From sequence record NC_070650.1: a stretch of 64,000 bases of DNA, one strand, 5' to 3'. The position numbers and the translations under genes were made by a program. This document shows, in pieces, positions 1 through 64,000 of this stretch. Numbering within the stretch: the stretch's first letter is position 1; every line of letters starts with the position of its first letter. The notes below the pieces were generated by a model. That model was not told the origin of the DNA. It was given only the letters and a program-made list of their open reading frames with translations, and made no database searches.

Positions 1-4
1 CGAC

Positions 5-1453
5 GTGTCGGTGTCTCAACAAAACATCGACGCCGTAAGGGAAACAACCTTGCGAGGTGCGGTAACCGACATGCGAACTATTGCAATGGGGGTGACTGAA
101 ATAGCATCTTCGGTGATGCGTCAGAAAACGACTCCAGATGCAGTGGTTTCAATCCCCAACGGGATGGGCGAACAGCGATTACGTTTCTATCTGGAAATAG
201 AAACGGATCGCACTAGTCTCACAGTGAACCGTCAAATTATCACCGGATTCACCGATCACCTTGGTTATCACGACCATATGGGGCGGGTTAGTATTGACCC
301 TAACATGCAATACTACCCTAATAACATCATTTGTCTTAGGGACCAAATTACTTTCGACCATACACGGGGTATCAATACCACCACCACCGTGGTGAGTGAT
401 AGCTCTCAGATTCTTCGCGGGGATTGCCTGGTCGTAAATCCGGGGGTAGTGCAACCTCCAGTTCACGACGTCTGGGGACATCAAACGCCGGTCAGACCAA
501 TTGTGGCCGGAACGGTGAATGCAAATGACGTCTATGCAGTTCGTCCGCAGGATGTATTTCGTCATAAAGCAGCTACCGAAATGGTCCGTCAACATGGAGG
601 TGGCGCTACTACCGATAAGCGCTTAAGTTTCATGGACGGGGTTCGTAAAAGTCATCGCGATAACGCCAATGGTACTCGGTATCTGGCCAAGACGTTGGCG
701 GCAATGAACCAGGCGTACACCATGGATGACGCCGACAGTAACTACATCACTACCCTGTATAATCAGGCTGGGGGGTTAATCGGTGAGGCTACTATCGCCC
801 AAGACCGCTTTCTGGGGATGTTAAACTCCGGGGGTGGATTTACTCAGCGGGGGTTCTTCACACACCAAGAACTACTCAACCACGTACCTGACGCGGAAAA
901 TATCGCCGTCATTATTAAACCAACAACGCCCACCGAAATCAACGAGCTTTGCAACCGTGGCAACACCGATGGTTGGGGTGGTGGTGATTGGGAAACTTTG
1001 ATTGCTACGCGTCTAAGTTCAGCAACCCCGGGCATCATGATGGAATCCTCCATTTCCAGGATCTGGTTTGAAGGCACCAACATGACCCACAACGGTCGTT
1101 TCCAAATTAACATCATGCCCGATCATTTCGCAATGATGACACAAGTGGCGGATGTAGAGTCCATGATTACCCGCTTTAAAATTAACATGGAAACGCAAGT
1201 GCTGCCAGGCATGCTACCCAATAGCCAAATGCCGGTAACCGTAACCGCGGTAATGGACTGGGCTGGCGAATCGCGGATTTGGGTAAGTGTGGATGGTCGC
1301 CCACCGGTACCATTCGAGCACGCCAATTTCTGCGATGGTTTAAGCTCTCCGGTTATCTGTGCAAACCCGGAAGCAGCATCACACATCTCTAACGACCTGG
1401 TCAACCTGGCCGAATTAGCACGTTTACCTTACCATAATGCAATGGGGAATTAA
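5..1453 (+). CDS. Probable non-virion RNA polymerase specificity subunit (phiKZ gp68-like); probably 5'-truncated by the window edge
   Basis: The frame is open from the window start. It lies directly upstream of the PicA-like gene and the nvRNAP beta/beta' genes, matching the family order gp68-gp69-gp70-gp71/73-gp74-gp75. The call rests mainly on synteny. Confidence 0.55.
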   Translation: MSVSQQNIDAVRETTLRGAVTDMRTIAMGVTEIASSVMRQKTTPDAVVSIPNGMGEQRLRFYLEIETDRTSLTVNRQIITGFTDHLGYHDHMGRVSIDPNMQYYPNNIICLRDQITFDHTRGINTTTTVVSDSSQILRGDCLVVNPGVVQPPVHDVWGHQTPVRPIVAGTVNANDVYAVRPQDVFRHKAATEMVRQHGGGATTDKRLSFMDGVRKSHRDNANGTRYLAKTLAAMNQAYTMDDADSNYITTLYNQAGGLIGEATIAQDRFLGMLNSGGGFTQRGFFTHQELLNHVPDAENIAVIIKPTTPTEINELCNRGNTDGWGGGDWETLIATRLSSATPGIMMESSISRIWFEGTNMTHNGRFQINIMPDHFAMMTQVADVESMITRFKINMETQVLPGMLPNSQMPVTVTAVMDWAGESRIWVSVDGRPPVPFEHANFCDGLSSPVICANPEAASHISNDLVNLAELARLPYHNAMGN

Positions 1454-1455
1454 TA

Positions 1456-2841
1456 ATGAGCTTACACACTGAGTTAGTCGAAAAGTATCAGGACCTGCTA
1501 ACCAGCATGGGACTAACTGTCGACCTCCCCTACGTGCGTTTGGCTGAAAGCAACGGCGTTGAAACACCGGTTACGGTGCATGATAAACCGCTGGTTTTAC
1601 CGACGCTCGATCTTCTGAAAGAAAACAACTGGGATAGCCTGCAGCCATTCCATCCGCTGGCGGAAAACCCGCTGCGGGGAGAATCGGTTATTCTCAAGAA
1701 ACTTCGGGTTCTGGTGGCATTTCATGCGACTAGCGTTATCCTGACCCTGGCCGAAGAACTGCTGACCATTGCGTCAGATGGCGCGCTACAAGCTAAGTTA
1801 TCTCCGAAGGCCAGTGAGTTTCTTTCTCACGTAGGTGACGTCGATGCGAAAACTCTGAAAGCAATGGACTCGGTACGGAAGAAAGTTACCGTACTTGGTG
1901 ACCATCGTTTAGTTGGGTTCTATTTTAGTCGTCCCGGCGACCAACGTAAAGACAGTTACACTCGCCTGTGTCGCGTAGACTTTCCAATCTTCGATGCGCT
2001 GGCCGATAAAGAACCAACTATCTTCGGGGTGACTATGCGCCATCGGGATAAGAAGGCGATCCTTGGTGTATTGGATTGGCTAATCTATCCAAAACACGAC
2101 GAAGATGCTGACCTGGCTGGGTTCTATAACGCCGGTACCAGAACCTTAAACGCACCGTATTTTGTTACGCTGATGTCGGCGTTCAAAAAACTGATGCATG
2201 AATTGAACAGCAAAATCAAACTGTTCAAGAAAACTATTCCGGATGTCGTCGCAGAAACACTGACCGATCTGAGCTGGGCGGATCTCATCGATGATATCGA
2301 TCATTATCGCGATGTCATCCCGACTCTTCCGGGTAATGAAGGTACGGTCTCCAGTCATCCTAAAAATGATGGCGCTGAAGTCAAAGGAACCCCAATGCTA
2401 AACATCAATACGCCGATTGGTGGTCAACGTGAAGAACCAACCCCGGTAACGCCACCGCCGGTTATCCGCCCTGCGCAGCAACAAGCTACTGAAGAAAGTG
2501 ACGATGGGTATATCACGAATAGCCTCGGCATTCGCATGCCTAAATCACCCAATCTGACGCCTGCCCGCGTACCGATGCCGGTCCAAGCACCAACCCCGTA
2601 CGTACCACCGGTCCCCACCTATGTAGCGCCGCCGACAGTACAAGCGCCACCAGTTCAGGCGCAAGTACAATCGAACGGTAAAGTGCGGATGGGCGATCTG
2701 ATGCCAGGCGTACAACAGCAACAGGTCGGTGGTTATCAACCACCTCAGCCGTTGACTGGGCGTCAGGCATTCCGAGCCCAACAAACTGCACAGCAGGCTA
2801 TCATCACCCCGGGGTTTATCCAACCTCATCGTCGCTGGTAA
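1456..2841 (+). CDS. picA: Phage-nucleus protein import factor PicA/Imp1-like (phiKZ gp69-like)
   Basis: It sits between the gp68-like and gp70-like genes. The N-terminal motif KPLVLPT..L....W.....FHPLAE...RGES.ILKKL resembles my recollection of the gp69 family. The C-terminal tail is P/Q-rich and low-complexity. Confidence 0.65.
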   Translation: MSLHTELVEKYQDLLTSMGLTVDLPYVRLAESNGVETPVTVHDKPLVLPTLDLLKENNWDSLQPFHPLAENPLRGESVILKKLRVLVAFHATSVILTLAEELLTIASDGALQAKLSPKASEFLSHVGDVDAKTLKAMDSVRKKVTVLGDHRLVGFYFSRPGDQRKDSYTRLCRVDFPIFDALADKEPTIFGVTMRHRDKKAILGVLDWLIYPKHDEDADLAGFYNAGTRTLNAPYFVTLMSAFKKLMHELNSKIKLFKKTIPDVVAETLTDLSWADLIDDIDHYRDVIPTLPGNEGTVSSHPKNDGAEVKGTPMLNINTPIGGQREEPTPVTPPPVIRPAQQQATEESDDGYITNSLGIRMPKSPNLTPARVPMPVQAPTPYVPPVPTYVAPPTVQAPPVQAQVQSNGKVRMGDLMPGVQQQQVGGYQPPQPLTGRQAFRAQQTAQQAIITPGFIQPHRRW

Positions 2842-2882
2842 CATAACGGCATAAAGGGAGAGGCTTCGGCCTCTCCCTCCCA
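2839..2882. terminator. Bidirectional terminator-like hairpin, repeat family A (GGCATAAAGGGAGAGGC-TTCG-GCCTCTCCCT)
   Basis: 10-bp stem with a cUUCGg loop between convergent genes. 40 bp are identical to 54996-55035. Confidence 0.8.
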
Positions 2883-2901
2883 CCACTTCGACTATTTATT
2901 T

Positions 2902-3246
2902 TTACACACTACCAAATGTAGTGTTATAAGCAGAAGCCAACTGCTGTAATGTGGTTTGATTGGGTATATACAGCGTTCGTATTGACGAATTAAATTCCCT
3001 AAAATGATACATGTAATTTAGTCGCATAATAAGCCAATACATGTAAGGAGAATACCCCAATGATTTTAAATAAAGTTCTGGGCGATATTCGTAAGTGTAA
3101 GCATCTTCCGGGGTAATGGAAAGTTCCGTTGTTGAGGGGAGGCTACGAATCCATTCGATATGGTCTTCAAATAATCGCCTAAACCCCAACAGGTAATAAA
3201 CATCATTTCCTTGGTCAGCTGCTTTACTAATAAGCGATACGGTCAT
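2902..3246 (-). CDS. Conserved small protein (phiKZ gp70-like; resembles T4 gp53/LysM-type baseplate wedge proteins)
   Basis: 114-aa ORF with a YEYRPELY...YWLIMRLN...TLYIP pattern like gp53/tail-X proteins, at the syntenic position. Confidence 0.5.
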   Translation of the reverse strand: MTVSLISKAADQGNDVYYLLGFRRLFEDHIEWIRSLPSTTELSITPEDAYTYEYRPELYLKSLGYSPYMYWLIMRLNYMYHFREFNSSIRTLYIPNQTTLQQLASAYNTTFGSV

Positions 3247-3271
3247 GAATGCCTCTCGATAGCCAAAATAA

Positions 3272-3290
3272 TTATAGACCTATATTACTA
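3272..3290 (+). promoter_or_regulatory. Putative early (vRNAP) promoter TTATAGACCTATATTAC
   Basis: Contains TATATTAC (3281-3288), the early-promoter consensus described for phiKZ. A near-identical 17-mer lies at 49742. It is about 45 bp upstream of an nvRNAP gene. Confidence 0.7.
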
Positions 3291-3334
3291 GAATGTAGTA
3301 CCACAATAAATTGATAGAGTCATAGGATAAAAAC

Positions 3335-5401
3335 ATGGTAGAGTATATCCATAATGAGTTAACTGTTGAAAACCTGGGCGGTATATCCAGTCTTCAGGTT
3401 TTTCCAGGGAATAACTCAAGTCCGCGTGAACAAATGGCTACCAGCCAAATAGGTCAATCATTGCTCCCGTATGGTTGCGCAGAGCGGTTTCTACAGACGG
3501 GTGACGAATTTCAGTATGGGACATGTACTTTCAATGTTAGTATTCCGGTAGATGCCGAAATTATTGATGTCGTGCATAAGGTTAATACTGCCGTCCATCA
3601 CGGTAAAATCAAAGTCAATCCGGTGATGTCCGTTATTTGGCGCGATATCGATAAAGTGTCTGTATTCGGTGTAACTCATATTGAGCGATTTCATGCCGCA
3701 CATCAGGCTTTCGGTATTCGCTATAAAGAACACAAAACCAACATGGCTAAAATTCGACCTGGTATGGGGGTCGAACGTGGTACGGTACTGATGCATTCCC
3801 CAGGCATTTCTGAGACCGGGGCCTATGCATATAGTGTCAACGCTAACGTGGCGTTCCTATCGGTCCCAGGGGTGGATAACGATGGGATTATCATGGGAAG
3901 TCAGCTCATCCATGATTTTACCGCAACTGGGATTGTTAGCCTCAATGCGAAATGGGGGTCTGATAAGTATCCATTGAACCTGTATGGCACAAAGGACTAT
4001 TATCAACCGTTCCCTAACATTGGGGATAAAATCCGACCAGATGGACTGGTCATGGCGTTTCGAGAGTACGACCTCTTTAGCGCCGTTGTTGATATGACCC
4101 CTGAAGCTTTAATGGAAGTTGATTATACTTGGGATACCTGTTATTACGGTAAACCAAATGGCGAGGTTCTGGATATCACGGTGCTGCATCAAAACACCCG
4201 CCCCGAAATCACCCCAACGGGAATGTCCGAACAAGCCAGAATGTATTTCAACGAATCCCAGCGGTATTATGGCCAGTTAAGGAACACTTATAATGAATTA
4301 CGTCGCAAGTATCGTAACCTTACACTGACGCCAGCGCTGCAAAATCTGCTCGTTCGTGCAGAAGCAGAAAACCCGGAGCAGCAAAGCAACGTTCAGAAAA
4401 CAATGCATAAAGACTCATTGGATGATTGGCACGTGTATCTCACGTTTGCCTATGACGTCGTCCCGTCGATCGGTTCAAAGCTCACAGACCACCATGGGGG
4501 TAAAGGTGTTATTGTCGGTATCTGGGACGAGCAAGACATGCCTATTGATGAGTGGGGTACCCGGGCTGGATTAATCATGGACCCTGAATCCACCATTAAC
4601 CGCATGAACCTAGGCCGTATCTATGAGCACGGTACAAATTGGTATTCGGCCAGAATAATTAACCGGTTGCTATATCTGCGCGAAACTCGCCCCGATACAT
4701 TCTATCAGGATGCATGGGATGAATTGATGCGGTATTACAAAACAGTATCCATTAGACATTATAGACTAATGGAACACCACTATCGTAACGATAAAGACAT
4801 TATCAATCATGTCAACTATGTCATGCAGTTCCGTGATGGTATTCATCTTCACATGCCACCAGATCGTGAAGATGCGGGCTATCCGTCTTATTGCAATCTT
4901 AAAGAAACCTATCCTGAGTTCAAAGCAGGGCCGGTTGAATATAGGACTCGCAAAGGTCGTTGGATTACTACCAAGAAACCCGTTAAGATTGCTAGCATGG
5001 CAATCATTCTCTTAGAGAAAACCGGGGAAGATTGGTCCGCAGTATCCACACCAAAAATGCAGCATTACGGTATCCCGGCGATGGTCACGAACGATGATAA
5101 GTATTCCACCCCCGGTCGTGAGCAGGCGGTTAAATTACCAGGCGAAGCTGAAACTCGGTTGCTTGGTTCTACGGTTGGTGGTGACGTGACGGCAGACCTG
5201 GTCGATCTCCCGAATATTCCTGGAGGACAAAAACAAATTGCGAAGACATTGTTGCTGGCGGAAAACCCATCCGATGTCGGGGATATCTTGAATAAAGAAC
5301 AATTCCCCGATGGTTCCAATAGGGCACTCCAATTGAACAAACATGTTCTGCTTTGTTCCGGTATCACGTTTGCTTCTGAAGGTGACTCATGCGACAAATA
5401 A
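3335..5401 (+). CDS. rpoB: Non-virion RNA polymerase beta subunit, C-terminal part (phiKZ gp71/73-like)
   Basis: Beta motifs NSSPREQM, NANVAFLS..G..NDGII, GSKLTDHHGGKGVI, MDPESTINRMNLG and GEAETR. Confidence 0.9.
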   Translation: MVEYIHNELTVENLGGISSLQVFPGNNSSPREQMATSQIGQSLLPYGCAERFLQTGDEFQYGTCTFNVSIPVDAEIIDVVHKVNTAVHHGKIKVNPVMSVIWRDIDKVSVFGVTHIERFHAAHQAFGIRYKEHKTNMAKIRPGMGVERGTVLMHSPGISETGAYAYSVNANVAFLSVPGVDNDGIIMGSQLIHDFTATGIVSLNAKWGSDKYPLNLYGTKDYYQPFPNIGDKIRPDGLVMAFREYDLFSAVVDMTPEALMEVDYTWDTCYYGKPNGEVLDITVLHQNTRPEITPTGMSEQARMYFNESQRYYGQLRNTYNELRRKYRNLTLTPALQNLLVRAEAENPEQQSNVQKTMHKDSLDDWHVYLTFAYDVVPSIGSKLTDHHGGKGVIVGIWDEQDMPIDEWGTRAGLIMDPESTINRMNLGRIYEHGTNWYSARIINRLLYLRETRPDTFYQDAWDELMRYYKTVSIRHYRLMEHHYRNDKDIINHVNYVMQFRDGIHLHMPPDREDAGYPSYCNLKETYPEFKAGPVEYRTRKGRWITTKKPVKIASMAIILLEKTGEDWSAVSTPKMQHYGIPAMVTNDDKYSTPGREQAVKLPGEAETRLLGSTVGGDVTADLVDLPNIPGGQKQIAKTLLLAENPSDVGDILNKEQFPDGSNRALQLNKHVLLCSGITFASEGDSCDK

Positions 5402-7320
5402 AAGCCAGGGACTTACTCAATCTGACTCGTGAAGAACTCAATCACGACGAGCAATTCATGTTAGAGCTTGAGTTTGACGACGGCGTAATGGTGACATCCT
5501 GGCGCACTACGCTTTATAGTTGGTATATTTGGGAGTTCCAACGGCGGTATCCCAAAGCACCATTGTTAATGCATCACCATGTGGGAAATCGCCGATTCAA
5601 TAAAGGAACCACGAATAAAACGATGAACCATTGTTTTTGGGATACTTTCAGCGCGTATGGTGGAGAACTTCACCCCGAAGACCTGGCCAAAACTGTCGAT
5701 GATATTCGTCAACAATTATTCAATGACGTGGAGTACGTCGAAGAGTATGTTCCGACATTAGATATCGATGATTTTATTGGGGTGCTAAACCACCCCAAAA
5801 TCAAAGAAATCAATAATGCGGTTCAACCTAACGAGACTAGTATTCAGCAGGCCTATAAAGCAATTACCGTTGTATTGAAAGACGAAGACGAATTGCGAGA
5901 TAATGAATTGGCTGAAGCCATTAAATCAGAGTTTCCTAAAGTAGGGCAGGCGCTACAGTGCGTTGGTCCTCGAGGCTATCTGACTGATATGGATTCTCAC
6001 CGATTTGATTTTCCGATCCTAACGTCTTACGGTAACGGCATATATACGCTGGCTGAATCGCTGATTGAATCACGGTCAGCGACCAAGTCCCTCATATTTA
6101 ACAAGGAGCTTATTAAAGAAACCGAATATTTCAACCGTGAGATGCAATTATTGTGTCACGTCATGGCTGGGTTATCGGGTAAAGATTGCGGCACTACTCG
6201 AACATTACCGGTACGTATTAGAAATAAGGATGATTTGAAAACGTATAACGGTAAATATCGGGTCACGGATAAAGGGCTGGCTGCCATCAAATCAACGGAC
6301 ACTGAATTGATTGGCGAAATCGTCCGCATCAGGGCTGTAAGTTGTTGCGAAGAAAAAGCACGCGGGTATGTGTGTCCGGTTTGTTATGGTGACTTGCATT
6401 TATCGGTCCCGTATGGTTCTAATATCGGGCATGTTGCAGCTACTGAGATTTGTCGTGAAATCACTCAGAGGGTATTGTCGAATAAACACCTTGACCAATC
6501 CTCGATGATTGAACGTATCGTCCTATCTCAATACGATGCTAAATTCCTTACAGTGCATCCGTGCGGCTCCAAGCTCGGACTGGCGCAGGGGATTAAACCA
6601 GGAAGTGTGCGTATTCAGTTCAGCCGTAAGTGTGCGCCGTATTTGGCGGACATCAGAGGTATGGATGAAATTCCGGAGCATAACCTGGCTCGCTATTCCC
6701 ACATCGATAGTGTCATTTTGAATATCGATCGCCCTGGGGAAGTTACTTTGTCAGTACCCATCACTGTTGCGATGGGTTCCCGTATCGGTTATTTCACCGG
6801 CTCGTTCTTAAAGCACATGCGTGCTACTGGTTGGTCAATGACGGCTAACGGGGATTATGAAGTTTCCCTGACTGGGTGGGATAGCAAGCGTCCTATCTTC
6901 GCATTACCGATGAAACAGATGAACATGCTGGACTTCAAACAAGAGTTCGAAGCACTCATCAAACGCTCTAAGAAATACGGTACGGGGCGCCAATCTCCGG
7001 ATCTTAACAATCCAGAAGTGATGGCGCAAGAAGTGCAAATTATGGCTGACCTCCTGAACTCCAAAATTTCGACCAACGTGGTTCATGTCGAAATCATGCT
7101 GCAGGCCACCATGGTGATATCTGAAAATGACCGGGATTATCGAATCCCGCATCCTACAGAACATCGCGAATATGGTGGGTTCAACAACTTGATTAGATTC
7201 AGAAGTATCTCTGGTGCATTGGCCCACGAAAAACAAGCCGATACATTGAATACCATGAGTTCTTATCTGGTAACGAACAGGCAACCGCATCCGGTATATG
7301 ACCCGTTCTTGCGGGTATAA
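5389..7320 (+). CDS. rpoC: Non-virion RNA polymerase beta' subunit, C-terminal part (phiKZ gp74-like)
   Basis: QCVGPRGYLTD, bridge-helix-like ESRSATKSL...TEYFNREMQL, DCGT, Zn cysteines C...CPVCYG and trigger-loop-like ITQRVLSNKH. Confidence 0.9.
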   Translation: MRQIKARDLLNLTREELNHDEQFMLELEFDDGVMVTSWRTTLYSWYIWEFQRRYPKAPLLMHHHVGNRRFNKGTTNKTMNHCFWDTFSAYGGELHPEDLAKTVDDIRQQLFNDVEYVEEYVPTLDIDDFIGVLNHPKIKEINNAVQPNETSIQQAYKAITVVLKDEDELRDNELAEAIKSEFPKVGQALQCVGPRGYLTDMDSHRFDFPILTSYGNGIYTLAESLIESRSATKSLIFNKELIKETEYFNREMQLLCHVMAGLSGKDCGTTRTLPVRIRNKDDLKTYNGKYRVTDKGLAAIKSTDTELIGEIVRIRAVSCCEEKARGYVCPVCYGDLHLSVPYGSNIGHVAATEICREITQRVLSNKHLDQSSMIERIVLSQYDAKFLTVHPCGSKLGLAQGIKPGSVRIQFSRKCAPYLADIRGMDEIPEHNLARYSHIDSVILNIDRPGEVTLSVPITVAMGSRIGYFTGSFLKHMRATGWSMTANGDYEVSLTGWDSKRPIFALPMKQMNMLDFKQEFEALIKRSKKYGTGRQSPDLNNPEVMAQEVQIMADLLNSKISTNVVHVEIMLQATMVISENDRDYRIPHPTEHREYGGFNNLIRFRSISGALAHEKQADTLNTMSSYLVTNRQPHPVYDPFLRV

Positions 7321-7328
7321 AGCGTCTA

Positions 7329-7351
7329 GGGGGTGGGATTTACCCACCCCC
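7329..7351. other. GC-rich hairpin GGGGGTGGG-ATTTA-CCCACCCCC
   Basis: Perfect 9-bp inverted repeat just after the beta' stop codon, without a strong U-tract. Confidence 0.55.
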
Positions 7352-7420
7352 AATTCTGTTGTGATTTTTACAACACCCCATAATTGTAGGACGCTATGCT
7401 TCAATGAGGATATTCTTAGC

Positions 7421-8980
7421 ATGTCAACGCCTAAGCTTGCTCAAATTGAAATATTCTCGCATGGGGTGCGTATATCTAAAGTCTCGCCAGAGATAGACCA
7501 CATCATCCGAGAATTTTGTCACACCTTCATCCAATATAAATTAGAGAAAGTCAATGGGCGGTGGGTTAAGAAACAGGACAAGATATATGGCTACATAAAT
7601 AAAGTAGACCGTACGCTTCTTTTCCATCGCAATCAATTCCATGATTTCGTCAACCGTTGCAAGTTAAGTGGGTATGACATGGAACGGTTCGATCTGATTG
7701 AATATGAGATTGAACCTGGTGTTGATACTTATATTAAAATGAAACCTGAATTCACGCTCAGGGAAAAACAAGTTCCAGCAGCTAACTGGTTGCGTGAGGA
7801 TAATCGCATCCGTACGGCTGAACTGCAGACAGGATTTGGTAAAAGTTTCCTGTATTGTAATGAAGTCGCCGCCTCTGGTAAACGTGGTGGGTTGGTGGTG
7901 CTGCCCCGATATATCGACAAGTGGTATGGCGACTTCGGTAAGTACTACGATATTGAGCCTCAGGATATACTGCTAATCAAAAGCGGTAAGACCCTGATGG
8001 ATGCCATGCTGTTGATTCGGGATGGTCGTTTGCCTGATTTCAAAGTAGCGATGTTCTCATTGTCTACCATTAACAAATTCATTGAGCACTTTGAATCTTC
8101 AGATGCTGAAACCTACATGTACCCCTTTACGCCGTTTGAATTTATGCAGCTTCTGGGCATTCATGTATTGGGTTTTGATGAAGTACACCAGTGTGCTTTG
8201 CAGGTGTTTACCACCATTATCCATTTCCACGTACCAAAGCAGGTTTATTTATCCGCTACGTTAGTAAGCGATGATGACTTCACTTTGCAAATGTACAATG
8301 TTGCCTTTCCTAACGGTGAGCGGTTCAGGACCGTGGATTACAACAAATACATTGACGTGGTGGCCATTGAGTATGGGATAAGGGAACCCAGAAAGATACG
8401 GTGTTCTTATCGCGGTAAGGAATATAATCATGCCGCATTTGAAGACAGCCTGCGACGTAACGGTAAGTTGTTTAAACAATACCTTAATCTCATCTGGTCG
8501 ATTGTCAAACATGACTTCCTGACCATGCGCACTCCAGGGATGAAGATGCTCATCTTTGCGGCCAAGAAAGAGACCTGTGATGCGATTGTAGGCCACATCA
8601 AAAGGAAGCTGGGAGATAACCCGGCTAATCTGAGAGTGTCCAAATACGTCGCTGAGGACGCATACGAGGTATTGCTAGAATCGGATATTACTGCATCGAC
8701 CTTAGGTTCATCGGGTACTGCCGTGGATATTCCGGATCTCGTAAAAGTGCTGATGACTAACAACCTGGCGGCGATTGCCGCAAATATCCAGGCGGTAGGT
8801 CGTTTGCGCGAACTGAAGAAATGGCCTGACGTGAAATTGGAATTCTTCTATTTGTATTGTAGAGACATTCCAAAACATGTCGAGTACCATCGCAAGAAAA
8901 TAGGGGATCTGAAAGGACGGGTTCGGAGTCATCGTACTCTGGTTTCACCCGTAACCTTGGATGTGAACCTACCAGCCTGA
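7421..8980 (+). CDS. SF2 DExH helicase (phiKZ gp75-like, UvsW/XPB-type)
   Basis: Walker A QTGFGKS, FDEVH, motif III LSAT and motif VI QAVGRLRE. The start was moved to ATG 7421 because of a GAGGA RBS at 7406. Confidence 0.9.
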   Translation: MSTPKLAQIEIFSHGVRISKVSPEIDHIIREFCHTFIQYKLEKVNGRWVKKQDKIYGYINKVDRTLLFHRNQFHDFVNRCKLSGYDMERFDLIEYEIEPGVDTYIKMKPEFTLREKQVPAANWLREDNRIRTAELQTGFGKSFLYCNEVAASGKRGGLVVLPRYIDKWYGDFGKYYDIEPQDILLIKSGKTLMDAMLLIRDGRLPDFKVAMFSLSTINKFIEHFESSDAETYMYPFTPFEFMQLLGIHVLGFDEVHQCALQVFTTIIHFHVPKQVYLSATLVSDDDFTLQMYNVAFPNGERFRTVDYNKYIDVVAIEYGIREPRKIRCSYRGKEYNHAAFEDSLRRNGKLFKQYLNLIWSIVKHDFLTMRTPGMKMLIFAAKKETCDAIVGHIKRKLGDNPANLRVSKYVAEDAYEVLLESDITASTLGSSGTAVDIPDLVKVLMTNNLAAIAANIQAVGRLRELKKWPDVKLEFFYLYCRDIPKHVEYHRKKIGDLKGRVRSHRTLVSPVTLDVNLPA

Positions 8981-8984
8981 TTCT

Positions 8985-9023
8985 GGCATAAAGAATCTGG
9001 GGTGTCTAATTGAGGGCACCCCA
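8985..9023 (+). terminator. Variant terminator-like hairpin with GGCATAAA arm
   Basis: GGCATAAA followed by TGGGGTGTC-TAATTGAG-GGCACCCCA just after the helicase stop. Confidence 0.5.
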
Positions 9024-9073
9024 TATCCCGTGGCTCATTAACGCCACACCACACCTAAAGAAAGGAAAGTACC

Positions 9074-10000
9074 ATGACTAACGATATTGAACATAAAGTT
9101 GTTTCCACTTATATCCAACCAATCACGACTGGGTTTTTATTATTTGCGTTGCGCTCTAGAACCCATGAGGGTACTACGAGACTCAGTGTTAAAGTAAGCA
9201 ACAGCAATTACCCTGATGATTTTACCCACCAGTTCTTCCCGAGCAAGGTCGGCGTAAAAGACCTCATCAAACACCTATCTGATTTTGTTCACAAATCAGA
9301 CACCTACCATGACGTAGGTAAGCGTTACCTGGATTCTAAGTATTATTTACAATTCCAGATAGAGTATACTCAATATCGCGCTACATACCACGTGTTGTAT
9401 CTTTGTGGTTTAAACAACGGTCCTTTCCCGTTGGCCGCCGTTGCAGTAAGTCCCGGTGAACGCAATGCCCATAACGCCCACGAAAAAAATAAAGCGTATT
9501 TAGAAACCAAAAAACAAATGGCTGGATTGTTGGTTTGGTTGGAGCAGGTATTACGCAAAATGGAATCAGCGGAAGCCGACGAACCACCGGTCCCGATGGT
9601 AACTTTAGATGATGAAAAATATCATATCTCGCTACTAGATGGTTGCGGTCGTCGAGGTAGTATCGTTAACTACGTTCGTTTTGATAAAGCTACCAAAGTT
9701 CTAATGATGGGTAGTCCTCGCGGTAAGTTCACCACCAAATTCAGTGAACATCAAACGCAGCTACTCAAAAATGCCATTGCTGATATTTCTACTGTGGTGG
9801 ATACCCAGATTACCCTGGATGTGGAATCTAACTTTTATATCCGACGGATAGATGGCGTTGAGGGGACCACCATTAAACGACTCATCATTAACTCCGATGT
9901 ATTCGGGGGAACTGGTAAGGTTATTTTCATCACGAGAGATATGGCCGAATTATTACGTCAGGTCCATGTCGCTTTAGACAAATGTTCTAAACTGATTTAA
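9074..10000 (+). CDS. Hypothetical protein (308 aa)
   Basis: Long ORF with an AAGGAAAG RBS and no recognised motif. Confidence 0.75.
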   Translation: MTNDIEHKVVSTYIQPITTGFLLFALRSRTHEGTTRLSVKVSNSNYPDDFTHQFFPSKVGVKDLIKHLSDFVHKSDTYHDVGKRYLDSKYYLQFQIEYTQYRATYHVLYLCGLNNGPFPLAAVAVSPGERNAHNAHEKNKAYLETKKQMAGLLVWLEQVLRKMESAEADEPPVPMVTLDDEKYHISLLDGCGRRGSIVNYVRFDKATKVLMMGSPRGKFTTKFSEHQTQLLKNAIADISTVVDTQITLDVESNFYIRRIDGVEGTTIKRLIINSDVFGGTGKVIFITRDMAELLRQVHVALDKCSKLI

Positions 10001-10019
10001 TCATTTTGGGGTTACGCAC

Positions 10020-10385
10020 ATGTCAATCGATATTACCGAACAAGATTGGAGAGAAGTAGATGTAACGACAGACCGCCTTGCTGCAACGGCCTGCCCAGTT
10101 GATGATGACCTTTACGATGAAATTGAACATTTCATCGAATTCATCAAACCGATAGCCCATGCCAGAACCCCTTTTCGATTGGGTTCATTATATCGACAAT
10201 GGCGTGATTATCGGGGACAGGATATTATCTATTCTCTGTCGCTCAACGAGCTTAAGCGAGTCTGGACTGCAATAGCGGTAGTTTGTAACTCTAAGTCCTT
10301 ACCACCGTATTGCGGCCAAATACCTGAACAATGTATTCTTTACGATAATGCGACTCACCGCATTGTTCGGTATCTTAAAGATTGA
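10020..10385 (+). CDS. Hypothetical protein (121 aa)
   Basis: ORF follows the previous gene closely and ends at a terminator. Confidence 0.7.
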   Translation: MSIDITEQDWREVDVTTDRLAATACPVDDDLYDEIEHFIEFIKPIAHARTPFRLGSLYRQWRDYRGQDIIYSLSLNELKRVWTAIAVVCNSKSLPPYCGQIPEQCILYDNATHRIVRYLKD

Positions 10386-10390
10386 TGTGT

Positions 10391-10445
10391 CGGCATAAAG
10401 GGAGAGGCTTCGGCCTCTCCCTGTTTATGTTGCCTTTTATTTTTT
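10391..10445. terminator. Bidirectional terminator-like hairpin, repeat family A
   Basis: 55 bp identical to 55004-55058; lies between convergent genes. Confidence 0.85.
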
Positions 10446-10877
10446 GGCTTTTTTCTTCTCTTCAGCTAATGTCCGCTCAAGCTTAGTTTGTTCACTCTCA
10501 GCCTGGTTGACTCCATCAGCGTTAGCCAATTCACATTCCTGCAGTATCCACTCGATCATGTGTCTGGGTAAAGCCATGAACTCAGTGAACCCCAACCCAA
10601 ACAAATCCCAAACACGTTGCGCTCTATACTCGCGCATCCTCAACTGCCATCCCGTATGTACACCCAGGGCTTCGTTAGGATGCACTAATTGACTGGCAAA
10701 TGGGGGTATCTTACCAGACCGATCATCGAACAACCCGTAGGTTGTATCGTAGGCTTCCATCATGGTAACTTGAAGGGCGATGGAGTTAGTAATGGTCGGT
10801 TTGATTTTCTCAAGCGCAAGTAGGTCGTTGTGAACCCCCCTAGGCGGTAAACCAAACCTAGGGTGGGTAACGTGCAA
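10437..10877 (-). CDS. Conserved hypothetical protein (phiKZ gp76 position); start uncertain (TTG)
   Basis: ORF coupled to the upstream minus-strand gene (2-nt gap); LGFTEFMALP motif. Confidence 0.6.
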   Translation of the reverse strand: MHVTHPRFGLPPRGVHNDLLALEKIKPTITNSIALQVTMMEAYDTTYGLFDDRSGKIPPFASQLVHPNEALGVHTGWQLRMREYRAQRVWDLFGLGFTEFMALPRHMIEWILQECELANADGVNQAESEQTKLERTLAEEKKKAKK

Positions 10878-10879
10878 AC

Positions 10880-12541
10880 CTAGAGCAGAATTTTCTGGAG
10901 TCGATTGGATACTAGGGTAAAAAAAGTGCTCACCACGTCCAGAGGTAAGATGATTTGTTCTTTAGCGTCCGGACGTAGTTGGGTTTCACCGCAACGTTCG
11001 CAGGCGTAGTTGACAATACCAATTACCGTAGTAGTGGCGTCTTCGACGAACTGGTCAACCGTACCGACGATCAGGTCAACGATTTCACGGTCCGCAGAGA
11101 AAGTCCGCGATAGTTCTTCCAAGGTCGAAACGGAATCAATAACCGATTCAGACATCTCGCCGGCATCAATAATGATGCGGCCAAAATACATGCTGTAGTT
11201 ACGTAATGTTTCTACCGTGGCCAGCTGTTGAATGTAAACGTCGCGGTCGACGCCGTGCAGAACAGAACCAAACGCGGCGTCTGTTTGTTCAACAATACCG
11301 TCAACCCAACGAAGTCCAGAGTCCTCGTATTCGGTATATGTTGGAACCCTTAACTCCATGGTCATTTGGTTGCCCAGGTCGATGGTTGCCGACGCGGGTA
11401 CTGGGAAGCTAGACTGCATTGCTTTTACGTCGTCCAACTTCATACTGGCGCCTGCGCGATTTTTACTCATAAATCTACGCTGGTCTTCACTAAACCGTTT
11501 GCGATCCACAAACAAGAGTTTGTTTAAATCTACCACACCACGGTTGACGTGATGGCATTTGCTAAGATCCGCAGTACATGGTTGGGATAGCGGGTACCCA
11601 TTAGGGTAAATACACGAAACAAATCCCAGAATCATGGAAGGGATATCGGTGATCAGTAGATGATCTTTGATAGCCTGCCGCTTACCTTCCTCACTGGAAT
11701 ATTCGAGGGAGGTATCATCAACATGGTCTAGGATAAGATCCATGACGTATTTGATAATATAAATACGATCGTTATCAAACACGGCGCCTTTGGTTTGGCG
11801 ACCCAGCTTAATCTTTTCGGTCTGAATACGACGATCCAGCTCTAAGAGCGCTGCTTCCTGTGGCGGGATGAAGGTCACCCAGAACATCGAGTTATACATC
11901 GGCCATTGTGCGTGACCACCCAAAGACATGCGTGCTTGAACCCGACGGATGGCAGCTTGACCCGATAGCTTCGGAGCATTGCTTTCTTGGATTTTTGGTC
12001 TTGCGGCGCGCAGGCGATCAGCACCGTGGTTCAGATATTGCGCCCAGTCGCGGTCAGCTTGCCACGCAGCATAGGTCACATTCTCTTCATCAGCCGGGGC
12101 CATAAAGTTGACCGCGCTTCCGGCAGCCAATACCCAGTCCATACTTGATTCGGGGTCTGGCAGTCCACCCAGGCTTTTTACGTTGGCGGTGATGTGGGCG
12201 ATCTGACGGTACGTTGCAAACAGTAAATTAATTGATTCAGCCGGGGTGATGGCTTTTTTCTGTTTTTCGTTGATGTCTTTAAACAGGGGCAGCTCGACAG
12301 TAGCGTTTGCCGGGAACTCTCGCAAATCTGGACCGGGGTCAAAAACACCGTCGTCCTTTTCTTCGCTACCTACTTCCGGTACTTCATCTGAAGGCGCTAC
12401 CGTTTCTGGTGCGGGTGCATCTTTTTGGGGTTGCTGTGCGGTAGTAGATTCTTCATCGCCAGCATCAAATGCGTCCCATGCTGATTTACCCGGGGTAGTT
12501 TCATGCATCGGTACGTCGTTGCCGATATTGTTATCGCTCAT
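10880..12541 (-). CDS. Conserved protein (phiKZ gp77-like), possible baseplate-hub assembly factor with Cys motifs
   Basis: 553 aa with an acidic disordered N-terminus and C-x6-C and CERC cysteine pairs; syntenic position. Confidence 0.5.
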   Translation of the reverse strand: MSDNNIGNDVPMHETTPGKSAWDAFDAGDEESTTAQQPQKDAPAPETVAPSDEVPEVGSEEKDDGVFDPGPDLREFPANATVELPLFKDINEKQKKAITPAESINLLFATYRQIAHITANVKSLGGLPDPESSMDWVLAAGSAVNFMAPADEENVTYAAWQADRDWAQYLNHGADRLRAARPKIQESNAPKLSGQAAIRRVQARMSLGGHAQWPMYNSMFWVTFIPPQEAALLELDRRIQTEKIKLGRQTKGAVFDNDRIYIIKYVMDLILDHVDDTSLEYSSEEGKRQAIKDHLLITDIPSMILGFVSCIYPNGYPLSQPCTADLSKCHHVNRGVVDLNKLLFVDRKRFSEDQRRFMSKNRAGASMKLDDVKAMQSSFPVPASATIDLGNQMTMELRVPTYTEYEDSGLRWVDGIVEQTDAAFGSVLHGVDRDVYIQQLATVETLRNYSMYFGRIIIDAGEMSESVIDSVSTLEELSRTFSADREIVDLIVGTVDQFVEDATTTVIGIVNYACERCGETQLRPDAKEQIILPLDVVSTFFTLVSNRLQKILL

Positions 12542-13037
12542 TGTTCTCTCCAGATTCTTCTCGGGTTTTTCCCATCAGGTTAGAAAGCTCAAGATAGGTA
12601 GGGATGACCTCGTTGGTCCAATCGGCCTGCCAGGCGTAGAATGCCTCACCCATTGGGATAGTATTGAATTCTATACCTTCCATTTGATGGGTAATGCTCA
12701 CCACTGCTTCTTTATTACCGGCTTTGCGATGGGTTTTTACCTCTGCCCTTAATGCTTCCCAGTCTGCTTGCAGAGCTGTATATTGTTGGCATAGTTTCTC
12801 TACCCTGGTCACCATGTTTTGGGCTTTAGCATTAAGGTCTTTACTAAGACGCAGAATTTCACCGTGGTAAGGAGACCCAACTCCGAACATTGGTAGTCGC
12901 AATACTGGACCAATCTCACATACCGCGGCGACCTGATTGAGGCATGCACGGTATAACGTATCTAGTTCCACCCAGGTTTGCCCGGGAGCTTGTTTTGCAT
13001 TAACTCGCGCTTTGCGAGGTTTTTCTGAAGCTGGCAT
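12531..13037 (-). CDS. Hypothetical helical protein (phiKZ gp78 position)
   Basis: 168-aa ORF overlapping the next gene by 11 nt, with an AAGGGA RBS. Confidence 0.7.
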   Translation of the reverse strand: MPASEKPRKARVNAKQAPGQTWVELDTLYRACLNQVAAVCEIGPVLRLPMFGVGSPYHGEILRLSKDLNAKAQNMVTRVEKLCQQYTALQADWEALRAEVKTHRKAGNKEAVVSITHQMEGIEFNTIPMGEAFYAWQADWTNEVIPTYLELSNLMGKTREESGENNER

Positions 13038-13124
13038 ATTCTAATCCCTTTTAGGTTAAGTAAAATTTACACCAAACCGTATGTATCCTGTGTTAATAAT
13101 TACTGACCCCCACAAGGAATAACC

Positions 13125-13988
13125 ATGTTTGATGATTTAGAGCATTATCTGGTTACCATCTGTAGCCAACAAAGGGTGGACACCATTATCCGCTTGCTTG
13201 AAGCATTAGGAGGCATGGTTGGTGTCGAGCACGTGTTGCCTATGAGTCAATTTTCTATCGGGTTACCGGATGGCATTGATACCGCGGAATCCATTTCAAG
13301 ACTCGACGACTCTCTCGTAGATATTAGTCAGGCATGTTTTTCTGAACTCGGTATTGTATTAAATGAAGACAATATCGATTCTACCTCATTCATTGCTATT
13401 GAAAAGATGGTACACGCACTCACCCACGCTCCTTCCTGGGAAGACCCTGAACGACTGCTTGGATTTTTAACGGCATCAGATGACAGGGAGATGGGATTAG
13501 CTGAAGTTATAGGTGAGATTAATGGGGATGATGCAGGCCAGTACGCTTTATTGTTAGAAAGTGTATCTCTGGCCTTCTACAATAATCTCATAGAGGCGAT
13601 TGAGGTATCACTGGAAGCGGTGATAGCCAAAGACCCCGATACCATAAAAGCACCGCCCGACAGAATACGGGCATTCTTTAATCCATTGTCCGATGAACAG
13701 TTTGTTAAAAGCGCTATTCTGGATGGTAGTTTTGCGTTTAATATGTCCCTAGAAGTTTACGAAGGGCTTTACGCCAATGTGCTGTATGGGTTGGAGCCGA
13801 CCGCAGTACCCGACGCATTATTGAGTCTGGCGGTGTGCAGCGATCTTAAAGACAGTCAACTATTCCCAGAAATCATCGCGGCTCTGGACAAGTATATTGA
13901 AACCCCCGAGATTGGCATCGCCATGAAACATCGGATTGGCGAATTAAAAGCACGTTATCCGGAGTGGAATAATAATGAAAAAGCATGA
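13125..13988 (+). CDS. Conserved acidic protein (phiKZ gp79-like)
   Basis: 287 aa with an AAGGA RBS; overlaps the vRNAP gene start. Confidence 0.7.
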   Translation: MFDDLEHYLVTICSQQRVDTIIRLLEALGGMVGVEHVLPMSQFSIGLPDGIDTAESISRLDDSLVDISQACFSELGIVLNEDNIDSTSFIAIEKMVHALTHAPSWEDPERLLGFLTASDDREMGLAEVIGEINGDDAGQYALLLESVSLAFYNNLIEAIEVSLEAVIAKDPDTIKAPPDRIRAFFNPLSDEQFVKSAILDGSFAFNMSLEVYEGLYANVLYGLEPTAVPDALLSLAVCSDLKDSQLFPEIIAALDKYIETPEIGIAMKHRIGELKARYPEWNNNEKA

Positions 13989-15285
13989 TTATTTCTTTAA
14001 TGCCTGTAATGCCGGTGCGTATCGTTATCGTGAGTGGGTTTTGGATTGTTTTTCTGCGGCTGGGGTTATCACGACAGAAAACGATGCTGCTCAAAGCGAT
14101 ACGCAATATCCGTACCAATTGCGTTTACAAGAAAACGGTAAGGTTGACTTTATCGATGAACATGGTGAGCGGGACACCATAGACGATGTCGTTAAAGGAG
14201 AGGCACTGTTTGAGTTCAAAACAGTATTTACTTTGAAACCCAACGTAATGCCCAACCAACCTAACGAAGTGGAAACGACCTACGGTGAATGCTATATCAA
14301 CTATTTAATTTTAGTCTATCCGTTTGGTAATCGTGTACCATTCACTCCGGGCAAAGTGAAACCAACCAAGGTCATCACTTCCCTGCTGCCAAAGATTAAT
14401 GACGACCCGGAAGGTGAAATCCCCGATGATGGTAAGCTATACGTCAGCCATTTAACCACCTACATCGAAGCGGTAATGTCAACATTAGGCATAGTGCCGC
14501 TGGCAGTCCCTTCGGCGACGCCGTACACCATCACTACCGATCCTAAAATCAGGGAACGTCGAGATGAGCTATTGACCAAATACGCTGATAGGTTGCACGA
14601 CCCAGCAGTCATTGCGAACATTGATAAAGAACTCACCCAGATGGACCGTGAATGGATTGCTAAAGACCCGGATGGTGGTTTCTACTATAAAGACAAATCA
14701 TTCGATGTTACTCGCAAGAAAATGCATTTATTTCACGGGGCTGAGTCCGGGTTCAGTGCAGATGGCTCCATTACGGTTATTCGCAATTCCCTGGCCGAAG
14801 GTTGGGACATGGATAAACTACCAGCCATGGCTAACTCCATGCGTGAAGGTAGCTTCTCTCGCGGTGCCGAAACAGCATTAGGTGGTGAAGCAGTAAAATT
14901 CTTCCAGCGTGTATTACAAAACGCCGCCATCACTATTGATGATTGTGGAACCTCCCTTGGGTTACCCACATACATCACTAAAGATAACGTTATGGATTAT
15001 GTCGGCCTGTACATGAAAATCGGTGATGAGTGGAAGTCATTTGATGAAGAAGGGGTAACTCAATTCATTGGTAAAGAGATGATTGTCAGATCACCATTAT
15101 TCTGTAAAGCAACAGAAACCGATTTTTGCAAGCATTGCATGGGAGATAAATTATCGCTGTCTCCTAACTCACTAGCTTCAAGCGCCTCCCAAGTAGGTTC
15201 CGTATTCCTGAACACCTTCATGAAACGAATGCATGGTACTGCGCTGAAACTCGCCCACTACGATTACACCAAATCACTAACATAA
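13975..15285 (+). CDS. rpoC: Virion RNA polymerase beta' subunit fragment (phiKZ gp80-like)
   Basis: Bridge-helix-like SMREGSFSRGAETALGGEAVKFFQR, DDCGT, RSPLFC...FCKHCMG Zn site and FMKRMHG. Confidence 0.85.
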   Translation: MKKHDYFFNACNAGAYRYREWVLDCFSAAGVITTENDAAQSDTQYPYQLRLQENGKVDFIDEHGERDTIDDVVKGEALFEFKTVFTLKPNVMPNQPNEVETTYGECYINYLILVYPFGNRVPFTPGKVKPTKVITSLLPKINDDPEGEIPDDGKLYVSHLTTYIEAVMSTLGIVPLAVPSATPYTITTDPKIRERRDELLTKYADRLHDPAVIANIDKELTQMDREWIAKDPDGGFYYKDKSFDVTRKKMHLFHGAESGFSADGSITVIRNSLAEGWDMDKLPAMANSMREGSFSRGAETALGGEAVKFFQRVLQNAAITIDDCGTSLGLPTYITKDNVMDYVGLYMKIGDEWKSFDEEGVTQFIGKEMIVRSPLFCKATETDFCKHCMGDKLSLSPNSLASSASQVGSVFLNTFMKRMHGTALKLAHYDYTKSLT

Positions 15286-15298
15286 ATAGGGTTCAATT

Positions 15299-15904
15299 AT
15301 GTCTGAAGATGCAAAACTCACAATCACGGATGATGTTGGACAGGCCTCAGGTCAAGATGTTATCCGAGAAGAAACGCCAATCATCAGCCCGGCTAGCGTT
15401 GCCCCGGCGGCTACCATGGTTAAGGTAATGACTGCTGAACCTCAACCAGTCCAGCAGGTCGGTTCTATCATCCGGCTCACTGCCGAAATGGCCCGCTACG
15501 AAGAAAGCATGAATATTCGTCGTAGCATCGACCCGGTGGAGGGCGGTAAAAATCAAGTAAAATTCCTACGGGCAATTCAGAATCTGGTATATACCCCAGA
15601 TGCTTCTGATTTTGTGGTGGGGATGGATTACCTGATGAAGAAAATGTCCGAAGATGCCGACGGCCTATTTAATGACCGTACCGCATTTCGTTTTTGGGAC
15701 CAGATGAAACTGGCCAGACTCGAGCGCCAAGAAATAGAAAATCTTTGGCGTCTCCTGGTATCGGTAACCCAAGCCAAGGACCGCAAACAGGTACTGGAAA
15801 AACAAATTGACTTGGATAAGGCCCTGGGATACATCAAGGACTCTAAAGTCAGCGAACGTCTGCGCGCGTACATCGCCAAGATTAGTAAAGTTAATCTTGG
15901 ATAA
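15299..15904 (+). CDS. Conserved hypothetical protein (phiKZ gp81 position)
   Basis: 201-aa ORF between the vRNAP gene and a terminator. Confidence 0.75.
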   Translation: MSEDAKLTITDDVGQASGQDVIREETPIISPASVAPAATMVKVMTAEPQPVQQVGSIIRLTAEMARYEESMNIRRSIDPVEGGKNQVKFLRAIQNLVYTPDASDFVVGMDYLMKKMSEDADGLFNDRTAFRFWDQMKLARLERQEIENLWRLLVSVTQAKDRKQVLEKQIDLDKALGYIKDSKVSERLRAYIAKISKVNLG

Positions 15905-15907
15905 TCT

Positions 15908-15947
15908 GCATAAAAGGGAGGGCTTTCGCCCTCCCGATATGTTGTCT
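15908..15947. terminator. Bidirectional terminator-like hairpin, repeat family B (GCATAAAAGGGAGGGC-TTTC-GCCCTCCCGATATGTTGTCT)
   Basis: 40 bp identical to 45212-45251; lies between convergent genes. Confidence 0.85.
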
Positions 15948-17718
15948 AGTGTTTATGATCTTCTTTGAAAGATTCTAATAACTGGTCGAGTGTAGGTACG
16001 CCAAACAACGTACAGCATAATTCTACTGCATTCACTTGTGCCGACATTAAATTAATACCTGCACGTCGTTGGTCTATTTCTTCTAACCCCTCAATCCCGC
16101 ACAATTCCCGCTCAGTAGTATCTTTAGAAATGTTACCTAACAAAACACCATTAGGATAACTCGATCTCACGTCGAGGTCAGCTATGTGGGCTCGAAGGTA
16201 TGACCTAAGTTCAGGCAAATCTTTAAACGCTGGGATGCCGTTATCTACCATCATGTAGGTAGGTAACATAACAATCCATCCCGTCAAGTCCAATGTATCG
16301 TCATCTAATTCCGTTTGTACTGTTGATGAACCAGTACCAATCACCTTACCGTGACCCAGATAGAAGAAATGGAGATCGTTTACCAACATAACGGGTTGGC
16401 GGTTATATTGGGAATACTCAGAGATACCCACCAGGGTTGGCAACATCTGACTGATGTCTTTGATAGTTTCATCAAGTATCTCGGTAACGATATCATCGAA
16501 TAATGCGTATGAACAATAAACATCGCGATAGTGCGTCTGCATGGTTTCATGCCATTTAGCACTACCATCTTCTATACCTTCCAACAATGGAAGTTTAACA
16601 TATAGCTTACCTATCTTGGAGCCGACCTCACGTTTTACTACGGCATCAAGACCGTAAGAGAAATCTTGTCCGCCTGCTAAACGTACCCGTCGATAAGTAC
16701 ACATACCGCAGATGATGGTAAATGAGGCGGTGCAATAAAGCATGTGCCATTGATCTGCTGGTTTAATTGTGACTTCACGGCCCGATGCCGCCTTTTTGCG
16801 TTTACTCCCTTCTTCATATTTGCACCTTCTGAAGTTCTTCGGCACCCGGGGGTCACACAGCACGTCTTTGGGGTCTACCCCGAAGTCTTCCAGTACGCGC
16901 AGAATAACAGGGACGTCGAAGTCCTGGTTCCAAATTTCTATAATATCGGGTTGCCATTCGTGGGCGCGCTCGAACAACGCCTGGATGATTTCAACAGGTC
17001 CGTTAACAATGCGTATCTCAATGTTTTCCAATGGGATACGTTCTTTAATTTTTGGTCCTATTTCAGAATCATCGTACAGATGCTTTTTAATAGATGCTCG
17101 AATTTCTTCTTCGGCATTTGGTGAAGCTCCATACCACCCGCGGTCTACGGCTAGAATTGCTTTATCCTGGAATGATAACTGACCAGTGATCGGATACTGG
17201 TCTTCAGTAAACATGTTGGTTTCTAAGTCGAGCACAGCAACGGTATTATTGCTACGTGCTTTTGGCCATTGTTGTTGGTAGTTATGTTTCAAAATGCAGG
17301 TGGTATTGATGTCTGCACCGTATAAATACGGAGACTGTGCTAATTTGCGCAATCCCCCATTTGGGTCACCATACCCCAGTGCCTGAACAATCCGTTTAGG
17401 CATGTTGATTTGTGTTGTAGAGAATTCATTACATTTTTTTCGTTCTTCAAATTCTTTCTTGTCAGAATAATTTTGATATTCTTTTTTGGTTACCCAAAAT
17501 TTACGTTGATAATCACCCCAGAAACTTAGACGGTTCTCGGTGTGACCATCTTCAAAAAACAATCTTTCTTTAATGGTTAGTAAATCATGAGGTGTGCCGT
17601 CTAAAGCCTCGCTGTAAACGACATGCTTGCACTCATAACCAATTACCCCAGGGACATCGAAACGTGGACGTGGTGGTGCCATGTCAATTACTCCAATTCT
17701 TTTTTGATTTGTGCCCAA
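15946..17718 (-). CDS. Split B-family DNA polymerase, exonuclease plus motif A half (phiKZ gp82-like)
   Basis: ExoI DLET, ExoII WNQDFDVP, ExoIII YALFD and polymerase motif A DLDVRSSYP. The ORF ends before motifs B and C. Confidence 0.85.
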   Translation of the reverse strand: MGTNQKRIGVIDMAPPRPRFDVPGVIGYECKHVVYSEALDGTPHDLLTIKERLFFEDGHTENRLSFWGDYQRKFWVTKKEYQNYSDKKEFEERKKCNEFSTTQINMPKRIVQALGYGDPNGGLRKLAQSPYLYGADINTTCILKHNYQQQWPKARSNNTVAVLDLETNMFTEDQYPITGQLSFQDKAILAVDRGWYGASPNAEEEIRASIKKHLYDDSEIGPKIKERIPLENIEIRIVNGPVEIIQALFERAHEWQPDIIEIWNQDFDVPVILRVLEDFGVDPKDVLCDPRVPKNFRRCKYEEGSKRKKAASGREVTIKPADQWHMLYCTASFTIICGMCTYRRVRLAGGQDFSYGLDAVVKREVGSKIGKLYVKLPLLEGIEDGSAKWHETMQTHYRDVYCSYALFDDIVTEILDETIKDISQMLPTLVGISEYSQYNRQPVMLVNDLHFFYLGHGKVIGTGSSTVQTELDDDTLDLTGWIVMLPTYMMVDNGIPAFKDLPELRSYLRAHIADLDVRSSYPNGVLLGNISKDTTERELCGIEGLEEIDQRRAGINLMSAQVNAVELCCTLFGVPTLDQLLESFKEDHKH

Positions 17719-17788
17719 TTACATCATCGACATCACTCGTGATAAATTACTTCGTTGAATTATGTGTCGGCAGCCTGAGGAAACTACC

Positions 17789-19144
17789 ATGTCCATGAAG
17801 TCATATGCCCGTGTTAGCCTTGAAGCGCTAGCACCGCAAAAAGAAAATAAATTCGGTGCATTCGCCATCCCTTTATTACGGCAATGGCGCGAATATAGCG
17901 ATATTGATTATACCACTTCTTTTCGTAAAAGTGTTGCACCGATGCTGGTGAAACTGATTAAAGATACGACTGGCATGTCCGTTAAATTTCGGATAGTGCA
18001 GGATGCCTCCGATGCTTATACCTGCACCATCATGCCTGGCGTATTTACAGAAAAACATCCGTTGTTGTTTGAAGTATTAGGCAATCGTTCACATACCCCT
18101 GCATTTATCAATCTCGTGCGCAAAATGCGCGAAGATAAAACGAATATCCTGGAAGGTAGCGTTGACCAACGTACTGGTAAGGTGGGCGGTATTCTTGCCG
18201 AGGTCGATCATTTAATCACCATCGGCACATCTATTCTGGAAAATGACACCTTTACTCCGGCATGGATTGTGGGTTTAATCGGCCATGAATTGGGTCATGC
18301 GCATAGCTTCTTGGTATCTTTAGCGTATCGTTCGACGACCGCCTGGGCAATCCGTACTGCGATTGAAGCCCTTCACGGTACCAATAGCGATACTAAAGGG
18401 TACGTTATCACCATGGACGCCATGGCGGATTACCTTAATCTGGATGATATTCAACGTAAAGCACTGGTCGAATCCAAAGCTAAAGATGAGGCTCTGACCT
18501 TAATCGTTCTGGATAAGGCAGCTGAGGCGGCGAAATCAGAATTAGGTACTTCTTTAGCTGACCGTTCAGGTACCGAATTTCTCGCCGATCAGTACTTGGT
18601 TCGCTTAGGAGTTACCCGCGGATTTGCTGAAGCGTATAATTTTGTCCAACGTCAACGTAACCCCGAAGACTATTATAGTACGCATAAGTTTTTATTTGTT
18701 GAGTCTATGAAGGTTGCTTTGGCGGGTGCTGGCTGGATTGCTGGGGCTGCGCTCACCGGTAGCGTTATTGCTGGAGCACTCCCCGTGACCTTAGTTGTTT
18801 CAGCGTGTGTCTCCATGACTGCAGACAACATTATTGAATCCACGCATACTGACCTATATAGCCGACTGACGCAAATGCGGAATGATTTAATCCAATCAAC
18901 CAAAGAAGTTGATGACCCGGCCATTCGTCATCGTTTATTATCGGACATTGATTTTGTGGACAATCTATTAAAAGATATCAAACCCCACAAAAGCATCGTA
19001 CAAAAATTAGCTGGGGTATTTATACCCAACGTCCGCACCTTGAACAAACAACAACAGCATCTCGCGATGCTCGAATCATTATTTAATAATCCGCTATATC
19101 TTCGTCAAGCCCAACTTAACCAACTTGCTAATCAACCCGAATAA
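17789..19144 (+). CDS. Virion head protein with zincin HExxH motif and hydrophobic segment (phiKZ gp84-like)
   Basis: GHELGHAH, a downstream EFLADQY, a long hydrophobic G/A-rich stretch and an N-terminal SLE site. GAGGA RBS before ATG 17789. Confidence 0.65.
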   Translation: MSMKSYARVSLEALAPQKENKFGAFAIPLLRQWREYSDIDYTTSFRKSVAPMLVKLIKDTTGMSVKFRIVQDASDAYTCTIMPGVFTEKHPLLFEVLGNRSHTPAFINLVRKMREDKTNILEGSVDQRTGKVGGILAEVDHLITIGTSILENDTFTPAWIVGLIGHELGHAHSFLVSLAYRSTTAWAIRTAIEALHGTNSDTKGYVITMDAMADYLNLDDIQRKALVESKAKDEALTLIVLDKAAEAAKSELGTSLADRSGTEFLADQYLVRLGVTRGFAEAYNFVQRQRNPEDYYSTHKFLFVESMKVALAGAGWIAGAALTGSVIAGALPVTLVVSACVSMTADNIIESTHTDLYSRLTQMRNDLIQSTKEVDDPAIRHRLLSDIDFVDNLLKDIKPHKSIVQKLAGVFIPNVRTLNKQQQHLAMLESLFNNPLYLRQAQLNQLANQPE

Positions 19145-19150
19145 GGAACC

Positions 19151-19669
19151 ATGACCATGGCCAATTATGCACTGACCCAGCTGGCACGTAAACTGTTGAC
19201 CCTGGCAGGCTCAGCCCCGAAAGACAGCCGTTGGGCCTCTAACGAAACCACTACTACTGTGCGGGATGAAAACACCCGCATGGAAAACTTACTGGCTGCC
19301 GGGATCGCCTATAGCCTCCCCCTTCCGCCAGATGCCGTGCCGTCTATTGACGTATTTTTCGGTCAGGCTTACGGTACCAAGCTCACCGCGCTTGTTTCTG
19401 AGATTTGTGAGCAGCGGGTACTTAACCCGGAACTTATTATTCTGGCCGTAAAACAAGCCTGGAGTTTCCGTTATGCTCAAACGCATGACATCAATGTTCT
19501 TTTGCTGAACGGCCTGATGAAATTTAATTCCATCGGCGGGCTGAGCAATACTTACGAATACGCACTGGGCGAGTACCAGAACGATTATTCGATGCTGTTC
19601 ACCATTCTTAGCCAAATCAAATCTACGGTGCAGCCGTATTTCGCCGAGGATAGCCAAGATGCAGAATAA
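19151..19669 (+). CDS. Putative virion protein (phiKZ gp85 position)
   Basis: 172-aa ORF in the head-protein operon with an AAGGA RBS. Confidence 0.65.
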   Translation: MTMANYALTQLARKLLTLAGSAPKDSRWASNETTTTVRDENTRMENLLAAGIAYSLPLPPDAVPSIDVFFGQAYGTKLTALVSEICEQRVLNPELIILAVKQAWSFRYAQTHDINVLLLNGLMKFNSIGGLSNTYEYALGEYQNDYSMLFTILSQIKSTVQPYFAEDSQDAE

Positions 19670-20942
19670 TGACATTTATGGGTTTTCGGACACCATCTCC
19701 ATGGAGTCGTTTGACAACATGGGTGGGTTTGAGCCCCTTGAAGCCGCGTCCACCCTAAATGACTTGGTCACAACGGCCAACCAAATTCAGGGTATTCGCG
19801 ACAGCATTCTCAGCGATGGTGTATCCAAAACAGATGCGCTGGCGCTGGAGAGTTTAAATCCGGGATTCTTTCCGCAGTATGTGCCAATGCATTCCTTTAC
19901 CCAGATGCGGTCTCATACTAACCTTACCGTCACGCTGGAATCCATTAAATCGTGGGCCACGATGTCGATTGCGAATATGGTTAAAGCACTGTATCGTTTT
20001 CTGATGTCTTGTGTCAATTGGGTTAAAAATGCAATCAAAGGTTTCTTTGGTACTGGGAAAGATGCTAAACGCGTAATTGCCAATACGGAAGCCACGGTAA
20101 AAGCAACGGATGAAATTGTAACCCAGACTCGGGGAGCGACGGATAGTAAAACCGATGAGGCATTCCACAAAGCCAAAGAAAAAGCAAAACTATTAATTTC
20201 CGATCATTACACCCAGCTGATGCGTCGAATGGTGTCTGACCGCGGTACTGAGAATATGGTTCGACATTTGCGTGGTCAACTGCATACCGCCTACGCTAAA
20301 CTGGATGTATTAACTGAGAAATACATCCACGCCTTAGATATTTCCAGTAAAGGCGAAATTAACTACCAGGAAGCCAACAGTATTTTTGCTGATTTGGCGA
20401 GCTTTAATCCGGGAACTTTGTTGGACCTGGATTTAGAGTTATCCTATTTTGACCTAAAACAAAAGCTATCTCACGTAGATGGTGCAGTTTTGGTTCAATC
20501 ACTGTGGGATTCTTTGAAACAGCAGAACATGAAGCGGGCATCTTGGGAAGTGAAAACCAGTGATGTCATTTCCGGCATGTTGCAATTGACTGGTCGTTTG
20601 GAAGAACTTGCCGACGACGTCATCGATCCCGAGCTGGACACCACAGTCCCTACAGTAGTTGATTTCTCTAGCAAGGTACGTAATGCACCTGAGGGTATTA
20701 CTCCTAACCTGGCTTTAGCAAGTCAACGGCTCACAGAAGGGTTTACTGTAGCCCAGCATGGTATTGGAATTTATGTTGAGCTGTTGAAAGCTTTTATTAC
20801 CCTGACCGACCTGGGGTGGAAAGCCTCGAAAAGTATGATGGGTGACATTGCCACTAAAGCAAAAACCGATTGTACTGAGTACGCCGCAGTCATCAAAGAT
20901 ATCGAGCAGCGTTTAAAAACAACGTTAAAGAAACAAAGTTAG
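19659..20942 (+). CDS. Putative internal head protein (phiKZ gp86-like)
   Basis: SME, ALE and TLE sites followed by an amphipathic helix similar to the inner-body family. Confidence 0.6.
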   Translation: MQNNDIYGFSDTISMESFDNMGGFEPLEAASTLNDLVTTANQIQGIRDSILSDGVSKTDALALESLNPGFFPQYVPMHSFTQMRSHTNLTVTLESIKSWATMSIANMVKALYRFLMSCVNWVKNAIKGFFGTGKDAKRVIANTEATVKATDEIVTQTRGATDSKTDEAFHKAKEKAKLLISDHYTQLMRRMVSDRGTENMVRHLRGQLHTAYAKLDVLTEKYIHALDISSKGEINYQEANSIFADLASFNPGTLLDLDLELSYFDLKQKLSHVDGAVLVQSLWDSLKQQNMKRASWEVKTSDVISGMLQLTGRLEELADDVIDPELDTTVPTVVDFSSKVRNAPEGITPNLALASQRLTEGFTVAQHGIGIYVELLKAFITLTDLGWKASKSMMGDIATKAKTDCTEYAAVIKDIEQRLKTTLKKQS

Positions 20943-20982
20943 ACAACATATTGGGAGGGCTTTCGCCCTCCCTTTTATGCCG
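20941..20982. terminator. Terminator-like hairpin, repeat family B, flanks in opposite orientation
   Basis: AGACAACATATTGGGAGGGC-TTTC-GCCCTCCCTTTTATGCCG between convergent genes. Confidence 0.85.
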
Positions 20983-23926
20983 TCGTAGTGCTAGCAGTGC
21001 TGGTTAAATGATTATAAAAGTTTACTGTAATGTCATCTTGCACTTGAAGTGTGCCGTCGGACAGTGTGGTCAATTTACGTTTGATGGACGGCCTGGTGAC
21101 GTTGTCTTGGGCTGTGAAGACAGTAATGTCTTTATTTGGCCCAACGGGATAAACGTACACCGCCAATGCATCCTCACCGAGTGCTGTTCCAATATCAGCA
21201 CCTACTGCATCAATGCTGAAGGTAGCATCACTAAGCGCCGTATAGATCACCGAATGCACTTTATCTTTCATCGAAGCAATCAGACTTTCACTGTTGTAAT
21301 TGGTGGAAGTCAGATATACATCTACTTGGAAAGACAGATTACTATCGATAGTCTGGGTTTCGCCAGCACCAACAATAACTGTGGTATCACCCAAGGTGGT
21401 TTGGGGGATGTAATAAAGTGCAGTATTTTCCAGTAAAGAATCATTCAGTCCGGTGATGGTTTCCAGATAAGACAGCACCGACGTTGGTAACGATTTGCGA
21501 TAGGCCACGCCATTGACGTCTGTTGCAAAATAGAACAACCCGTCAACTACGCAGACATCAATTTGGCGCGCGATTGCCCGCACCCCTAACTCCACAGGAG
21601 AGCCATCTACCATCACCACATCGGTTGGCTCGTGTAATACAATCCGGTTACCGGTTGAATCCAGGACGTAGTCTCCTTTCCGATGCAGAATTTCGGCCAG
21701 GTATGTTCCATCTGACTGTTGTACCAGTTCGATGTCACCCGCTGCGTTGGTTAAATAAATATCTTCATCGTAAGTCGAGTATACGGTAATCCCGTAAGTC
21801 TGGTATTGAACGGAATCCTTGACCGTTCTAGAGGACCGCCACAGGTAGGTCATCGCCGTACCGAACTGTAGCGCCACCGATTCCTGTACCACGCCGAGAG
21901 TAGTGCTTGGAACTTGCTCAGTGTAGACAAAATTATCAATGTCTGAACCGGTAATGGTTGATGTATCCAAACCAGACAGTTCCCAGACTAAATAAAAAGT
22001 CTGAGTTAATGTCGCCATGGTTTTGATTATTTCACCATTATACATACTAAATCCAGTCATCTCCATATTGTCATTAGCGTCAATATAGAACGTCGGATTT
22101 AATTGGAACTGCCAGCAACGTTCACCGTTGATCGTCCCAATCAACGTACCCGTCATGTAGGCATAATCCGATTCACCCACAGGCAAATATGCTAACTGCA
22201 GATGGCATTGATCGTCACTGAGATTTTTGTAGTTGGCATCAGACGCCGCAACCACAGTCAAAGTGTAACCCGTAGATGACCGACTAATCGCAATACTACC
22301 AGTAGCGATTGAATATGCAATCGTTGGGTTTTCGGCAATAAAGTTTCTAGCCGAAATGGTTGGGGAGTCAAGGTAATACGGTCGCAGTGCGAAAGTATTG
22401 TTGGCGGTATCTAAAACATAATGCCACGGGGTGTAGACAACCTTACCTATATCGGCCCCCAAAGCAGCGACCAAATCATCGTAAGCTTTGTTGTTCCATA
22501 ATGAAACATAAGACTGATAATCAGCTTCTGGCAACATGGTCAGTACGCCGCTTGTAATTCTAAACAGCGTGGACGGAGTAATCGTAATTGACGTATTGTT
22601 GTCAATCACCGTACTGCGAGTGATTAACGACTCCATGGTATCTTCCATCGTGTACACCGCAGCACCCGCCCCAGATTTAAGTACGGAAGTATCATCGGGG
22701 GTAGGTAGCATTCTGGAAGCTGCGTAAGTACGGGAGGTGATGATGTCTTTTGTTTTAATAACATTGAAATCATCTAACGTCAATGCCGTTTCCAGTTGAC
22801 CGATGGTGATTGGTGTGTCCACCTTGGTGTTTTTCATGATGACCTGCTCACGTAAAACATCAAAGTCAATCGGTGACGTTCCGCCAGAGGTAGTATCATC
22901 AGAATAAATCGGCGTATCTATACTCGCCAAAGGTGCCGTGTAAACGGTATCAGTCGCATCGTAATCATTAAATACAGCACTGAAACTGGAGGTGCTATAA
23001 TTCGACAAATTGATGTTGGACGGGCCTTTGGTGGTATAAATATCAACACGAATTTGACTTCCCACCAAACCAGTGGTCTGGTAGATTTGCGGGATGCTGA
23101 CTTGTAATTTATTTGTCCCGACGGATAATACCGCGGTTACCGTGCTGGCATCAAATACCTGGTCCGAATGCGTAGTCTGATACTCGGTCCAGGTAGTGCC
23201 GTCAGTAGACCCATAAACCCGACAATAGTAGTAATTGTCCGTGAGGGTATACGTTTTATTGAATGGCGCCGAAGACGTCATCTGTGATGTAAAGTGACTC
23301 AGGGTGAACTGTTTGAGTGGAACGACAATATCAATCCAGTCCTCGTAAGCACTATCATCACCGCTTTTCAAACTTTTAATTGACCAGGATACCAGGTTAG
23401 ATACCAGAGACTCCATTGGGGATATGATGTCGTTGGTATACACCACTTGGAAACTTCCATGAGGCATTAAACGAATATCGATAGGGTATTCCAACCCAAA
23501 GTTATAGGAATCGACCGTGACCTGTGTATTGCGTGGAATGACGATTTTCGATACGCCGGTGTCGCCAACGGGCACTACATTTTTCTTGACGCTTGCCACC
23601 TTTAATAAAAAGTGGAATGTTGCGGTGTCCGGAGTGCTGAACCGATTAAGGTAATCGGTATCAGTCATATGCAAATAAAGGTCTTCTTGTGTAGTCGCCA
23701 ATGCAGGATACATTTTACGATATACTGTATCCATTTCATTCATGCAAGCGGCTGTCCCACACGCATTTGCTTCCAGCAAAAAGATAAATGGGTTTGTGGC
23801 ATCCACGATATCGATGTCACCGGAATATGCTGCCTCTACGGCATTTAGTTGATATTGCTGCACCATCGCCGGATTACTCCGCACGTTGGTGATATTAGCG
23901 ATTAGGTCGCTGGCTTTATAAGACAT
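20975..23926 (-). CDS. Large virion/baseplate protein (phiKZ gp87-like; probable wedge component)
   Basis: About 983 aa, T/S/Y-rich and beta-type composition. Start placed at ATG 23926 behind a GGAG RBS; syntenic position. Confidence 0.55.
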   Translation of the reverse strand: MSYKASDLIANITNVRSNPAMVQQYQLNAVEAAYSGDIDIVDATNPFIFLLEANACGTAACMNEMDTVYRKMYPALATTQEDLYLHMTDTDYLNRFSTPDTATFHFLLKVASVKKNVVPVGDTGVSKIVIPRNTQVTVDSYNFGLEYPIDIRLMPHGSFQVVYTNDIISPMESLVSNLVSWSIKSLKSGDDSAYEDWIDIVVPLKQFTLSHFTSQMTSSAPFNKTYTLTDNYYYCRVYGSTDGTTWTEYQTTHSDQVFDASTVTAVLSVGTNKLQVSIPQIYQTTGLVGSQIRVDIYTTKGPSNINLSNYSTSSFSAVFNDYDATDTVYTAPLASIDTPIYSDDTTSGGTSPIDFDVLREQVIMKNTKVDTPITIGQLETALTLDDFNVIKTKDIITSRTYAASRMLPTPDDTSVLKSGAGAAVYTMEDTMESLITRSTVIDNNTSITITPSTLFRITSGVLTMLPEADYQSYVSLWNNKAYDDLVAALGADIGKVVYTPWHYVLDTANNTFALRPYYLDSPTISARNFIAENPTIAYSIATGSIAISRSSTGYTLTVVAASDANYKNLSDDQCHLQLAYLPVGESDYAYMTGTLIGTINGERCWQFQLNPTFYIDANDNMEMTGFSMYNGEIIKTMATLTQTFYLVWELSGLDTSTITGSDIDNFVYTEQVPSTTLGVVQESVALQFGTAMTYLWRSSRTVKDSVQYQTYGITVYSTYDEDIYLTNAAGDIELVQQSDGTYLAEILHRKGDYVLDSTGNRIVLHEPTDVVMVDGSPVELGVRAIARQIDVCVVDGLFYFATDVNGVAYRKSLPTSVLSYLETITGLNDSLLENTALYYIPQTTLGDTTVIVGAGETQTIDSNLSFQVDVYLTSTNYNSESLIASMKDKVHSVIYTALSDATFSIDAVGADIGTALGEDALAVYVYPVGPNKDITVFTAQDNVTRPSIKRKLTTLSDGTLQVQDDITVNFYNHLTSTASTTTA

Positions 23927-23940
23927 GGGAAAACGCTCCA

Positions 23941-25080
23941 TTAAGAGGTGGAGGTAGTCGTCGTAATCGACTCGTATTCGGAGGGGGTTAACCACCAGGT
24001 TAATTCATTCGTGGCCAGATTGATATATGGTAACGCCATGTAGTTATATTTCTTGACTTCATCCGTGGTCAGCTGTTTCAGTGAAGACGGTCCGGTTAAA
24101 TCACCGGTGGTCATATTCACTTTAATGTTTCCCATCGGAGAATACCAATCAGCAACCAGGTCATTGAACTCTTTTAGTACAATGGGGTCGTTGTATTCCG
24201 CACCAATGCAGGTAAACGGAACTGATATCTGTTGGTTGTTGAAGTTATAGGGTCGGGTAGCATCAAAGTTAAATGCAGCACCCATGGGTGTTGATGTCGG
24301 AAATGCAGCACCCGTATTTGCCCACTTCTGAATGTATCGCCTGCCCGGGTCTAACACAAACATATAAATTCGAGTTTGGTAATCAACTTCATTATCCACA
24401 ACCTGATCCGGGTAGGGTGTCATGATGTTGTTGTAGATATTTGAGGCGTATGTACACCAGGAATCAATCAACAATGATATAGGATCTCCCGGAACGTTTG
24501 TGAAGTTGGCCTGGAGGTTAAAAACTCCTACCTGTTTATAGATTCCGTCAACCTGGGCGGTTGATTCACGCCATATGCCCGAGGGTGAGGTCCAGTAATC
24601 TAACACTGGGTCGGGCCATCCCGATAACGATATTAACGTGTTGGTTAATAACGGCATAAAAGGAAGTCGTGGGTCGACCAGCGGAGTCGTGATTCCACGA
24701 GCTACTTCTCCGACGTGGTCCAGATAACAACGAACGGCGCGCTGTAAAGTCATTGGTTCGTTGGTACCTAATTGGGACATCTTTCTATCTTGTCCCAGGT
24801 TATCGTACGTTAGACAGCATCTCGGGCGGGTCATAAATGCAATCCCGGAGTTGTCCAGGTTAGAAACAACGGGGTTACCCATGCCTCTGAAATTCAGACC
24901 ACGCATGAGATACATATTTGAGCGTTTAAGGTCGCCATAGCCACTTTCACGGGTAATAGACTCTACTTCTTTCAACCAGTCTGTCTGAATTGTAGTCTGG
25001 TTGACATCAGTACGGTATACACCGGTAGTATCTTCGGCCGACGTGTACGCAGTCAAGGGAAGTGTTCCTGAATTTGCCAT
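23941..25080 (-). CDS. Tail-tube-like baseplate protein (phiKZ gp88-like; T4 gp48/gp54-type)
   Basis: Pattern F...GDPI......W...YQTRIY.F.LD...AFPTS.PMG..FNF...ISVPF.C resembles the tube/tube-initiator fold. Confidence 0.5.
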   Translation of the reverse strand: MANSGTLPLTAYTSAEDTTGVYRTDVNQTTIQTDWLKEVESITRESGYGDLKRSNMYLMRGLNFRGMGNPVVSNLDNSGIAFMTRPRCCLTYDNLGQDRKMSQLGTNEPMTLQRAVRCYLDHVGEVARGITTPLVDPRLPFMPLLTNTLISLSGWPDPVLDYWTSPSGIWRESTAQVDGIYKQVGVFNLQANFTNVPGDPISLLIDSWCTYASNIYNNIMTPYPDQVVDNEVDYQTRIYMFVLDPGRRYIQKWANTGAAFPTSTPMGAAFNFDATRPYNFNNQQISVPFTCIGAEYNDPIVLKEFNDLVADWYSPMGNIKVNMTTGDLTGPSSLKQLTTDEVKKYNYMALPYINLATNELTWWLTPSEYESITTTTSTS

Positions 25081-25120
25081 CGATAAAACCTTTTCTTTTT
25101 TGACTATAAGGGGTTACACC

Positions 25121-26236
25121 ATGCCATTACCACTCTTGCCCGCAGTGGCGGGTGCCGGTTCCATGATCACAATATTGGGCGCTATTAAAAAGGCCATGGC
25201 AGCCGGTAAAGGCGTTTTGGCGGCGAACGCTAAAGAGACGAGCCTGGTCGAATATACGCGAGGTACTCGTGCTGAATTCGTTACTTTATTAGAAGACAGT
25301 TTGTCCGCGCTGCCGTACATCGACGTCATTTTGCAGAACTCGCTTAGCCTTTGCACCGCGTATTACCTTCAGGCCGCTGCAGTGGACACCACAGTATCCG
25401 GCGTTCGTGTAGTTGACCGCCTGAATAAAATCAACCCTAACCGTTATGGTAGTGTTGGTAAAGTCATTTCTGCCACCATGGAAGGGATCGACAACGATGC
25501 CGAACTTCCAAACTATCTTTCTATGGAAGCTGCGGGTAGTCCGGCCGCTAAAGTAGAAGGCTATGGTGGCGTTGTTGGCGGTAAGCTCGGTGATACCATC
25601 AAAGCTTACGATTCGATGTTAGTTGGTAAAAACGTCGAAGTATCAATCATTGAAAATGGCCAGAAGGCCGTTATTCCAGTTACAGTGCGGCTGAATGTGT
25701 TGGGTGCGTCTGGTAATGAAATTACCGATATCCTGGCCCTGTCTTCAGGCGATGTAGCAAGTAAAGTCTACAACTACCGTTTCCGTCCCGGTACGCTGGC
25801 AGCTATTCGCGAAATGCTGCTTTGCGATAATCAAGTTAATCTGCATCGCAAAACGCTGCTGAAAGAAAAATCGGGTTTTTATGCTGCGACTTTGAAACGT
25901 CGGGCAGAAAATAAACTCGCTGCTCTCGCGTCCGGTGAAGTGTCTTTAGCGGCAGCCAGTAGTCTCATCATCATTAGTAAAGAAACCCAGCTGAAAGTTG
26001 AAGCAGCTCTGGGCGGTAAGCTGGACAATGAACGCATTCGTGAAATCATTTTCCAAACTACTTCATCCATGATTCTCGCCGTGGTTGATACCAAATGGGA
26101 AGAGGTCACCATGTACGTTAAGTCGCAAGACCTGCCGTACGAAGCACCGGTCTCTCGCCTGAAACAACTGAACAAAGATGGTGGTGAAGGCATTCTGGAC
26201 GCCATGCAGAAACTGCTGGCCGGCAAACCGCTCTAA
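25121..26236 (+). CDS. Virion head protein (phiKZ gp89-like)
   Basis: ATG 25121 is preferred because the longer ORF start overlaps a divergent gene. Contains an SME site; syntenic position. Confidence 0.6.
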   Translation: MPLPLLPAVAGAGSMITILGAIKKAMAAGKGVLAANAKETSLVEYTRGTRAEFVTLLEDSLSALPYIDVILQNSLSLCTAYYLQAAAVDTTVSGVRVVDRLNKINPNRYGSVGKVISATMEGIDNDAELPNYLSMEAAGSPAAKVEGYGGVVGGKLGDTIKAYDSMLVGKNVEVSIIENGQKAVIPVTVRLNVLGASGNEITDILALSSGDVASKVYNYRFRPGTLAAIREMLLCDNQVNLHRKTLLKEKSGFYAATLKRRAENKLAALASGEVSLAAASSLIIISKETQLKVEAALGGKLDNERIREIIFQTTSSMILAVVDTKWEEVTMYVKSQDLPYEAPVSRLKQLNKDGGEGILDAMQKLLAGKPL

Positions 26237-26249
26237 GAGGTTAACGGAC

Positions 26250-27161
26250 ATGAGCTTATTTGATTTTGTAAAAAGTATCACTCAGAAATTCGAGCGTAAC
26301 GAGGTCTATGACGATATCGACCAGCTGCGTAAATTTCTGACGGGTGAGCTGGGCACCAAATATAAAGGCGCCGCTAAACAGTTTGCGCGTGGAGGCTTTG
26401 ATTCCCCTTACGCCAAGAAAGTTACCGACGTCTACGTTTCAGCTATCAATGACCGTCGACCAACTGAAAACTACCTGGTGTATACCTCGGAAGTGTTGGA
26501 AAAAATGGCGGGGCACACCAAAGTACTGCGCGAGCTGGCTGCAACTCATCTGAACAATACCGTTCAAAAAGACGGGCTATCGTTTACAGCGTCTTATCTC
26601 CTACAGGTCATTACTGTAGCTGATTTCGTCGTTGAATACGCCAGCCGTAATCTGTATGCGACGATGGCTAATCTCGCGTATCAGAACTCTAACGGCGATA
26701 CACTAGTCGCCCCTCAGTTAGTCCCAGCTGAAATTTCCTGGTTGGACGATAACTGCCGTGCATTCTTCATGGCGTTGAAATTGTTCGATGTTGACTCCGC
26801 TACGTTGAAACGTAAATTGAATTCTGTGCCGGACATGATTCCGGATATGGCTGATTTCCAAGCCATCGCAGAAACGGTCGGTGTTTATACATTGGACCCA
26901 CTCGGCGTCGGTTTTGTAGAAACCCGTCAAGGTAATCCGTTGCTGCAATTCCGTCTGTGGGTGGCTAACCGTCAGGTTGCCAAGTATCGTGCGATGGAAG
27001 CTGAAATGCAGGCGATTGAGCTGCGTCTGCTGCAACTGAAATATCAGACGGCGGGCAAACCCGATCCGGCCGTAGACCAGGAAGTGCGGTACGCGGAAGA
27101 GCATCTGTCTTCTTTATATTCTAAGAAGGCCAAGCTTGACGAAAAATACGGGCTGGTCTGA
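26250..27161 (+). CDS. Virion protein (phiKZ gp90-like)
   Basis: GAGG RBS before ATG 26250; helical protein with a C-terminal coiled coil; syntenic position. Confidence 0.6.
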   Translation: MSLFDFVKSITQKFERNEVYDDIDQLRKFLTGELGTKYKGAAKQFARGGFDSPYAKKVTDVYVSAINDRRPTENYLVYTSEVLEKMAGHTKVLRELAATHLNNTVQKDGLSFTASYLLQVITVADFVVEYASRNLYATMANLAYQNSNGDTLVAPQLVPAEISWLDDNCRAFFMALKLFDVDSATLKRKLNSVPDMIPDMADFQAIAETVGVYTLDPLGVGFVETRQGNPLLQFRLWVANRQVAKYRAMEAEMQAIELRLLQLKYQTAGKPDPAVDQEVRYAEEHLSSLYSKKAKLDEKYGLV

Positions 27162-27176
27162 TAAAGGAGCACCATC

Positions 27177-27671
27177 ATGGCTATGCCGTACACACGTATT
27201 TATTCCATCGGTTATACTCGCACTACTACGGATGCGGGTTCCATCATGGAACTCAATTCGGATAGTGAGGCGATTGCTCTGTTTGAGCAGTTAGCCCAAG
27301 GTGATGTGGGTCTGAGTAATTGGCCGTATACCAGAAACGCTATTACCTGCGCCAGTCGATTATTCGGTTCCGATCTCCAGGAATGGTTCGATTCCCAGGC
27401 ATCGAATGACCGACTGACCGTCAATGCCCGTGGACTACTCAATGACACCATCGGTTACATTAATACGGGCAATCGCAAGGTGTCCCTGCAGTCATGGGCT
27501 CGCATCTTAATGCGTGAGCAAGATATGGACTTACCTAAAGGTCCAGGCAAGATTGAGGTCATTACCGACCTCAAAACAAATGCACTCACTCAGTGGCTTC
27601 GCCACGACCGTGGGCTTATCGATCTGGTAACCACCATGAATATTTTATTCGGGAAAGGGGTTAGCCAGTAA
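27177..27671 (+). CDS. Putative virion protein (phiKZ gp91 position)
   Basis: AAGGAG RBS; 164 aa. Confidence 0.65.
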   Translation: MAMPYTRIYSIGYTRTTTDAGSIMELNSDSEAIALFEQLAQGDVGLSNWPYTRNAITCASRLFGSDLQEWFDSQASNDRLTVNARGLLNDTIGYINTGNRKVSLQSWARILMREQDMDLPKGPGKIEVITDLKTNALTQWLRHDRGLIDLVTTMNILFGKGVSQ

Positions 27672-27760
27672 GATAGTATGCTTTTGACGGTTGTTATTTC
27701 GACCGTCACAAACGACATGTCTATTTGAGTTATAACGTTAACGTTTAAAGGATAAATACC

Positions 27761-29188
27761 ATGGTAATGAAATTGAAAGGTCGCCGTATTAGCCTGGAAG
27801 AGCTGGCTGAAGGCAACGTAGACGCAGGCGCCGCGGATGCAGTTGCAGCAGGCGATATCGAAACCCGTCTGGAAGTGGAAACCCGTCCGGATGTAGACCT
27901 GGTTATTGCTGAAGGCGATATCGACGACGCAGCTACTGATGTTGAAGTAGCTGAAGATAACGTCGATACTCTCGTTGACACTGGCGAAGAGCTGGCGGCC
28001 ATCCGCAACCAAATCGCCGATACTCTGGAAGATGAAGGTCTGGACGAAGTTAGTGCCGGCCTGGCGCGCACTGCCGCCAACATCGCACTGCGTCGCGTTG
28101 ACAGCGAGCTGGTAACTCCGGCCACTGAGAGCTTCGGCGGTTCTGCCACCGCACGTATGGACAATACCCGCGTAACGATGGAAGCCATCGACGGCAAACT
28201 GCGCCAAATCTGGGAAGCAGTTAAGAAAGCACTAATCGAAGCCTGGAACGCATTCAAGGCCCTGGTCAAACAACTGTTTGACGGTAAAGCTCGCGTAAAA
28301 GCTCAGGCCGAGAAACTGCTGGAAACCATCAAAGCGACCTCTGGCAACGCCGCCGGTGGTGAGAAGATCGAAATCAAAGACACGACCCTGAAAATGATCG
28401 CGGCTCAGCGCCCACTGGCAGCTGACTGGGAAACCCCGGTTCAAGCTGTTCTGACCGCCGTAGGGGCGGCCGATAAACTGGCTGAACAGGAAATCGCGTT
28501 TAACAACGGTCTGGCGGCTGCACTGCAGGGCGTTAACCCGGAAGCAGGTCTGGACGAAGCAACCCGTAAAGTGCTGGGCTTCCTGTCCAGTTACAAACAA
28601 GCGGCTGAAGCCGCAGCGGCCGCATTCAAAACCATCGGCGGTGAAGCGAAAGCAGATATCGACGTACCTGAAGGTTTTGAAGTAGTCGTATCCAACGTTC
28701 TGCCGGGTGGCTACGCGTTTTACGTCGTTGCACCGAAAGAAGGTTCTGATCTGTCTCTGCCGGTTATTCTGGCCAATACCAAATCTGGTATTACCGAAGT
28801 TGAAGTTACTGGCGAATTCTCCGGTGACGTAACTGCGGTATCTGCGGCGTCTGCCATCTCTCTGCTGGAATCTGTTATTGCTGCAATTGATGCGCTGGCT
28901 TCCGATAAACTGGAAGAGCTGGTAGCTGCACAAGACAAAGTCATCAAAGCCGGCGATGCGCTTGCCAATAAAGGTGGCGAAGCTGGCCCGCTGGGTGCCC
29001 TGCTGCGTTCCCTGCCGCGGGTTGTTCGCGGTGTTGCCAAAGGTTCGGCTGACTGTGAAAAATACTCAGTTAAACTGTCCTTTGCCGTGGTCGAAGTGGT
29101 TCGTGCTTCTGCGCGCACTTATGGTAAAACTGGTACCGATGTTGCTAAAACCAGTGATGCCGCTGCAGCTACTGCAGCTGAAGCCTAA
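27761..29188 (+). CDS. Internal head (inner body/ejection) protein with acidic propeptide, phiKZ gp93-97 family
   Basis: Acidic N-terminus with SLE, ATE and TME sites, then EAIDGKLRQIWEAVKK. Strong high-expression codon bias. Confidence 0.75.
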   Translation: MVMKLKGRRISLEELAEGNVDAGAADAVAAGDIETRLEVETRPDVDLVIAEGDIDDAATDVEVAEDNVDTLVDTGEELAAIRNQIADTLEDEGLDEVSAGLARTAANIALRRVDSELVTPATESFGGSATARMDNTRVTMEAIDGKLRQIWEAVKKALIEAWNAFKALVKQLFDGKARVKAQAEKLLETIKATSGNAAGGEKIEIKDTTLKMIAAQRPLAADWETPVQAVLTAVGAADKLAEQEIAFNNGLAAALQGVNPEAGLDEATRKVLGFLSSYKQAAEAAAAAFKTIGGEAKADIDVPEGFEVVVSNVLPGGYAFYVVAPKEGSDLSLPVILANTKSGITEVEVTGEFSGDVTAVSAASAISLLESVIAAIDALASDKLEELVAAQDKVIKAGDALANKGGEAGPLGALLRSLPRVVRGVAKGSADCEKYSVKLSFAVVEVVRASARTYGKTGTDVAKTSDAAAATAAEA

Positions 29189-29209
29189 AGCAATGCATTA
29201 ACACTGCTG

Positions 29210-29238
29210 AGGGCGGAGGGTAACCTCCGCCCTTTTGT
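29210..29238 (+). terminator. Intrinsic terminator
   Basis: AGGGCGGAGG-GTAA-CCTCCGCCCT followed by TTTGTG. Confidence 0.75.
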
Positions 29239-29260
29239 GTTATCGATAGAGGAATAAATA

Positions 29261-31309
29261 ATGACCGTATCTAAATTACTTCGAATCCCCACTCACGTGC
29301 AGCGTACCGGCGTTTCTCTCGAAGAACGACAGGTAGCAGAAGAACGTGATCCGGATATCGTCGATATGGCTCAGACTCCAGACGATGTCGACACAGACGG
29401 TGTGAATTCAGATGCATCTGCTTCTACAGAGGCCGCATCTCAAGACACCGGCGCACTTCCCGATGACACAGGTGCTGCGTCTACAGAAGCTACAGGTGAC
29501 GATGTTACCACCACTGATGACGCTACCACCGGTGATGAAGGTGCTGCGGCTGCTAGTGCGGATGATACCGCAACCAGCGCCGATGCTGCCGAACAAACTA
29601 ATGCGGATGATGCAGGCGGTGATGCTGCTACATCTGATGCTGCTGACGTTGGCGCCACAACCTCTTCGGAAGCAACCCCTCCGGCGGATAATAGCACGGT
29701 AGATAGCGGTAGCGACGCAGCTAATGCCGACCTCGACAACCAAGCAGATATCACCCCGCCAGAAGACGTGGCTGATGCTGGTCTTGGCGATGCGGCTACC
29801 GATACTTCTGCTGCGGATGCTCCACCTCCGGTAGAAACTCCGATGGATGACATCCCAGAAGAAGCGCTTACCTCGGCGTGGGTTCAGGGTGTCGCTGTAG
29901 ACACACAGCACGATGTCGATGAAGTGGCCGCTGGCGATGAAGAGCTGGCAGACTACGAGCACAACGAAAATGAGCTGCGTACTGCCGCGACAAGTCTGGA
30001 AGAACTTCGTGACTGTTGTATGGCTGTCGTTAACAAAACCCACAAAGAAACCGACGCCGTTAGCACCCCAGTGCAGACTGAAATCGTTTCTGAGGTTAGC
30101 GATAAAGCTGTTGACCTGCTTACTTCCGGCGCCAACGCTACACTGGCCCATGTGGGGTCTGAGCTGGATATGCCGGCATCCATGGAAAGCGCCTCCACCC
30201 CGACTGAACGTCTGGGCATCGCGCTTGAAGCCATCGACGGTAAAATCAAACAGATCTGGGAAACCATCAAACGACTGGCTCTGCAGGCCTGGGATGCTTT
30301 CGTAAACTTTGTTAAAGGCATCTTTGATAAAGCGCAGCGCTTCCGCAATCAGGTAGCAAACCTGCGCAAGTTTGTGGTTAAGTTCAAAGGGGCTACGCCA
30401 GAAACCAGTGAGTTTGAAAACAACGCCGTTTGGGCGGGTTGTTGTGTAGAACCTCGAGCAGGTCAATTCGAGTTCTCTCAATCTGAGGTTTCAAAACAAT
30501 TTGAAACCTACACCAGTGCGGCGAAACCGTATCTGCTGAATGCCAGCAAAGCACTGGTTCCAGGCATCAATATGGTGTTTGACAAAGTCGCGGCCATCGA
30601 CCCAGAAAAACCAGAAAGCATTGATGCCATGTGGAATGCTTTCGGGGCGCTCATGAACCGCTATGAAAAAGCGGTGGTTATGGTAACCAAAATGTCTGGT
30701 GGTGAGCGTTCTCTGAGTGCGGCTGATGTAGCCGATGGTTTTAGATCGACCGATGGGTTACTTCCGATCTATTCTGACACTGGTTTAGGCGGTGGTGGTC
30801 TGGCAACAGAAATTGTCGATCCTAAAACAGACCTGCAAATTGCGGCGAAAGCGTTTTGGACTGGGGCTAGTTCCTATTACCTGCGCGGCCATCCGGTAGT
30901 GCCAAGCGATGCCAAAGTGCCTACTCTGACCGCAGACCAGATGGAAGGCCTGCTTGACCAAATCGATGACGCGATGGAGACCATCATCGATTATCGCGTG
31001 GTCTTCGATGAGTTTGAAAAACAGCTGGCCAAAGCTCAGCAGGCTACTGCGAAACTCGCGAGCAAACTGCCGGAGAAAGAAGGGACGTCGACGTACCAGA
31101 CTATCCTGGCAACCATGAAGTTGGTCCCTAAACTGACCAAGTTCAACCAGGCAGTCATCACCGGGTTGTATGTTCAGTCCAGCTCTATTCTTCAGTACAT
31201 TGTTGCGTCGACCAAACAGTACTCGACCAACGATGCGGCTGTTGAATCTACGGCGAATACTGTTGCAGATCCTGGCGCGGCTAAACTTCCGTCTCCGGAA
31301 GCAGCATAA
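29261..31309 (+). CDS. Internal head protein with very long acidic propeptide, phiKZ gp93-97 family
   Basis: About 320-aa D/A/T-rich N-terminus, then ALEAIDGKIKQIWETIK; paralogue of 27761-29188. Confidence 0.75.
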   Translation: MTVSKLLRIPTHVQRTGVSLEERQVAEERDPDIVDMAQTPDDVDTDGVNSDASASTEAASQDTGALPDDTGAASTEATGDDVTTTDDATTGDEGAAAASADDTATSADAAEQTNADDAGGDAATSDAADVGATTSSEATPPADNSTVDSGSDAANADLDNQADITPPEDVADAGLGDAATDTSAADAPPPVETPMDDIPEEALTSAWVQGVAVDTQHDVDEVAAGDEELADYEHNENELRTAATSLEELRDCCMAVVNKTHKETDAVSTPVQTEIVSEVSDKAVDLLTSGANATLAHVGSELDMPASMESASTPTERLGIALEAIDGKIKQIWETIKRLALQAWDAFVNFVKGIFDKAQRFRNQVANLRKFVVKFKGATPETSEFENNAVWAGCCVEPRAGQFEFSQSEVSKQFETYTSAAKPYLLNASKALVPGINMVFDKVAAIDPEKPESIDAMWNAFGALMNRYEKAVVMVTKMSGGERSLSAADVADGFRSTDGLLPIYSDTGLGGGGLATEIVDPKTDLQIAAKAFWTGASSYYLRGHPVVPSDAKVPTLTADQMEGLLDQIDDAMETIIDYRVVFDEFEKQLAKAQQATAKLASKLPEKEGTSTYQTILATMKLVPKLTKFNQAVITGLYVQSSSILQYIVASTKQYSTNDAAVESTANTVADPGAAKLPSPEAA

Positions 31310-31341
31310 ACACAGGGAGGGCGAAAGCCCTCCCTTTATGC
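31304..31341 (+). terminator. Terminator-like hairpin repeat (GCATAA...GGGAGGGC-GAAA-GCCCTCCC-TTTATGC)
   Basis: GNRA-loop stem with a U-tract; the left arm overlaps the Ala codon and stop of the upstream gene. Confidence 0.85.
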
Positions 31342-31400
31342 CCGCACCTATTCTCATCCTATGACCATTTCTTTATCAAGCGGCATTAGAGGACGACATT

Positions 31401-32693
31401 ATGACTGGGTTGGTGAACACCCCGCAATCAGAATTACCGAATTCCCCGACGTCGTATGCCGAAGTTCATCAGATGGTGACTGAACTCGCGCACCAACAAA
31501 ACGACATTAGCAAAAAAGACCACCAGGTACAAGAACACACTCAGGTCGTTGACGAGCTTCGCAATACTGGCGACATGATATCCGCACTGGGGGCTATCGT
31601 TAAATACAATATTGATGGTAAGCCAATGTCGCCGTTCCAGTCTTCACTGATGAAAAATGCCTTATGGCATAGTGGGAGCATCAGTCAAGAAGCGTATAAC
31701 AGCGATACCGTCATCTCTATGGAGTCCTTACGCAAAATCCTGGCCGACATATGGGTTGCAATTAAAAACAGCCTAAAACGTCTTTTAGAGCGTTTAATTG
31801 ACTTCTTAACGACCTACTACGGAATGCTAAATACCGTAGAAGATTTGGCTTTGAAATTAAAAGCCATACTCAAAGAAAATAATTGGCAAACCGTAACGGT
31901 AACCTCGTTTCCATCTAGCAATGCACGCAAAATTGCCGTTGGTGGAAAACTGAAGTCAACCTGGGTGGAAGACGTCGCCAGAACATTGACGGTATTAGCG
32001 GACTCGGACAAAAATGTCATTGATGCAATCGGTGACTTTAATCTTCGCGCTACCGACCAGGTAATTAAAACATTAAAAACGGATAAACTTCCCGATTTCA
32101 ATTGGGGTGTGTTATCCGGCACAATCGGCACCCTGCGGCGGACTATGGCTGCCACCGTAGCACGATACGGCGTGACGTCATACACCAAACCTTTTGGGGT
32201 TGAAACCTATTACTGTAGTGGCGTATTACCTGGCGAATGGCAGTTGGGTTGTAAACAAATTCCGATTCAAAACGCCAATAGTCAGCACGAGGCTGCGCGA
32301 GCAATCATTGAAGGCATGGGCGATCAGTATTTCGTCATCCTGTCTAAAGAACAAACGGGGCCTGATGCTTTGCCATTACCTTCCTTAAATGTCATTGAAT
32401 CTGCATGCGATGATATCATCGAGGTAGTCACTGTGTTGAAAGATTCTACTCGCAAACTGGATGTAGATCTCAACGACGCCTTGAAAAAATCCATTGATAC
32501 AATCGATGGGTTGATGCATCGCATTCAGGGAAGTACCGAAATCAAAGATCGGGAAGCGGTGGACTTCGTCATGAGGGCGACTCAAATATCCAGTAAACTT
32601 AGTCGTCCCTATTTGCAAGTGCTGGGGAATATCCTGCCCGCATACACTCGGGCTTTATTACAATGCGTTCTGATCTATCGTGATGGGGCATAA
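31401..32693 (+). CDS. Internal head protein, phiKZ gp93-97 family
   Basis: ISMESLRKILADIWVAIKNSLK matches the cleavage-site-plus-helix pattern of its two upstream paralogues. Confidence 0.65.
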   Translation: MTGLVNTPQSELPNSPTSYAEVHQMVTELAHQQNDISKKDHQVQEHTQVVDELRNTGDMISALGAIVKYNIDGKPMSPFQSSLMKNALWHSGSISQEAYNSDTVISMESLRKILADIWVAIKNSLKRLLERLIDFLTTYYGMLNTVEDLALKLKAILKENNWQTVTVTSFPSSNARKIAVGGKLKSTWVEDVARTLTVLADSDKNVIDAIGDFNLRATDQVIKTLKTDKLPDFNWGVLSGTIGTLRRTMAATVARYGVTSYTKPFGVETYYCSGVLPGEWQLGCKQIPIQNANSQHEAARAIIEGMGDQYFVILSKEQTGPDALPLPSLNVIESACDDIIEVVTVLKDSTRKLDVDLNDALKKSIDTIDGLMHRIQGSTEIKDREAVDFVMRATQISSKLSRPYLQVLGNILPAYTRALLQCVLIYRDGA

Positions 32694-32729
32694 ACTCAAT
32701 GAGGGAGGCTAATGGCCTCCCTTTTATGC
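32688..32729 (+). terminator. Terminator-like hairpin repeat
   Basis: GCATAA...GGGAGGC-TAATG-GCCTCCC-TTTTATGC. Confidence 0.75.
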
Positions 32730-32829
32730 TGAATATAAAAAAATACTATTTAGGATTACAATTTGAGTACACTTGGGGATGAAACATAAAAGACCTAAGG
32801 AAACGTTCCGTGCGAAGCACTCCACGTTA

Positions 32830-32990
32830 CTATCACTAATTAAAAAGATAAAATAAATATACTTAGTAAGAAAGAAAAAAGATCTTAGATTTGGGGGTTT
32901 GGGGGAGGGGTAGGAGGAGCGAAGCTCCTCCGTAGGGGAGGGTCGTAAAACATGATCGTGTGGGGAAGGGAAGTAAACCCTTCCCAAATA
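32830..32990. other. Non-coding A-rich tract followed by G-run cluster and two hairpins (candidate origin or packaging signal)
   Basis: A-rich 32838-32880. G-runs at 32893-97, 32901-05, 32907-10, 32935-38 and 32940-42. Hairpins GGAGGAGC-GAA-GCTCCTCC (32913-32931) and GGGAAGGG-AAGTAAA-CCCTTCCC (32963-32985). The function is inferred. Confidence 0.5.
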
Positions 32991-33050
32991 TGCTGATTAA
33001 TCGTTATTCAGAATTATCGTGTGTTTAACTCTACTAAGAGGTTTACTATT

Positions 33051-33488
33051 ATGAAACATTCTATTGTCCCTACACAAGCACCTAAATTCAGTATGATGGT
33101 AGGTTCCAGATCGTTGGAGACGGGTGTCAAGCTCACCTTAGAAGGTAATGGTCGCATTGATTTCTCACCGGTAATGTCCCAAGTGGTTGCGCCGAACAAT
33201 GCACTGCAATCGACCGTATATTGGTCAGAGCGCGAACCATCAACCTACTTTCTTAGTCTAGGCCAATATTCGTGTACGCCGTGTGGAATCATCAAATTCC
33301 ATGAGGGGGATGTTGAAGAACCTAATGGAACGACGATGGAGTCCTTACTCCATGTTGTTGAACATCGACTCGAGTACCATCAATCCGGCAAATACCCCTG
33401 TAAGGAAAATGCAGCGGCATTGAGTGCCGTACGGGCCGCTTTGGTCGCGTTACATCATCGTAGCGAAAAACAAGGAAAAGTATCATGA
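33051..33488 (+). CDS. tad1: Tad1-like anti-defence sponge protein (anti-Thoeris/anti-CBASS) with N-terminal extension
   Basis: The C-terminal half IKFHEG...NG....SLLHVVEHRLEYHQSGKYPCKENAAALSAVRAALVALHHR aligns by eye with the Tad1 core as I recall it (IKFQKG...HG...[40 protein letters not shown]). GAGG RBS before ATG 33051. Confidence 0.75.
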   Translation: MKHSIVPTQAPKFSMMVGSRSLETGVKLTLEGNGRIDFSPVMSQVVAPNNALQSTVYWSEREPSTYFLSLGQYSCTPCGIIKFHEGDVEEPNGTTMESLLHVVEHRLEYHQSGKYPCKENAAALSAVRAALVALHHRSEKQGKVS

Positions 33489-34348
33489 TTCAAGTTGTAT
33501 CTGCCTTTCCCGGCTGCGGGAAGAGTTGGTTTCATCGACAGTTTACTGATGTTCTGGATAGTGACTCCAGCGCTTTTGATAAATCGGCATTCCCACAAAA
33601 CTATATCTGCCATATCCGCAATACGATGGTACGAGATAAATGTATCTTCGTTAGCAGCCACGGTATGGTCAGGACTGCCATGATTGATTCTGGAATAGAA
33701 TATATCCTGGTTTATCCCAGCCACGATATCAAAGAGGAGTTCCTCGAACGGTATCGCAAGCGTGGCAGCGAACCTCAATTTATTGAATTGTTGGATAAGA
33801 ACTGGGATGGTTGGATTGGGGAATGTCAGGGGCAGCAAGGCTGCGTGCACGTGGTATTGCAATCAGGCCAATATCTCGCGGACGTCATTGAGTACGACCC
33901 ACTTTATCGTCGCTTCACAATTAAAGAAGATGCGACTACGTTTACCCCACAGCCGCACAAACATAAAACGGAATACATTGCCGTAGACTTCGACGGGACA
34001 ATTGTAACCAATGATTGGCCTGAGGTTGGTAAAGATACGGGTGCAATTGCGGTGCTGAGGGATTTACTTAGCGCGGGCTGTAAGTTAATCTTACATACGG
34101 TCAGGGAAGGGAAAGAGCTTAATGAAGCATTAGCTTATTGCGCCAAACATGGAATCGATTTTATCGGAGTTAATGAGAATCGTGAGTTTCCTCCCGGCGG
34201 CACCATAACAGATAAACCTTATGCGGACGTATATATCGATGACCGGGCGATGGGGTGTCCGCTTACTCACAATCCACTCACACATAAAGAACCTTATGTA
34301 GATTGGTTTGCGATTAGAAAACAACTGGAGAAACGAGGAGTACTATAA
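33485..34348 (+). CDS. P-loop NTPase/kinase-like domain fused to a HAD-family phosphatase domain
   Basis: N-terminal Walker A AFPGCGKS. C-terminal HAD motif I DFDGT, motif II LHTVR and motif III/IV KPYADVYIDDR. ATGA overlap with the Tad1-like gene. Confidence 0.8.
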   Translation: MIQVVSAFPGCGKSWFHRQFTDVLDSDSSAFDKSAFPQNYICHIRNTMVRDKCIFVSSHGMVRTAMIDSGIEYILVYPSHDIKEEFLERYRKRGSEPQFIELLDKNWDGWIGECQGQQGCVHVVLQSGQYLADVIEYDPLYRRFTIKEDATTFTPQPHKHKTEYIAVDFDGTIVTNDWPEVGKDTGAIAVLRDLLSAGCKLILHTVREGKELNEALAYCAKHGIDFIGVNENREFPPGGTITDKPYADVYIDDRAMGCPLTHNPLTHKEPYVDWFAIRKQLEKRGVL

Positions 34349-35892
34349 TGCCGAGTATCGGACTTAACCTCCCTGAGGGGTATGAGTTAATCTCACGCCC
34401 TGTTGCTCAGGGTATTGCTCAGCGGGTGATATCACATCTGGGAATTCAAGATAAAGTCAGTATCCTGTTTCCTGGCGATGCTGAGGTAGCGGCTCAGGCC
34501 GGCAGTACATTGGGGGAACAGAAGGAAGGGGGTCCGAATACACGCTTTGCCAGTACTCAAAGACTTCAAGTCAGCATGAATGAACAGGTTCTGGAGGGGG
34601 AGGTTTTAGCAACCCCAACTTGGCAAGTTAACCAACCCCCCATTTTCTCCGACCCTAAACTAGGCATCGCCATGAAACCTATCTACCATTTGGTGGAAGG
34701 GGTATTGTCTTTTACTTATCGTGCCGCTGACCAGACCAGTGCAGAACAATGGAAAAATAGACTGTTACGATATATTTCCCAAAACCGCGCTGAAATGTAC
34801 CATGAAATTATTTATGCGTATACCATCCCAGGCCAGTTCATTACCATCTTGGCTGAAATTCACAAGTTGCGAGAACAAGTCGCACCGTATGGCGACACCG
34901 TCATTGAATATCTGCGCAACCATTTCAGTGATAGGGTGGATGTTAAAACCAACATGGCGGGTAAGGGTGCTGCGTTTGCCGTGGATGAAATTCAGAAGGG
35001 CGTCATCGGTTGGTTTGATTGGACTATCCCGCCAACCCCAGAAAAAACCAGTGAAGAAAGCACGTATACCGCTACCTTTGAGTTCCATTATCAATATCAG
35101 CAGGTTACTGGGGTACATCTGAAATACCCTATCATCGTACACCAACAGCTTTTGCCCAGTAATTTACGTCCGTTGAATTTATCCTACGAACTTAATCGCA
35201 GCTTACCGACGTATATGTCTTTAGCTAAGCAGGAATATCAGGCGGTTAAAAAGGAAACAGATGGCTATTATGCAACGCAGGAAGGTATCCGTTATCCTGA
35301 TTTTGATGAGTGGGCGCCAAATCACGTGATGGCCGATCAGATTCCATTACTGACTGTAATGTTGACTATTTCTGCGGATGACCCTCGATTTCTTTTGAAC
35401 ATCCAAGAACTATCCCATTGGAATTTTAATCCAGATATTCTCGAGTTTCTGCTGGTTGAACCTAAATGGGCAACATTAACCAAATTTACCCCAGTCTTAA
35501 TCACGCTGTATTGTGATGGCGACAAATGCGATGACCAGATCGTACAGTTGGATGCTTCCGGCGATGTACGTACAACCATCGATTTGGACTTAAGGCGCCA
35601 GTACCACATCGTGATTAGTGCGATGTCTGATTTATCGCAGTTGAATAAAAATAACACCGATCTTTTGCGACAATACCCTAAAGCCGCCATGGTTGTGCTG
35701 TATGCCTTAGAACCTCGTTTAGAATCTTGGGGTAAATTACCAGAAGTATTGGGTGATAAGCTTGTATCTCGCGTGGGTTGGTTGGAAGCAATCAACGTCA
35801 TTAAAACAACTTCCCCTATTTTCCGTACAGCAAAATACTACTCACGTTTTACGGTGGGGTCTTACATCCTGGCTACAGCGGAGAAAAAATAA
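34348..35892 (+). CDS. Virion structural protein (phiKZ gp98-like)
   Basis: 514 aa at the syntenic position; TAATG overlap with the previous gene. Confidence 0.55.
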   Translation: MPSIGLNLPEGYELISRPVAQGIAQRVISHLGIQDKVSILFPGDAEVAAQAGSTLGEQKEGGPNTRFASTQRLQVSMNEQVLEGEVLATPTWQVNQPPIFSDPKLGIAMKPIYHLVEGVLSFTYRAADQTSAEQWKNRLLRYISQNRAEMYHEIIYAYTIPGQFITILAEIHKLREQVAPYGDTVIEYLRNHFSDRVDVKTNMAGKGAAFAVDEIQKGVIGWFDWTIPPTPEKTSEESTYTATFEFHYQYQQVTGVHLKYPIIVHQQLLPSNLRPLNLSYELNRSLPTYMSLAKQEYQAVKKETDGYYATQEGIRYPDFDEWAPNHVMADQIPLLTVMLTISADDPRFLLNIQELSHWNFNPDILEFLLVEPKWATLTKFTPVLITLYCDGDKCDDQIVQLDASGDVRTTIDLDLRRQYHIVISAMSDLSQLNKNNTDLLRQYPKAAMVVLYALEPRLESWGKLPEVLGDKLVSRVGWLEAINVIKTTSPIFRTAKYYSRFTVGSYILATAEKK

Positions 35893-37284
35893 ATGGCCAT
35901 CATTAACCCGAACGCAGATAACCCGGCGAGCGTTACAGTCAACCCCAACATCAAACCCAACGAATATCGTGGCGTGGTTGAATCTAACCGATATACCCCC
36001 GCACGTTCTTTGCTGACCCACATCAGCGGCTATCCCATGGAAGTGGAGTATTATAGCCAATATTTGAACGTAGACAACGCGGTATCCGGCCAGCAAATTA
36101 ATCGCATTTCTCCGGTACAACAATATCTGCGCATCAGAAAAATGGAGTTGATGGTATCAACCCCCATTAATCAGTCGCAGGACCAGACCTCCAGAGAAAT
36201 GTCTGCGGTAGGTAATGCTACCACATATCCAGGCATCATCCCTAATGACGGGGATATGTTTATTGCAGATGGCCTGGACGGTAATCGCTACCTGTATCAG
36301 ATTCGAAATGTAGAACAGAAAACAATTTTAAAAGACACCTGTTATACTTTTGAGTTCTTCATGATTGAAATATTGTCGACTCAACGTAACAGCGATCTTT
36401 TAACTAAAACCGTTAAAGACACTACGTTTGTCCGCGATTTCGTTTATACCAATCAGCGCCCGCTATTGGTCGATGAAGAATACACCTTCGTATTAAAAGG
36501 GCGTCAATTCATCAAAGATAGTCAGGACCGGTATTTAAAAGATTATCTTAATAAGAGATACCTTACTTTTATCATCCCCGGGCAAGAGTTGACCTCGTAT
36601 GATCCCTATTTGAGTAAAGCGGTATACGCCTTACTCGATGGCCGCGAACATTCACGGAAAGCAGATATTCGCTTGCAGAACTGTGAGGGGGGATATGCTT
36701 ACCCGATTGAAACTGTTTGGGATGGTATTTTAAATTGTAATGGCGATAGTCGTGATACTTGGGCAACCAAGATGGGCATGATTTACAGTAGCGACTTGGC
36801 CAACCAGCCGATGTACGGTAGCATTAAATATTCCGGTATCTTCCAGTTCTATTCACCATACGGACATCCAGATACCATTGCCACATTACCCGATGATTTT
36901 TATTTGCTGTATTACGGGATGGGTGAAATTACTGAAACCACATTGCGGCCGCCCTATCGCCCTCTTTCCATTTCCGCTTTTGCTCCCGCTACGGATTTGG
37001 GTAATGTAGACCAAGTTGGCAATAACGTGGCCACTACAGCACCCACGTTGGTCCGCCCTACGGGAAGCGATGATTATTATGTTTTCAGTGAAAACTTTTA
37101 TCTGAAAACAACCAATCAAACGGTGCTTGAATCTCAGGTAAATGCGCTGTTGGATGGGATTACTTTAAACCGACCGCATCTGTTGCAGCTAATCAACGAT
37201 TCTTATCGTTGGGGGCATTTAGATAGATTCTACTATCTTCCGGTATTATGGGTACTGGTACGCAAAGCACTATTAGAGGTGTAA
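35893..37284 (+). CDS. Virion structural protein (phiKZ gp99-like)
   Basis: 463 aa abutting the previous gene; ATTYPGIIPNDGDMFIAD pattern; syntenic position. Confidence 0.55.
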   Translation: MAIINPNADNPASVTVNPNIKPNEYRGVVESNRYTPARSLLTHISGYPMEVEYYSQYLNVDNAVSGQQINRISPVQQYLRIRKMELMVSTPINQSQDQTSREMSAVGNATTYPGIIPNDGDMFIADGLDGNRYLYQIRNVEQKTILKDTCYTFEFFMIEILSTQRNSDLLTKTVKDTTFVRDFVYTNQRPLLVDEEYTFVLKGRQFIKDSQDRYLKDYLNKRYLTFIIPGQELTSYDPYLSKAVYALLDGREHSRKADIRLQNCEGGYAYPIETVWDGILNCNGDSRDTWATKMGMIYSSDLANQPMYGSIKYSGIFQFYSPYGHPDTIATLPDDFYLLYYGMGEITETTLRPPYRPLSISAFAPATDLGNVDQVGNNVATTAPTLVRPTGSDDYYVFSENFYLKTTNQTVLESQVNALLDGITLNRPHLLQLINDSYRWGHLDRFYYLPVLWVLVRKALLEV

Positions 37285-37285
37285 C

Positions 37286-37984
37286 ATGGCACGCATCACT
37301 GCTGAGGATTTGGTTAAGCCAATTCCAAAACACAAGGTAAAAGAATTCCTTAAAAAACAAATTGACGATATGTCACCAGTTGACCGTATCTTTCAATTAA
37401 AATTTAAGGTAAGTATTCCGGCAGCTTATCTCTATAACGATGAAGATTTTGCGCGGGGCGTTCACGTCACTGGTGACCGAGAAAGGGATGCTCGTGCTGC
37501 CCAGGAAATTGAAACGTTATTCATGCCCATAGTGGCCAATGATAAACCTCGACCACTGCCCTGCATTTTGTTATACCACAAACAAAATGTACCTGGTTTT
37601 AATCTGGTACATGCTGAGGATGTTCCTCGAGTTTATCAGATTATCGTTGATTATCTGGAGTTCCAATCCAGAAATCTAAATGAGAATTTAAATCTTCCGG
37701 AAGCAAAAAGGATTGAGCTATATAACGACCTGGAAGATTTAAATAAACTCGCAGCATTTATTCACCCGAATGCCCATGCTACTGCTGTGCCGAAACACCT
37801 CAATCCGGACAGCATTATTTCCAGGTTGCGCCTGAGACCAAAAGTGGGTATCGGTGCAACCCAACGTGGCTACAGCAATGTCCCTACCTCATCGGAACCA
37901 CAACCAATCCCGGAATATAAGGGACTAGACACCATGCTGGGTAGTCAGATACTGGAAAAATCAAAACGTTGGAAACAGGAGTAA
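37286..37984 (+). CDS. Conserved hypothetical protein (phiKZ gp100-like)
   Basis: 232 aa, tightly packed in the operon. Confidence 0.6.
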   Translation: MARITAEDLVKPIPKHKVKEFLKKQIDDMSPVDRIFQLKFKVSIPAAYLYNDEDFARGVHVTGDRERDARAAQEIETLFMPIVANDKPRPLPCILLYHKQNVPGFNLVHAEDVPRVYQIIVDYLEFQSRNLNENLNLPEAKRIELYNDLEDLNKLAAFIHPNAHATAVPKHLNPDSIISRLRLRPKVGIGATQRGYSNVPTSSEPQPIPEYKGLDTMLGSQILEKSKRWKQE

Positions 37985-37990
37985 TCCGCC

Positions 37991-39355
37991 ATGGCCTACA
38001 ACGATACCGCGCTACAGGCCGATATAAAACGCGTTATTCATAGTAACAGCCAAGTGTACTCGACTTACACGATTGAGATACACTGTGGCACGTCTACAAC
38101 GGTGATTACGCCATTAAAATTGTTGTCGATAGATACTTTGCACGACTATGAAAAAGGTTTTGCAGAGGAAAAACAGATTGAAGTCATTTTGGTTGAAAAT
38201 GATTATCAGTCTTATATTTTCCCAAACAGGGATAATTTAAAGATAACCATTATTAGGTCTCCAATTGGTGTTGTTAGTGATAGCAAAAACTATAATGGCG
38301 TAAATACGGCTAAGACCTATAGGGCCACGTTAGTGGACCCCTCACCGGCAAGGACCAACGAAGGTAAGGGGTTTGCTTCGGCTCAGGGGGATTATTCTAG
38401 CCAGATGATGATTTCAGTCAAATTTCAGTTGATTGATTTGGCCGTGGAACAGATGATGTTAACGAGCACTGGGGGTATCTTTAGAAACTCCACTCCAGGA
38501 AATACTCTGAAAGCCCTACTAACAACATTGTCACAAGGACTGAAATTAGATGATGCGGATGCCGTGAAAGGAGTGAACATGGTTGACGCAGACAACATCA
38601 AACAAAGGACGCATCTGTTGGTTGACCAGGGGACCAAACTGTATGATTTGGCCGATCATATCCATCAGAACTGCGGGGGCATTTATAACACTGGGGTAAG
38701 TTGTTATTACCACGCCAATTACTGGCATGTATTCCCGCCGTATGATGTCACCAGGATCAATAAGTCAACCAAAACCATGACCATTATGTTGGTGCGTACA
38801 CCGGAGTTACCCGATTCAGATAACACGTATTTGCAGGATGGAAATACCCTTTATGTGGTATCGAACGGCGCTACGTTACATATTGACCAGGTCGACCATC
38901 AGGCCGTGAATTCAGGTAATGGTGTCAGATATGCCAGAGCAACTGATTTGTTTGATAATTTTATTGATACTACCAAACAAGCAATGACCACATCAACGGC
39001 AAATGTATTGAATGCGTTTATTACAAATAAACGAGATAGTGGTCTGAGTAATGCCCCGTTTTCCAAAAATAGAGTCACTGATAACGATTGTTTGGAATTA
39101 TCAAAATTATCCCAAAGGCAAGGACAGCAAATCCAAGTCCAATGGGATAAGGCAGATCCGTCGTTGATTATTCCAGGGATGCCTGTTAAAGTGCTTTATG
39201 AATCGGAACGATTAGTTTATCAATTAGTAGGTACTATCCTCAACGTACAAAGTCAAGTACGTATGAATCAACCGGGTATGACGACTACCCGGTACGTCAC
39301 TGGGGTCAGCATGACTTTATTCGTCACGGTAGACAAAACCAGTACTGCCGCATAA
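37991..39355 (+). CDS. Virion protein, possible baseplate hub (phiKZ gp101-like)
   Basis: 454 aa. The C-terminal QW...DPSLIIPGMPVKV...GTIL pattern is reminiscent of gp27/Mu gp44-type hubs; syntenic position. Confidence 0.45.
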   Translation: MAYNDTALQADIKRVIHSNSQVYSTYTIEIHCGTSTTVITPLKLLSIDTLHDYEKGFAEEKQIEVILVENDYQSYIFPNRDNLKITIIRSPIGVVSDSKNYNGVNTAKTYRATLVDPSPARTNEGKGFASAQGDYSSQMMISVKFQLIDLAVEQMMLTSTGGIFRNSTPGNTLKALLTTLSQGLKLDDADAVKGVNMVDADNIKQRTHLLVDQGTKLYDLADHIHQNCGGIYNTGVSCYYHANYWHVFPPYDVTRINKSTKTMTIMLVRTPELPDSDNTYLQDGNTLYVVSNGATLHIDQVDHQAVNSGNGVRYARATDLFDNFIDTTKQAMTTSTANVLNAFITNKRDSGLSNAPFSKNRVTDNDCLELSKLSQRQGQQIQVQWDKADPSLIIPGMPVKVLYESERLVYQLVGTILNVQSQVRMNQPGMTTTRYVTGVSMTLFVTVDKTSTAA

Positions 39356-39383
39356 TCGGGAGGGCGAAAGCCCTCCCTTTATG
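39350..39383 (+). terminator. Terminator-like hairpin repeat
   Basis: GCATAATCGGGAGGGC-GAAA-GCCCTCCCTTTATG. Confidence 0.85.
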
Positions 39384-39412
39384 TCATTTTTATAAAACCA
39401 TCAAATAAAATA

Positions 39413-39430
39413 ATTATAAACCTATATAAC
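39413..39430 (+). promoter_or_regulatory. Putative early promoter variant TTATAAACCTATATAAC
   Basis: One mismatch to the 17-mer at 49742; heads the accessory cluster. Confidence 0.55.
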
Positions 39431-39500
39431 TTGGGTGAGTGGTGCCTGATATGTTTCTTGAGTGGTAACAATGAAACATGAAACAAAAACCTTATGCACG

Positions 39501-39508
39501 TATATTAC
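39501..39508 (+). promoter_or_regulatory. Putative early promoter core TATATTAC
   Basis: Exact phiKZ early core about 60 bp upstream of the first accessory ORF. Confidence 0.55.
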
Positions 39509-39569
39509 TTACTTAGGGTTTAAATGTACCACATAAATGTTCTTTTTTTAAATCTAAGAGGAATACACT

Positions 39570-39971
39570 ATGAAAGCTCAAGCCGTTCGCAATTCAGAAA
39601 TCAAATCTCGCCGTGCTACCTGGTTGGCCATCCTGCTTATCGCATTATTTGCGTTAATAACATCCACGGGATACGCCAAAGAAACGAACACCAAACCGGC
39701 ATTCTCTAGCCTGAAGGCATTTCAATTGAAAGCCGATGACCAAAAACTGACCGGAGCCCGTTTCGGTTGGTGCTTCCCAACGCCGAAAGATGGTGTGCAG
39801 TGTCAAACCGTTAATGGCGCTACGGTAACTGATCTTGGCCCGGGCGAAGTTGATGCTCAAGCAAACAGTAACGAATTAGGTGACGGCTCTACCGTATTTT
39901 CAGTAACCCTGTTACCAGAAACTGCGGTCAAAGAGATGAAAGCCATCTACGATTATACCTGGAGTCACTAA
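39570..39971 (+). CDS. Exported (signal peptide) hypothetical protein with Cys-x9-Cys motif
   Basis: GAGGA RBS; basic n-region, hydrophobic LAILLIALFALI core, GYA-K cleavage-like site; GWC-x9-CQTVNG. Confidence 0.75.
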   Translation: MKAQAVRNSEIKSRRATWLAILLIALFALITSTGYAKETNTKPAFSSLKAFQLKADDQKLTGARFGWCFPTPKDGVQCQTVNGATVTDLGPGEVDAQANSNELGDGSTVFSVTLLPETAVKEMKAIYDYTWSH

Positions 39972-40354
39972 TGTTAAAATTCCCGTTAGAGTTAATGGAT
40001 TTACGTACTGTACGTAATACCGATGTATTCACATACGCTGATTTTGTTTTTGTCTCGTTATTAGACAAATGCCATTCACTCTACGGGACAAGTATCGAGC
40101 ATCAAAATAAAAAAGATTTCAGCTACGTGGTGAGGACTGTAAAATTATTGTTCCGCGATTACCGGGTCGTGTGGGTGGATAAAAAAGATTCCCCACACAC
40201 CAGGGTAGCGACACTCCCCGAAACCACCAAAGCCGGATATTCCTTGGAATATTCACTGACTAGCCACGGGGATGTTAGTTGGACAGTTAGATTAATTGAT
40301 TCCCAAAAAATCATTTGTTCCGGGATATTTCCACCGTGGGAGAAATTATGTTAG
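39971..40354 (+). CDS. Hypothetical protein, LPE-x3-AGY paralogue family
   Basis: GGAG RBS; TLPETTKAGY; C-terminal W......DSQKIICSG. Confidence 0.75.
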   Translation: MLKFPLELMDLRTVRNTDVFTYADFVFVSLLDKCHSLYGTSIEHQNKKDFSYVVRTVKLLFRDYRVVWVDKKDSPHTRVATLPETTKAGYSLEYSLTSHGDVSWTVRLIDSQKIICSGIFPPWEKLC

Positions 40355-40746
40355 ATTTTAAATTGGCGCTTAAACCACTACAAGAATTAAAAACAACTAG
40401 CGTTATAGGGTATATCGATCATTACTTGATTTATGCCGCCGATTACTTAGGCGACGCCGCTCGTCAACCTAATGCCATGGATGCTTTGGCTGGTCATATT
40501 AAAGATACTATTTCAAGCATGATAAAAATCATGTGTTATGACCAAACTATCGTGAAGGTACATAGCCACCGCTATTACCCTGACGGTAAATCAATTAACC
40601 TCCCCGAGTTAGCATTGGCTGGGTATGAAATCCATTGGGTGGAATCAGGAATTTCCGTTAATGGGACATCGCCCGGTTTTCAATGGAAAATCATCAGAAG
40701 GGATTCAATGAAAGTAGTTTGTGCTGGGAGTAGTCAACTCTGGTAG
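40348..40746 (+). CDS. Hypothetical protein, LPE-x3-AGY paralogue family
   Basis: GGAG RBS before ATG 40348; NLPELALAGY; C-terminal W......DSMKVVCAG. Confidence 0.75.
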   Translation: MLDFKLALKPLQELKTTSVIGYIDHYLIYAADYLGDAARQPNAMDALAGHIKDTISSMIKIMCYDQTIVKVHSHRYYPDGKSINLPELALAGYEIHWVESGISVNGTSPGFQWKIIRRDSMKVVCAGSSQLW

Positions 40747-40790
40747 TTGGGTCCTTGGACCCAACTACCTATACCTTTATTTTTATTTTG
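40742..40790 (+). terminator. Perfect 13-bp inverted repeat followed by T-rich tract
   Basis: GGTAGTTGGGTCC-TT-GGACCCAACTACC, then TTTATTTTTATTTT. Confidence 0.6.
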
Positions 40791-40800
40791 AGGTGGTATT

Positions 40801-41190
40801 ATGAACAGTAATTTTCTTCCTGATAACATCGATGAATCTATGGGAATTACCGCCCAACAAGAAATAGAATTACTGGTGCTTCTTGATAAAAATACGGGAT
40901 TGAATGGCTTATTTGAGGCATCTACTGATGACCTATTGACTATTTATACAAAAGCCACGGATTTATTATCGTCGAATCAAGTGTACTACAGACCGACCAC
41001 GGCAAGGGTCGTTGACGGCTTGATGGTATTATCCGTCATGCTACCCGAATTGGAGCGTGCTGGATATACCGTTGAAATACGTAGCAAGGATTTTCGTCAG
41101 TATCCTTGCTGTGTACTGGCCAGGATAATCGCACCACAACCATCTGGGTGTGAATTCGCCTGGGAATTTGAAATAAACCCCACGGAGTAG
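40801..41190 (+). CDS. Hypothetical protein, LPE-x3-AGY paralogue family
   Basis: GAGGT RBS; MLPELERAGY. Confidence 0.75.
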   Translation: MNSNFLPDNIDESMGITAQQEIELLVLLDKNTGLNGLFEASTDDLLTIYTKATDLLSSNQVYYRPTTARVVDGLMVLSVMLPELERAGYTVEIRSKDFRQYPCCVLARIIAPQPSGCEFAWEFEINPTE

Positions 41191-41199
41191 TTTACATAA

Positions 41200-41586
41200 A
41201 TGCGTTGGTTATTTTTAATTATATCAGTAATTATTTGTTCCAATGCCCCGGCTGAAGAAGTACGCGTCACAGACATCGTACTTTTTCCCGGTGCTCAAAC
41301 CGCTATGATGCCAACTCTTTTTGACCTAAGAGAAGATTTGGTGTTGGACCCAGAAGACAGTCAAGGATACTGTCTGGGTATGCGGACGGGACATATGGGA
41401 TGTTTTACGGTACGAGGCCGTTACCTCGGGGATAAGAAGGTCAGCGTATATTACAATGGTGACGACCATCACGTGTATGCCTTCGACCAGGTGCCGGTGC
41501 ATTTGCGACCGGTAGTTCAAAATGCATTCTTACGAGAGTGGGCGGTCGACCCCACTAAAGGATGGCTTGAAACTCAATCGCAGTAG
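41200..41586 (+). CDS. Exported (signal peptide) hypothetical protein with Cys-x9-Cys motif
   Basis: GGAG RBS; MRWLFLIISVIICSNAPA-E signal-like N-terminus; GYC-x9-CFTVRG. Confidence 0.7.
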   Translation: MRWLFLIISVIICSNAPAEEVRVTDIVLFPGAQTAMMPTLFDLREDLVLDPEDSQGYCLGMRTGHMGCFTVRGRYLGDKKVSVYYNGDDHHVYAFDQVPVHLRPVVQNAFLREWAVDPTKGWLETQSQ

Positions 41587-41642
41587 TAATGCGAACCTAC
41601 CATGCCGCGATAGTCACGCGTGCATTCGAGGAGAAAATTTAA

Positions 41643-42437
41643 ATGACTACACACACGACATTCAAAACGATCGTAGTGTTAGCGATCGCAATGGTTATTG
41701 CAGGCATTTTTAGTTTATATGCCCCCAATACCAGCGCGTCACTATCCACCGCGGTACCTACTTATAATGCCGTAAAAATGCAGCCCGTACAGGCTAAACA
41801 TAAATTACCCTTAGAAACTGCAACGGTTTCAAAGACAGTGGCTCTACGTTACACTACGCTCCCCAGGCCTAAGGTAAATGGTTTAGAGTCGCACAAAAAT
41901 CTAATTGAATTGGTGGCAAAATACACCGGCGTACAATCTTCACTTCTCGCATCAACCGCAGGGATTGAATCAAGGTATATTAGCCACGCAAAAAATAAAG
42001 GCGGTTCATCCGCACAAGGGCTTTGTCAGTTTACTAAATCGACCTGGCGAGCTACAGCAAAGAAATACGGCAAACAGTACGGGATAACCCCGAGCACCTC
42101 TCGGCTAGACCCTCGCGCTAATTTGCTGCTCTGTGCTGAGCACATCAAGGAAAATGACGTTTATTTGACGAAGGTACTTAAACGCCCAGCCAAACCATCT
42201 GAAATTTATATGGCTCACTTCTTAGGGAGTGGCGGTGCTGTGGCGTTGTTAAAAGCTAAACCAGGGTCCCGCGCAGATCACGCAACCCCGTCAGCTGCTC
42301 GTAATAATCCGCGTATGTTTTATGGTAAGAAAGGTAACGCGTATACCGTGGCTGATTTCAAACGCACCATTAAAATCAAGGTGCAACGGGAGCAAAGTAA
42401 TTTCGCCGCGCTCGTCAATATGACGCCAAGCGCATAA
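41643..42437 (+). CDS. Lytic transglycosylase (SLT-like, phiKZ gp144 catalytic-domain type) with N-terminal signal/anchor
   Basis: Catalytic AGIES, AQGLCQFTKSTW and YMAHFLGSGGA. Hydrophobic N-terminus IVVLAIAMVIAGIFSLYA. GAGGAG RBS. Confidence 0.85.
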   Translation: MTTHTTFKTIVVLAIAMVIAGIFSLYAPNTSASLSTAVPTYNAVKMQPVQAKHKLPLETATVSKTVALRYTTLPRPKVNGLESHKNLIELVAKYTGVQSSLLASTAGIESRYISHAKNKGGSSAQGLCQFTKSTWRATAKKYGKQYGITPSTSRLDPRANLLLCAEHIKENDVYLTKVLKRPAKPSEIYMAHFLGSGGAVALLKAKPGSRADHATPSAARNNPRMFYGKKGNAYTVADFKRTIKIKVQREQSNFAALVNMTPSA

Positions 42438-42476
42438 ACCCACAGGGGAGAGCTGCAGCTCTCCCCTTTTATGCCG
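42432..42476 (+). terminator. Terminator-like hairpin repeat
   Basis: GCATAA...AGGGGAGAGC-TGCA-GCTCTCCCCT-TTTATGCCG. Confidence 0.8.
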
Positions 42477-42499
42477 TTGATAAACCACAAGGTGATATC

Positions 42500-43231
42500 A
42501 TGACTGACCGTATTAAGTACAATGAAACAACTGGGAAAGTGGAAGTGGATGCAGATGTTTGGGATATGATTGTGACTCAGATACCTGGGGGCTCTATCAC
42601 GGATTTAGTAATGATAAAAAAGTTATGGGATGCCGATCCATCAGGGAAATTGATAGCCCAACATCTGAACATTGCCCATAATAAACAATATAGTTGGAGA
42701 ATGTTCACTGGCGTGAAAAATAAATTTATTTTATCTGAAATATATCCTGAATGCATTATTTCGTTGAACCCAACGACACAGTCAAAACACGAATTCCTTA
42801 GGGCTGCGTTAACAGGCATATCTAAAGCAAATCTACTGAAAATAAAAGACCACTCAAATCAACCCATACAGAGCGCAGTAGATAAATTACTTTCAGGTAA
42901 AATGAACAACCCTAGAGCAACTACTGTGGTTAACATATCAAAAATAACTGGAGTGCCAATCCATCGTTTTATCAGAACCACCCTACCGACTACCCCTCCT
43001 AGTGAGATGGTCCGGATAAAACAAATAGCGCTTACTGAAAAAATAAATATCTTAGCAGTGGCTTTGCGCGAACTTAAATTAACTTGTACTGGTCTGGCCC
43101 AAACTCTGGGTGTCAGTCAAAGCCACGTTAGTTATTGGAAAGGCGGTACTACCCCTCGTTTAGATGCATACGTAGCATTGTGTAAATATTTTAATGTGCC
43201 GTTTGACTATTTTAGCGACTGGCTGGAATAA
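42500..43231 (+). CDS. Tandem XRE-family helix-turn-helix DNA-binding protein
   Basis: C-terminal LAQTLGVSQSHVSYWKGGTTPRLDAYVALCKYFNVPFDYF and central IQSAVDKLLSGKMNNPRATTVVNISKITGVPIHRF are both XRE-type. Confidence 0.8.
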   Translation: MTDRIKYNETTGKVEVDADVWDMIVTQIPGGSITDLVMIKKLWDADPSGKLIAQHLNIAHNKQYSWRMFTGVKNKFILSEIYPECIISLNPTTQSKHEFLRAALTGISKANLLKIKDHSNQPIQSAVDKLLSGKMNNPRATTVVNISKITGVPIHRFIRTTLPTTPPSEMVRIKQIALTEKINILAVALRELKLTCTGLAQTLGVSQSHVSYWKGGTTPRLDAYVALCKYFNVPFDYFSDWLE

Positions 43232-43293
43232 TAAAAAATAGGTGATGAGTAATCGTCTGGGTCGACGTTTAACATACAACAAGAAGGTGTATT

Positions 43294-43629
43294 ATGTCAG
43301 ATACTTCTCAGATTAACTCATTACTGGAATCGAATAACATAACCGCAGTTTGCTTTTACTCAAACCTGCATGGAAAAGTACAACTCACCCATACTTCAGT
43401 ACCCTTAAAACAAGCCATGGAAGCAGTGGACGCCTCCATGAATAACATTTATTGGTTGACCGTGTTAGGTGAGCGTACGATGCGTCCCTTTTACTACGGC
43501 ACATTAAAAGGTAGATTGGTACTTATGGAAACAGCGCTTAAAAATACCCACTTCTTTTCACAGTTCGTAGAAGACGAACCACGTACGGCTTCCTGGCGTA
43601 AATCTGTCAGGGAGTCACTGATATGTTAG
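43294..43629 (+). CDS. Hypothetical protein
   Basis: AAGG RBS; 111 aa. Confidence 0.65.
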   Translation: MSDTSQINSLLESNNITAVCFYSNLHGKVQLTHTSVPLKQAMEAVDASMNNIYWLTVLGERTMRPFYYGTLKGRLVLMETALKNTHFFSQFVEDEPRTASWRKSVRESLIC

Positions 43630-43970
43630 ACTTCGACCTCGTACTCAAAACACCTACAAAATCAGAAATTTTGGCACACACTTTGGTTATCCAATTAGAT
43701 GCGCTTCTTTCAGCGTATCGTTTTCCGTTGTGCCCCAAAGACTGCATGCCTGCCCTTTTCTTTCCCGAATCGGCATCGATCACGTTATCAAACATTAAAA
43801 CCACTATGTTGGATATGTTAGAAACCGGTGAACCCATCCCTACTGAATTTCTAAGTAGTTGTGGGTATCGATTCGATTTAATGAAAACAAATAGTGATAA
43901 TGGATGTTTCCCATCCATTGATGTCTGGGTTTACACACCGAGAGGGCGTGTAACTTTAGAAATCATGTAA
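43623..43970 (+). CDS. Hypothetical protein, divergent member of the small paralogue family
   Basis: N-terminus MLDFDLVLK matches MLDFKLALK of 40348; IPTEFLSSCGY; C-terminal SIDVWVYTPRG. Confidence 0.7.
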   Translation: MLDFDLVLKTPTKSEILAHTLVIQLDALLSAYRFPLCPKDCMPALFFPESASITLSNIKTTMLDMLETGEPIPTEFLSSCGYRFDLMKTNSDNGCFPSIDVWVYTPRGRVTLEIM

Positions 43971-43992
43971 ATATTCGAACTGGAGTATAGCG

Positions 43993-44286
43993 ATGAATGC
44001 ATCATTGGCGTCAAACCTCAAAAAACTGGTTTCCTCCTTTTTGGAAGGTAAACCGATATCGGCTCGTCGTACATGGATAGTAGTGAACGACCTGAGATTG
44101 ATTTATTTAAATCCAAAGAAGGCCAGACAGGCTTTGAAAGAACACAGTGGGCTTGACGAGTCCCAATTTCTTTCATTTTGTTCTGACTTAGTACAAGTCA
44201 TGGTCAATAACCCAGGTCAACCCGATTCACAAACTTCAACAGTTAAAAAATCGGATCTGGCTTTCTTTTGCAGGATGAGCCAATAA
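43993..44286 (+). CDS. Hypothetical protein
   Basis: GGAG RBS; 97 aa. Confidence 0.65.
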   Translation: MNASLASNLKKLVSSFLEGKPISARRTWIVVNDLRLIYLNPKKARQALKEHSGLDESQFLSFCSDLVQVMVNNPGQPDSQTSTVKKSDLAFFCRMSQ

Positions 44287-44633
44287 TGCACTATACCCAG
44301 ACAAGAATACTCACTGAAAAAATCCACGACTTTCTGGAAAGTGGGGAGTACCATCGGACCCCCAATCAAGCAATATTTGATGCGGATGGGTTAAATAGCG
44401 AAAGGCGACTTCCTGATATTTTACATCCTGTGTGGTCGGGTAAAAACGCCAAACAGCTATTCGATGCGTTGGAATTGTTTATCTCAACAGATGTTCCTGT
44501 AGGCCCAGCCATTATTTTGGGGCGTGAAGGAACGGACTACACTGTTCGGATTTTACAGAATAATCGATTAAGTATTGATGTTGTGGTGGGCACCCCACTT
44601 GGGATTATCCCGTTGAGATTGGAAAGGATTTAA
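44286..44633 (+). CDS. Hypothetical protein sharing a C-terminal motif with 43623-43970
   Basis: TAATG overlap start; SIDVVVGTPLG. Confidence 0.65.
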   Translation: MHYTQTRILTEKIHDFLESGEYHRTPNQAIFDADGLNSERRLPDILHPVWSGKNAKQLFDALELFISTDVPVGPAIILGREGTDYTVRILQNNRLSIDVVVGTPLGIIPLRLERI

Positions 44634-44636
44634 CTT

Positions 44637-44690
44637 AGGGAGAGGCTTCGGCCTCTCCCTCCCATTACTTTTTTTATTTTTTTGTTTTGA
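44637..44690 (+). terminator. Terminator, repeat family A stem
   Basis: AGGGAGAGGC-TTCG-GCCTCTCCCT; 28 bp identical to 2855-2882; T-tract follows. Confidence 0.8.
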
Positions 44691-44702
44691 GAGAGGTTTA
44701 TT

Positions 44703-45209
44703 ATGGTTGAAGTAAAGTTGCAAGTAACCTACGAATCAGAATTACTCCCACCAGTTTATGTTACCGACCATCTGTATTTAGGTGAATCTGGTGCATGCAT
44801 CATTTACATGCTAGGCACTGAAATTAACGGGATGTTTATTCGATACGCTACTGCAGATGCTCCTCAAACGCTCGAGAACATTATTAAACTGGGTGCGGCT
44901 ACTAATTCCCTGGTTAAAGCTTATGCCGGTAATACGGCGCAGCCTGTGATTGTTATTACGGGTACTTTAACCGCTGATGTTTTTGCATCGAAAGAAATGA
45001 AACTGACATCAGTGGCGCTGCGCATGGGCGCAATCATATTTGCCAAAGCAGACTACCTCGGCACGTATCCGCCAAGCAAAACCGCAACACCATCCCAACA
45101 GTATCTTTGTTTTGATACTAGCATGTCTAGCGACTATGTTACTGCTGCGGTAGAGCAGGTAGTCGCGGCTAATCTTAAGAAAGCCATTATTGCTAAGTTC
45201 TATAGTTAA
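44703..45209 (+). CDS. Hypothetical protein
   Basis: GAGG RBS; 168 aa. Confidence 0.7.
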   Translation: MVEVKLQVTYESELLPPVYVTDHLYLGESGACIIYMLGTEINGMFIRYATADAPQTLENIIKLGAATNSLVKAYAGNTAQPVIVITGTLTADVFASKEMKLTSVALRMGAIIFAKADYLGTYPPSKTATPSQQYLCFDTSMSSDYVTAAVEQVVAANLKKAIIAKFYS

Positions 45210-45251
45210 CGGCATAAAAGGGAGGGCTTTCGCCCTCCCGATATGTTGTCT
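45210..45251. terminator. Bidirectional terminator-like hairpin, repeat family B
   Basis: 40 bp identical to 15908-15947; lies between convergent genes. Confidence 0.85.
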
Positions 45252-46792
45252 TACATCCACTCTGGATTATGGTCAGGCGCATCAGAACCAAATTTCTTCT
45301 GTGAGCGGTCTGCACCATTGATATCATCCGGTATACACCCAAACTCAGCAAAGGGCAGTACGCAGTAATGGTCTTCCGGAGGAGTAGGTAGCGGTTTACG
45401 ATGTTTGCCACGATGGATGGTCAAGAATGACTTACCATAAAGCACCTCGATGTGCAGTAGGATTTCTAAGTCTACTTCTTGCTGCAATACCTTACAGCTA
45501 TCCCAATACCCTTTCTTCGCAATTTGTTTTACGAAGTCATCCGTGTTCATTCGAAGTAGGTTGTATGCCTCGGACGAAATCTGGTGTGGCGTAATAAACG
45601 CAATTCCTTTAGGGTTTGTGTACGAACGGATTATCCTAAACAACTCACGCACATCCCCACCAATTGTACTTGCATGACATCCTTGTTTAGAACACATGTT
45701 TAAATAGTCAAATACAATTGCGTGAATTTCATATCCCTGAGATTCATAAAACTTAATGATCTGAAATATTTTATCGTACGTGGTAGTTGGACCGTTCAGT
45801 CGAATGAATTCGACATTATAGCCAGTACGCGTTAACTTATCCATAACGTAGTCAGCAATTTCCTGATAACGTTGAGGGTTGGTTTTTGCTTCCTCTTTTA
45901 ATACATCTACATCCACCCTGGTTTGGAATTCATCTTCGTATAGATGACAATACATGATGATCATATTGTCTTCTTGCGAGTTTTCTGTGGAGATATGCAA
46001 CATGAGTGGTTTCTTTGCCGGATCTAGCATGTATGGCGTGTTATGCATGCACATTTGTCTGAACATCGACAAAGTAAAACCTGTTTTAAAGTTGTTGGTC
46101 AATGCACCAACCACCACCATATCCCCTCGACGGATGCCTTTTAATTCACCCATCATACGGTTGACGCCTTGCCACCCTAAAGTTAACACCCCCTCAGGTG
46201 AACTCTGCTCAACTGCTTTTTGTACTGCATCCGCCACTGCCCCTCTATTGTTAGAACCAAATGAAGTTACTGCTTCAAATGCAGCTTTTACCGTAGTGGG
46301 TTTGATGGCATCTAGTTTATTCTGTAGTTCGGAGAAATACGTCGTCACATCCATGTTATCGAAATTAAACAAACAATCTCGTTGTGCTTGCTTAATAACA
46401 GAAGCAAATCTTGTCTTTTGTTGATAGCTTTCTAGCTCAGCACGTATTTCACTAATTTTAATTTCTAACTCTTCTTGGGTTTCCGGTTCCATTAAACCCA
46501 ACCTGAAACTGTCCCACAGCGAGTCATCTCCCTTGATGTTTATACGTATCCTTTGAAGCAGCCCCGTATGGTCATAAGTATGTTCCAACGGTTGGTCTAC
46601 CATCCATAACACCGTCTTACGTAGCTCATTCTGTGAAAGTTTGCTGTCGTCTAGGTCGTAAGCATTCTCGGATACCTTGATGCCGTTAACAATCTCCCTC
46701 ACCAACACCGCTGAGTTATCATATTGAGATAGGCGTCTTGATTCCAAATAAAGCAAAGTTATGCTGCGAACCAGTAAAAGTTTGGCGTCCAC
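45251..46792 (-). CDS. dnaB: Replicative DnaB-like helicase (phiKZ gp118-like)
   Basis: Walker A variant GALTNNFKTG, HISTEN, Walker B VFDYL, ITPHQIS and HRGKHR. GTG start with a GGAG RBS. Confidence 0.9.
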   Translation of the reverse strand: MDAKLLLVRSITLLYLESRRLSQYDNSAVLVREIVNGIKVSENAYDLDDSKLSQNELRKTVLWMVDQPLEHTYDHTGLLQRIRINIKGDDSLWDSFRLGLMEPETQEELEIKISEIRAELESYQQKTRFASVIKQAQRDCLFNFDNMDVTTYFSELQNKLDAIKPTTVKAAFEAVTSFGSNNRGAVADAVQKAVEQSSPEGVLTLGWQGVNRMMGELKGIRRGDMVVVGALTNNFKTGFTLSMFRQMCMHNTPYMLDPAKKPLMLHISTENSQEDNMIIMYCHLYEDEFQTRVDVDVLKEEAKTNPQRYQEIADYVMDKLTRTGYNVEFIRLNGPTTTYDKIFQIIKFYESQGYEIHAIVFDYLNMCSKQGCHASTIGGDVRELFRIIRSYTNPKGIAFITPHQISSEAYNLLRMNTDDFVKQIAKKGYWDSCKVLQQEVDLEILLHIEVLYGKSFLTIHRGKHRKPLPTPPEDHYCVLPFAEFGCIPDDINGADRSQKKFGSDAPDHNPEWM

Positions 46793-46824
46793 ATTACGCT
46801 CCGTATTTTTTGAGGGGTTAGAAC

Positions 46825-47373
46825 ATGAATGTTATTCCCACTTCCAGTCGGATTGGCATCGCACTTATCCCGCCGCGTCTGTCTGATGGGTTATTAAATG
46901 AGTCTGATATTCAATGTCTGGATAGTTTTTCCGATCTGAACGAACTATCAGGTATACTATCGGATGAAGATGTAGCTTATTACTTGTGGTACAATTCTCG
47001 CATTGGCGATTTCATGCCAGGATTTTCCGCCTCTGATTTCGTATGTGTAATTAATGACTCACGTATTTCTTCGTGGGTTCTCGAACACCAGACGGTGTAT
47101 GACCGTGTGGTCAAGGAATCTGAGGCTAAATATAGTATAGCTGCAGGTGGCAGTAGACGCGCACTCGCAGTTGACTATGGCGGTGGGTGTTATTACGCTC
47201 CCATTCTGTCATCAGGTGTGCTGTATCTGGTCGGTACGGAATCCGACCCTTATGAAGGCAGTGCTAGCCATTTCTATGATGCGGTATTAGCGCAACTTTC
47301 CAAAGTTGTACGTGTATCTGATTTGGCTCAGTATGATGTTTTTGACAAGTTTGTCATGGCAGAGCAGGCATAA
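46825..47373 (+). CDS. Hypothetical protein (phiKZ gp119 position)
   Basis: GAGG RBS; 182 aa between DnaB and the major capsid gene. Confidence 0.7.
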   Translation: MNVIPTSSRIGIALIPPRLSDGLLNESDIQCLDSFSDLNELSGILSDEDVAYYLWYNSRIGDFMPGFSASDFVCVINDSRISSWVLEHQTVYDRVVKESEAKYSIAAGGSRRALAVDYGGGCYYAPILSSGVLYLVGTESDPYEGSASHFYDAVLAQLSKVVRVSDLAQYDVFDKFVMAEQA

Positions 47374-47428
47374 AGGTGTAACTGACCTGAAATAGTATGC
47401 GCTGATATCGCACGTATGTGCATGTGTT

Positions 47429-47448
47429 TTTTCAATACGTATTGAAAA
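47429..47448. promoter_or_regulatory. Perfect 20-bp palindrome TTTTCAATACGTATTGAAAA in the major capsid leader
   Basis: Self-complementary; ends 24 nt before the capsid ATG. Confidence 0.5.
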
Positions 47449-47472
47449 CCCTTATGTATAAAGGATGAAAAA

Positions 47473-49668
47473 ATGTCCCGACTCTCGAATAACACCGACT
47501 TCACCGCCAACTCTGACTTGGTCAAAGCGATCGGCGGTACCCTGTCTACTCAGGGAGCCCAGCTGGTTCCGAATCAACTGACCCAGGCGGTCATTTCTAT
47601 GGAAGGTTTTGCGGACGAATCCGTGCGTAACAACGTACAGATGTCTGCGGCTACCCTGCGTAACACCATCAAACAGTGTTTTGATACTGTTGGTAAAACT
47701 CGCGGCCTGAACTACAAACTGAGCGAACAGCAGCTGGAAGCGGCAGCCATCGTTGCGGCAGCACGCCCACGCGCTAAAGACTTTGCTCTGGCGTCCCGTT
47801 CCGGTCAGATTTCTCTCGAAGGCATCGATCTGCCAGCATCCGGTACCGCATTCGGTTCCCTGAACTTCCGCGCGCCGAGCGAAGCCCTGGTCTCCATGGA
47901 AGCGTTCGACAACTCCGAACTGCAGAAAGGCATCGACGTTTCCGTCGTCTTCAACGCCCTGGCCGTTGGCCAGTCTCCGTTCAACGAAGAATGGTTCCCG
48001 CCGGTTGTGGGTACTCCGGATGAAATCGTATTCCGCATCAACGTGCCGCGTATCCTGGTACAGAACGAATACATTCCGCCGAACCTGTCCGGTGACCCGG
48101 CCGACTTCAAAAAGAAAAACCTGATCCGCGCAGCGCTGGATTACACGATCCTGATGAACAACTCCACTGAGATTGTTCCGATCTATCGTACCGGTGTTAA
48201 CACCGACAAATTCGTTAACCTGGCACTGATCGGCGGCCAGCCGCTGAAAGCTATGGTTGGCGCTGTTGAAGTTGATACCGCCCCGCTGAAACCGGGCGTT
48301 AAAGTATCTCTGCTGAACCTGGCGTCCAACGAAGCCCTGAAACTGGCTGGCGTTGTGAGCGAAACTGATGCCGTTGAACCGAAAGTGTCTCTGAAAAACC
48401 TGTACGTCCTGGTGACTGACAGTTCTTCGAGCGCTGGCGCTTCTTCCGTTATCAAATTCAAAGTCAAAGACTATCCGCGCGCCGGTTTCTTCAAACCGAT
48501 GCAGGGTAACATCCGTGAGATGGACCTGGCCTTCCGTTCCGACGTGCTGACCATCAAACCGGATACCAAAGACATCGCAGGCGCAGCACCGACTGCCCTG
48601 GCTGCACTGATCTCCGCAGGCTACACCCTGCGTCTGGACGCGTCCCTGAACGGCGACCTGAACATGGAAACCAGCAACCTGACTACTCAGGCTGGCGCGG
48701 TAACTGCCGCCTCCATGCTGGATGAAGATGGTAAAGCACTGTCCCTGGACAGCACCGAAGCTACTGCTATCCTGGATAACCTGACCTTTGCCGTACTGGG
48801 CTTTGACCTCGACGCTCGTCGTACCAACAGCAACCTGCGTACCAAAGGCCTGATCCTGAACCCGGATATGGAACAGCGTCCGTACTACGTTCCGCTGAAC
48901 GCACCGCTGGTATCTCAGACTCCGATCGGCCAGGAACAGCTGGGCCTCGACCTGAACGCACTGGTTCAGGGTGTGCATATCCAAATCGAAAACAACGCAG
49001 TTACCACTCTGCTGAGCTACGCTGAAAGCCTGAAAGACCGCTTCATTTCTTCCGAAGTGATCGATCTGTATCCGTCTTTCGAAGCCGTCGGCGAACTGCT
49101 GGTCGCACCGTACTTCAAAGAAATCACCATCGACATGGTGCTGGCTCTGAACTCAGTATCTTCTGCGAATCGTGTAAACGACATCCAGGGCGTACTGAAC
49201 GCGGTTATCCGTCAGGAAATGGCTCACGTTCTGCGTGAAACTGGTTATACCGTTGCACTGCGCGCAAACAACGGTGGCGCAATCGAAAACCCGCACGTTA
49301 TCGCGGTAACTGACCTGCTCCTGGAACGTTATCTGATGACCAACGGCGACGACCGTTACCTGGGCACCAACGCATCCTTCAGCGTCACCGCTGTAAGCGA
49401 CCTGCGTATGCGCGACACCATCTTCCTGAGCTTCGGCCGTAAAGCCACTGGCAAACACGACCCGCTGACCTTCGGTAACATGCTGTACATTCCGGAGCTG
49501 TCAGTTTCTGCACAGGTCAACCGTAACGGCGCAACCATCTCTGAACGTCAAGTTCAGCCGCGTTTCCGCCACGTAGTTAACCTGCCGATCCTGGTGAAAA
49601 TCAACGTCACCCGTCTGGCAGAAGCATCTCAGGATGCAGCTATCATTTACAACAAACCGCAGGCTTAA
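47473..49668 (+). CDS. Major capsid protein precursor (phiKZ gp120-like)
   Basis: 731 aa immediately after DnaB/gp119, with extreme high-expression codon bias, SME/SLE propeptide sites (SME-AFD at aa 141-143) and a C-terminal QVQPRFRHVVNLP. Confidence 0.9.
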   Translation: MSRLSNNTDFTANSDLVKAIGGTLSTQGAQLVPNQLTQAVISMEGFADESVRNNVQMSAATLRNTIKQCFDTVGKTRGLNYKLSEQQLEAAAIVAAARPRAKDFALASRSGQISLEGIDLPASGTAFGSLNFRAPSEALVSMEAFDNSELQKGIDVSVVFNALAVGQSPFNEEWFPPVVGTPDEIVFRINVPRILVQNEYIPPNLSGDPADFKKKNLIRAALDYTILMNNSTEIVPIYRTGVNTDKFVNLALIGGQPLKAMVGAVEVDTAPLKPGVKVSLLNLASNEALKLAGVVSETDAVEPKVSLKNLYVLVTDSSSSAGASSVIKFKVKDYPRAGFFKPMQGNIREMDLAFRSDVLTIKPDTKDIAGAAPTALAALISAGYTLRLDASLNGDLNMETSNLTTQAGAVTAASMLDEDGKALSLDSTEATAILDNLTFAVLGFDLDARRTNSNLRTKGLILNPDMEQRPYYVPLNAPLVSQTPIGQEQLGLDLNALVQGVHIQIENNAVTTLLSYAESLKDRFISSEVIDLYPSFEAVGELLVAPYFKEITIDMVLALNSVSSANRVNDIQGVLNAVIRQEMAHVLRETGYTVALRANNGGAIENPHVIAVTDLLLERYLMTNGDDRYLGTNASFSVTAVSDLRMRDTIFLSFGRKATGKHDPLTFGNMLYIPELSVSAQVNRNGATISERQVQPRFRHVVNLPILVKINVTRLAEASQDAAIIYNKPQA

Positions 49669-49682
49669 TCGCCACGGTAGTT

Positions 49683-49723
49683 GCATAGACCTAGGGAGGG
49701 CGAAAGCCCTCCCTTTTATGCCG
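49683..49723 (+). terminator. Terminator-like hairpin repeat after the capsid gene
   Basis: GCATA...AGGGAGGGC-GAAA-GCCCTCCCT-TTTATGCCG. Confidence 0.9.
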
Positions 49724-49741
49724 CCACTTTAATGAAAATCT

Positions 49742-49760
49742 TTATAAACCTATATTACTA
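49742..49760 (+). promoter_or_regulatory. Putative early (vRNAP) promoter TTATAAACCTATATTAC
   Basis: TATATTAC at 49751-49758, upstream of the operon that contains the nvRNAP beta N-half. Confidence 0.7.
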
Positions 49761-49854
49761 ACTGGCGTAGTAATAAAGAGATTGACTTAGCATCAATTTG
49801 TTGTTCAGCCCATACGAGTATAGGAGACGAAATAATTCATTGGAGGTATAATGA

Positions 49855-50928
49855 ATGTCTAATGGGTGGTACATGTCCATCCCTGAGTATCATGTCATGG
49901 AATCCGCCCAGGTCTCCACAGATACTCAGGTCGTGAGGAACAATACCGAAGGGTATAAAAAAACAGTTAAGTATTATAACTATACTGGAGCTAAGTTATA
50001 CGTTGTCGATCGTGCTGGTTTTGCTACTGAGTTGCCGCCCGCTTTAGACTATCTTCCAGATACTGAATCTCGTGGGTTAATTGTTGTTGCAACTTATGAG
50101 TTGGGGGTGCATAGTAGAACCATTCCCAGACCTTTATTGTTGCAGGACAATAAAGTGGGTATGGTCATTAGTAAAATAACCGGACAATTGCAAGAGAAAA
50201 GCCAATACAGCAATGGGAGGCGAACAGCGGATGTAAAGTATGTTATTCCAGGAAATGAAATACATACCAGGGCGACGGTTTATTTACGAGATTTAGATAT
50301 TCTGGTAACCACCATCACCCCACAACCCGGATACGGGCATCCGTACGAATATGCACAATCTCAATTTGATAGTTTATATCGAGATAGCGATACGAACGAA
50401 GTGCACACGTTCAGCCTTAAGATGAAAATAGTAAATGCTAATAGCGTACCAACGAAATACTATTTAAATATTAACGGCAGGATATATTGCGTCAGGTCTT
50501 GTCGAGACTTGAAATTAGCAGATGGGATTTATCTGGAGGACTCTCAACGAGTATTGGAGGGGAATTTAACCGTACCGACAATTGTACACTACAACACCTT
50601 AGCGGATTACAATAAAGCATGTAAGGAAGATGAAACATTACTTCCCTTGTATGCTAATTACGAAGCAGCACTAACCTATGGCGATCTCGAAGCCAGAAGA
50701 AAGGAAGAAGAAAACCGACTAAAACATGAACAGACCCTAACTGAGCAACGACTAAAACATGAACAGGCCATGAACGAGTTAAAGGCCAAACAAGAACAAG
50801 CTGCACTAAACAACAAAATAAAGGAACGTGAATATTTAAACGATAACCTAAATCTTTATGTGAAGGTAATATTAGCCACAGTTGGATTAGTTGCTAGTAT
50901 TGTTAAATTATCGCAACCATCAAAATAA
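49855..50928 (+). CDS. Conserved protein with C-terminal coiled coil and hydrophobic tail (phiKZ gp122-like)
   Basis: GGAGG RBS; K/E/Q-rich coiled coil, then VKVILATVGLVASIVKL. Confidence 0.65.
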   Translation: MSNGWYMSIPEYHVMESAQVSTDTQVVRNNTEGYKKTVKYYNYTGAKLYVVDRAGFATELPPALDYLPDTESRGLIVVATYELGVHSRTIPRPLLLQDNKVGMVISKITGQLQEKSQYSNGRRTADVKYVIPGNEIHTRATVYLRDLDILVTTITPQPGYGHPYEYAQSQFDSLYRDSDTNEVHTFSLKMKIVNANSVPTKYYLNINGRIYCVRSCRDLKLADGIYLEDSQRVLEGNLTVPTIVHYNTLADYNKACKEDETLLPLYANYEAALTYGDLEARRKEEENRLKHEQTLTEQRLKHEQAMNELKAKQEQAALNNKIKEREYLNDNLNLYVKVILATVGLVASIVKLSQPSK

Positions 50929-50939
50929 GGGGATTGTGA

Positions 50940-52565
50940 ATGGACCCGAAATTACAAGGTATCATTCAACAAGACGTTAAACCATTTAATCGTGTTATCG
51001 TAGATGGTTTCGCTGTCCGTGAGGCTGAAAAAGTGGAGGCGTATATTGATTCCATTTGGCGTAGTGCGGAAAAGCGATTCCCCGAAAAGCTGAAATATAA
51101 AGGTTATACTCGATGCACCCCGCTGGAAGAGTATCATGAAGTTACGCGCAAAAGACAAAAACAAACTTTCGAGTTGTCTCAGTCTGACGTGTACATGGTT
51201 CGCTACCATTTAGAGTGGGATGGTAAACCTTTACCTAGTAAGTGCATGTATCTGCCGTATGTTCGCCAGGCGGGAACCATGCGGGTCTATGGCTCAACGT
51301 ATACCGTCAGCCCAGTGTTGGCCGATGTGGTGTTTTCGGTGGTTAAAGATACCGTCTTCATCCCACTACCCTGCGCAAAACTGACCTTTGAACGGATTAG
51401 CCATTCGTACTTCGCCAACGAAATGGTGCAGACCAACTATGTTCCTTGTTCGGGTATTCACAACCAATATGGAAAAGGTGCAGTAAGAAATGGGGGCACG
51501 GGCCCTGGGACTAACATCGACGGTGTGACTTCCCTGGTGCACTATTTCTTCTGTAAATATGGATTCACCCAAACATTCGAACGTTTCATTGGTACCGTAC
51601 CGATTCTGAATGACGGCCCGTTCGATCCAAAACAATTCCCCATGGATGAGTGGATCATCTGTCGTAGCATCGGCGGGATGAAACCAAAAGGATTGAAGGT
51701 CAGCCCCAAAACGTACGTACCATCAAATATTCACCTAGCAATCCGTAAAGAAGACTTTACGCCAATTGTTCGGGAATTTATTGCCAGTTTCTTCTATATC
51801 CTGGATTATTTCCCCGACCGTATTTTACCGGAACGGGAATACATCGATGAAACTAGGTTGTGGCGCATTTTGCTAGCCAAGTTCATTTGGAACGGAAATT
51901 CCAACGAAGGTAAATTGTCCGACGAGATAGACAGTCATATTCGGTCACTGGATGATTATATCGATCCAGAAGCTCAGCAAATATTGGCCGATGGTAATAT
52001 CTTCGTCGAAGATTTCTATGAGTTTTGTTTTAAAGTTATGTTGCTCATGGGGGATCTTATTCGACATACCGACACCTCGGACATGTATGACAAACGACTA
52101 ACCGTACTACGATATTTGATGTTTGATATCGTAACGGCGATATTTAAGTTTAGTTGGGTGTTCAATAATGCCAAAAAGGAGTTCACCGAAAAAGATATTA
52201 TTAATGCAATGAATGCTCACCTCAAACCGGACCTTATATTGAATATAAGAAAAGACCACGGGGAGTGTAGCAACATCACCACCCCAGGCGATAATTATTT
52301 CTTCCGCATGACGAGCAACTTGGTACTCCAAGCCGATGCGACGCCTAAAGGAAGACGTAATTCAAAATCCTCGGTCTCCGATCCATCAAAACTATTAAGT
52401 GCTTCAATCGTCGAGGTTGGTAGTTTTAGGAATTTACCTAAAGCAGAACCTACCGGACGTACACGCGCAAACCCACGTGTACAAATCGCTTCTGATGGGA
52501 CCATTGTTCGGGATGAGTCGCGTCGAGAGCTACTGGATGGAATCCAGAAAAAGATCCAACGGTAA
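50940..52565 (+). CDS. rpoB: Non-virion RNA polymerase beta subunit, N-terminal part (phiKZ gp123-like)
   Basis: YLPYV..AG.M...G....VSPVLAD beta-region pattern and PTGRTRANP; syntenic position after the capsid gene. Confidence 0.75.
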   Translation: MDPKLQGIIQQDVKPFNRVIVDGFAVREAEKVEAYIDSIWRSAEKRFPEKLKYKGYTRCTPLEEYHEVTRKRQKQTFELSQSDVYMVRYHLEWDGKPLPSKCMYLPYVRQAGTMRVYGSTYTVSPVLADVVFSVVKDTVFIPLPCAKLTFERISHSYFANEMVQTNYVPCSGIHNQYGKGAVRNGGTGPGTNIDGVTSLVHYFFCKYGFTQTFERFIGTVPILNDGPFDPKQFPMDEWIICRSIGGMKPKGLKVSPKTYVPSNIHLAIRKEDFTPIVREFIASFFYILDYFPDRILPEREYIDETRLWRILLAKFIWNGNSNEGKLSDEIDSHIRSLDDYIDPEAQQILADGNIFVEDFYEFCFKVMLLMGDLIRHTDTSDMYDKRLTVLRYLMFDIVTAIFKFSWVFNNAKKEFTEKDIINAMNAHLKPDLILNIRKDHGECSNITTPGDNYFFRMTSNLVLQADATPKGRRNSKSSVSDPSKLLSASIVEVGSFRNLPKAEPTGRTRANPRVQIASDGTIVRDESRRELLDGIQKKIQR

Positions 52566-52625
52566 TGCTCCTTTCGTAGGGGGTATTACTAAATCCCCCC
52601 ACAACCACGTTTACGGGATAAAATT

Positions 52626-54998
52626 ATGAACCTCCAACATATCGCGGACATTGCATGGCAGTATCTTGGTACTCAGCAGCTTAACGAACATCAGGCCGCG
52701 TATGGTATTTTAGCAGAAAATGGATTTAACAATCCGGCGGCATATAGCCTGGTCGATACCTGGAATGAGTTGTATAACTTCTGGCGCGCAACTCGGGCAC
52801 ATGAGTTCATCAACAATGATGGCGCACTGCAAGAAAACGTCAATACCACTGTGATGATGTGTTTTCTGGCACATCAGGTGTCCAAATATCCCAATCTTCA
52901 GCAAACGCTTACGCAGCAGGCTGCCGACACTTATAACCAGTGGTTATCATTATCGAACCAGCTGGAAGCTGAGATGGACTCGTATTACCGGACACCGCAA
53001 ATGCGGGGCTATCAGCAGCAGCCCAACATGTACCAGACCCAACCACAACAGAATTATGTTGACCCCAGATTCCAGCGTGGAATGTCGCCGGCCCAATTCG
53101 CCAATCGGCAATATCAAGGGTATCAACAGCAGGGGTATACCCAGCAGCCGAATATGTATCAACAAACATATCAGCAGCCAACCCCCCAACAGCAGCCGGC
53201 GTATCAGCGCCCAGCGGCACAACCTGTGCAACAACAGTCGTATGTGTCCAATAACGGGAGAACGCATCATCGGTACGGTTCTTCCCAACAACAAACACCA
53301 CAGCCAACCCATCAACCTCAACCAACAGGCCAGGCTACGGTGGGTCGTAAGTATGAAGCAAAAACGGCTCAACCGGTCCAGCAAAGCCAGCCAAACACCC
53401 CGCAGTACCAACGTACCCTGACTCCACAACAACAGCAACATGCACAGCAAATGCACGATAGCTGGCAAGTCGAAGTTGCCAGTGCCCCGACAGCTACAAT
53501 GAAAGGGCGTGATTTAGCTGAGGCCCGCCACGGTGATGTGACTTCAGGCAGTTGGGATGGTGATGTCATTTCTGGGGACCATTCGTTTGATGCCATGGCT
53601 CCACTGTTTGAGGAACGTATTAGTTCTACCAATGGTGGCGCTCGTCTGACCTACGTAAATGCTGAGGGTAAACCATTTACGATTGATGATTGGCGTAAGA
53701 AACCCGATCCCGATTTTCCGTATGAACTCGGTTATGCACCACGCACCCATCGTCGGATAATTGCGTGGGACCACAAAAAAGAATGTTACATTCAACTTGT
53801 AGAGGAGCATGGTCAAGTGGACTATGATGCACACAAACAACTCGAGGGTAGCGCCGTCGTACGTAAACGCACCCCAGCCGAACGCGAACGCAATCCGTTC
53901 GATCCAGCTGGTGCCAAAGTAACGACACTGGGGGGCGCCATTGAAAGACGCCAAGAAATTATTGACCGGAGAGTGGCAGCCGCACAGGAGGCCTGGGCAA
54001 AACAGGAAGCGGAAGCCGCAGAAGCTGCAGAGAACGGGAACGCATATGTAGCCCCGGATTTAATCCCGCCAGCAGAGGTTGTCGAATCCACCCCACTTCC
54101 TGAAGAAACTCAAGACGAGATCGATGCGGGTAGCGGTAGATTAGATAATGGCGTACTGGATGCAGGTAGTTTGAAAAATGCATACATCAGCATTGAACAC
54201 GCACTCTACGGTCTGCGCGCTGGCAACGTCCTGGCTGACCTCGACGATAACCAGGTATCTTCAACCGAATTTGTTTTCCATGAAGTAACGCCGTTCATTC
54301 TCGATTGCGGTGATTATGATTTTGTTCGCAATCAATTAACTGAACTTACCCCGGAAAGCAAAATCAGAACGTTGCTGGATATCCCAGTCCATCTCAAAAA
54401 GATCGCCAAATTGGTACCTCAGGAACTGTGGACCAAATACAACGATCAAGCAACGATCTACATCAACAGCATTTTGGCTAATGAGCTGAATCTGGAAGGC
54501 GTTAGCATCGATAACTTTGCTGATGACCTGGCGGAACTTCCGGGCTACCTCAAATCCAAATATCCTGCCGCACTGGAGGCGCTGACAAAGAACGGCGGTA
54601 AACTGTTCCGTAATCTGATGTGTATTCTGCCGGCAGTCACCATGGAATCTTACGAGAAAATCGCTCGTAATCTCTACGGTGACCAAACTGAGCAGCTCAA
54701 TGAACGTTCTGTATTCCTGGCCCGTAAAGTTGCCGTGGCTAAGGTAAAAGCGTCCACAGAGCAGCTGGGTCTGTATAGCGACAGCCGTTCATGTGCGGTG
54801 ACTGAAAAATCCCATCCGGAATTGTGGCATATGCTGAGTGGTATTCTGTCCCGCAACGCAGAACGCATCGAACGGGAAGAGTTTGATGGGGCTGCGCAAT
54901 ATCTGGTCACCTCGGATAACGCTCTGTTTACCATCCATGAAAACTGGCTGAGCGATGATGCTGAAACCATTATCGTTCGTCGCCAGCGTGTTCTTTAA
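52626..54998 (+). CDS. Large protein with Q/P/Y-rich low-complexity region
   Basis: 790 aa; residues about 125-280 are Q/P/Y/N-rich and an acidic linker follows. Confidence 0.75.
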   Translation: MNLQHIADIAWQYLGTQQLNEHQAAYGILAENGFNNPAAYSLVDTWNELYNFWRATRAHEFINNDGALQENVNTTVMMCFLAHQVSKYPNLQQTLTQQAADTYNQWLSLSNQLEAEMDSYYRTPQMRGYQQQPNMYQTQPQQNYVDPRFQRGMSPAQFANRQYQGYQQQGYTQQPNMYQQTYQQPTPQQQPAYQRPAAQPVQQQSYVSNNGRTHHRYGSSQQQTPQPTHQPQPTGQATVGRKYEAKTAQPVQQSQPNTPQYQRTLTPQQQQHAQQMHDSWQVEVASAPTATMKGRDLAEARHGDVTSGSWDGDVISGDHSFDAMAPLFEERISSTNGGARLTYVNAEGKPFTIDDWRKKPDPDFPYELGYAPRTHRRIIAWDHKKECYIQLVEEHGQVDYDAHKQLEGSAVVRKRTPAERERNPFDPAGAKVTTLGGAIERRQEIIDRRVAAAQEAWAKQEAEAAEAAENGNAYVAPDLIPPAEVVESTPLPEETQDEIDAGSGRLDNGVLDAGSLKNAYISIEHALYGLRAGNVLADLDDNQVSSTEFVFHEVTPFILDCGDYDFVRNQLTELTPESKIRTLLDIPVHLKKIAKLVPQELWTKYNDQATIYINSILANELNLEGVSIDNFADDLAELPGYLKSKYPAALEALTKNGGKLFRNLMCILPAVTMESYEKIARNLYGDQTEQLNERSVFLARKVAVAKVKASTEQLGLYSDSRSCAVTEKSHPELWHMLSGILSRNAERIEREEFDGAAQYLVTSDNALFTIHENWLSDDAETIIVRRQRVL

Positions 54999-55058
54999 CA
55001 TAACGGCATAAAGGGAGAGGCTTCGGCCTCTCCCTGTTTATGTTGCCTTTTATTTTTT
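54996..55058. terminator. Bidirectional terminator-like hairpin, repeat family A
   Basis: Shares 55 bp with 10391-10445 and 40 bp with 2839-2878; lies between convergent genes. Confidence 0.85.
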
Positions 55059-55061
55059 TCT

Positions 55062-57626
55062 TTACTCTTCTGGGAAATTGAATCCACCCAGATCGCCTTC
55101 GTCGTTTGTTTCGTCTGTCCCCGGTTCCGGCCCACCCTCACCAAAACTACCAAAATCATCAGTGCCCGTGTCGGCCGGCGGCGTTTCAGATTCAGTGCCG
55201 TTTTTGGTTGCCAGTTGTTTCATAACTTGCTGTACCACCAGAGAAATCTTAGTCACTTTCTCCAATCTAGCAGCCATGAAATTATAACCCGGATTATCAT
55301 CGTCATTACCAATATTAACGAGTTTATAAAGCTCCGGCATGATGTTATTTTGAATCATCCAGTCTACTGCGTAATTATTTCTGAACGCCTGGTAAATGGC
55401 AGTGGCCTGCGCCCCAGCTTCAGTCCCCAGCGTTTCGGTAATAACTTGTTCATTAACATACAGTGGCAAGGTGACGTCTAACAATGCTAAGAAATCATTC
55501 ACATCTTGCAGCTGTGTCGCTAAACGTGCAGTATCCATGGTTGGTAAAGTGAGCTTCAGGGAGCTGAGATAACGTTCCATGATTTCACTGTAACGGATCG
55601 TATCTTCTTCACGATAATAATCTTTCAATTTAGCCTTGTGCTTATCAATCGCCTCCTTCAGGCTTTCGAGTAAGAATCCATTCGATACCGTGTAGATCTG
55701 CACCAGATATTTCATTTGTTTCAGGAGGGTGGCCTGTTTCTGGGCTGACCGTTTAGCCAACAGCAGGTTACTCGAGAAGATAGTTGCAGCAAACTCAACA
55801 CCCTGAGTAGCATCAATAATTTCCGGCGGGATACCAATACCCATAAACATCATATTTTTGATATTTGTGGACAACTCACTATCCGGACGAGCTAAAGCCG
55901 ATGTTGTTTCCGTGGTGGTTAGTTTCGTATTCGGGTATTGGGGGTGTCCTGAAATACTCCACGTAATACCCGCTTTTTGCAACATATCCAGCTGTGTTCT
56001 TGGGTCAGTAACCCCCAAAGGAAATGCCGAGTTTTGAGTTTTAGCAAACTCATGCTGGATAGTTTCAACCGTTTTCCACGGATCAGGGTCCTGCTCGTCA
56101 AGTAAGATCTCATTCTCTCGGCGCGGAATACTATTGCGGATAGCCCCCTGAACATCAGCAAACAGTAGCAGGGAACGTAAAGCCCCAATGATTTTAGCAT
56201 CGGACAGTAAACTTTTGCCCAACCCAGCATTGGTGTAATCAAAAGCAAAGTATGCACACTGCTCTACTGGGATGTACACGATGTTGGTGCGCATATTCGC
56301 CAGAGAACGAGAAAGCATAATTGCATATGCAGAACGCTCAACGTCTGCAAGTTCCACGTTCTCACCATGCAGCCCCCGCTTCAATCGAATTAACAGCTCT
56401 TTTTTCATGAGCTGACCATACGCGTGAAGTAATTGGAGACTATCGTATTTATTGGCTTTTTCGTTTGGACCAAAATACGTTTTGACGTTTTCCAGGATGG
56501 TGCCGGCTTGGTTATTATAATTATCCATCGGACTTTGCATGTTCGATGTTAATTGATTATAATAATCCTGAGATGAAACTCGGGTAACCGGATTACCGTA
56601 TTCATCGATTAATCCGAAATAACCCAAATGGTCCGTCGGAGAACCGGGGCGATGGATTGGAATCAGTGATTCCGAAGGCCAACGGATGACCAACGGATTA
56701 CCTTTACTTTCTTTACCGCCTCCACGTGAAGAAATATTCACTACCGGAGTAGTGACTGACCCGCGGCGTGCAAATAAGGCAGAATCGAGAGCTTCCAATT
56801 CTTTATCTCGCTGATTATCCTCAACAGAGATCCTACCGTAAAGCCTGGTTTTTCGCAATGCGTCTGCACGCCGTTTATCGTGGAGTTTGGGTAGTTTGAG
56901 GTTGTCCAAGTTATCCAGAACTTGTAAATGGTCATCAAACCAAACCTTGGCTACGGCAGGCTGGGTTTCTGGAATAAGGGAATATGCCTCCAACGAAACC
57001 GTCGCTTTTGCAGCATTATTTTTTGCATCATCCACGCCGGCGTAGCCTGGACCTAAAATACCTACTGATTTTACGGTCATATCCGGGTTTAATGCAGCCT
57101 GATATGACTCTAATGAAATGTCCGTTTTTTGGTTGATGATGTCATCAAGGCTAGATTCAGGAATAACCACCAATGGATAACTGCCGGTCTCAAATAGGGC
57201 TTGTTCACAAATTGGTAACAGTAAATCGTTAATTTTATAGTCCTGTGTGAAATGTTCCTTCATTACGTTGGTCAAATCACCAACGAGTTCTGGGGGTAGT
57301 TCACACTTATCTGAGGCCCATCCTAATTCGAATGTGGTTAAATCCTTAGGAGCCACAATTAGGGACGTCATAATTTCTTTTGCCAAACCAAGGTCAGGCA
57401 AAATTTGCATTAGGTTATTGGTGTCGTCAATATCGGAAGCTTGTAATTTACTGATGCGTTCCAAGCTACCGTGGTCTGGAGCGATATCGGAACCTTGACT
57501 GGTTTGATTGGTTGAACCGCTACGCACCAAAGACGGGACCATTTTTGTTGCGATGGCCTGTGCCAGTTTATTCTCCTTAAAAAAGGGGATTCTGGCAAAT
57601 TGGCTCGTCAATGTACTATTAGACAT
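55062..57626 (-). CDS. Portal protein (phiKZ gp129-like)
   Basis: 854 aa; LRWPSESLIPIH.PG.P..H.GYF.LIDE.G.P pattern, SLE sites and acidic tail; syntenic position. Confidence 0.75.
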   Translation of the reverse strand: MSNSTLTSQFARIPFFKENKLAQAIATKMVPSLVRSGSTNQTSQGSDIAPDHGSLERISKLQASDIDDTNNLMQILPDLGLAKEIMTSLIVAPKDLTTFELGWASDKCELPPELVGDLTNVMKEHFTQDYKINDLLLPICEQALFETGSYPLVVIPESSLDDIINQKTDISLESYQAALNPDMTVKSVGILGPGYAGVDDAKNNAAKATVSLEAYSLIPETQPAVAKVWFDDHLQVLDNLDNLKLPKLHDKRRADALRKTRLYGRISVEDNQRDKELEALDSALFARRGSVTTPVVNISSRGGGKESKGNPLVIRWPSESLIPIHRPGSPTDHLGYFGLIDEYGNPVTRVSSQDYYNQLTSNMQSPMDNYNNQAGTILENVKTYFGPNEKANKYDSLQLLHAYGQLMKKELLIRLKRGLHGENVELADVERSAYAIMLSRSLANMRTNIVYIPVEQCAYFAFDYTNAGLGKSLLSDAKIIGALRSLLLFADVQGAIRNSIPRRENEILLDEQDPDPWKTVETIQHEFAKTQNSAFPLGVTDPRTQLDMLQKAGITWSISGHPQYPNTKLTTTETTSALARPDSELSTNIKNMMFMGIGIPPEIIDATQGVEFAATIFSSNLLLAKRSAQKQATLLKQMKYLVQIYTVSNGFLLESLKEAIDKHKAKLKDYYREEDTIRYSEIMERYLSSLKLTLPTMDTARLATQLQDVNDFLALLDVTLPLYVNEQVITETLGTEAGAQATAIYQAFRNNYAVDWMIQNNIMPELYKLVNIGNDDDNPGYNFMAARLEKVTKISLVVQQVMKQLATKNGTESETPPADTGTDDFGSFGEGGPEPGTDETNDEGDLGGFNFPEE

Positions 57627-57664
57627 AAGACAATAGCTCCTAAGGGTAATCGGAGGAATAACAC

Positions 57665-60343
57665 GTGTCCAGCACTTATCAGGAACTCTATCGCCAAGAC
57701 ATTTTCACACTGGTGAGAACCATGGTTGTGAAAAGCGTTGCTACGGCGGAGGCCATAAACTCTGAATTAAGTGGAATGGGGTATGCGGTATCGTCAGATG
57801 AAACGACCTGGAAATACTACAAAAATATATCCGGGCAGTATCATTCTACAGACACCCTAATGCAGGTGACATCTCTTGATAGTTTAGAGACCATTGATTT
57901 TACGGTGGAAAACCTAGCCATTAATGTGGCGACTAAAGAAGCCTACGCATATGGTTCTAGTTATTATACCAACCTCGTTTCTCAATATCCTTTACAAGAA
58001 CAATTAATACTGGGCATTCTTAACCCAGTCGACATCGATACCGCCATAGCGGCCGATGATAATGAAATCCTTTACTATGACCAGAATCTGGTTGAGTCCA
58101 ACGAAACCAATTTAATACCTTCATTGCAGGCGTGGACAAAAGCATTCTTTTTAAGATGGGCCCACCCCGCTTACGACATGGTTGACGATTTATATCGTGC
58201 AGCGGTATTGGCACTTTACTGGTCGAAAATGCCCGTACAGATTGAACTCATACGTTTGCGTAATTGCAAGACCAGATACGCACATAGTTTTCACATATGG
58301 ACTTATCTGGAATCTAATGGGCATTTGAGGCCGTACAAAGATTACCTTACCACCAAACAAGCATTGTGGTTGTATCGGAATGTTAATTACCTGCAGCTCA
58401 ATGCCGGCAAGAAAGAGATTCAGTCAACCTTAATAGAACACATCATGACTGAACGAAACCTGCCAGTCGCGTCGTATGACTTGGCGCACGATATCACTGA
58501 TTTCGAAGAACTGGAAGATTTGTTGCCAGCCGTTACCATGTTGCGGTCTAGTAGAAACACCATTGACTCGACCACAAATTCAAACGCAGGGCAAACCGTT
58601 CAAGCCATCCTGAACAAAGAAATAAAACTCGCAAGAGATAATGGCAACACACTCACGGATGATGAAAGTAGCATTACCTCCGACATGCAAACTTCGGTCA
58701 CAAGTCGATTGTCGACAAAGGTCCTAGAGTCCAACATGTTGGTATCCGACGCGGGTGACGTGTATCCTTATGCATCGGTTCTATGGAACGAGTGGTTGCA
58801 CAAAGGAGTAACCGGATACTACACGGCGAATATTCAAGTAAACAACCCATCAACTGGCGACATTATGTCGATGACTCCGGTCGATGCATTTATTGTTTAT
58901 TTGTATTGTTTCAATCGCAGTGTGGGTATCACCATGGATACCATACCCGACGTGCCTGCTTGGCGAGTCAGAAAAATACCATTACCGACGCTGTCTGATT
59001 TACGAAAAATAGTTGATAGTGACTATGTCGATGATGATAAACTGCAATGGATCTTAGATTCAAATGTGGTTATCACGAACATGCCGTCGCGCCAAAGCTT
59101 TTTTGATACCATGTTGTCCGTGCATGATGCCCAGACAAATCAGTACTTTTATTATTCTGAACACGAACACAAAACAGTGTATGGCCAATTGGAATGTGCA
59201 CTTAATGCCTGTTATGACAACGTGTTATGTGTATTAGACTCACAACATCGCACCTTTGAAGAATACTTCACATTAAAGGGATGGGCGTTAGATAATCTTA
59301 GCACTGATTATTACACCACCATCGCGGCCGATGTATTGAAGTATGCGACTGCCCAGGATTTAACCAACGCTAAGTCAGTCAAAGACATTCAGACCGCCAT
59401 GCTGTCTCTAATGACGAAGATGTCGTCCTACTCTACGCAGTGGTTACAATCCATCAACGGAGATACGTTGAAGTTATCTGACGGCGCCAATCATCGCTTT
59501 GGTGATGATGCGACTCAGCTATTCAGTCATACTTATTTAAAAGGCAGTATACCTGAGATTATCGGACTTAAAACCGTAATCTACGATCGTGAAGAATTAG
59601 ATATATTTGCTGATTCAAACATGGAAGATACGGCCTGGCTGCAAATAAAGGATTATGCCGAAGTAGACCCCGCGCCAGATGTCACCTACGTGAGTCAAGG
59701 TTATGATTATAGCGCGGTTAGAAATCCAACACCATATGCGAAATTACGTATACAGGACCTGGTGGAAAAGTTACTTATTACCGACCTGCCAGGTTTAACG
59801 GTGACCCAATTGGAACCTATCGACCCAGACAATCCAGATAATATCGATATCAATGATCTTATCCCGGTGTCTGATTTACCAGGATTGGTTTACCCGTTAG
59901 CATACCTCAACCCAGTCGATGAACTATCTGGATTGGTTATTCCGTTATCAAGTATGATAACCAACACAGTACTGGATGGTTTAGGTGTATCGTTAAGTTC
60001 TAGAATCACTGAGGTGGATCTTAATGGTCTTTCCATTGCACTTAATTTGGAATTGCCAAATAACGTCCTCGATGGTCTGGGGTTAACTTTAGGTAGTCAA
60101 ATCACCAAGACGGAATTGGATGGGTTGGATCTAGGCATTGCTTACTCTTTAGGCAATACTGTTTTGAATGGCCTGGGCATTTCCTTAGCGCAAGAACTGG
60201 CCACCACGGAACTCAACGGGTTAGGTATATCTGTAGCAGCATCAATCACCGACGTCAATCTAGATGGTTTGGTGTTCCCAACGAATTACGGGGTGGGTAA
60301 TGGACTCATTAACACGGTACTTAACGGTATCTTTATTCAATAA
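57665..60343 (+). CDS. Virion structural (tail/baseplate) protein with C-terminal 16-aa repeats
   Basis: GTG start with a GGAGGA RBS, divergent from the portal gene; repeated L..xI....L[DN]GL units. Confidence 0.65.
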   Translation: MSSTYQELYRQDIFTLVRTMVVKSVATAEAINSELSGMGYAVSSDETTWKYYKNISGQYHSTDTLMQVTSLDSLETIDFTVENLAINVATKEAYAYGSSYYTNLVSQYPLQEQLILGILNPVDIDTAIAADDNEILYYDQNLVESNETNLIPSLQAWTKAFFLRWAHPAYDMVDDLYRAAVLALYWSKMPVQIELIRLRNCKTRYAHSFHIWTYLESNGHLRPYKDYLTTKQALWLYRNVNYLQLNAGKKEIQSTLIEHIMTERNLPVASYDLAHDITDFEELEDLLPAVTMLRSSRNTIDSTTNSNAGQTVQAILNKEIKLARDNGNTLTDDESSITSDMQTSVTSRLSTKVLESNMLVSDAGDVYPYASVLWNEWLHKGVTGYYTANIQVNNPSTGDIMSMTPVDAFIVYLYCFNRSVGITMDTIPDVPAWRVRKIPLPTLSDLRKIVDSDYVDDDKLQWILDSNVVITNMPSRQSFFDTMLSVHDAQTNQYFYYSEHEHKTVYGQLECALNACYDNVLCVLDSQHRTFEEYFTLKGWALDNLSTDYYTTIAADVLKYATAQDLTNAKSVKDIQTAMLSLMTKMSSYSTQWLQSINGDTLKLSDGANHRFGDDATQLFSHTYLKGSIPEIIGLKTVIYDREELDIFADSNMEDTAWLQIKDYAEVDPAPDVTYVSQGYDYSAVRNPTPYAKLRIQDLVEKLLITDLPGLTVTQLEPIDPDNPDNIDINDLIPVSDLPGLVYPLAYLNPVDELSGLVIPLSSMITNTVLDGLGVSLSSRITEVDLNGLSIALNLELPNNVLDGLGLTLGSQITKTELDGLDLGIAYSLGNTVLNGLGISLAQELATTELNGLGISVAASITDVNLDGLVFPTNYGVGNGLINTVLNGIFIQ
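59900..60340 (+). repeat. Protein-level tandem 16-aa repeats (about 7 clear copies plus degenerate ones)
   Basis: LSSMITNTVLDGLGVS / LSSRITEVDLNGLSIA / LNLELPNNVLDGLGLT / LGSQITKTELDGLDLG / IAYSLGNTVLNGLGIS / LAQELATTELNGLGIS / VAASITDVNLDGLVFP. Confidence 0.85.
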
Positions 60344-60360
60344 CTTAGGAGGGCGACGCC

Positions 60361-61293
60361 ATGGCTAATCCATACGCTTACCCCTCTAGGGTGTTGGTGT
60401 ATAGTTTAATCAATACCGCCAACGGCACTCGTTACAATCCAACGGATGTGGCTATTACAAACATCCGTGAAGATACCACGTCGACCGATTTTAGGGATAC
60501 AAAAGCGGACGTCGTGGGGGTAACTGAAGAAGGGTTTTCGGGAACAATAACGGTGAGGTATGCTCGGCTTGATGTAGCCGAAGTATTTGGATTAGTGACT
60601 AACCTGGCAGTACGCTGGGAAGGGCAAACAAGTACGTTGGAGTTAATGGAATACATTAACTCGTTATACGGAACGAAATTTAATGAAGAAGATGTAGTCA
60701 TTGAATATTTTAATCCCAATACCTTACCAATCACGGTCGCGGTGACAATGTCACCCACCTCCCCTGCATGGAAGGGCACTCTCAACGTCCAAGTGGTTCC
60801 GTTTAGTCAGGCGTTAGCCGCCGGATTAATCAGCCGGACAGTGCAACCCTGGAGCTACCCTACGGATCAAGTGGTTAAAACACAAGGCCCGCTATATCTT
60901 CGCCCGTATGATTTTGATTCGTATTGGTCCTTACTGCGACCTCTTCAAGTAGGGGCTCAGACAAATGCGATATCTCAATCCATAGCAACCGTAATCAACG
61001 GATTTGTCCCCACCACACATGCATGGACTGTGTCGATGCTCGCCACATCACACAACCTGACCAGTGATGTAGACGTCAACGGATTGCCGGCACTTTATAT
61101 TGTTTATGCTGGTGCCCCTACGGCGACTTATACCCATCGATTGGGTGTAGACCGAATTATCGTGATACGTTTATCAAATACGCTTTGTACTGATGTAGCC
61201 GGCTATTTAGTTATGCACTTCAGCGAACAATCCGTTGATTTAGATACCGTATTCTCCGTGAAATCTATCGGTCAGCTCGAGGTGGGATCATGA
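60361..61293 (+). CDS. Virion tail-associated protein with the phiKZ-like paralogous N-terminal domain
   Basis: GF.G...V.Y.RLD...F ... INSLYG..F..EDV ... W.G pattern shared with the next gene. Confidence 0.6.
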   Translation: MANPYAYPSRVLVYSLINTANGTRYNPTDVAITNIREDTTSTDFRDTKADVVGVTEEGFSGTITVRYARLDVAEVFGLVTNLAVRWEGQTSTLELMEYINSLYGTKFNEEDVVIEYFNPNTLPITVAVTMSPTSPAWKGTLNVQVVPFSQALAAGLISRTVQPWSYPTDQVVKTQGPLYLRPYDFDSYWSLLRPLQVGAQTNAISQSIATVINGFVPTTHAWTVSMLATSHNLTSDVDVNGLPALYIVYAGAPTATYTHRLGVDRIIVIRLSNTLCTDVAGYLVMHFSEQSVDLDTVFSVKSIGQLEVGS

Positions 61294-61736
61294 GTGGATA
61301 TTCGGACATCATTGCAGCACTAGATGCAAAAAACTCGGCTACGCTTGCTCAGCCCCTGACAACAACAAATGTTAGTCTTGGAACAATGGAGTCCATCAAT
61401 ACTGCAATCAGCAGCTATAACACAAGGGCGCCATTGACTCCAACTGTCGATGGTGGGTTTACGGGTGGTGGGGCATATGTAGCCTGGCGTAGGATAGACT
61501 TTGGTACGTTGTTCAAAGGAATCCCGATCAGCATCAAAGATAGCGTCAGCACTACAGTCGCTGGACTAATACCCAGATTGAATGAAATGTACGGGTACAC
61601 CATCGGCACCGATGATGTGGTTAACAATCTATTGCCTTCACCTGCCGCGGGGCAATCTGCGGTAGTAACCATCACCGCATCCAGTACATCAAATAAATTC
61701 GTGGGTAGCTTCACCATCACCTACCGTAAAAGTTAA
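61290..61736 (+). CDS. Small virion protein consisting of the same paralogous domain
   Basis: ATGA overlap; GFTG...V.W.RID...F ... LNEMYG.....DDV ... F.G. Confidence 0.6.
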   Translation: MSGYSDIIAALDAKNSATLAQPLTTTNVSLGTMESINTAISSYNTRAPLTPTVDGGFTGGGAYVAWRRIDFGTLFKGIPISIKDSVSTTVAGLIPRLNEMYGYTIGTDDVVNNLLPSPAAGQSAVVTITASSTSNKFVGSFTITYRKS

Positions 61737-61740
61737 CGTG

Positions 61741-61767
61741 GGGATGATATCATTTAGATATCATCCC
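61741..61767. other. Hairpin GGGATGATATC-ATTTA-GATATCATCCC
   Basis: Perfect 11-bp inverted repeat between co-oriented genes; same loop as the 7329 hairpin. Confidence 0.6.
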
Positions 61768-61793
61768 TAATTAATAAAGGATTGGCAAATATC

Positions 61794-62654
61794 ATGGCTA
61801 AAGCAATTCAGCGTACGGTACTGGCAGCATCACTGTCTACCGCCAAAATTTTGGGTTTAGCGTACCCTTTGGTGCCTAATACCACTTTAAATGAAAAGCT
61901 GTCTATTCAGTCCGGCGTAATTAGCTCGGACAGTACAGTTACACCCACCTTAAAATATTGGGTAATTGGTGATGGTGGGCACAACATCACCTCGAATGGC
62001 TCAAGCCAACCTTACGTTACTCCGGTCCAACACCGACCATCTGATTTCGGCCTATTTAATCAGGTGCCGTTTGTGCTGCGTTTACCGGCAGATGACCTGA
62101 CTGCTGCGCAACAAGCTAACTATGGGCTTCGCCGCGTAGAGACGCATGGCGGTACTCAGTACGTGGCTTATTACGCAAAACGTCTCGATACCAGCACTAC
62201 CGCGGTTACGCTACACAAAACCGTTATTGTTGACGGGGTGTCTACGACCACGACGTTTGTCCCAGATGAGTCGAATCTAAACCCAACGAAACCTGTGGTT
62301 ACCAGCACCACCACCACTACGGCGAACGGTACTTATTTGTCCGCATCGGCGCCACTGACTATTACCTTCAGTGAATTTGATGCAACTGAGTTCTTAAATG
62401 TCGCCAAAATCCTTTATGGCGATGAAAATACCGCAGCCATTTCTGAAATTGCTTTAGTGACTGGTATCGATTTATCGGTGCCATTAACTAACTCCAGCTC
62501 CACGGCAAGCACTTTCAACGAAATCATCATGGCACAAATCTATACGCATTTTAGTGCTTATTATGCGGTCGCTTTCGCTGAGCAGGGCTTTGAATTCACC
62601 GTGGATGTTGGTCACACCGAACCATTGGCTGCTGAGGGTAATGTGAGTGCCTAA
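61794..62654 (+). CDS. Virion structural protein (phiKZ gp139-like)
   Basis: NTTLNEK...LKYWVIG.GGH...F..VPFVLR...DL pattern. ATG 61794 has an AAGGA RBS. Confidence 0.6.
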   Translation: MAKAIQRTVLAASLSTAKILGLAYPLVPNTTLNEKLSIQSGVISSDSTVTPTLKYWVIGDGGHNITSNGSSQPYVTPVQHRPSDFGLFNQVPFVLRLPADDLTAAQQANYGLRRVETHGGTQYVAYYAKRLDTSTTAVTLHKTVIVDGVSTTTTFVPDESNLNPTKPVVTSTTTTTANGTYLSASAPLTITFSEFDATEFLNVAKILYGDENTAAISEIALVTGIDLSVPLTNSSSTASTFNEIIMAQIYTHFSAYYAVAFAEQGFEFTVDVGHTEPLAAEGNVSA

Positions 62655-63252
62655 CTATATTCCTTATCACGTTATCGTGAAAGAGGAATGGGCATCCACA
62701 TACCGCATCGCGGCAATCGACCCAGGGAGCGATACCCTGGGTTTTACTATTATTGATATTGACCTTCGTACTGGGAAAATCATCGTAGTTTATTCGGATA
62801 CGTATGAAGCCTCACGCCAGTTGCGTTACCTCAATCCGCAGTACGTCGAATCCGTAGGTAATATGCGCGCACGGTTTGAATGCCACGAGCGTACGTTAGT
62901 CAATCTCTTCAATCAGTTTAAACCGCATAGCGTTATCGCAGAATCCGCATTCCTGAAAAAGAGGTTTCCGCATAGCTTTGAATCTTTGACCATTGGTCTT
63001 GAGATGATACGTCGTGCACTTTATCAATATAACCCAACGCTTAAGTTAAAAACAGTAGAACCTACCGCAGCGAAAAAAGTCGTTATATTAAAAGGCGATC
63101 CTTTTAATGATAAAGCATCTGTGCGTCGTGGCGTTTTAGCTTACCCTGAACTCCATTGGGAAATCGACTCATCCCAGTTAGATGAGCATGCTTTTGACTC
63201 TGTTGCTATTGGTATTTATGAAGCGTTATCCGTTATCGGAGAGTTTGTATGA
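62647..63252 (+). CDS. ruvC: RuvC-like Holliday junction resolvase
   Basis: RNase H-fold acidic motifs AIDPGSDTLG, VIAESAF and DEHAFDSVAIG. Confidence 0.8.
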   Translation: MPNYIPYHVIVKEEWASTYRIAAIDPGSDTLGFTIIDIDLRTGKIIVVYSDTYEASRQLRYLNPQYVESVGNMRARFECHERTLVNLFNQFKPHSVIAESAFLKKRFPHSFESLTIGLEMIRRALYQYNPTLKLKTVEPTAAKKVVILKGDPFNDKASVRRGVLAYPELHWEIDSSQLDEHAFDSVAIGIYEALSVIGEFV

Positions 63253-63851
63253 AGGGTAAGTATTACGTCATTGAAGGTTTGGATGGCACGGGGAAAAGCA
63301 CCCTGATTGAGAAGCTTAAAGCGGCCCATCCCGAATGGGTTTTTGTGGCTGAACCTGGAGGGACACCGATAGGGCAAATGCTGCGCGCTTTAGTGAAGGA
63401 AGGTTTGGGTGAAGAAGTAATTACTCCCATTTCCGAACTACTCATGTTCTCGGCCGCCAGGACACAACTGTTGTCTCAAATTATCGCACCTGCGTTAGCC
63501 GAAGGGAAAACAGTCATCAGCGACCGTAATTGGGTATCCACACTGATGTATCAGGGTCATGGGTTTGGTACTTCCGCGATTAATACCGTGCTGGATTTGC
63601 ATAAGCTCATCTTAAAAGACCTCCCAGTACCGACCGGTTATTTATATCTATCACTCTCTATGGAACAAAGGGCGTTGCGTTTACGTCACCGTGGGGAAGC
63701 CCCAGATCGTTTAGAATCGCGAAATAGTGATTATTATGTGCGGGTACACGCTGGATACGAAGCCTGGGCGAAAGCCAACTCCAATGTGTTTAAATTGGAC
63801 GCGTCAAAATCTTCTGATGATGTATTCACATCCGCACTAACATTCATTTAG
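63249..63851 (+). CDS. tmk: Thymidylate (dTMP) kinase
   Basis: IEGLDGTGKST, EPGGT, LMFSAAR.Q and ISDR...S...YQG. Confidence 0.92.
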   Translation: MKGKYYVIEGLDGTGKSTLIEKLKAAHPEWVFVAEPGGTPIGQMLRALVKEGLGEEVITPISELLMFSAARTQLLSQIIAPALAEGKTVISDRNWVSTLMYQGHGFGTSAINTVLDLHKLILKDLPVPTGYLYLSLSMEQRALRLRHRGEAPDRLESRNSDYYVRVHAGYEAWAKANSNVFKLDASKSSDDVFTSALTFI

Positions 63852-63877
63852 AGGGCTTTGGCCCTCTTCTTTTTTTG
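63851..63877 (+). terminator. Intrinsic terminator
   Basis: GAGGGC-TTTG-GCCCTC followed by TTCTTTTTTT. Confidence 0.75.
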
Positions 63878-63896
63878 ATCATTTAAGGAATCTTCC

Positions 63897-64000
63897 ATGC
63901 ACGCCGATCGCATACAAAAAGTGCTGGACCTGGTTGCTACCGCAGAGCCCTCACTTCCAATCCCTATAGCCACTGGAAATATCAGCATATCTAATATCAC
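63897..64000 (+). CDS. Start of an ORF truncated by the window end
   Basis: AAGGA RBS and ATG 63897; the frame is open to the end of the window. Confidence 0.45.
   Translation, partial: MHADRIQKVLDLVATAEPSLPIPIATGNISISNI

Follow-up and report, generated by a model that had tools for sequence, protein, structure and literature searches.

A Tad1-like protein and a kinase/phosphatase fusion encoded side by side in the head-gene region of Klebsiella phage vB_KvM-Eowyn

Do two overlapping genes of a jumbo phage, one for a relative of the immune-signal sponge Tad1 and the other for a P-loop kinase fused to a HAD phosphatase, form one counter-defence module, or do they share no more than a neighbourhood? 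The question is raised by a locus in a 64,000-nt stretch of record NC_070650.1 (hereafter the window), which comes from Klebsiella phage vB_KvM-Eowyn, a phiKZ-like jumbo phage. A sequence-only reading of the window had described the open reading frames, their ATGA junction, their motifs and their position, all of which are real and have confirmed coordinates (Table 1). The answer we favour, to which we give a probability of about one half, is that of an accessory island cassette, composed of a Tad1-like protein and a bifunctional kinase/phosphatase that share a neighbourhood without demonstrated coupling.

Table 1 The cassette, its parts and its neighbours, in window coordinates
Feature	Position	Strand	Description
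Internal head protein gene (Eowyn gp122), upstream neighbour	31401-32693	+	Pfam phiKZ_IP, E 1.2e-13; PHROG internal head protein
Leader upstream of ORF1	32694-33050	+	Terminator-like hairpin, then G-rich stretch with several hairpins, then ORF1 ribosome-binding site
ORF1 (Eowyn gp123)	33051-33488	+	145 aa, divergent Tad1-family protein; GenBank label 'structural protein'
ORF1 N-terminal extension, aa 1-37	33051-33161	+	Predicted disordered, pLDDT <50; one S/A/G-x-E tripeptide
ORF1 Tad1 fold, aa 38-141	33162-33473	+	Four β-strands and two helices (AF2 model)
ORF2 (Eowyn gp124)	33485-34348	+	287 aa, P-loop kinase/HAD phosphatase fusion; labels 'gp95' or 'phosphoheptose isomerase'
ORF2 P-loop kinase domain, aa 1-150	33485-33934	+	PHROG 4182 over aa 2-137, E 2.4e-55
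Walker A AFPGCGKS, aa 7-14	33503-33526	+	
Kinase motif DSDSS	33557-33571	+	
Kinase motif FPQNY	33590-33604	+	
Kinase motif SSH	33653-33661	+	
Kinase motif RYRKRG	33749-33766	+	
ORF2 capless HAD phosphatase domain, aa 156-287	33950-34345	+	PHROG 1238 over aa 159-285, E 2e-32
HAD motif I DFDGT, aa 168-172	33986-34000	+	
HAD motif LHTVR	34091-34105	+	
HAD motif KPYAD, aa 244-248	34214-34228	+	
HAD motif DDR (DD aa 252-253)	34238-34246	+	
phiKZ gp98 homologue (virion protein; ORF3), downstream neighbour	34348-35892	+	PHROG 3289, E 8e-115; record label ORF098

The cassette is flanked by internal-head-protein genes on one side and by homologues of phiKZ gp98 and gp99 on the other; the annotation of the gp98 homologue of phage Moabite cites mass spectrometry of phiKZ098 in the virion. 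In OMKO1, Moabite, FLC1-1B, PhiEaH1 and Centimanus, the head-protein genes directly abut the gp98 homologue, and no member of the cassette families lies between them. The locus of phage RAY differs, with tail-fibre and virion genes of the opposite strand as neighbours. The uninterrupted junction in these five phiKZ-like phages, together with the different arrangement in RAY, fits the insertion of the cassette into the head-gene region, as had been proposed. No relative was found when the gp98 homologue was used as a query for related loci in IMG/VR.

The stop codon of ORF1 (TGA, 33486-33488) overlaps the start codon of ORF2 (ATG, 33485-33487) within the tetranucleotide ATGA (33485-33488), which had been taken as a sign of a coupled module. 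Because about one third of the neighbouring genes in this region overlap or abut (9 of 29 same-strand pairs between record positions 62 and 104 kb), the overlap is uninformative on this point; it is everyday operon packing. The junction of ORF2 and ORF3 overlaps as well (TAATG), and each of the three open reading frames has a Shine-Dalgarno-like sequence (GAGG, AAGGA or GAGGAG) a few bases 5′ of its start codon. The ribosome-binding site and the non-coding element that had been described ahead of ORF1 are both present. The latter is a leader of 357 bp, the largest same-strand intergenic gap in the region, whose terminator-like hairpin (32702-32722), followed by a T-run, lies 3′ of the preceding head gene. 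The leader is 82% identical over 339 nt to the relative L009, and the RNA fold of positions 32860-33050 has a z-score of -2.67; Rfam and tRNA scans of the leader returned no family and no tRNA.

ORF1 belongs to the Tad1 family by sequence, profile and predicted fold, as the sequence-only reading had supposed. Searched against the PDB with phmmer, it matches the Tad1 chains 8kbb, 7uav, 8kbe and others with E-values of 1e-4 to 3e-4, as well as phiKZ gp184 (chain 8y6v_I, E 1e-4), the latter over gp184 residues 152-216 only. At E <= 1e-3 it is matched by 490 Tad1-family representatives, nearly all on residues ~60-141, and it retains all 18 invariant or near-invariant columns of the family. A local Pfam scan of ORF1 gave nothing significant and no match to PF24729 (Acb2_Tad1_hairpin); this entry is listed for three ORF1 homologues, 70-88% identical to it, and is weak in the one examined. 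The AF2 monomer model has a pLDDT of 67 overall and of 81-94 over residues 81-140. A Foldseek search of the PDB with this model gave 20 matches at E <= 0.001, every one of them a Tad1 structure, chains of CmTad1 and CbTad1 among them, with 111-133 aligned columns and TM-scores of 0.54-0.71 by target length.

The disordered N-terminal extension carries the S/A/G-x-E tripeptide, which we take to be the phiKZ head-protease motif, in all five Eowyn-type sequences; its final Glu is E23 in three of them and E31 or E32 in the remaining two. Residues ~6-85 show a weak similarity to Big_2 Ig-like repeats, the N-terminus there being predicted as disordered. ORF1 is the sole Tad1-family open reading frame in 242 of the 265 kb (91%) of the Eowyn genome. 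Both cassette genes are under purifying selection, with dN/dS values of 0.16 for ORF1, against L009, and 0.03 for ORF2.

In the ligand pocket, ORF1 residues H110, N120, R137 and Q141 map onto F82, N92, R109 and R113 of CbTad1, respectively; the roles of the CbTad1 pocket residues and of the lid (residues 116-122) are described in bioRxiv 10.1101/2023.11.15.567273. N120 and R137 are conserved, their columns holding Asn and Arg, respectively, each in 64 of 65 family members. The column of H110 has Phe in 56 and His in 5 of these members, and that of Q141 has Arg in 61 and Gln in none. Past the R109 column the protein continues for 8 residues, where the family median is 15, and most of the C-terminal lid is therefore gone. 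As regards the proposed nucleotide-signal sponge, ORF1 keeps the N92 and R109 equivalents, has His at F82 and is short of one pocket residue in four, the equivalent of R113, together with most of the lid; sponge activity is therefore not to be assumed. The Tad1-like protein of a sister clade, described below, has lost the equivalents of N92, R109 and R113 as well, which argues for a role other than gcADPR binding in this lineage.

ORF2 had been read as a P-loop domain (AFPGCGKS) fused to a HAD phosphatase (DFDGT...KPYAD), a description that PHROG, PDB and motif matches confirm. Its N-terminal domain belongs to phrog_4182, a kinase family with 246 phage records. Among 16 diverse members, the kinase motifs of ORF2 lie on invariant or nearly invariant columns, with both motif ends invariant only in Walker A and FPxNY, and all the invariant residues of the family are present (K13, D25, D27, S28, N39, Y40, H59, R89, R93 and G94). 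Kinases whose acceptor is a hydroxyl, and not the phosphate of an NMP, typically have an Asp-x-Asp after strand 2, and the invariance of this motif here suggests a hydroxyl acceptor. In the AF2 model (pLDDT 81), the structural neighbours of the kinase domain are guanylate kinases, Fap7, a fungal RNA kinase and T4 Pnkp, as found by Foldseek. Neither the Pfam nor the PDB searches revealed a significant sequence similarity to characterised kinases, and the Pfam scan of the whole protein gave nothing significant. The C-terminal domain matches PDB 2obb (E 3e-13, falling to 7.6e-54 when the family profile is used; Foldseek TM 0.73) and NCBIfam NF046079, the BT0820 family of HAD-type phosphatases (E 4e-24); with 85.6 bits, under the 165-bit cut-off, it is a relative of this family and not an equivalog.

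Both database labels of ORF2 were rejected. The name 'phosphoheptose isomerase', derived from PHROG 1238, is corrected by the 2obb and NF046079 matches, which identify the domain as a HAD phosphatase, and the label 'gp95' does not designate phiKZ gp95, which is of the internal head protein family, ORF2 having no phiKZ_IP match. The full-length ORF2 protein occurs only in Eowyn-type phages, and within the scanned 242 of 265 kb of the Eowyn genome it is the sole member of its two families.

At the same locus of the sister clade (L030, L196 and L197), the Tad1-like, kinase and HAD genes are separate, and the kinase stop codon of L030 overlaps the HAD start codon. The presence of kinase and HAD as separate adjacent genes at this locus indicates that ORF2 arose by fusion of two once-separate neighbours. 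Between the sister clade and Eowyn, the kinases are ~60-61% identical, the HAD proteins ~44% and the gp98 homologues 46-49% over the aligned stretches. In L030, a gene of 136 aa upstream of the Tad1-like one has no detectable Tad1 similarity. The cassette locus is also occupied by a Tad1-like gene in Erwinia phage pEa_SNUABM_54, which is more distant; the 286-aa gene that comes next there was considered as a counterpart of ORF2 and rejected: the two are unrelated, and the match in size is coincidental. A tblastn search with the Tad1-like protein of this phage returned only itself.

The sequence-only reading called for a survey of Tad1, P-loop and HAD gene neighbourhoods, and the evidence for linkage that emerged is mixed. 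A Tad1-family gene and a phrog_4182 kinase gene lie within 1.5 kb of each other in three unrelated genomic backgrounds, two of which also have a HAD gene, and linkage thus extends beyond the genus (L030/L196, L260 and, for Tad1 and kinase, L050). On the otherwise unrelated contig L260, Tad1, the kinase, a Panacea antitoxin and a HAD protein are encoded within 4 kb; in L050/L247, the kinase gene is 1.4 kb from that of a protein of 351 aa whose Tad1 domain is complete. Such recurrence may reflect more than co-residence in an island. However, none of 80 canonical Tad1 loci has a kinase or HAD gene, and only 2 of 80 IMG/VR kinase loci have Tad1. In the phages SP10, SBSphiC and Goe26, the gene directly upstream of the kinase gene, and overlapping it, encodes an Apyc1-family hydrolase. 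In other phages, the kinase neighbours include thymidylate synthase, dCTPase, NMN adenylyltransferase, RNase H/DNA ligase and head genes. The long stop-to-stop open reading frames around the kinase genes of the IMG/VR loci carry no informative partner domains. A TIR-kinase fusion was found in one case (P0008) and was set aside as a lead, being nearly a singleton.

If both cassette proteins acted on the same class of molecules, namely nucleotide- or NAD-derived immune signals, their co-inheritance would be selected: the enzyme would modify or dephosphorylate the signal bound by the sponge, or act on signals that the sponge cannot hold. The constant Tad1-kinase-HAD order across two clades with virion proteins about 47-49% identical would be explained in this way, as would the rank of the kinase as the best-conserved cassette protein (about 61%, against that 47-49% for the flanking virion proteins). 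The gene clusters of L260 and L050/L247, the overlap of the kinase gene with that of an Apyc1-type cyclic-nucleotide phosphodiesterase in SP10-type phages and the existence of the TIR fusion point the same way. Such a functional module is nonetheless unlikely, given the rarity of the association at canonical Tad1 loci and at IMG/VR kinase loci, the metabolic and head-gene surroundings of the kinase elsewhere, the unrelated partner of the Tad1-like gene in pEa_SNUABM_54 and the near-singleton status of the TIR fusion. Its capture-and-detoxify version is possible. ORF2 might instead combine a nucleoside or nucleotide kinase with a 5′-nucleotidase and serve the nucleotide pool, with no link to defence and with ORF1 as a mere neighbour. 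The stand-alone kinase gene of Yaphecito immediately precedes that of thymidylate synthase, the one of Acj9 is close to a dCTPase gene, and a fusion of a dNMP-kinase-like domain with a BT0820-type HAD (P0050) is encoded between ThyX and NrdD/NrdG. Guanylate kinases are among the top structural neighbours of the ORF2 N domain, BFVD relatives of the HAD domain are named 5′-nucleotidase, and the Eowyn thymidylate kinase gene also lies inside a virion-gene block, so that a metabolic gene amid structural ones is nothing unusual in this phage. This role is rather improbable all the same, as the invariant Asp-x-Asp is typical of hydroxyl-phosphorylating kinases and not of NMP kinases, the two activities, if directed at one and the same mononucleotide, would make up a futile cycle, and thymidine kinase, thymidylate kinase and thymidylate synthase are already encoded elsewhere in Eowyn.

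The position among head genes and the GenBank label of ORF1 also bring to mind an inner-capsid protein that has kept the Tad1 fold and lost the sponge function, with ORF2 perhaps packaged as cargo too. phiKZ gp184, itself a Tad1 protein, belongs to the vertex-binding complex as a minor capsid protein, and the copies of the sister clade and of pEa_SNUABM_54 persist at the locus despite their lost pocket residues. The putative protease tripeptide that all five Eowyn-type homologues carry in their disordered N-terminus would fit such a role, but it is short and variable in position. On the side of ORF2, the kinase homologue g133 of phage phiR1-37 is labelled 'phage structural protein', and its gene is the second one upstream of that for the major head protein. 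We regard a mainly structural role as quite unlikely, since the long N-terminal region of gp184 has no equivalent in ORF1, the similarity of the two proteins being confined to the Tad1 domain, and since ORF1 retains every near-invariant core residue of the Tad1 family.

The small accessory island cassette that we prefer would have been gained by a single lineage of the nucleus-forming, phiKZ-like jumbo phages; it lies after the internal-head-protein genes and ahead of the gp98-101 virion block, in the reading direction of these late genes. Its first gene encodes a fast-evolving, divergent Tad1-family protein, whose most likely role, though the pocket is only partly conserved, would be a Tad1-like capture of nucleotide immune signals. 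The second gene would encode a bifunctional enzyme for phospho-transfer and phospho-removal on nucleic-acid ends or nucleotides, in which a P-loop kinase is joined to a HAD phosphatase of the BT0820 type, whose DxDxT nucleophile motif is intact, in an architecture resembling that of T4 polynucleotide kinase/phosphatase. Ligand binding, enzyme substrates, expression timing and any head packaging are what we infer for these proteins. The cassette sits in an accessory or anti-defence island, and the two genes would be neighbours because accessory and counter-defence genes gather in such islands, and not through demonstrated coupling. A broader and decidedly speculative proposal is that the phrog_4182 kinase, with or without a BT0820-type HAD, is an undescribed counter-defence enzyme that works alongside signal sponges and signal-degrading enzymes by chemically altering nucleotide- or NAD-derived immune signals or by repairing the damage done by signal-activated effectors, the Eowyn cassette being its most compact, fused form.

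Tad1 is the only anti-defence protein so far described in jumbo phages (review PMC13282480). With the present locus, a further chimallivirus group is seen to carry, in its head-gene region, a Tad1 lineage that is the second one and is structurally trimmed. The locus also links an abundant uncharacterised phage kinase family by neighbourhood to immune-signal-neutralising genes, the kinase being near Tad1 in three unrelated backgrounds and adjoining Apyc1 in one. If the association reflects function, it would represent an enzymatic handling of immune signals, or of the damage they cause, not yet catalogued; otherwise, what remains is a clear case of gene fusion within an accessory island. The earlier suggestion of an undescribed system is overstated in that both elements were already known and published, namely Tad1 in a jumbo phage (phiKZ gp184) and jumbo-phage kinase-HAD fusions.

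These fusions, of the PNK-HAD type, were reported by Iyer et al. (2021, PMC7824862). With T4 Pnkp (PDB 2ia5), ORF2 shares an N-terminal P-loop kinase and a C-terminal capless DxDxT HAD phosphatase within about 290-300 residues, and the Foldseek alignments with T4 Pnkp and Pnkp1 run over the full length of ORF2 (286 columns for 2ia5). The Foldseek match with T4 Pnkp is a weak one (E 7e-4, probability 0.92), its low TM-score of 0.26 and rmsd of 16 Å being due to a different domain orientation, and guanylate kinases and Fap7 fit the N domain about as well. BFVD entries named 'polynucleotide kinase' also align with full-length ORF2. In sequence, by contrast, ORF2 has no significant similarity to either Pnkp domain, its kinase being of phrog_4182 and its HAD domain of the BT0820 family: no Pfam HAD_PNKP or kinase family was matched at E <= 1, and the PDB sequence searches found only 2obb and 1xpj, with mammalian PNKP at E 0.7. 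No ligase is annotated at positions 1-50000 and 62001-254000 of the Eowyn record (91% of the genome), and a single-sequence phmmer query with the Rnl2-type ligase of L011 had no match there at E <= 1. The C-terminal domain of ORF2 has HAD motifs I-IV intact, as in the BT0820 phosphatase (PDB 2obb; NF046079), from which it differs by scoring below the equivalog cut-off and by being joined to a kinase.

Unlike canonical Tad1, ORF1 is encoded among jumbo-phage head genes, and it departs from CbTad1 by its 37-residue disordered N-terminal extension, His in place of F82, Gln in place of R113 and a mostly absent lid. It has in common with CbTad1 and CmTad1 (PDB 7uav, 8kbb-8kbh) a homologous sequence and a predicted antiparallel N-terminal sheet with two C-terminal helices, and with CbTad1 the N92 and R109 equivalents; at the cyclic-trinucleotide site it has Lys and Ser where CbTad1 has R90 and T97. 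phiKZ gp184, the anti-Thoeris and anti-CBASS sponge of phiKZ, is cleaved by the head protease and injected. It comprises 230 residues with a long capsid-anchoring N-terminal region, to which the 37-residue N-terminus of the shorter ORF1 shows no similarity, and in phiKZ-type phages no Tad1 gene separates the homologues of gp97 and gp98. The two proteins nevertheless have in common, at the E-value of 1e-4 given above, a Tad1 domain encoded within a phiKZ-like nucleus-forming jumbo phage.

The window is 100% identical to the genome of Klebsiella phage vB_KvM-Eowyn (LR881104 / NC_070650, 265 kb), window positions being record positions minus 62000. The genome announcement of its second species groups the genus Eowynvirus with the jumbo phages that form a nucleus, and lists a nuclear shell protein and PhuZ; PhuZ is annotated in Eowyn too, and a literature search for the genus found no published virion proteome or transcriptome. 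The two-gene cassette, composed of the Tad1-like ORF1 and the kinase/HAD fusion ORF2, is preceded by three members of the phiKZ internal-head-protein family and followed by homologues of phiKZ gp98 and gp99, then by further virion genes. The open reading frames, their ATG/TGA overlap, the flanking genes and the ORF2 motifs (AFPGCGKS, aa 7–14; DFDGT, aa 168–172; KPYAD, aa 244–248; DD, aa 252–253) described in the sequence-only reading were all confirmed. Five other phiKZ-like phages have their head-protein genes directly adjoining the gp98 homologue; in a sixth, RAY, the locus is flanked by tail-fibre and virion genes of the opposite strand. Since members of the three cassette families occur at this locus in none of the six, the genome comparison indicates that the cassette is inserted into the Eowyn head-gene region, as had been proposed. 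The overlap of ORF1 and ORF2, taken earlier as a sign of coupling, is uninformative because 9 of 29 same-strand neighbour pairs in the region overlap or abut, among them ORF2 and the gp98 homologue, ORF3.

Features of the Eowyn cassette locus and of its counterpart in the sister clade
Feature	Window coordinates	Strand	Size	Remarks
Leader	32694–33050		357 bp	non-coding; biggest gap of the stretch
ORF1	33051–33488	+	145 aa	TGA stop overlapping the ORF2 ATG
ORF2	33485–34348	+	287 aa
Sister-clade Tad1-like gene			106–112 aa
Sister-clade kinase gene			about 180–190 aa	~60–61% identical to ORF2 N domain
Sister-clade HAD gene			about 127 aa	~44% identical

The leader begins with a terminator-like GC hairpin (32702–32722) and a T-run behind the preceding gene, followed by a G-rich tract and several hairpins, including a 19-nt palindrome around 32913–32931. 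It is 82% identical across 339 nt to that of a 78% relative (L009), its RNA fold has a z-score of −2.67, and an Rfam scan gave no match. Judged by gene position only, the cassette might be expressed late and packaged in the head. A thymidylate kinase gene also lies within a block of virion structural genes (window 63249–63851, record 125249–125851); it is thus no rarity in Eowyn for metabolic genes to stand among structural ones, and gene position is weak evidence for late expression or packaging. Two conflict-related genes are annotated outside the window, a Macro-domain 'Appr-1-p processing' protein (gp008, record 4275–4718) and a DarB-like antirestriction protein (gp212, record 187909–190848).

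The assignment of ORF1 to Tad1 is right at the family level, with sequence, alignment columns and fold matches in agreement. ORF1 matches the solved Tad1 chains and phiKZ gp184 in sequence (E 1e-4), and an exhaustive search gave 490 Tad1-family representatives, mostly of 100–140 aa, nearly all of which align to residues 60–141. All invariant and near-invariant columns of a 70-sequence alignment are retained. The AlphaFold model has 37 disordered residues followed by four strands and two helices, and its 20 significant structure matches are exclusively Tad1 structures (TM up to 0.71). The ligand residues of CbTad1, a solved Tad1 (bioRxiv 10.1101/2023.11.15.567273), were transferred by pairwise alignment: N92 and R109 are retained as N120 and R137, F82 corresponds to H110 (His in 5 of 65 relatives) and R113 to Q141, in a column that is Arg in 61 of 65 relatives and Gln in none. 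Behind the R109 column ORF1 has only 8 residues (median in relatives, 15), so that most of the ligand-covering C-terminal lid is absent. ORF1 is thus a trimmed Tad1-family protein, and the only Tad1-family ORF in the scanned 242 kb of Eowyn. Compared with L009, it is the fastest-evolving gene at the locus (dN 0.14; neighbours 0.03–0.10) and is under purifying selection (dN/dS 0.16).

The fusion of a P-loop and a HAD domain in ORF2 is real. Residues 2–137 belong to PHROG 4182 (E 2e-55), with no match in Pfam, NCBIfam or PDB sequences. This kinase family comprises 246 phage records, from T5-like, T4-like, SPO1-like and many jumbo phages, and its members are mostly stand-alone proteins of about 140–165 aa; 16 diverse members share an invariant Walker A Lys, an Asp-x-Asp-Ser following strand 2, FPxNY, SxH and two Arg in a lid-like RYxxRG. 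Residues 159–285 belong to PHROG 1238 and match PDB 2obb (E 3e-13; profile E 7.6e-54; TM 0.73); they also match the NCBIfam model of BT0820 HAD phosphatases, though with a score under its cut-off. All HAD motifs are intact. The predicted structure (pLDDT 81) has 2obb as first fold match, followed by a weak whole-length match to T4 polynucleotide kinase/phosphatase (E 7e-4, TM 0.26) and then by Pnkp1, guanylate kinases, Fap7 and a fungal RNA kinase. In jumbo phages, fusions of a kinase with a HAD have already been described as RNA-repair enzymes (PMC7824862); in 91% of the Eowyn genome, no ligase annotation or Rnl2-type ligase relative was found. An independent kinase-HAD fusion, P0050 (L011 8001–8855), joins a different, dNMP-kinase-like domain to the same BT0820-type HAD domain; its gene is flanked by ThyX on one side and NrdD/NrdG on the other, and an RNA ligase (PF09414) is encoded 3.7 kb downstream.

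The full-length ORF2 protein is restricted to Eowyn-type phages, namely Eowyn, KpHz_2, KpGz_1, two metagenomic clusters and the locus L194. Its origin is explained by a sister clade (L030/L197, L196 and the fragment L195), found by a kinase-seeded scan of IMG/VR and metagenomes, in which the same locus, with internal head proteins 5′ and homologues of gp98 (about 47% identical) and gp99 (about 49%) 3′, carries the Tad1-like gene, the kinase and the HAD side by side as three separate genes, of which the last two overlap, stop on start, in L030. The separate neighbours indicate that ORF2 arose as a fusion of two adjacent accessory genes, and the three-gene order predates the genus. Gene fusion of neighbours is classic evidence for joint action of the products, and the fusion argues that kinase and phosphatase cooperate. 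The sister-clade Tad1-like protein is detected by profile only (probability 92.7%, E 4e-7) and lacks the equivalents of N92, R109 and R113. Erwinia phage pEa_SNUABM_54, which is less closely related (its gp98 homologue is 28% identical), carries at this head-gene locus a Tad1-family gene of 131 aa (L006 3630–4025; hhalign 94.7%) that has lost the N92 equivalent; behind it comes an unrelated 286-aa gene without family match.

On whether the Tad1-like protein and the kinase are linked in function, beyond neighbourhood, the evidence is mixed. Such a link is favoured by a 46-kb metagenome contig with nothing else in common with the Eowyn window (L260, JACCDR012491970.1), which carries within 4 kb of one strand (2543–6441) a canonical Tad1 gene (Pfam Acb2_Tad1_hairpin above threshold), a phrog_4182 kinase, a SocA/Panacea-domain antitoxin and a BT0820-type HAD, an apparent anti-defence island. 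It is also favoured by an unrelated 261-kb contig (L050/L247, IMGVR_UViG_3300033997_000092) where the kinase lies 1.4 kb from the gene of a 351-aa protein (L050 6811–7866) with a complete canonical C-terminal Tad1 domain (residues ~233–348); this protein, whose 230-residue N-terminal region matches no Pfam family, may be another packaged-type Tad1. A third point in favour comes from Bacillus phage SP10 (L023 2537–3944), where the gene of an Apyc1-family hydrolase of metallo-β-lactamase fold (PDB 7u2r, E 3e-12; 49.2 bits with Pfam Anti-Pycsar_Apyc1, whose cut-off is 50) shares a 17-nt overlap with a stand-alone kinase homologue behind it, an arrangement kept in SBSphiC and Goe26. However, a Tad1 gene lies within 5 kb at only 2 of 80 IMG/VR kinase loci, and none of 80 canonical Tad1 loci carries a kinase or HAD.

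The other company of the kinase also speaks against a specific pairing: it adjoins thymidylate synthase or lies near dCTPase or NMN adenylyltransferase, and in Klebsiella phage N1M2 (L020 3276–5075) and Kosakonia phage Kc263 (L022 3501–5174) it forms the N-terminus of 557–599-aa proteins, with no recognisable partner domain, adjoining RNase H and NAD-dependent DNA ligase genes. The homologue in Yersinia phage phiR1-37 (g133, L025 1968–2432) bears the annotation 'phage structural protein' and is found two genes ahead of the one for the major head protein, which suggests that family members can be virion-associated. A 395-aa fusion of TIR_2 (aa 88–175) with a phrog_4182 kinase domain (aa 226–365) (P0008; ENA, 1353-bp contig) has a single, partial relative among 5.8 billion proteins and is a near-singleton. 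We read the kinase as an accessory gene that tends to share variable islands with counter-defence genes. This co-location is suggestive but does not demonstrate a shared mechanism of kinase and Tad1, and the earlier claim of a new capture-and-detoxify system is not established. Each half of the cassette is of a known kind; the novelty lies in a trimmed lineage of Tad1 situated among head genes and repeatedly accompanied by an uncharacterised family of kinases.

The most likely activity of ORF1 is still the Tad1-like binding of a nucleotide-type ligand, because purifying selection has conserved the core of the protein and half of the pocket; its ligand specificity probably differs from that of CbTad1. 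By analogy with Pnkp, which acts at both ends of a broken strand, the kinase half of ORF2 would most likely place a phosphate onto a hydroxyl group, and the phosphatase half would most likely remove one elsewhere on that substrate or a related one; different positions are proposed since both activities on the same group would be futile. Among the proposed roles, nucleic-acid end healing is rated the most probable, by a small margin over nucleotide-pool remodelling and by a wide one over direct modification of immune signals.

An S/A/G-x-E tripeptide, which we take to be the phiKZ head-protease motif, is present in the disordered N-terminus of ORF1 in all five Eowyn-type sequences (residue 23 or 31/32), a weak hint of packaging. 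In phiKZ, the Tad1 homologue gp184 belongs to the inner vertex-binding complex as a minor capsid protein and is cleaved by the head protease; it is reportedly injected and reportedly blocks Thoeris as well as CBASS (PMC13282480). Unlike gp184, ORF1 has no counterpart of the long N-terminal region, so that homology gives no ground to infer its packaging; what the two proteins have in common is the Tad1 domain of gp184, to which the similarity of ORF1 is confined.

Follow-up and report, generated by a model that had tools for sequence, protein, structure and literature searches.

Gene gp123 of Klebsiella phage vB_KvM-Eowyn carries the GenBank label 'structural protein', and the question raised by this locus is whether the label describes what the gene encodes. 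A sequence-only reading had instead proposed a sponge for immune signals of the Tad1 type, with an additional N-terminal region and a shortened C-tail, in a nucleus-forming jumbo phage. The DNA analysed, hereafter the window, is a stretch of 64,000 nucleotides from record NC_070650.1, in which the record coordinate equals the window coordinate plus 62000. The assignment to Eowyn (LR881104 / NC_070650, 265 kb) follows from 100% identity across the 6 kb surrounding the gene; relatives are the 'Serratia' phages KpHz_2 (96%) and KpGz_1 (83%), both of which have Klebsiella pneumoniae as the isolation host. The nucleus-forming character of the phage is well founded, since Eowynvirus was placed in the nucleus-forming family Chimalliviridae (ICTV 2025; PMC12451628) and Magnus, the sole genus-mate of Eowyn, is reported to have both a nuclear shell protein and PhuZ (PMC13757433).

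The gene is the annotated CDS LLCLJKAH_00123 / PP187_gp123, at 33051-33488 on the plus strand, and encodes 145 aa plus the stop; its assignment to the Tad1 family draws on the ORF, profile and fold evidence given below. A ribosome-binding site, AAGAGG (33036-33041, plus strand), can be read from the sequence 9 nt before the ATG and is kept in the relatives. At the other end, the stop codon overlaps the start of the next gene in an ATGA at 33485-33488. The stretch that had been quoted as Tad1-like is found exactly, as residues 81-137 of the translated ORF.

Searches with the protein sequence identify gp123 as a genuine but divergent relative of Tad1. With phmmer against all PDB chains, only Tad1 entries (8KBB, 8KBG, 8KBH, 8KBE and 7UAV, the last under a misleading deposited name) and phiKZ gp184 (8Y6V chain I) were matched, at E 1e-4 to 3e-4. 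A profile of five sequences, gp123 and four homologues of 70-98% identity, matched the PDB Tad1 proteins at E 2e-6. When the Eowyn cluster was compared by hhalign with an alignment of 50 Tad1-family proteins, the probability was 99.9% and E 4e-31 over residues 63-140; the 50-member alignment in turn matched solved Tad1 over the full length (E 4.5e-29) and gp184 at E 1.2e-23. Both gp123 (E 4e-13) and gp184 (E 3e-18) match PHROG 2428. The family assignment, for which the sequence-only reading had suggested an HMM-type search, is thus borne out by a profile match to solved Tad1 (E 2e-6; hhalign E 4e-31, 99.9%) and by a Foldseek search in which the top 20 PDB matches were all Tad1.

The wider family was reached only by an exhaustive profile search; single-sequence and word-index searches stopped at close relatives. 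Among 1.84 billion representatives, 1074 proteins matched at E 1e-3 or better, nearly all of them 100-150 aa long and aligned solely to Eowyn residues 75-141. Single-sequence tblastn against phages returned three close relatives, two Vibrio phages and nothing else, and the word-index protein search found four close homologues only. Scans of gp123 with the Pfam models gave no match even at E 10, PF24729 (Acb2_Tad1_hairpin) included, and the NCBIfam scan gave none either. Weak precomputed matches to PF24729 do exist in close relatives of gp123, and the model detects just 10 of 139 aligned sequences (134 homologues plus the five proteins of the Eowyn cluster), from which we conclude that it is insensitive. 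Two proteins, P0005 (1301 aa, 12 matched stretches) and P0054 (756 aa, 8 stretches), were excluded from the alignments. Each matches profile residues 60-107 repeatedly, 8-12 times, and both are probably artefacts of Cys-rich repeats with no relation to Tad1.

Acb2, the other family named in PF24729, has the helical hairpin in common with the Eowyn protein (Pfam groups the two under this entry), and like Tad1 it is a sponge that forms hexamers and has its trinucleotide sites where three-fold interfaces occur (bioRxiv 10.1101/2023.11.15.567273). Unlike Acb2, however, the Eowyn protein has the Tad1 beta-sheet preceding the hairpin. No Acb2 chain was found among the phmmer, PDB profile or Foldseek matches, and membership of gp123 in Acb2 was rejected because neither its sequence nor its fold matched solved Acb2.

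The fold was examined in a single-chain AlphaFold2 model built from the 139-sequence alignment (mean pLDDT 66). The pLDDT is below 50 for residues 1-38, 56-79 in the beta region and 85-95 in the helices at 96-111 and 118-140. Against the PDB, Foldseek gave 20 matches at E 1e-3 or better, all of them chains of CmTad1 or CbTad1, with a target-normalised TM of 0.56-0.69 over 111-120 aligned columns and E between 1e-5 and 2e-4; the next match was at E 0.26. Against predicted viral structures, the protein itself came first, and later matches included proteins named as Acb2/Tad1 hairpin domain-containing as well as a 141-aa protein of Klebsiella phage N1M2. The model therefore predicts the Tad1 fold for gp123, an antiparallel beta-sheet followed by two C-terminal helices, as in CbTad1 (7UAV/7UAW/8SMD/8KBE), CmTad1 (8KBB-8KBD) and SBSphiJ7 Tad1. 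Identity to CbTad1 and CmTad1 in structural alignment is only 22-25%.

Four regions can be delimited, all on the plus strand. The N-terminal extension, residues 1-38 (33051-33164), is lineage-specific. The beta-sheet of the Tad1 fold occupies residues 39-83 (33165-33299), with predicted strands at 41-45, 54-58, 65-70 and 76-83, and includes Cys75 and Cys78. A loop and the Acb2/Tad1 helical hairpin follow at residues 84-137 (33300-33461), with H110, K118, N120, S125 and R137, and a short C-tail of residues 138-145 (33462-33485) provides the 8 residues beyond the invariant Arg. The boundary between extension and Tad1 domain, at about residues 38 and 39, was set by the longest alignments to short Tad1 proteins, which start at Eowyn residues 39-49, where the model has its first confident strand. 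An extension is therefore present, as had been claimed, but alignments and model put its length at about 38 residues (an offset of 28 relative to CbTad1) and not at about 50.

Extended N-termini are frequent among family members. In our sample of 134 homologues, whose median length is 135 aa, 33 have as much sequence as gp123 or more before the conserved Phe. An HMM of gp123 residues 1-66 found no relative outside the Eowyn cluster, within which 19 of the 38 extension positions are invariant among the five relatives. Both extension and tail are kept across these five homologues (70-98% identity, lengths 145-146 aa). In comparison with a 78%-identical relative, dN/dS is 0.16 for the whole gene, about 0.30 for the extension and 0.11-0.12 for the Tad1 domain. 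The protein, extension included, is under purifying selection.

Tad1 is a hexamer, a trimer of dimers, with six pockets for gcADPR or cyclic dinucleotides and two for trinucleotides (bioRxiv 10.1101/2023.11.15.567273). The residues of both sites were mapped onto gp123 using HMMER alignments and the mutagenesis data of the same report. In the gcADPR/cyclic-dinucleotide pocket, CbTad1 F82, N92 and R109 correspond to H110, N120 and R137 of Eowyn, and R113 to Q141 (HMMER) or, with a two-residue insert, K143 (MAFFT). Two of the four pocket residues are thus kept, and two are changed, Phe to His110 and Arg to Gln141/Lys143. The 134 homologues are the best matches to Eowyn's own profile, so that shares per alignment column are biased; in this sample, Asn occupies position 120 in 131 of 134, Arg position 137 in all 134, and the position of H110 is Phe in 114 and His in 9. 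An Arg four residues beyond the position of R137 is found in 128 of 131 homologues and is absent in Eowyn, unlike in the characterised Tad1 proteins. The changed pocket positions are, accordingly, 85-98% conserved in the sample. Gp123 nevertheless retains the family-invariant core positions, among them N120, R137, Q111, G113, C117 and E119, in common with CbTad1 and CmTad1 of Clostridium prophages and SBSphiJ7 Tad1 of a Bacillus phage. Of the conserved Tad1 pattern that the sequence-only reading had described, the core, with N120 and R137, is there, but the pocket is just half conserved.

The tail departs further from the family. Eowyn has 8 residues beyond the invariant Arg, where 88 of the 134 homologues have 15; tails of 8 or fewer were counted in just 3 of them. 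Relative to characterised Tad1, the protein has 38 extra residues at the N-terminus and a tail 7 residues shorter. With a tail of just 8 residues instead of the usual 15, it is without the stretch (residues 116-122 of CbTad1) that makes up the lid and becomes ordered over the bound ligand. The C-terminus had been described as ending a few residues early; the shortening is real, but it is more than a trim, the lost part being the lid of the gcADPR/cyclic-dinucleotide pocket (bioRxiv 10.1101/2023.11.15.567273). An assembly artefact is not the cause, because the short tail is kept in all five relatives and the stop overlaps the next start.

At the putative trinucleotide site, the residues are chemically similar to those of CbTad1 and CmTad1. 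CbTad1 R90 and T97 (R88 and T95 in CmTad1) correspond to K118 and S125, both conservative replacements. A pair of R/K and S/T at these positions occurs in 14 of the 134 best homologues, a share from the biased sample that disagrees with the published estimate of trinucleotide-site substitutions in only 6% of Tad1 proteins (bioRxiv 10.1101/2023.11.15.567273). The residues of the hexamer interface are not conserved: the five interface residues of CmTad1 correspond to R128, A129, V132, A133 and H136, with none of the five identical.

Several Cys and His residues also differ between the Eowyn cluster and the rest of the family. In Eowyn, other residues stand in place of the G-G-A-x-H motif that 60-79% of homologues carry ahead of the conserved Tyr66; the cluster is without the His before Tyr66 (60% of homologues) and has one extra His not shared by other family members. 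Cys75, Cys78 and His101 are peculiar to the cluster, Cys75 and Cys78 (33273-33284) forming a Cys-x-x-Cys pair not seen in other family members. His101 and His105 lie at 33351-33365 and Cys117 at 33399-33401. The CmTad1 structure contains a Zn ion, and a metal site may therefore have been rebuilt in the Eowyn cluster.

The gene lies among genes for head and other virion proteins. Upstream, three paralogues of the phiKZ-type internal head protein (PF12699, by family match) are encoded at 27761-29188, 29261-31309 and 31401-32693 (the third on the plus strand), preceded by a gene for a gp91-type vertex-binding protein (PF25618, PhiKZ_gp91). Downstream, gp123 is translationally coupled to a gene for a 287-aa fusion (33485-34348, plus strand) that has a P-loop domain at the N-terminus (phrog_4182, E 2e-55) and, at the C-terminus, a HAD-type phosphatase of the BT0820 family (E 4e-24). 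This is overlapped by the orthologue of phiKZ gp98, a virion protein (34348-35892, plus strand), which abuts the gene for the head-to-tail joining protein (35893-37284) with no gap; beyond it lie more virion genes, spaced 0-6 nt apart. The order gp91-like gene, three PF12699 genes, gp123 and gp98/gp99 orthologues is the same in a metagenomic relative of 78% identity. The 287-aa protein carries the labels 'gp95' or 'phosphoheptose isomerase', and its kinase-plus-HAD layout recalls, by analogy, polynucleotide kinase/phosphatase. Hundreds of phages have the P-loop and HAD halves apart from each other; at full length, the fusion was observed in Eowyn-like phages alone.

Between the third internal head protein gene and gp123 lies a non-coding spacer of 357 bp (32694-33050, plus strand). 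It contains three hairpins, one of them a GC hairpin, along with an AT-rich stretch and a G-rich run. The GC hairpin (32702-32722) is terminator-like and directly follows the stop of the upstream head gene; its stem sequence is changed in a relative with the pairing retained. Identity of the spacer to the relative is 78-80%, as high as that of the genes on either side, against a 51% difference at synonymous sites in the adjacent gene. A 32-nt block at 32800-32831 is identical in three phages, and the spacer has a run of four or more G-tracts. Searches of the spacer against Rfam gave nothing above chance (best E 0.26), a tRNA search found none, and no compensatory pairs were found among three sequences.

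The occurrence of Tad1 in a nucleus-forming phage is already known (PMC11297242, PMC12676376, PMC13282480) from phiKZ gp184 (8Y6V chain I, identical to KTN4_224), which like the Eowyn protein is a Tad1-domain protein of Chimalliviridae in PHROG 2428. In the phiKZ capsid it is a minor component, part of the vertex-binding complex, and a substrate of the head protease (PMC11297242). In a transposon study of phiKZ it was called Tad1 and found to be non-essential, its N-terminus being described as wedged in the capsid and its C-terminus as freed and injected (PMC12676376); a 2026 review likewise describes phiKZ Tad1 as injected, and as blocking CBASS and Thoeris by sequestration (PMC13282480). Reviews name Tad1 as the sole anti-defence protein described for jumbo phages (PMC13282480). 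In both gp184 and gp123 the Tad1 domain is C-terminal to an added N-terminal region, and both genes are associated with head genes, in different genome positions; that of phiKZ is located after gp181-183. The differences are considerable, however. Gp184 has 230 aa, about 116 of them ahead of the domain, and its tail is full-length; Tyr takes the place of the Phe, and Glu/Asn stand at the positions of K118/S125. By BLASTP, the two proteins align only over gp123 residues 92-137 and gp184 169-214, their N-termini being dissimilar. Homology of the extension to the gp184 N-terminus was rejected on this result together with the HMM of residues 1-66, which found nothing outside the cluster.

Comparison with other phages shows that the slot is shared by a second lineage. 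The more distant Erwinia phage pEa_SNUABM_54 has an unannotated 131-aa ORF, a divergent member of the Tad1 family (L011:4630-5025; PHROG 2428 at E 1e-5, hhalign 95% and E 3e-8) in the same slot, between internal-head-protein-type genes and the gp98 orthologue. The head-module slot is therefore probably old, and the idea that gp123 and its neighbour are a recent insertion into the head module is weakened. The Erwinia ORF has a full-length tail and is without the conserved C-x-E-N motif. The arrangement at this slot is different in Erwinia phage RAY and in Serratia phage Moabite.

Elsewhere in Chimalliviridae, Aeromonas phages D6 and ZPAH34 and Serratia phage Sureiya have short Tad1 homologues beside RNA-polymerase genes, apart from the head genes. 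The D6 homologue adjoins the annotated nuclear shell gene, and the gene at the same position in ZPAH34 and Sureiya is unannotated. Directly after the Tad1 homologue, ZPAH34, D6 and Sureiya each have a gene of about 155-160 aa (L007:3962-4821, L005:3944-4763 and L004:3866-4786, respectively), annotated in ZPAH34 as 'RNA ligase/cyclic nucleotide phosphodiesterase', and the pair may be an anti-signalling unit of two genes. Tad1-domain genes are frequent in jumbo phages in general: tblastn with one family member matched 207 phage records (66 Pseudomonas, 19 Aeromonas), most of them of 230-320 kb. The label 'structural protein' is also attached to Tad1-domain genes in unrelated small or SPO1-like phages, namely orf71 of Lactococcus phage 1706 (L006:2486-2839) and genes of Bacillus phages JBP901, PK16 and Emiliahah.

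Taken from family membership, fold and purifying selection, the probable function of gp123 is that of a Tad1-type sponge for nucleotide signals with a re-tuned pocket, a reading that we favour with some reserve. The protein would oligomerise and sequester the signals made by TIR (Thoeris) or cGAS-like (CBASS) enzymes of the host, so that the effectors would never be switched on. The phage nucleus does not block such small-molecule pathways, and it is against these signals that gp123 would act. The residue map suggests that trinucleotide binding would be the better-preserved activity, because K118 and S125 keep the chemistry of that site, and that gcADPR and dinucleotide binding would be weakened or re-tuned, because the lid and one of the two arginines are lost and His stands for Phe.

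How far the pocket has changed could also be read as a change of purpose. The Tad1 fold might have been redirected to a different small molecule, or to joint action with the P-loop/HAD phosphatase, and away from Thoeris and CBASS signals. Substitutions at positions 85-98% conserved in the sample, a tail length (8 residues or fewer) shared with only 3 of 134 homologues, and translational coupling to an enzyme fusion of nucleotide type that only Eowyn-like phages were seen to have all point that way, but such redirection is unlikely on balance: N120, R137, Q111, G113, C117, E119 and the rest of the family-invariant core are kept, K118 and S125 retain the trinucleotide-site chemistry, and Tad1 homologues that differ in their dinucleotide spectrum keep their sponge function (bioRxiv 10.1101/2023.11.15.567273). 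Loss of the lid and of two pocket residues might even suggest a decaying relic without function; a dN/dS of 0.16, a conserved tail and a frame that stays intact, at 145-146 aa, in five relatives with identity as low as 70% make this highly improbable. In a bolder version of the sponge reading, which we consider rather unlikely as a whole, a lid-less Tad1, its pocket remodelled by His110, by loss of the Arg four residues beyond R137 and by the new Cys75/Cys78 pair, would bind another spectrum of immune nucleotides than characterised Tad1 proteins do (for example trinucleotides only, or a signal so far unconnected with Tad1) and would be pre-loaded into the head by means of a 38-residue targeting segment, so as to act before the nucleus forms.

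Where a Tad1-type sponge would act in the Eowyn infection cycle is a separate matter. By analogy with phiKZ gp184, gp123 may be packaged in the head and reach the host together with the DNA, a substantial possibility that we put somewhat short of even. It is suggested by the phiKZ precedent and by the position of the gene, which comes after the internal head protein genes and is the first in a closely packed series of virion genes. If the protein is packaged, the N-terminal extension would be a candidate targeting segment. Its one protease-type motif (S/A/G-x-E) is S21-L22-E23, which two of the four relatives do not keep; E31, with T or S at the second position ahead of it, is invariant in the relatives, and the A-x-E motif of the SPN3US prohead protease (PMC10052503) does not occur in gp123. 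Against packaging, the extension has no similarity to gp184, and the hairpin and 357-bp spacer separate gp123 from the upstream head genes. These same facts, the lack of similarity to the capsid-bound part of gp184 and the gene's own upstream spacer behind a hairpin, fit an unpackaged sponge, confined to the cytoplasm in both synthesis and use, the extension then being an extra strand, an element of oligomerisation or stability, or a disordered leader. This is plausible but tentative. Tad1 homologues are mostly small free-standing proteins (median 135 aa in the sample), and those of D6, ZPAH34 and Sureiya are encoded beside RNA-polymerase genes and not head genes; however, gp123 is joined without a gap to the virion-gene run, two lineages keep its slot by the internal head proteins, and its extension is under purifying selection. 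The unexplained GenBank label would fit a purely structural minor head protein, with the Tad1-like fold as a building block of the capsid, but we regard this as very doubtful. The capsid-bound part of the phiKZ protein is described as the gp184 N-terminus and not its Tad1 domain (PMC12676376), 8y6v chain I is not among the Foldseek matches to the model, and the vertex complex of Goslar is without a gp184 homologue (bioRxiv 10.64898/2026.04.21.720040). Nor is there an obvious reason for a brick to keep the ligand-facing N120 and R137 invariant.

The novelty of a Tad1 gene in Eowyn is modest, because homologues are known in phiKZ and present in many jumbo phages. The analysis provides a corrected annotation for a gene currently labelled 'structural protein', and Tad1 is thereby extended to a Klebsiella phage of Chimalliviridae. 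It also illustrates that curated models such as those of Pfam and NCBIfam overlook divergent Tad1 genes. With its lid-less tail and altered pocket, gp123 is a natural comparison for learning which parts of Tad1 set the choice of ligand. If the 'structural protein' labels in the small and SPO1-like phages come from virion proteomics, packaging of Tad1 may extend beyond phiKZ, and the conserved slot by the internal head proteins bears on how general virion-delivered sponges are in nucleus-forming phages.
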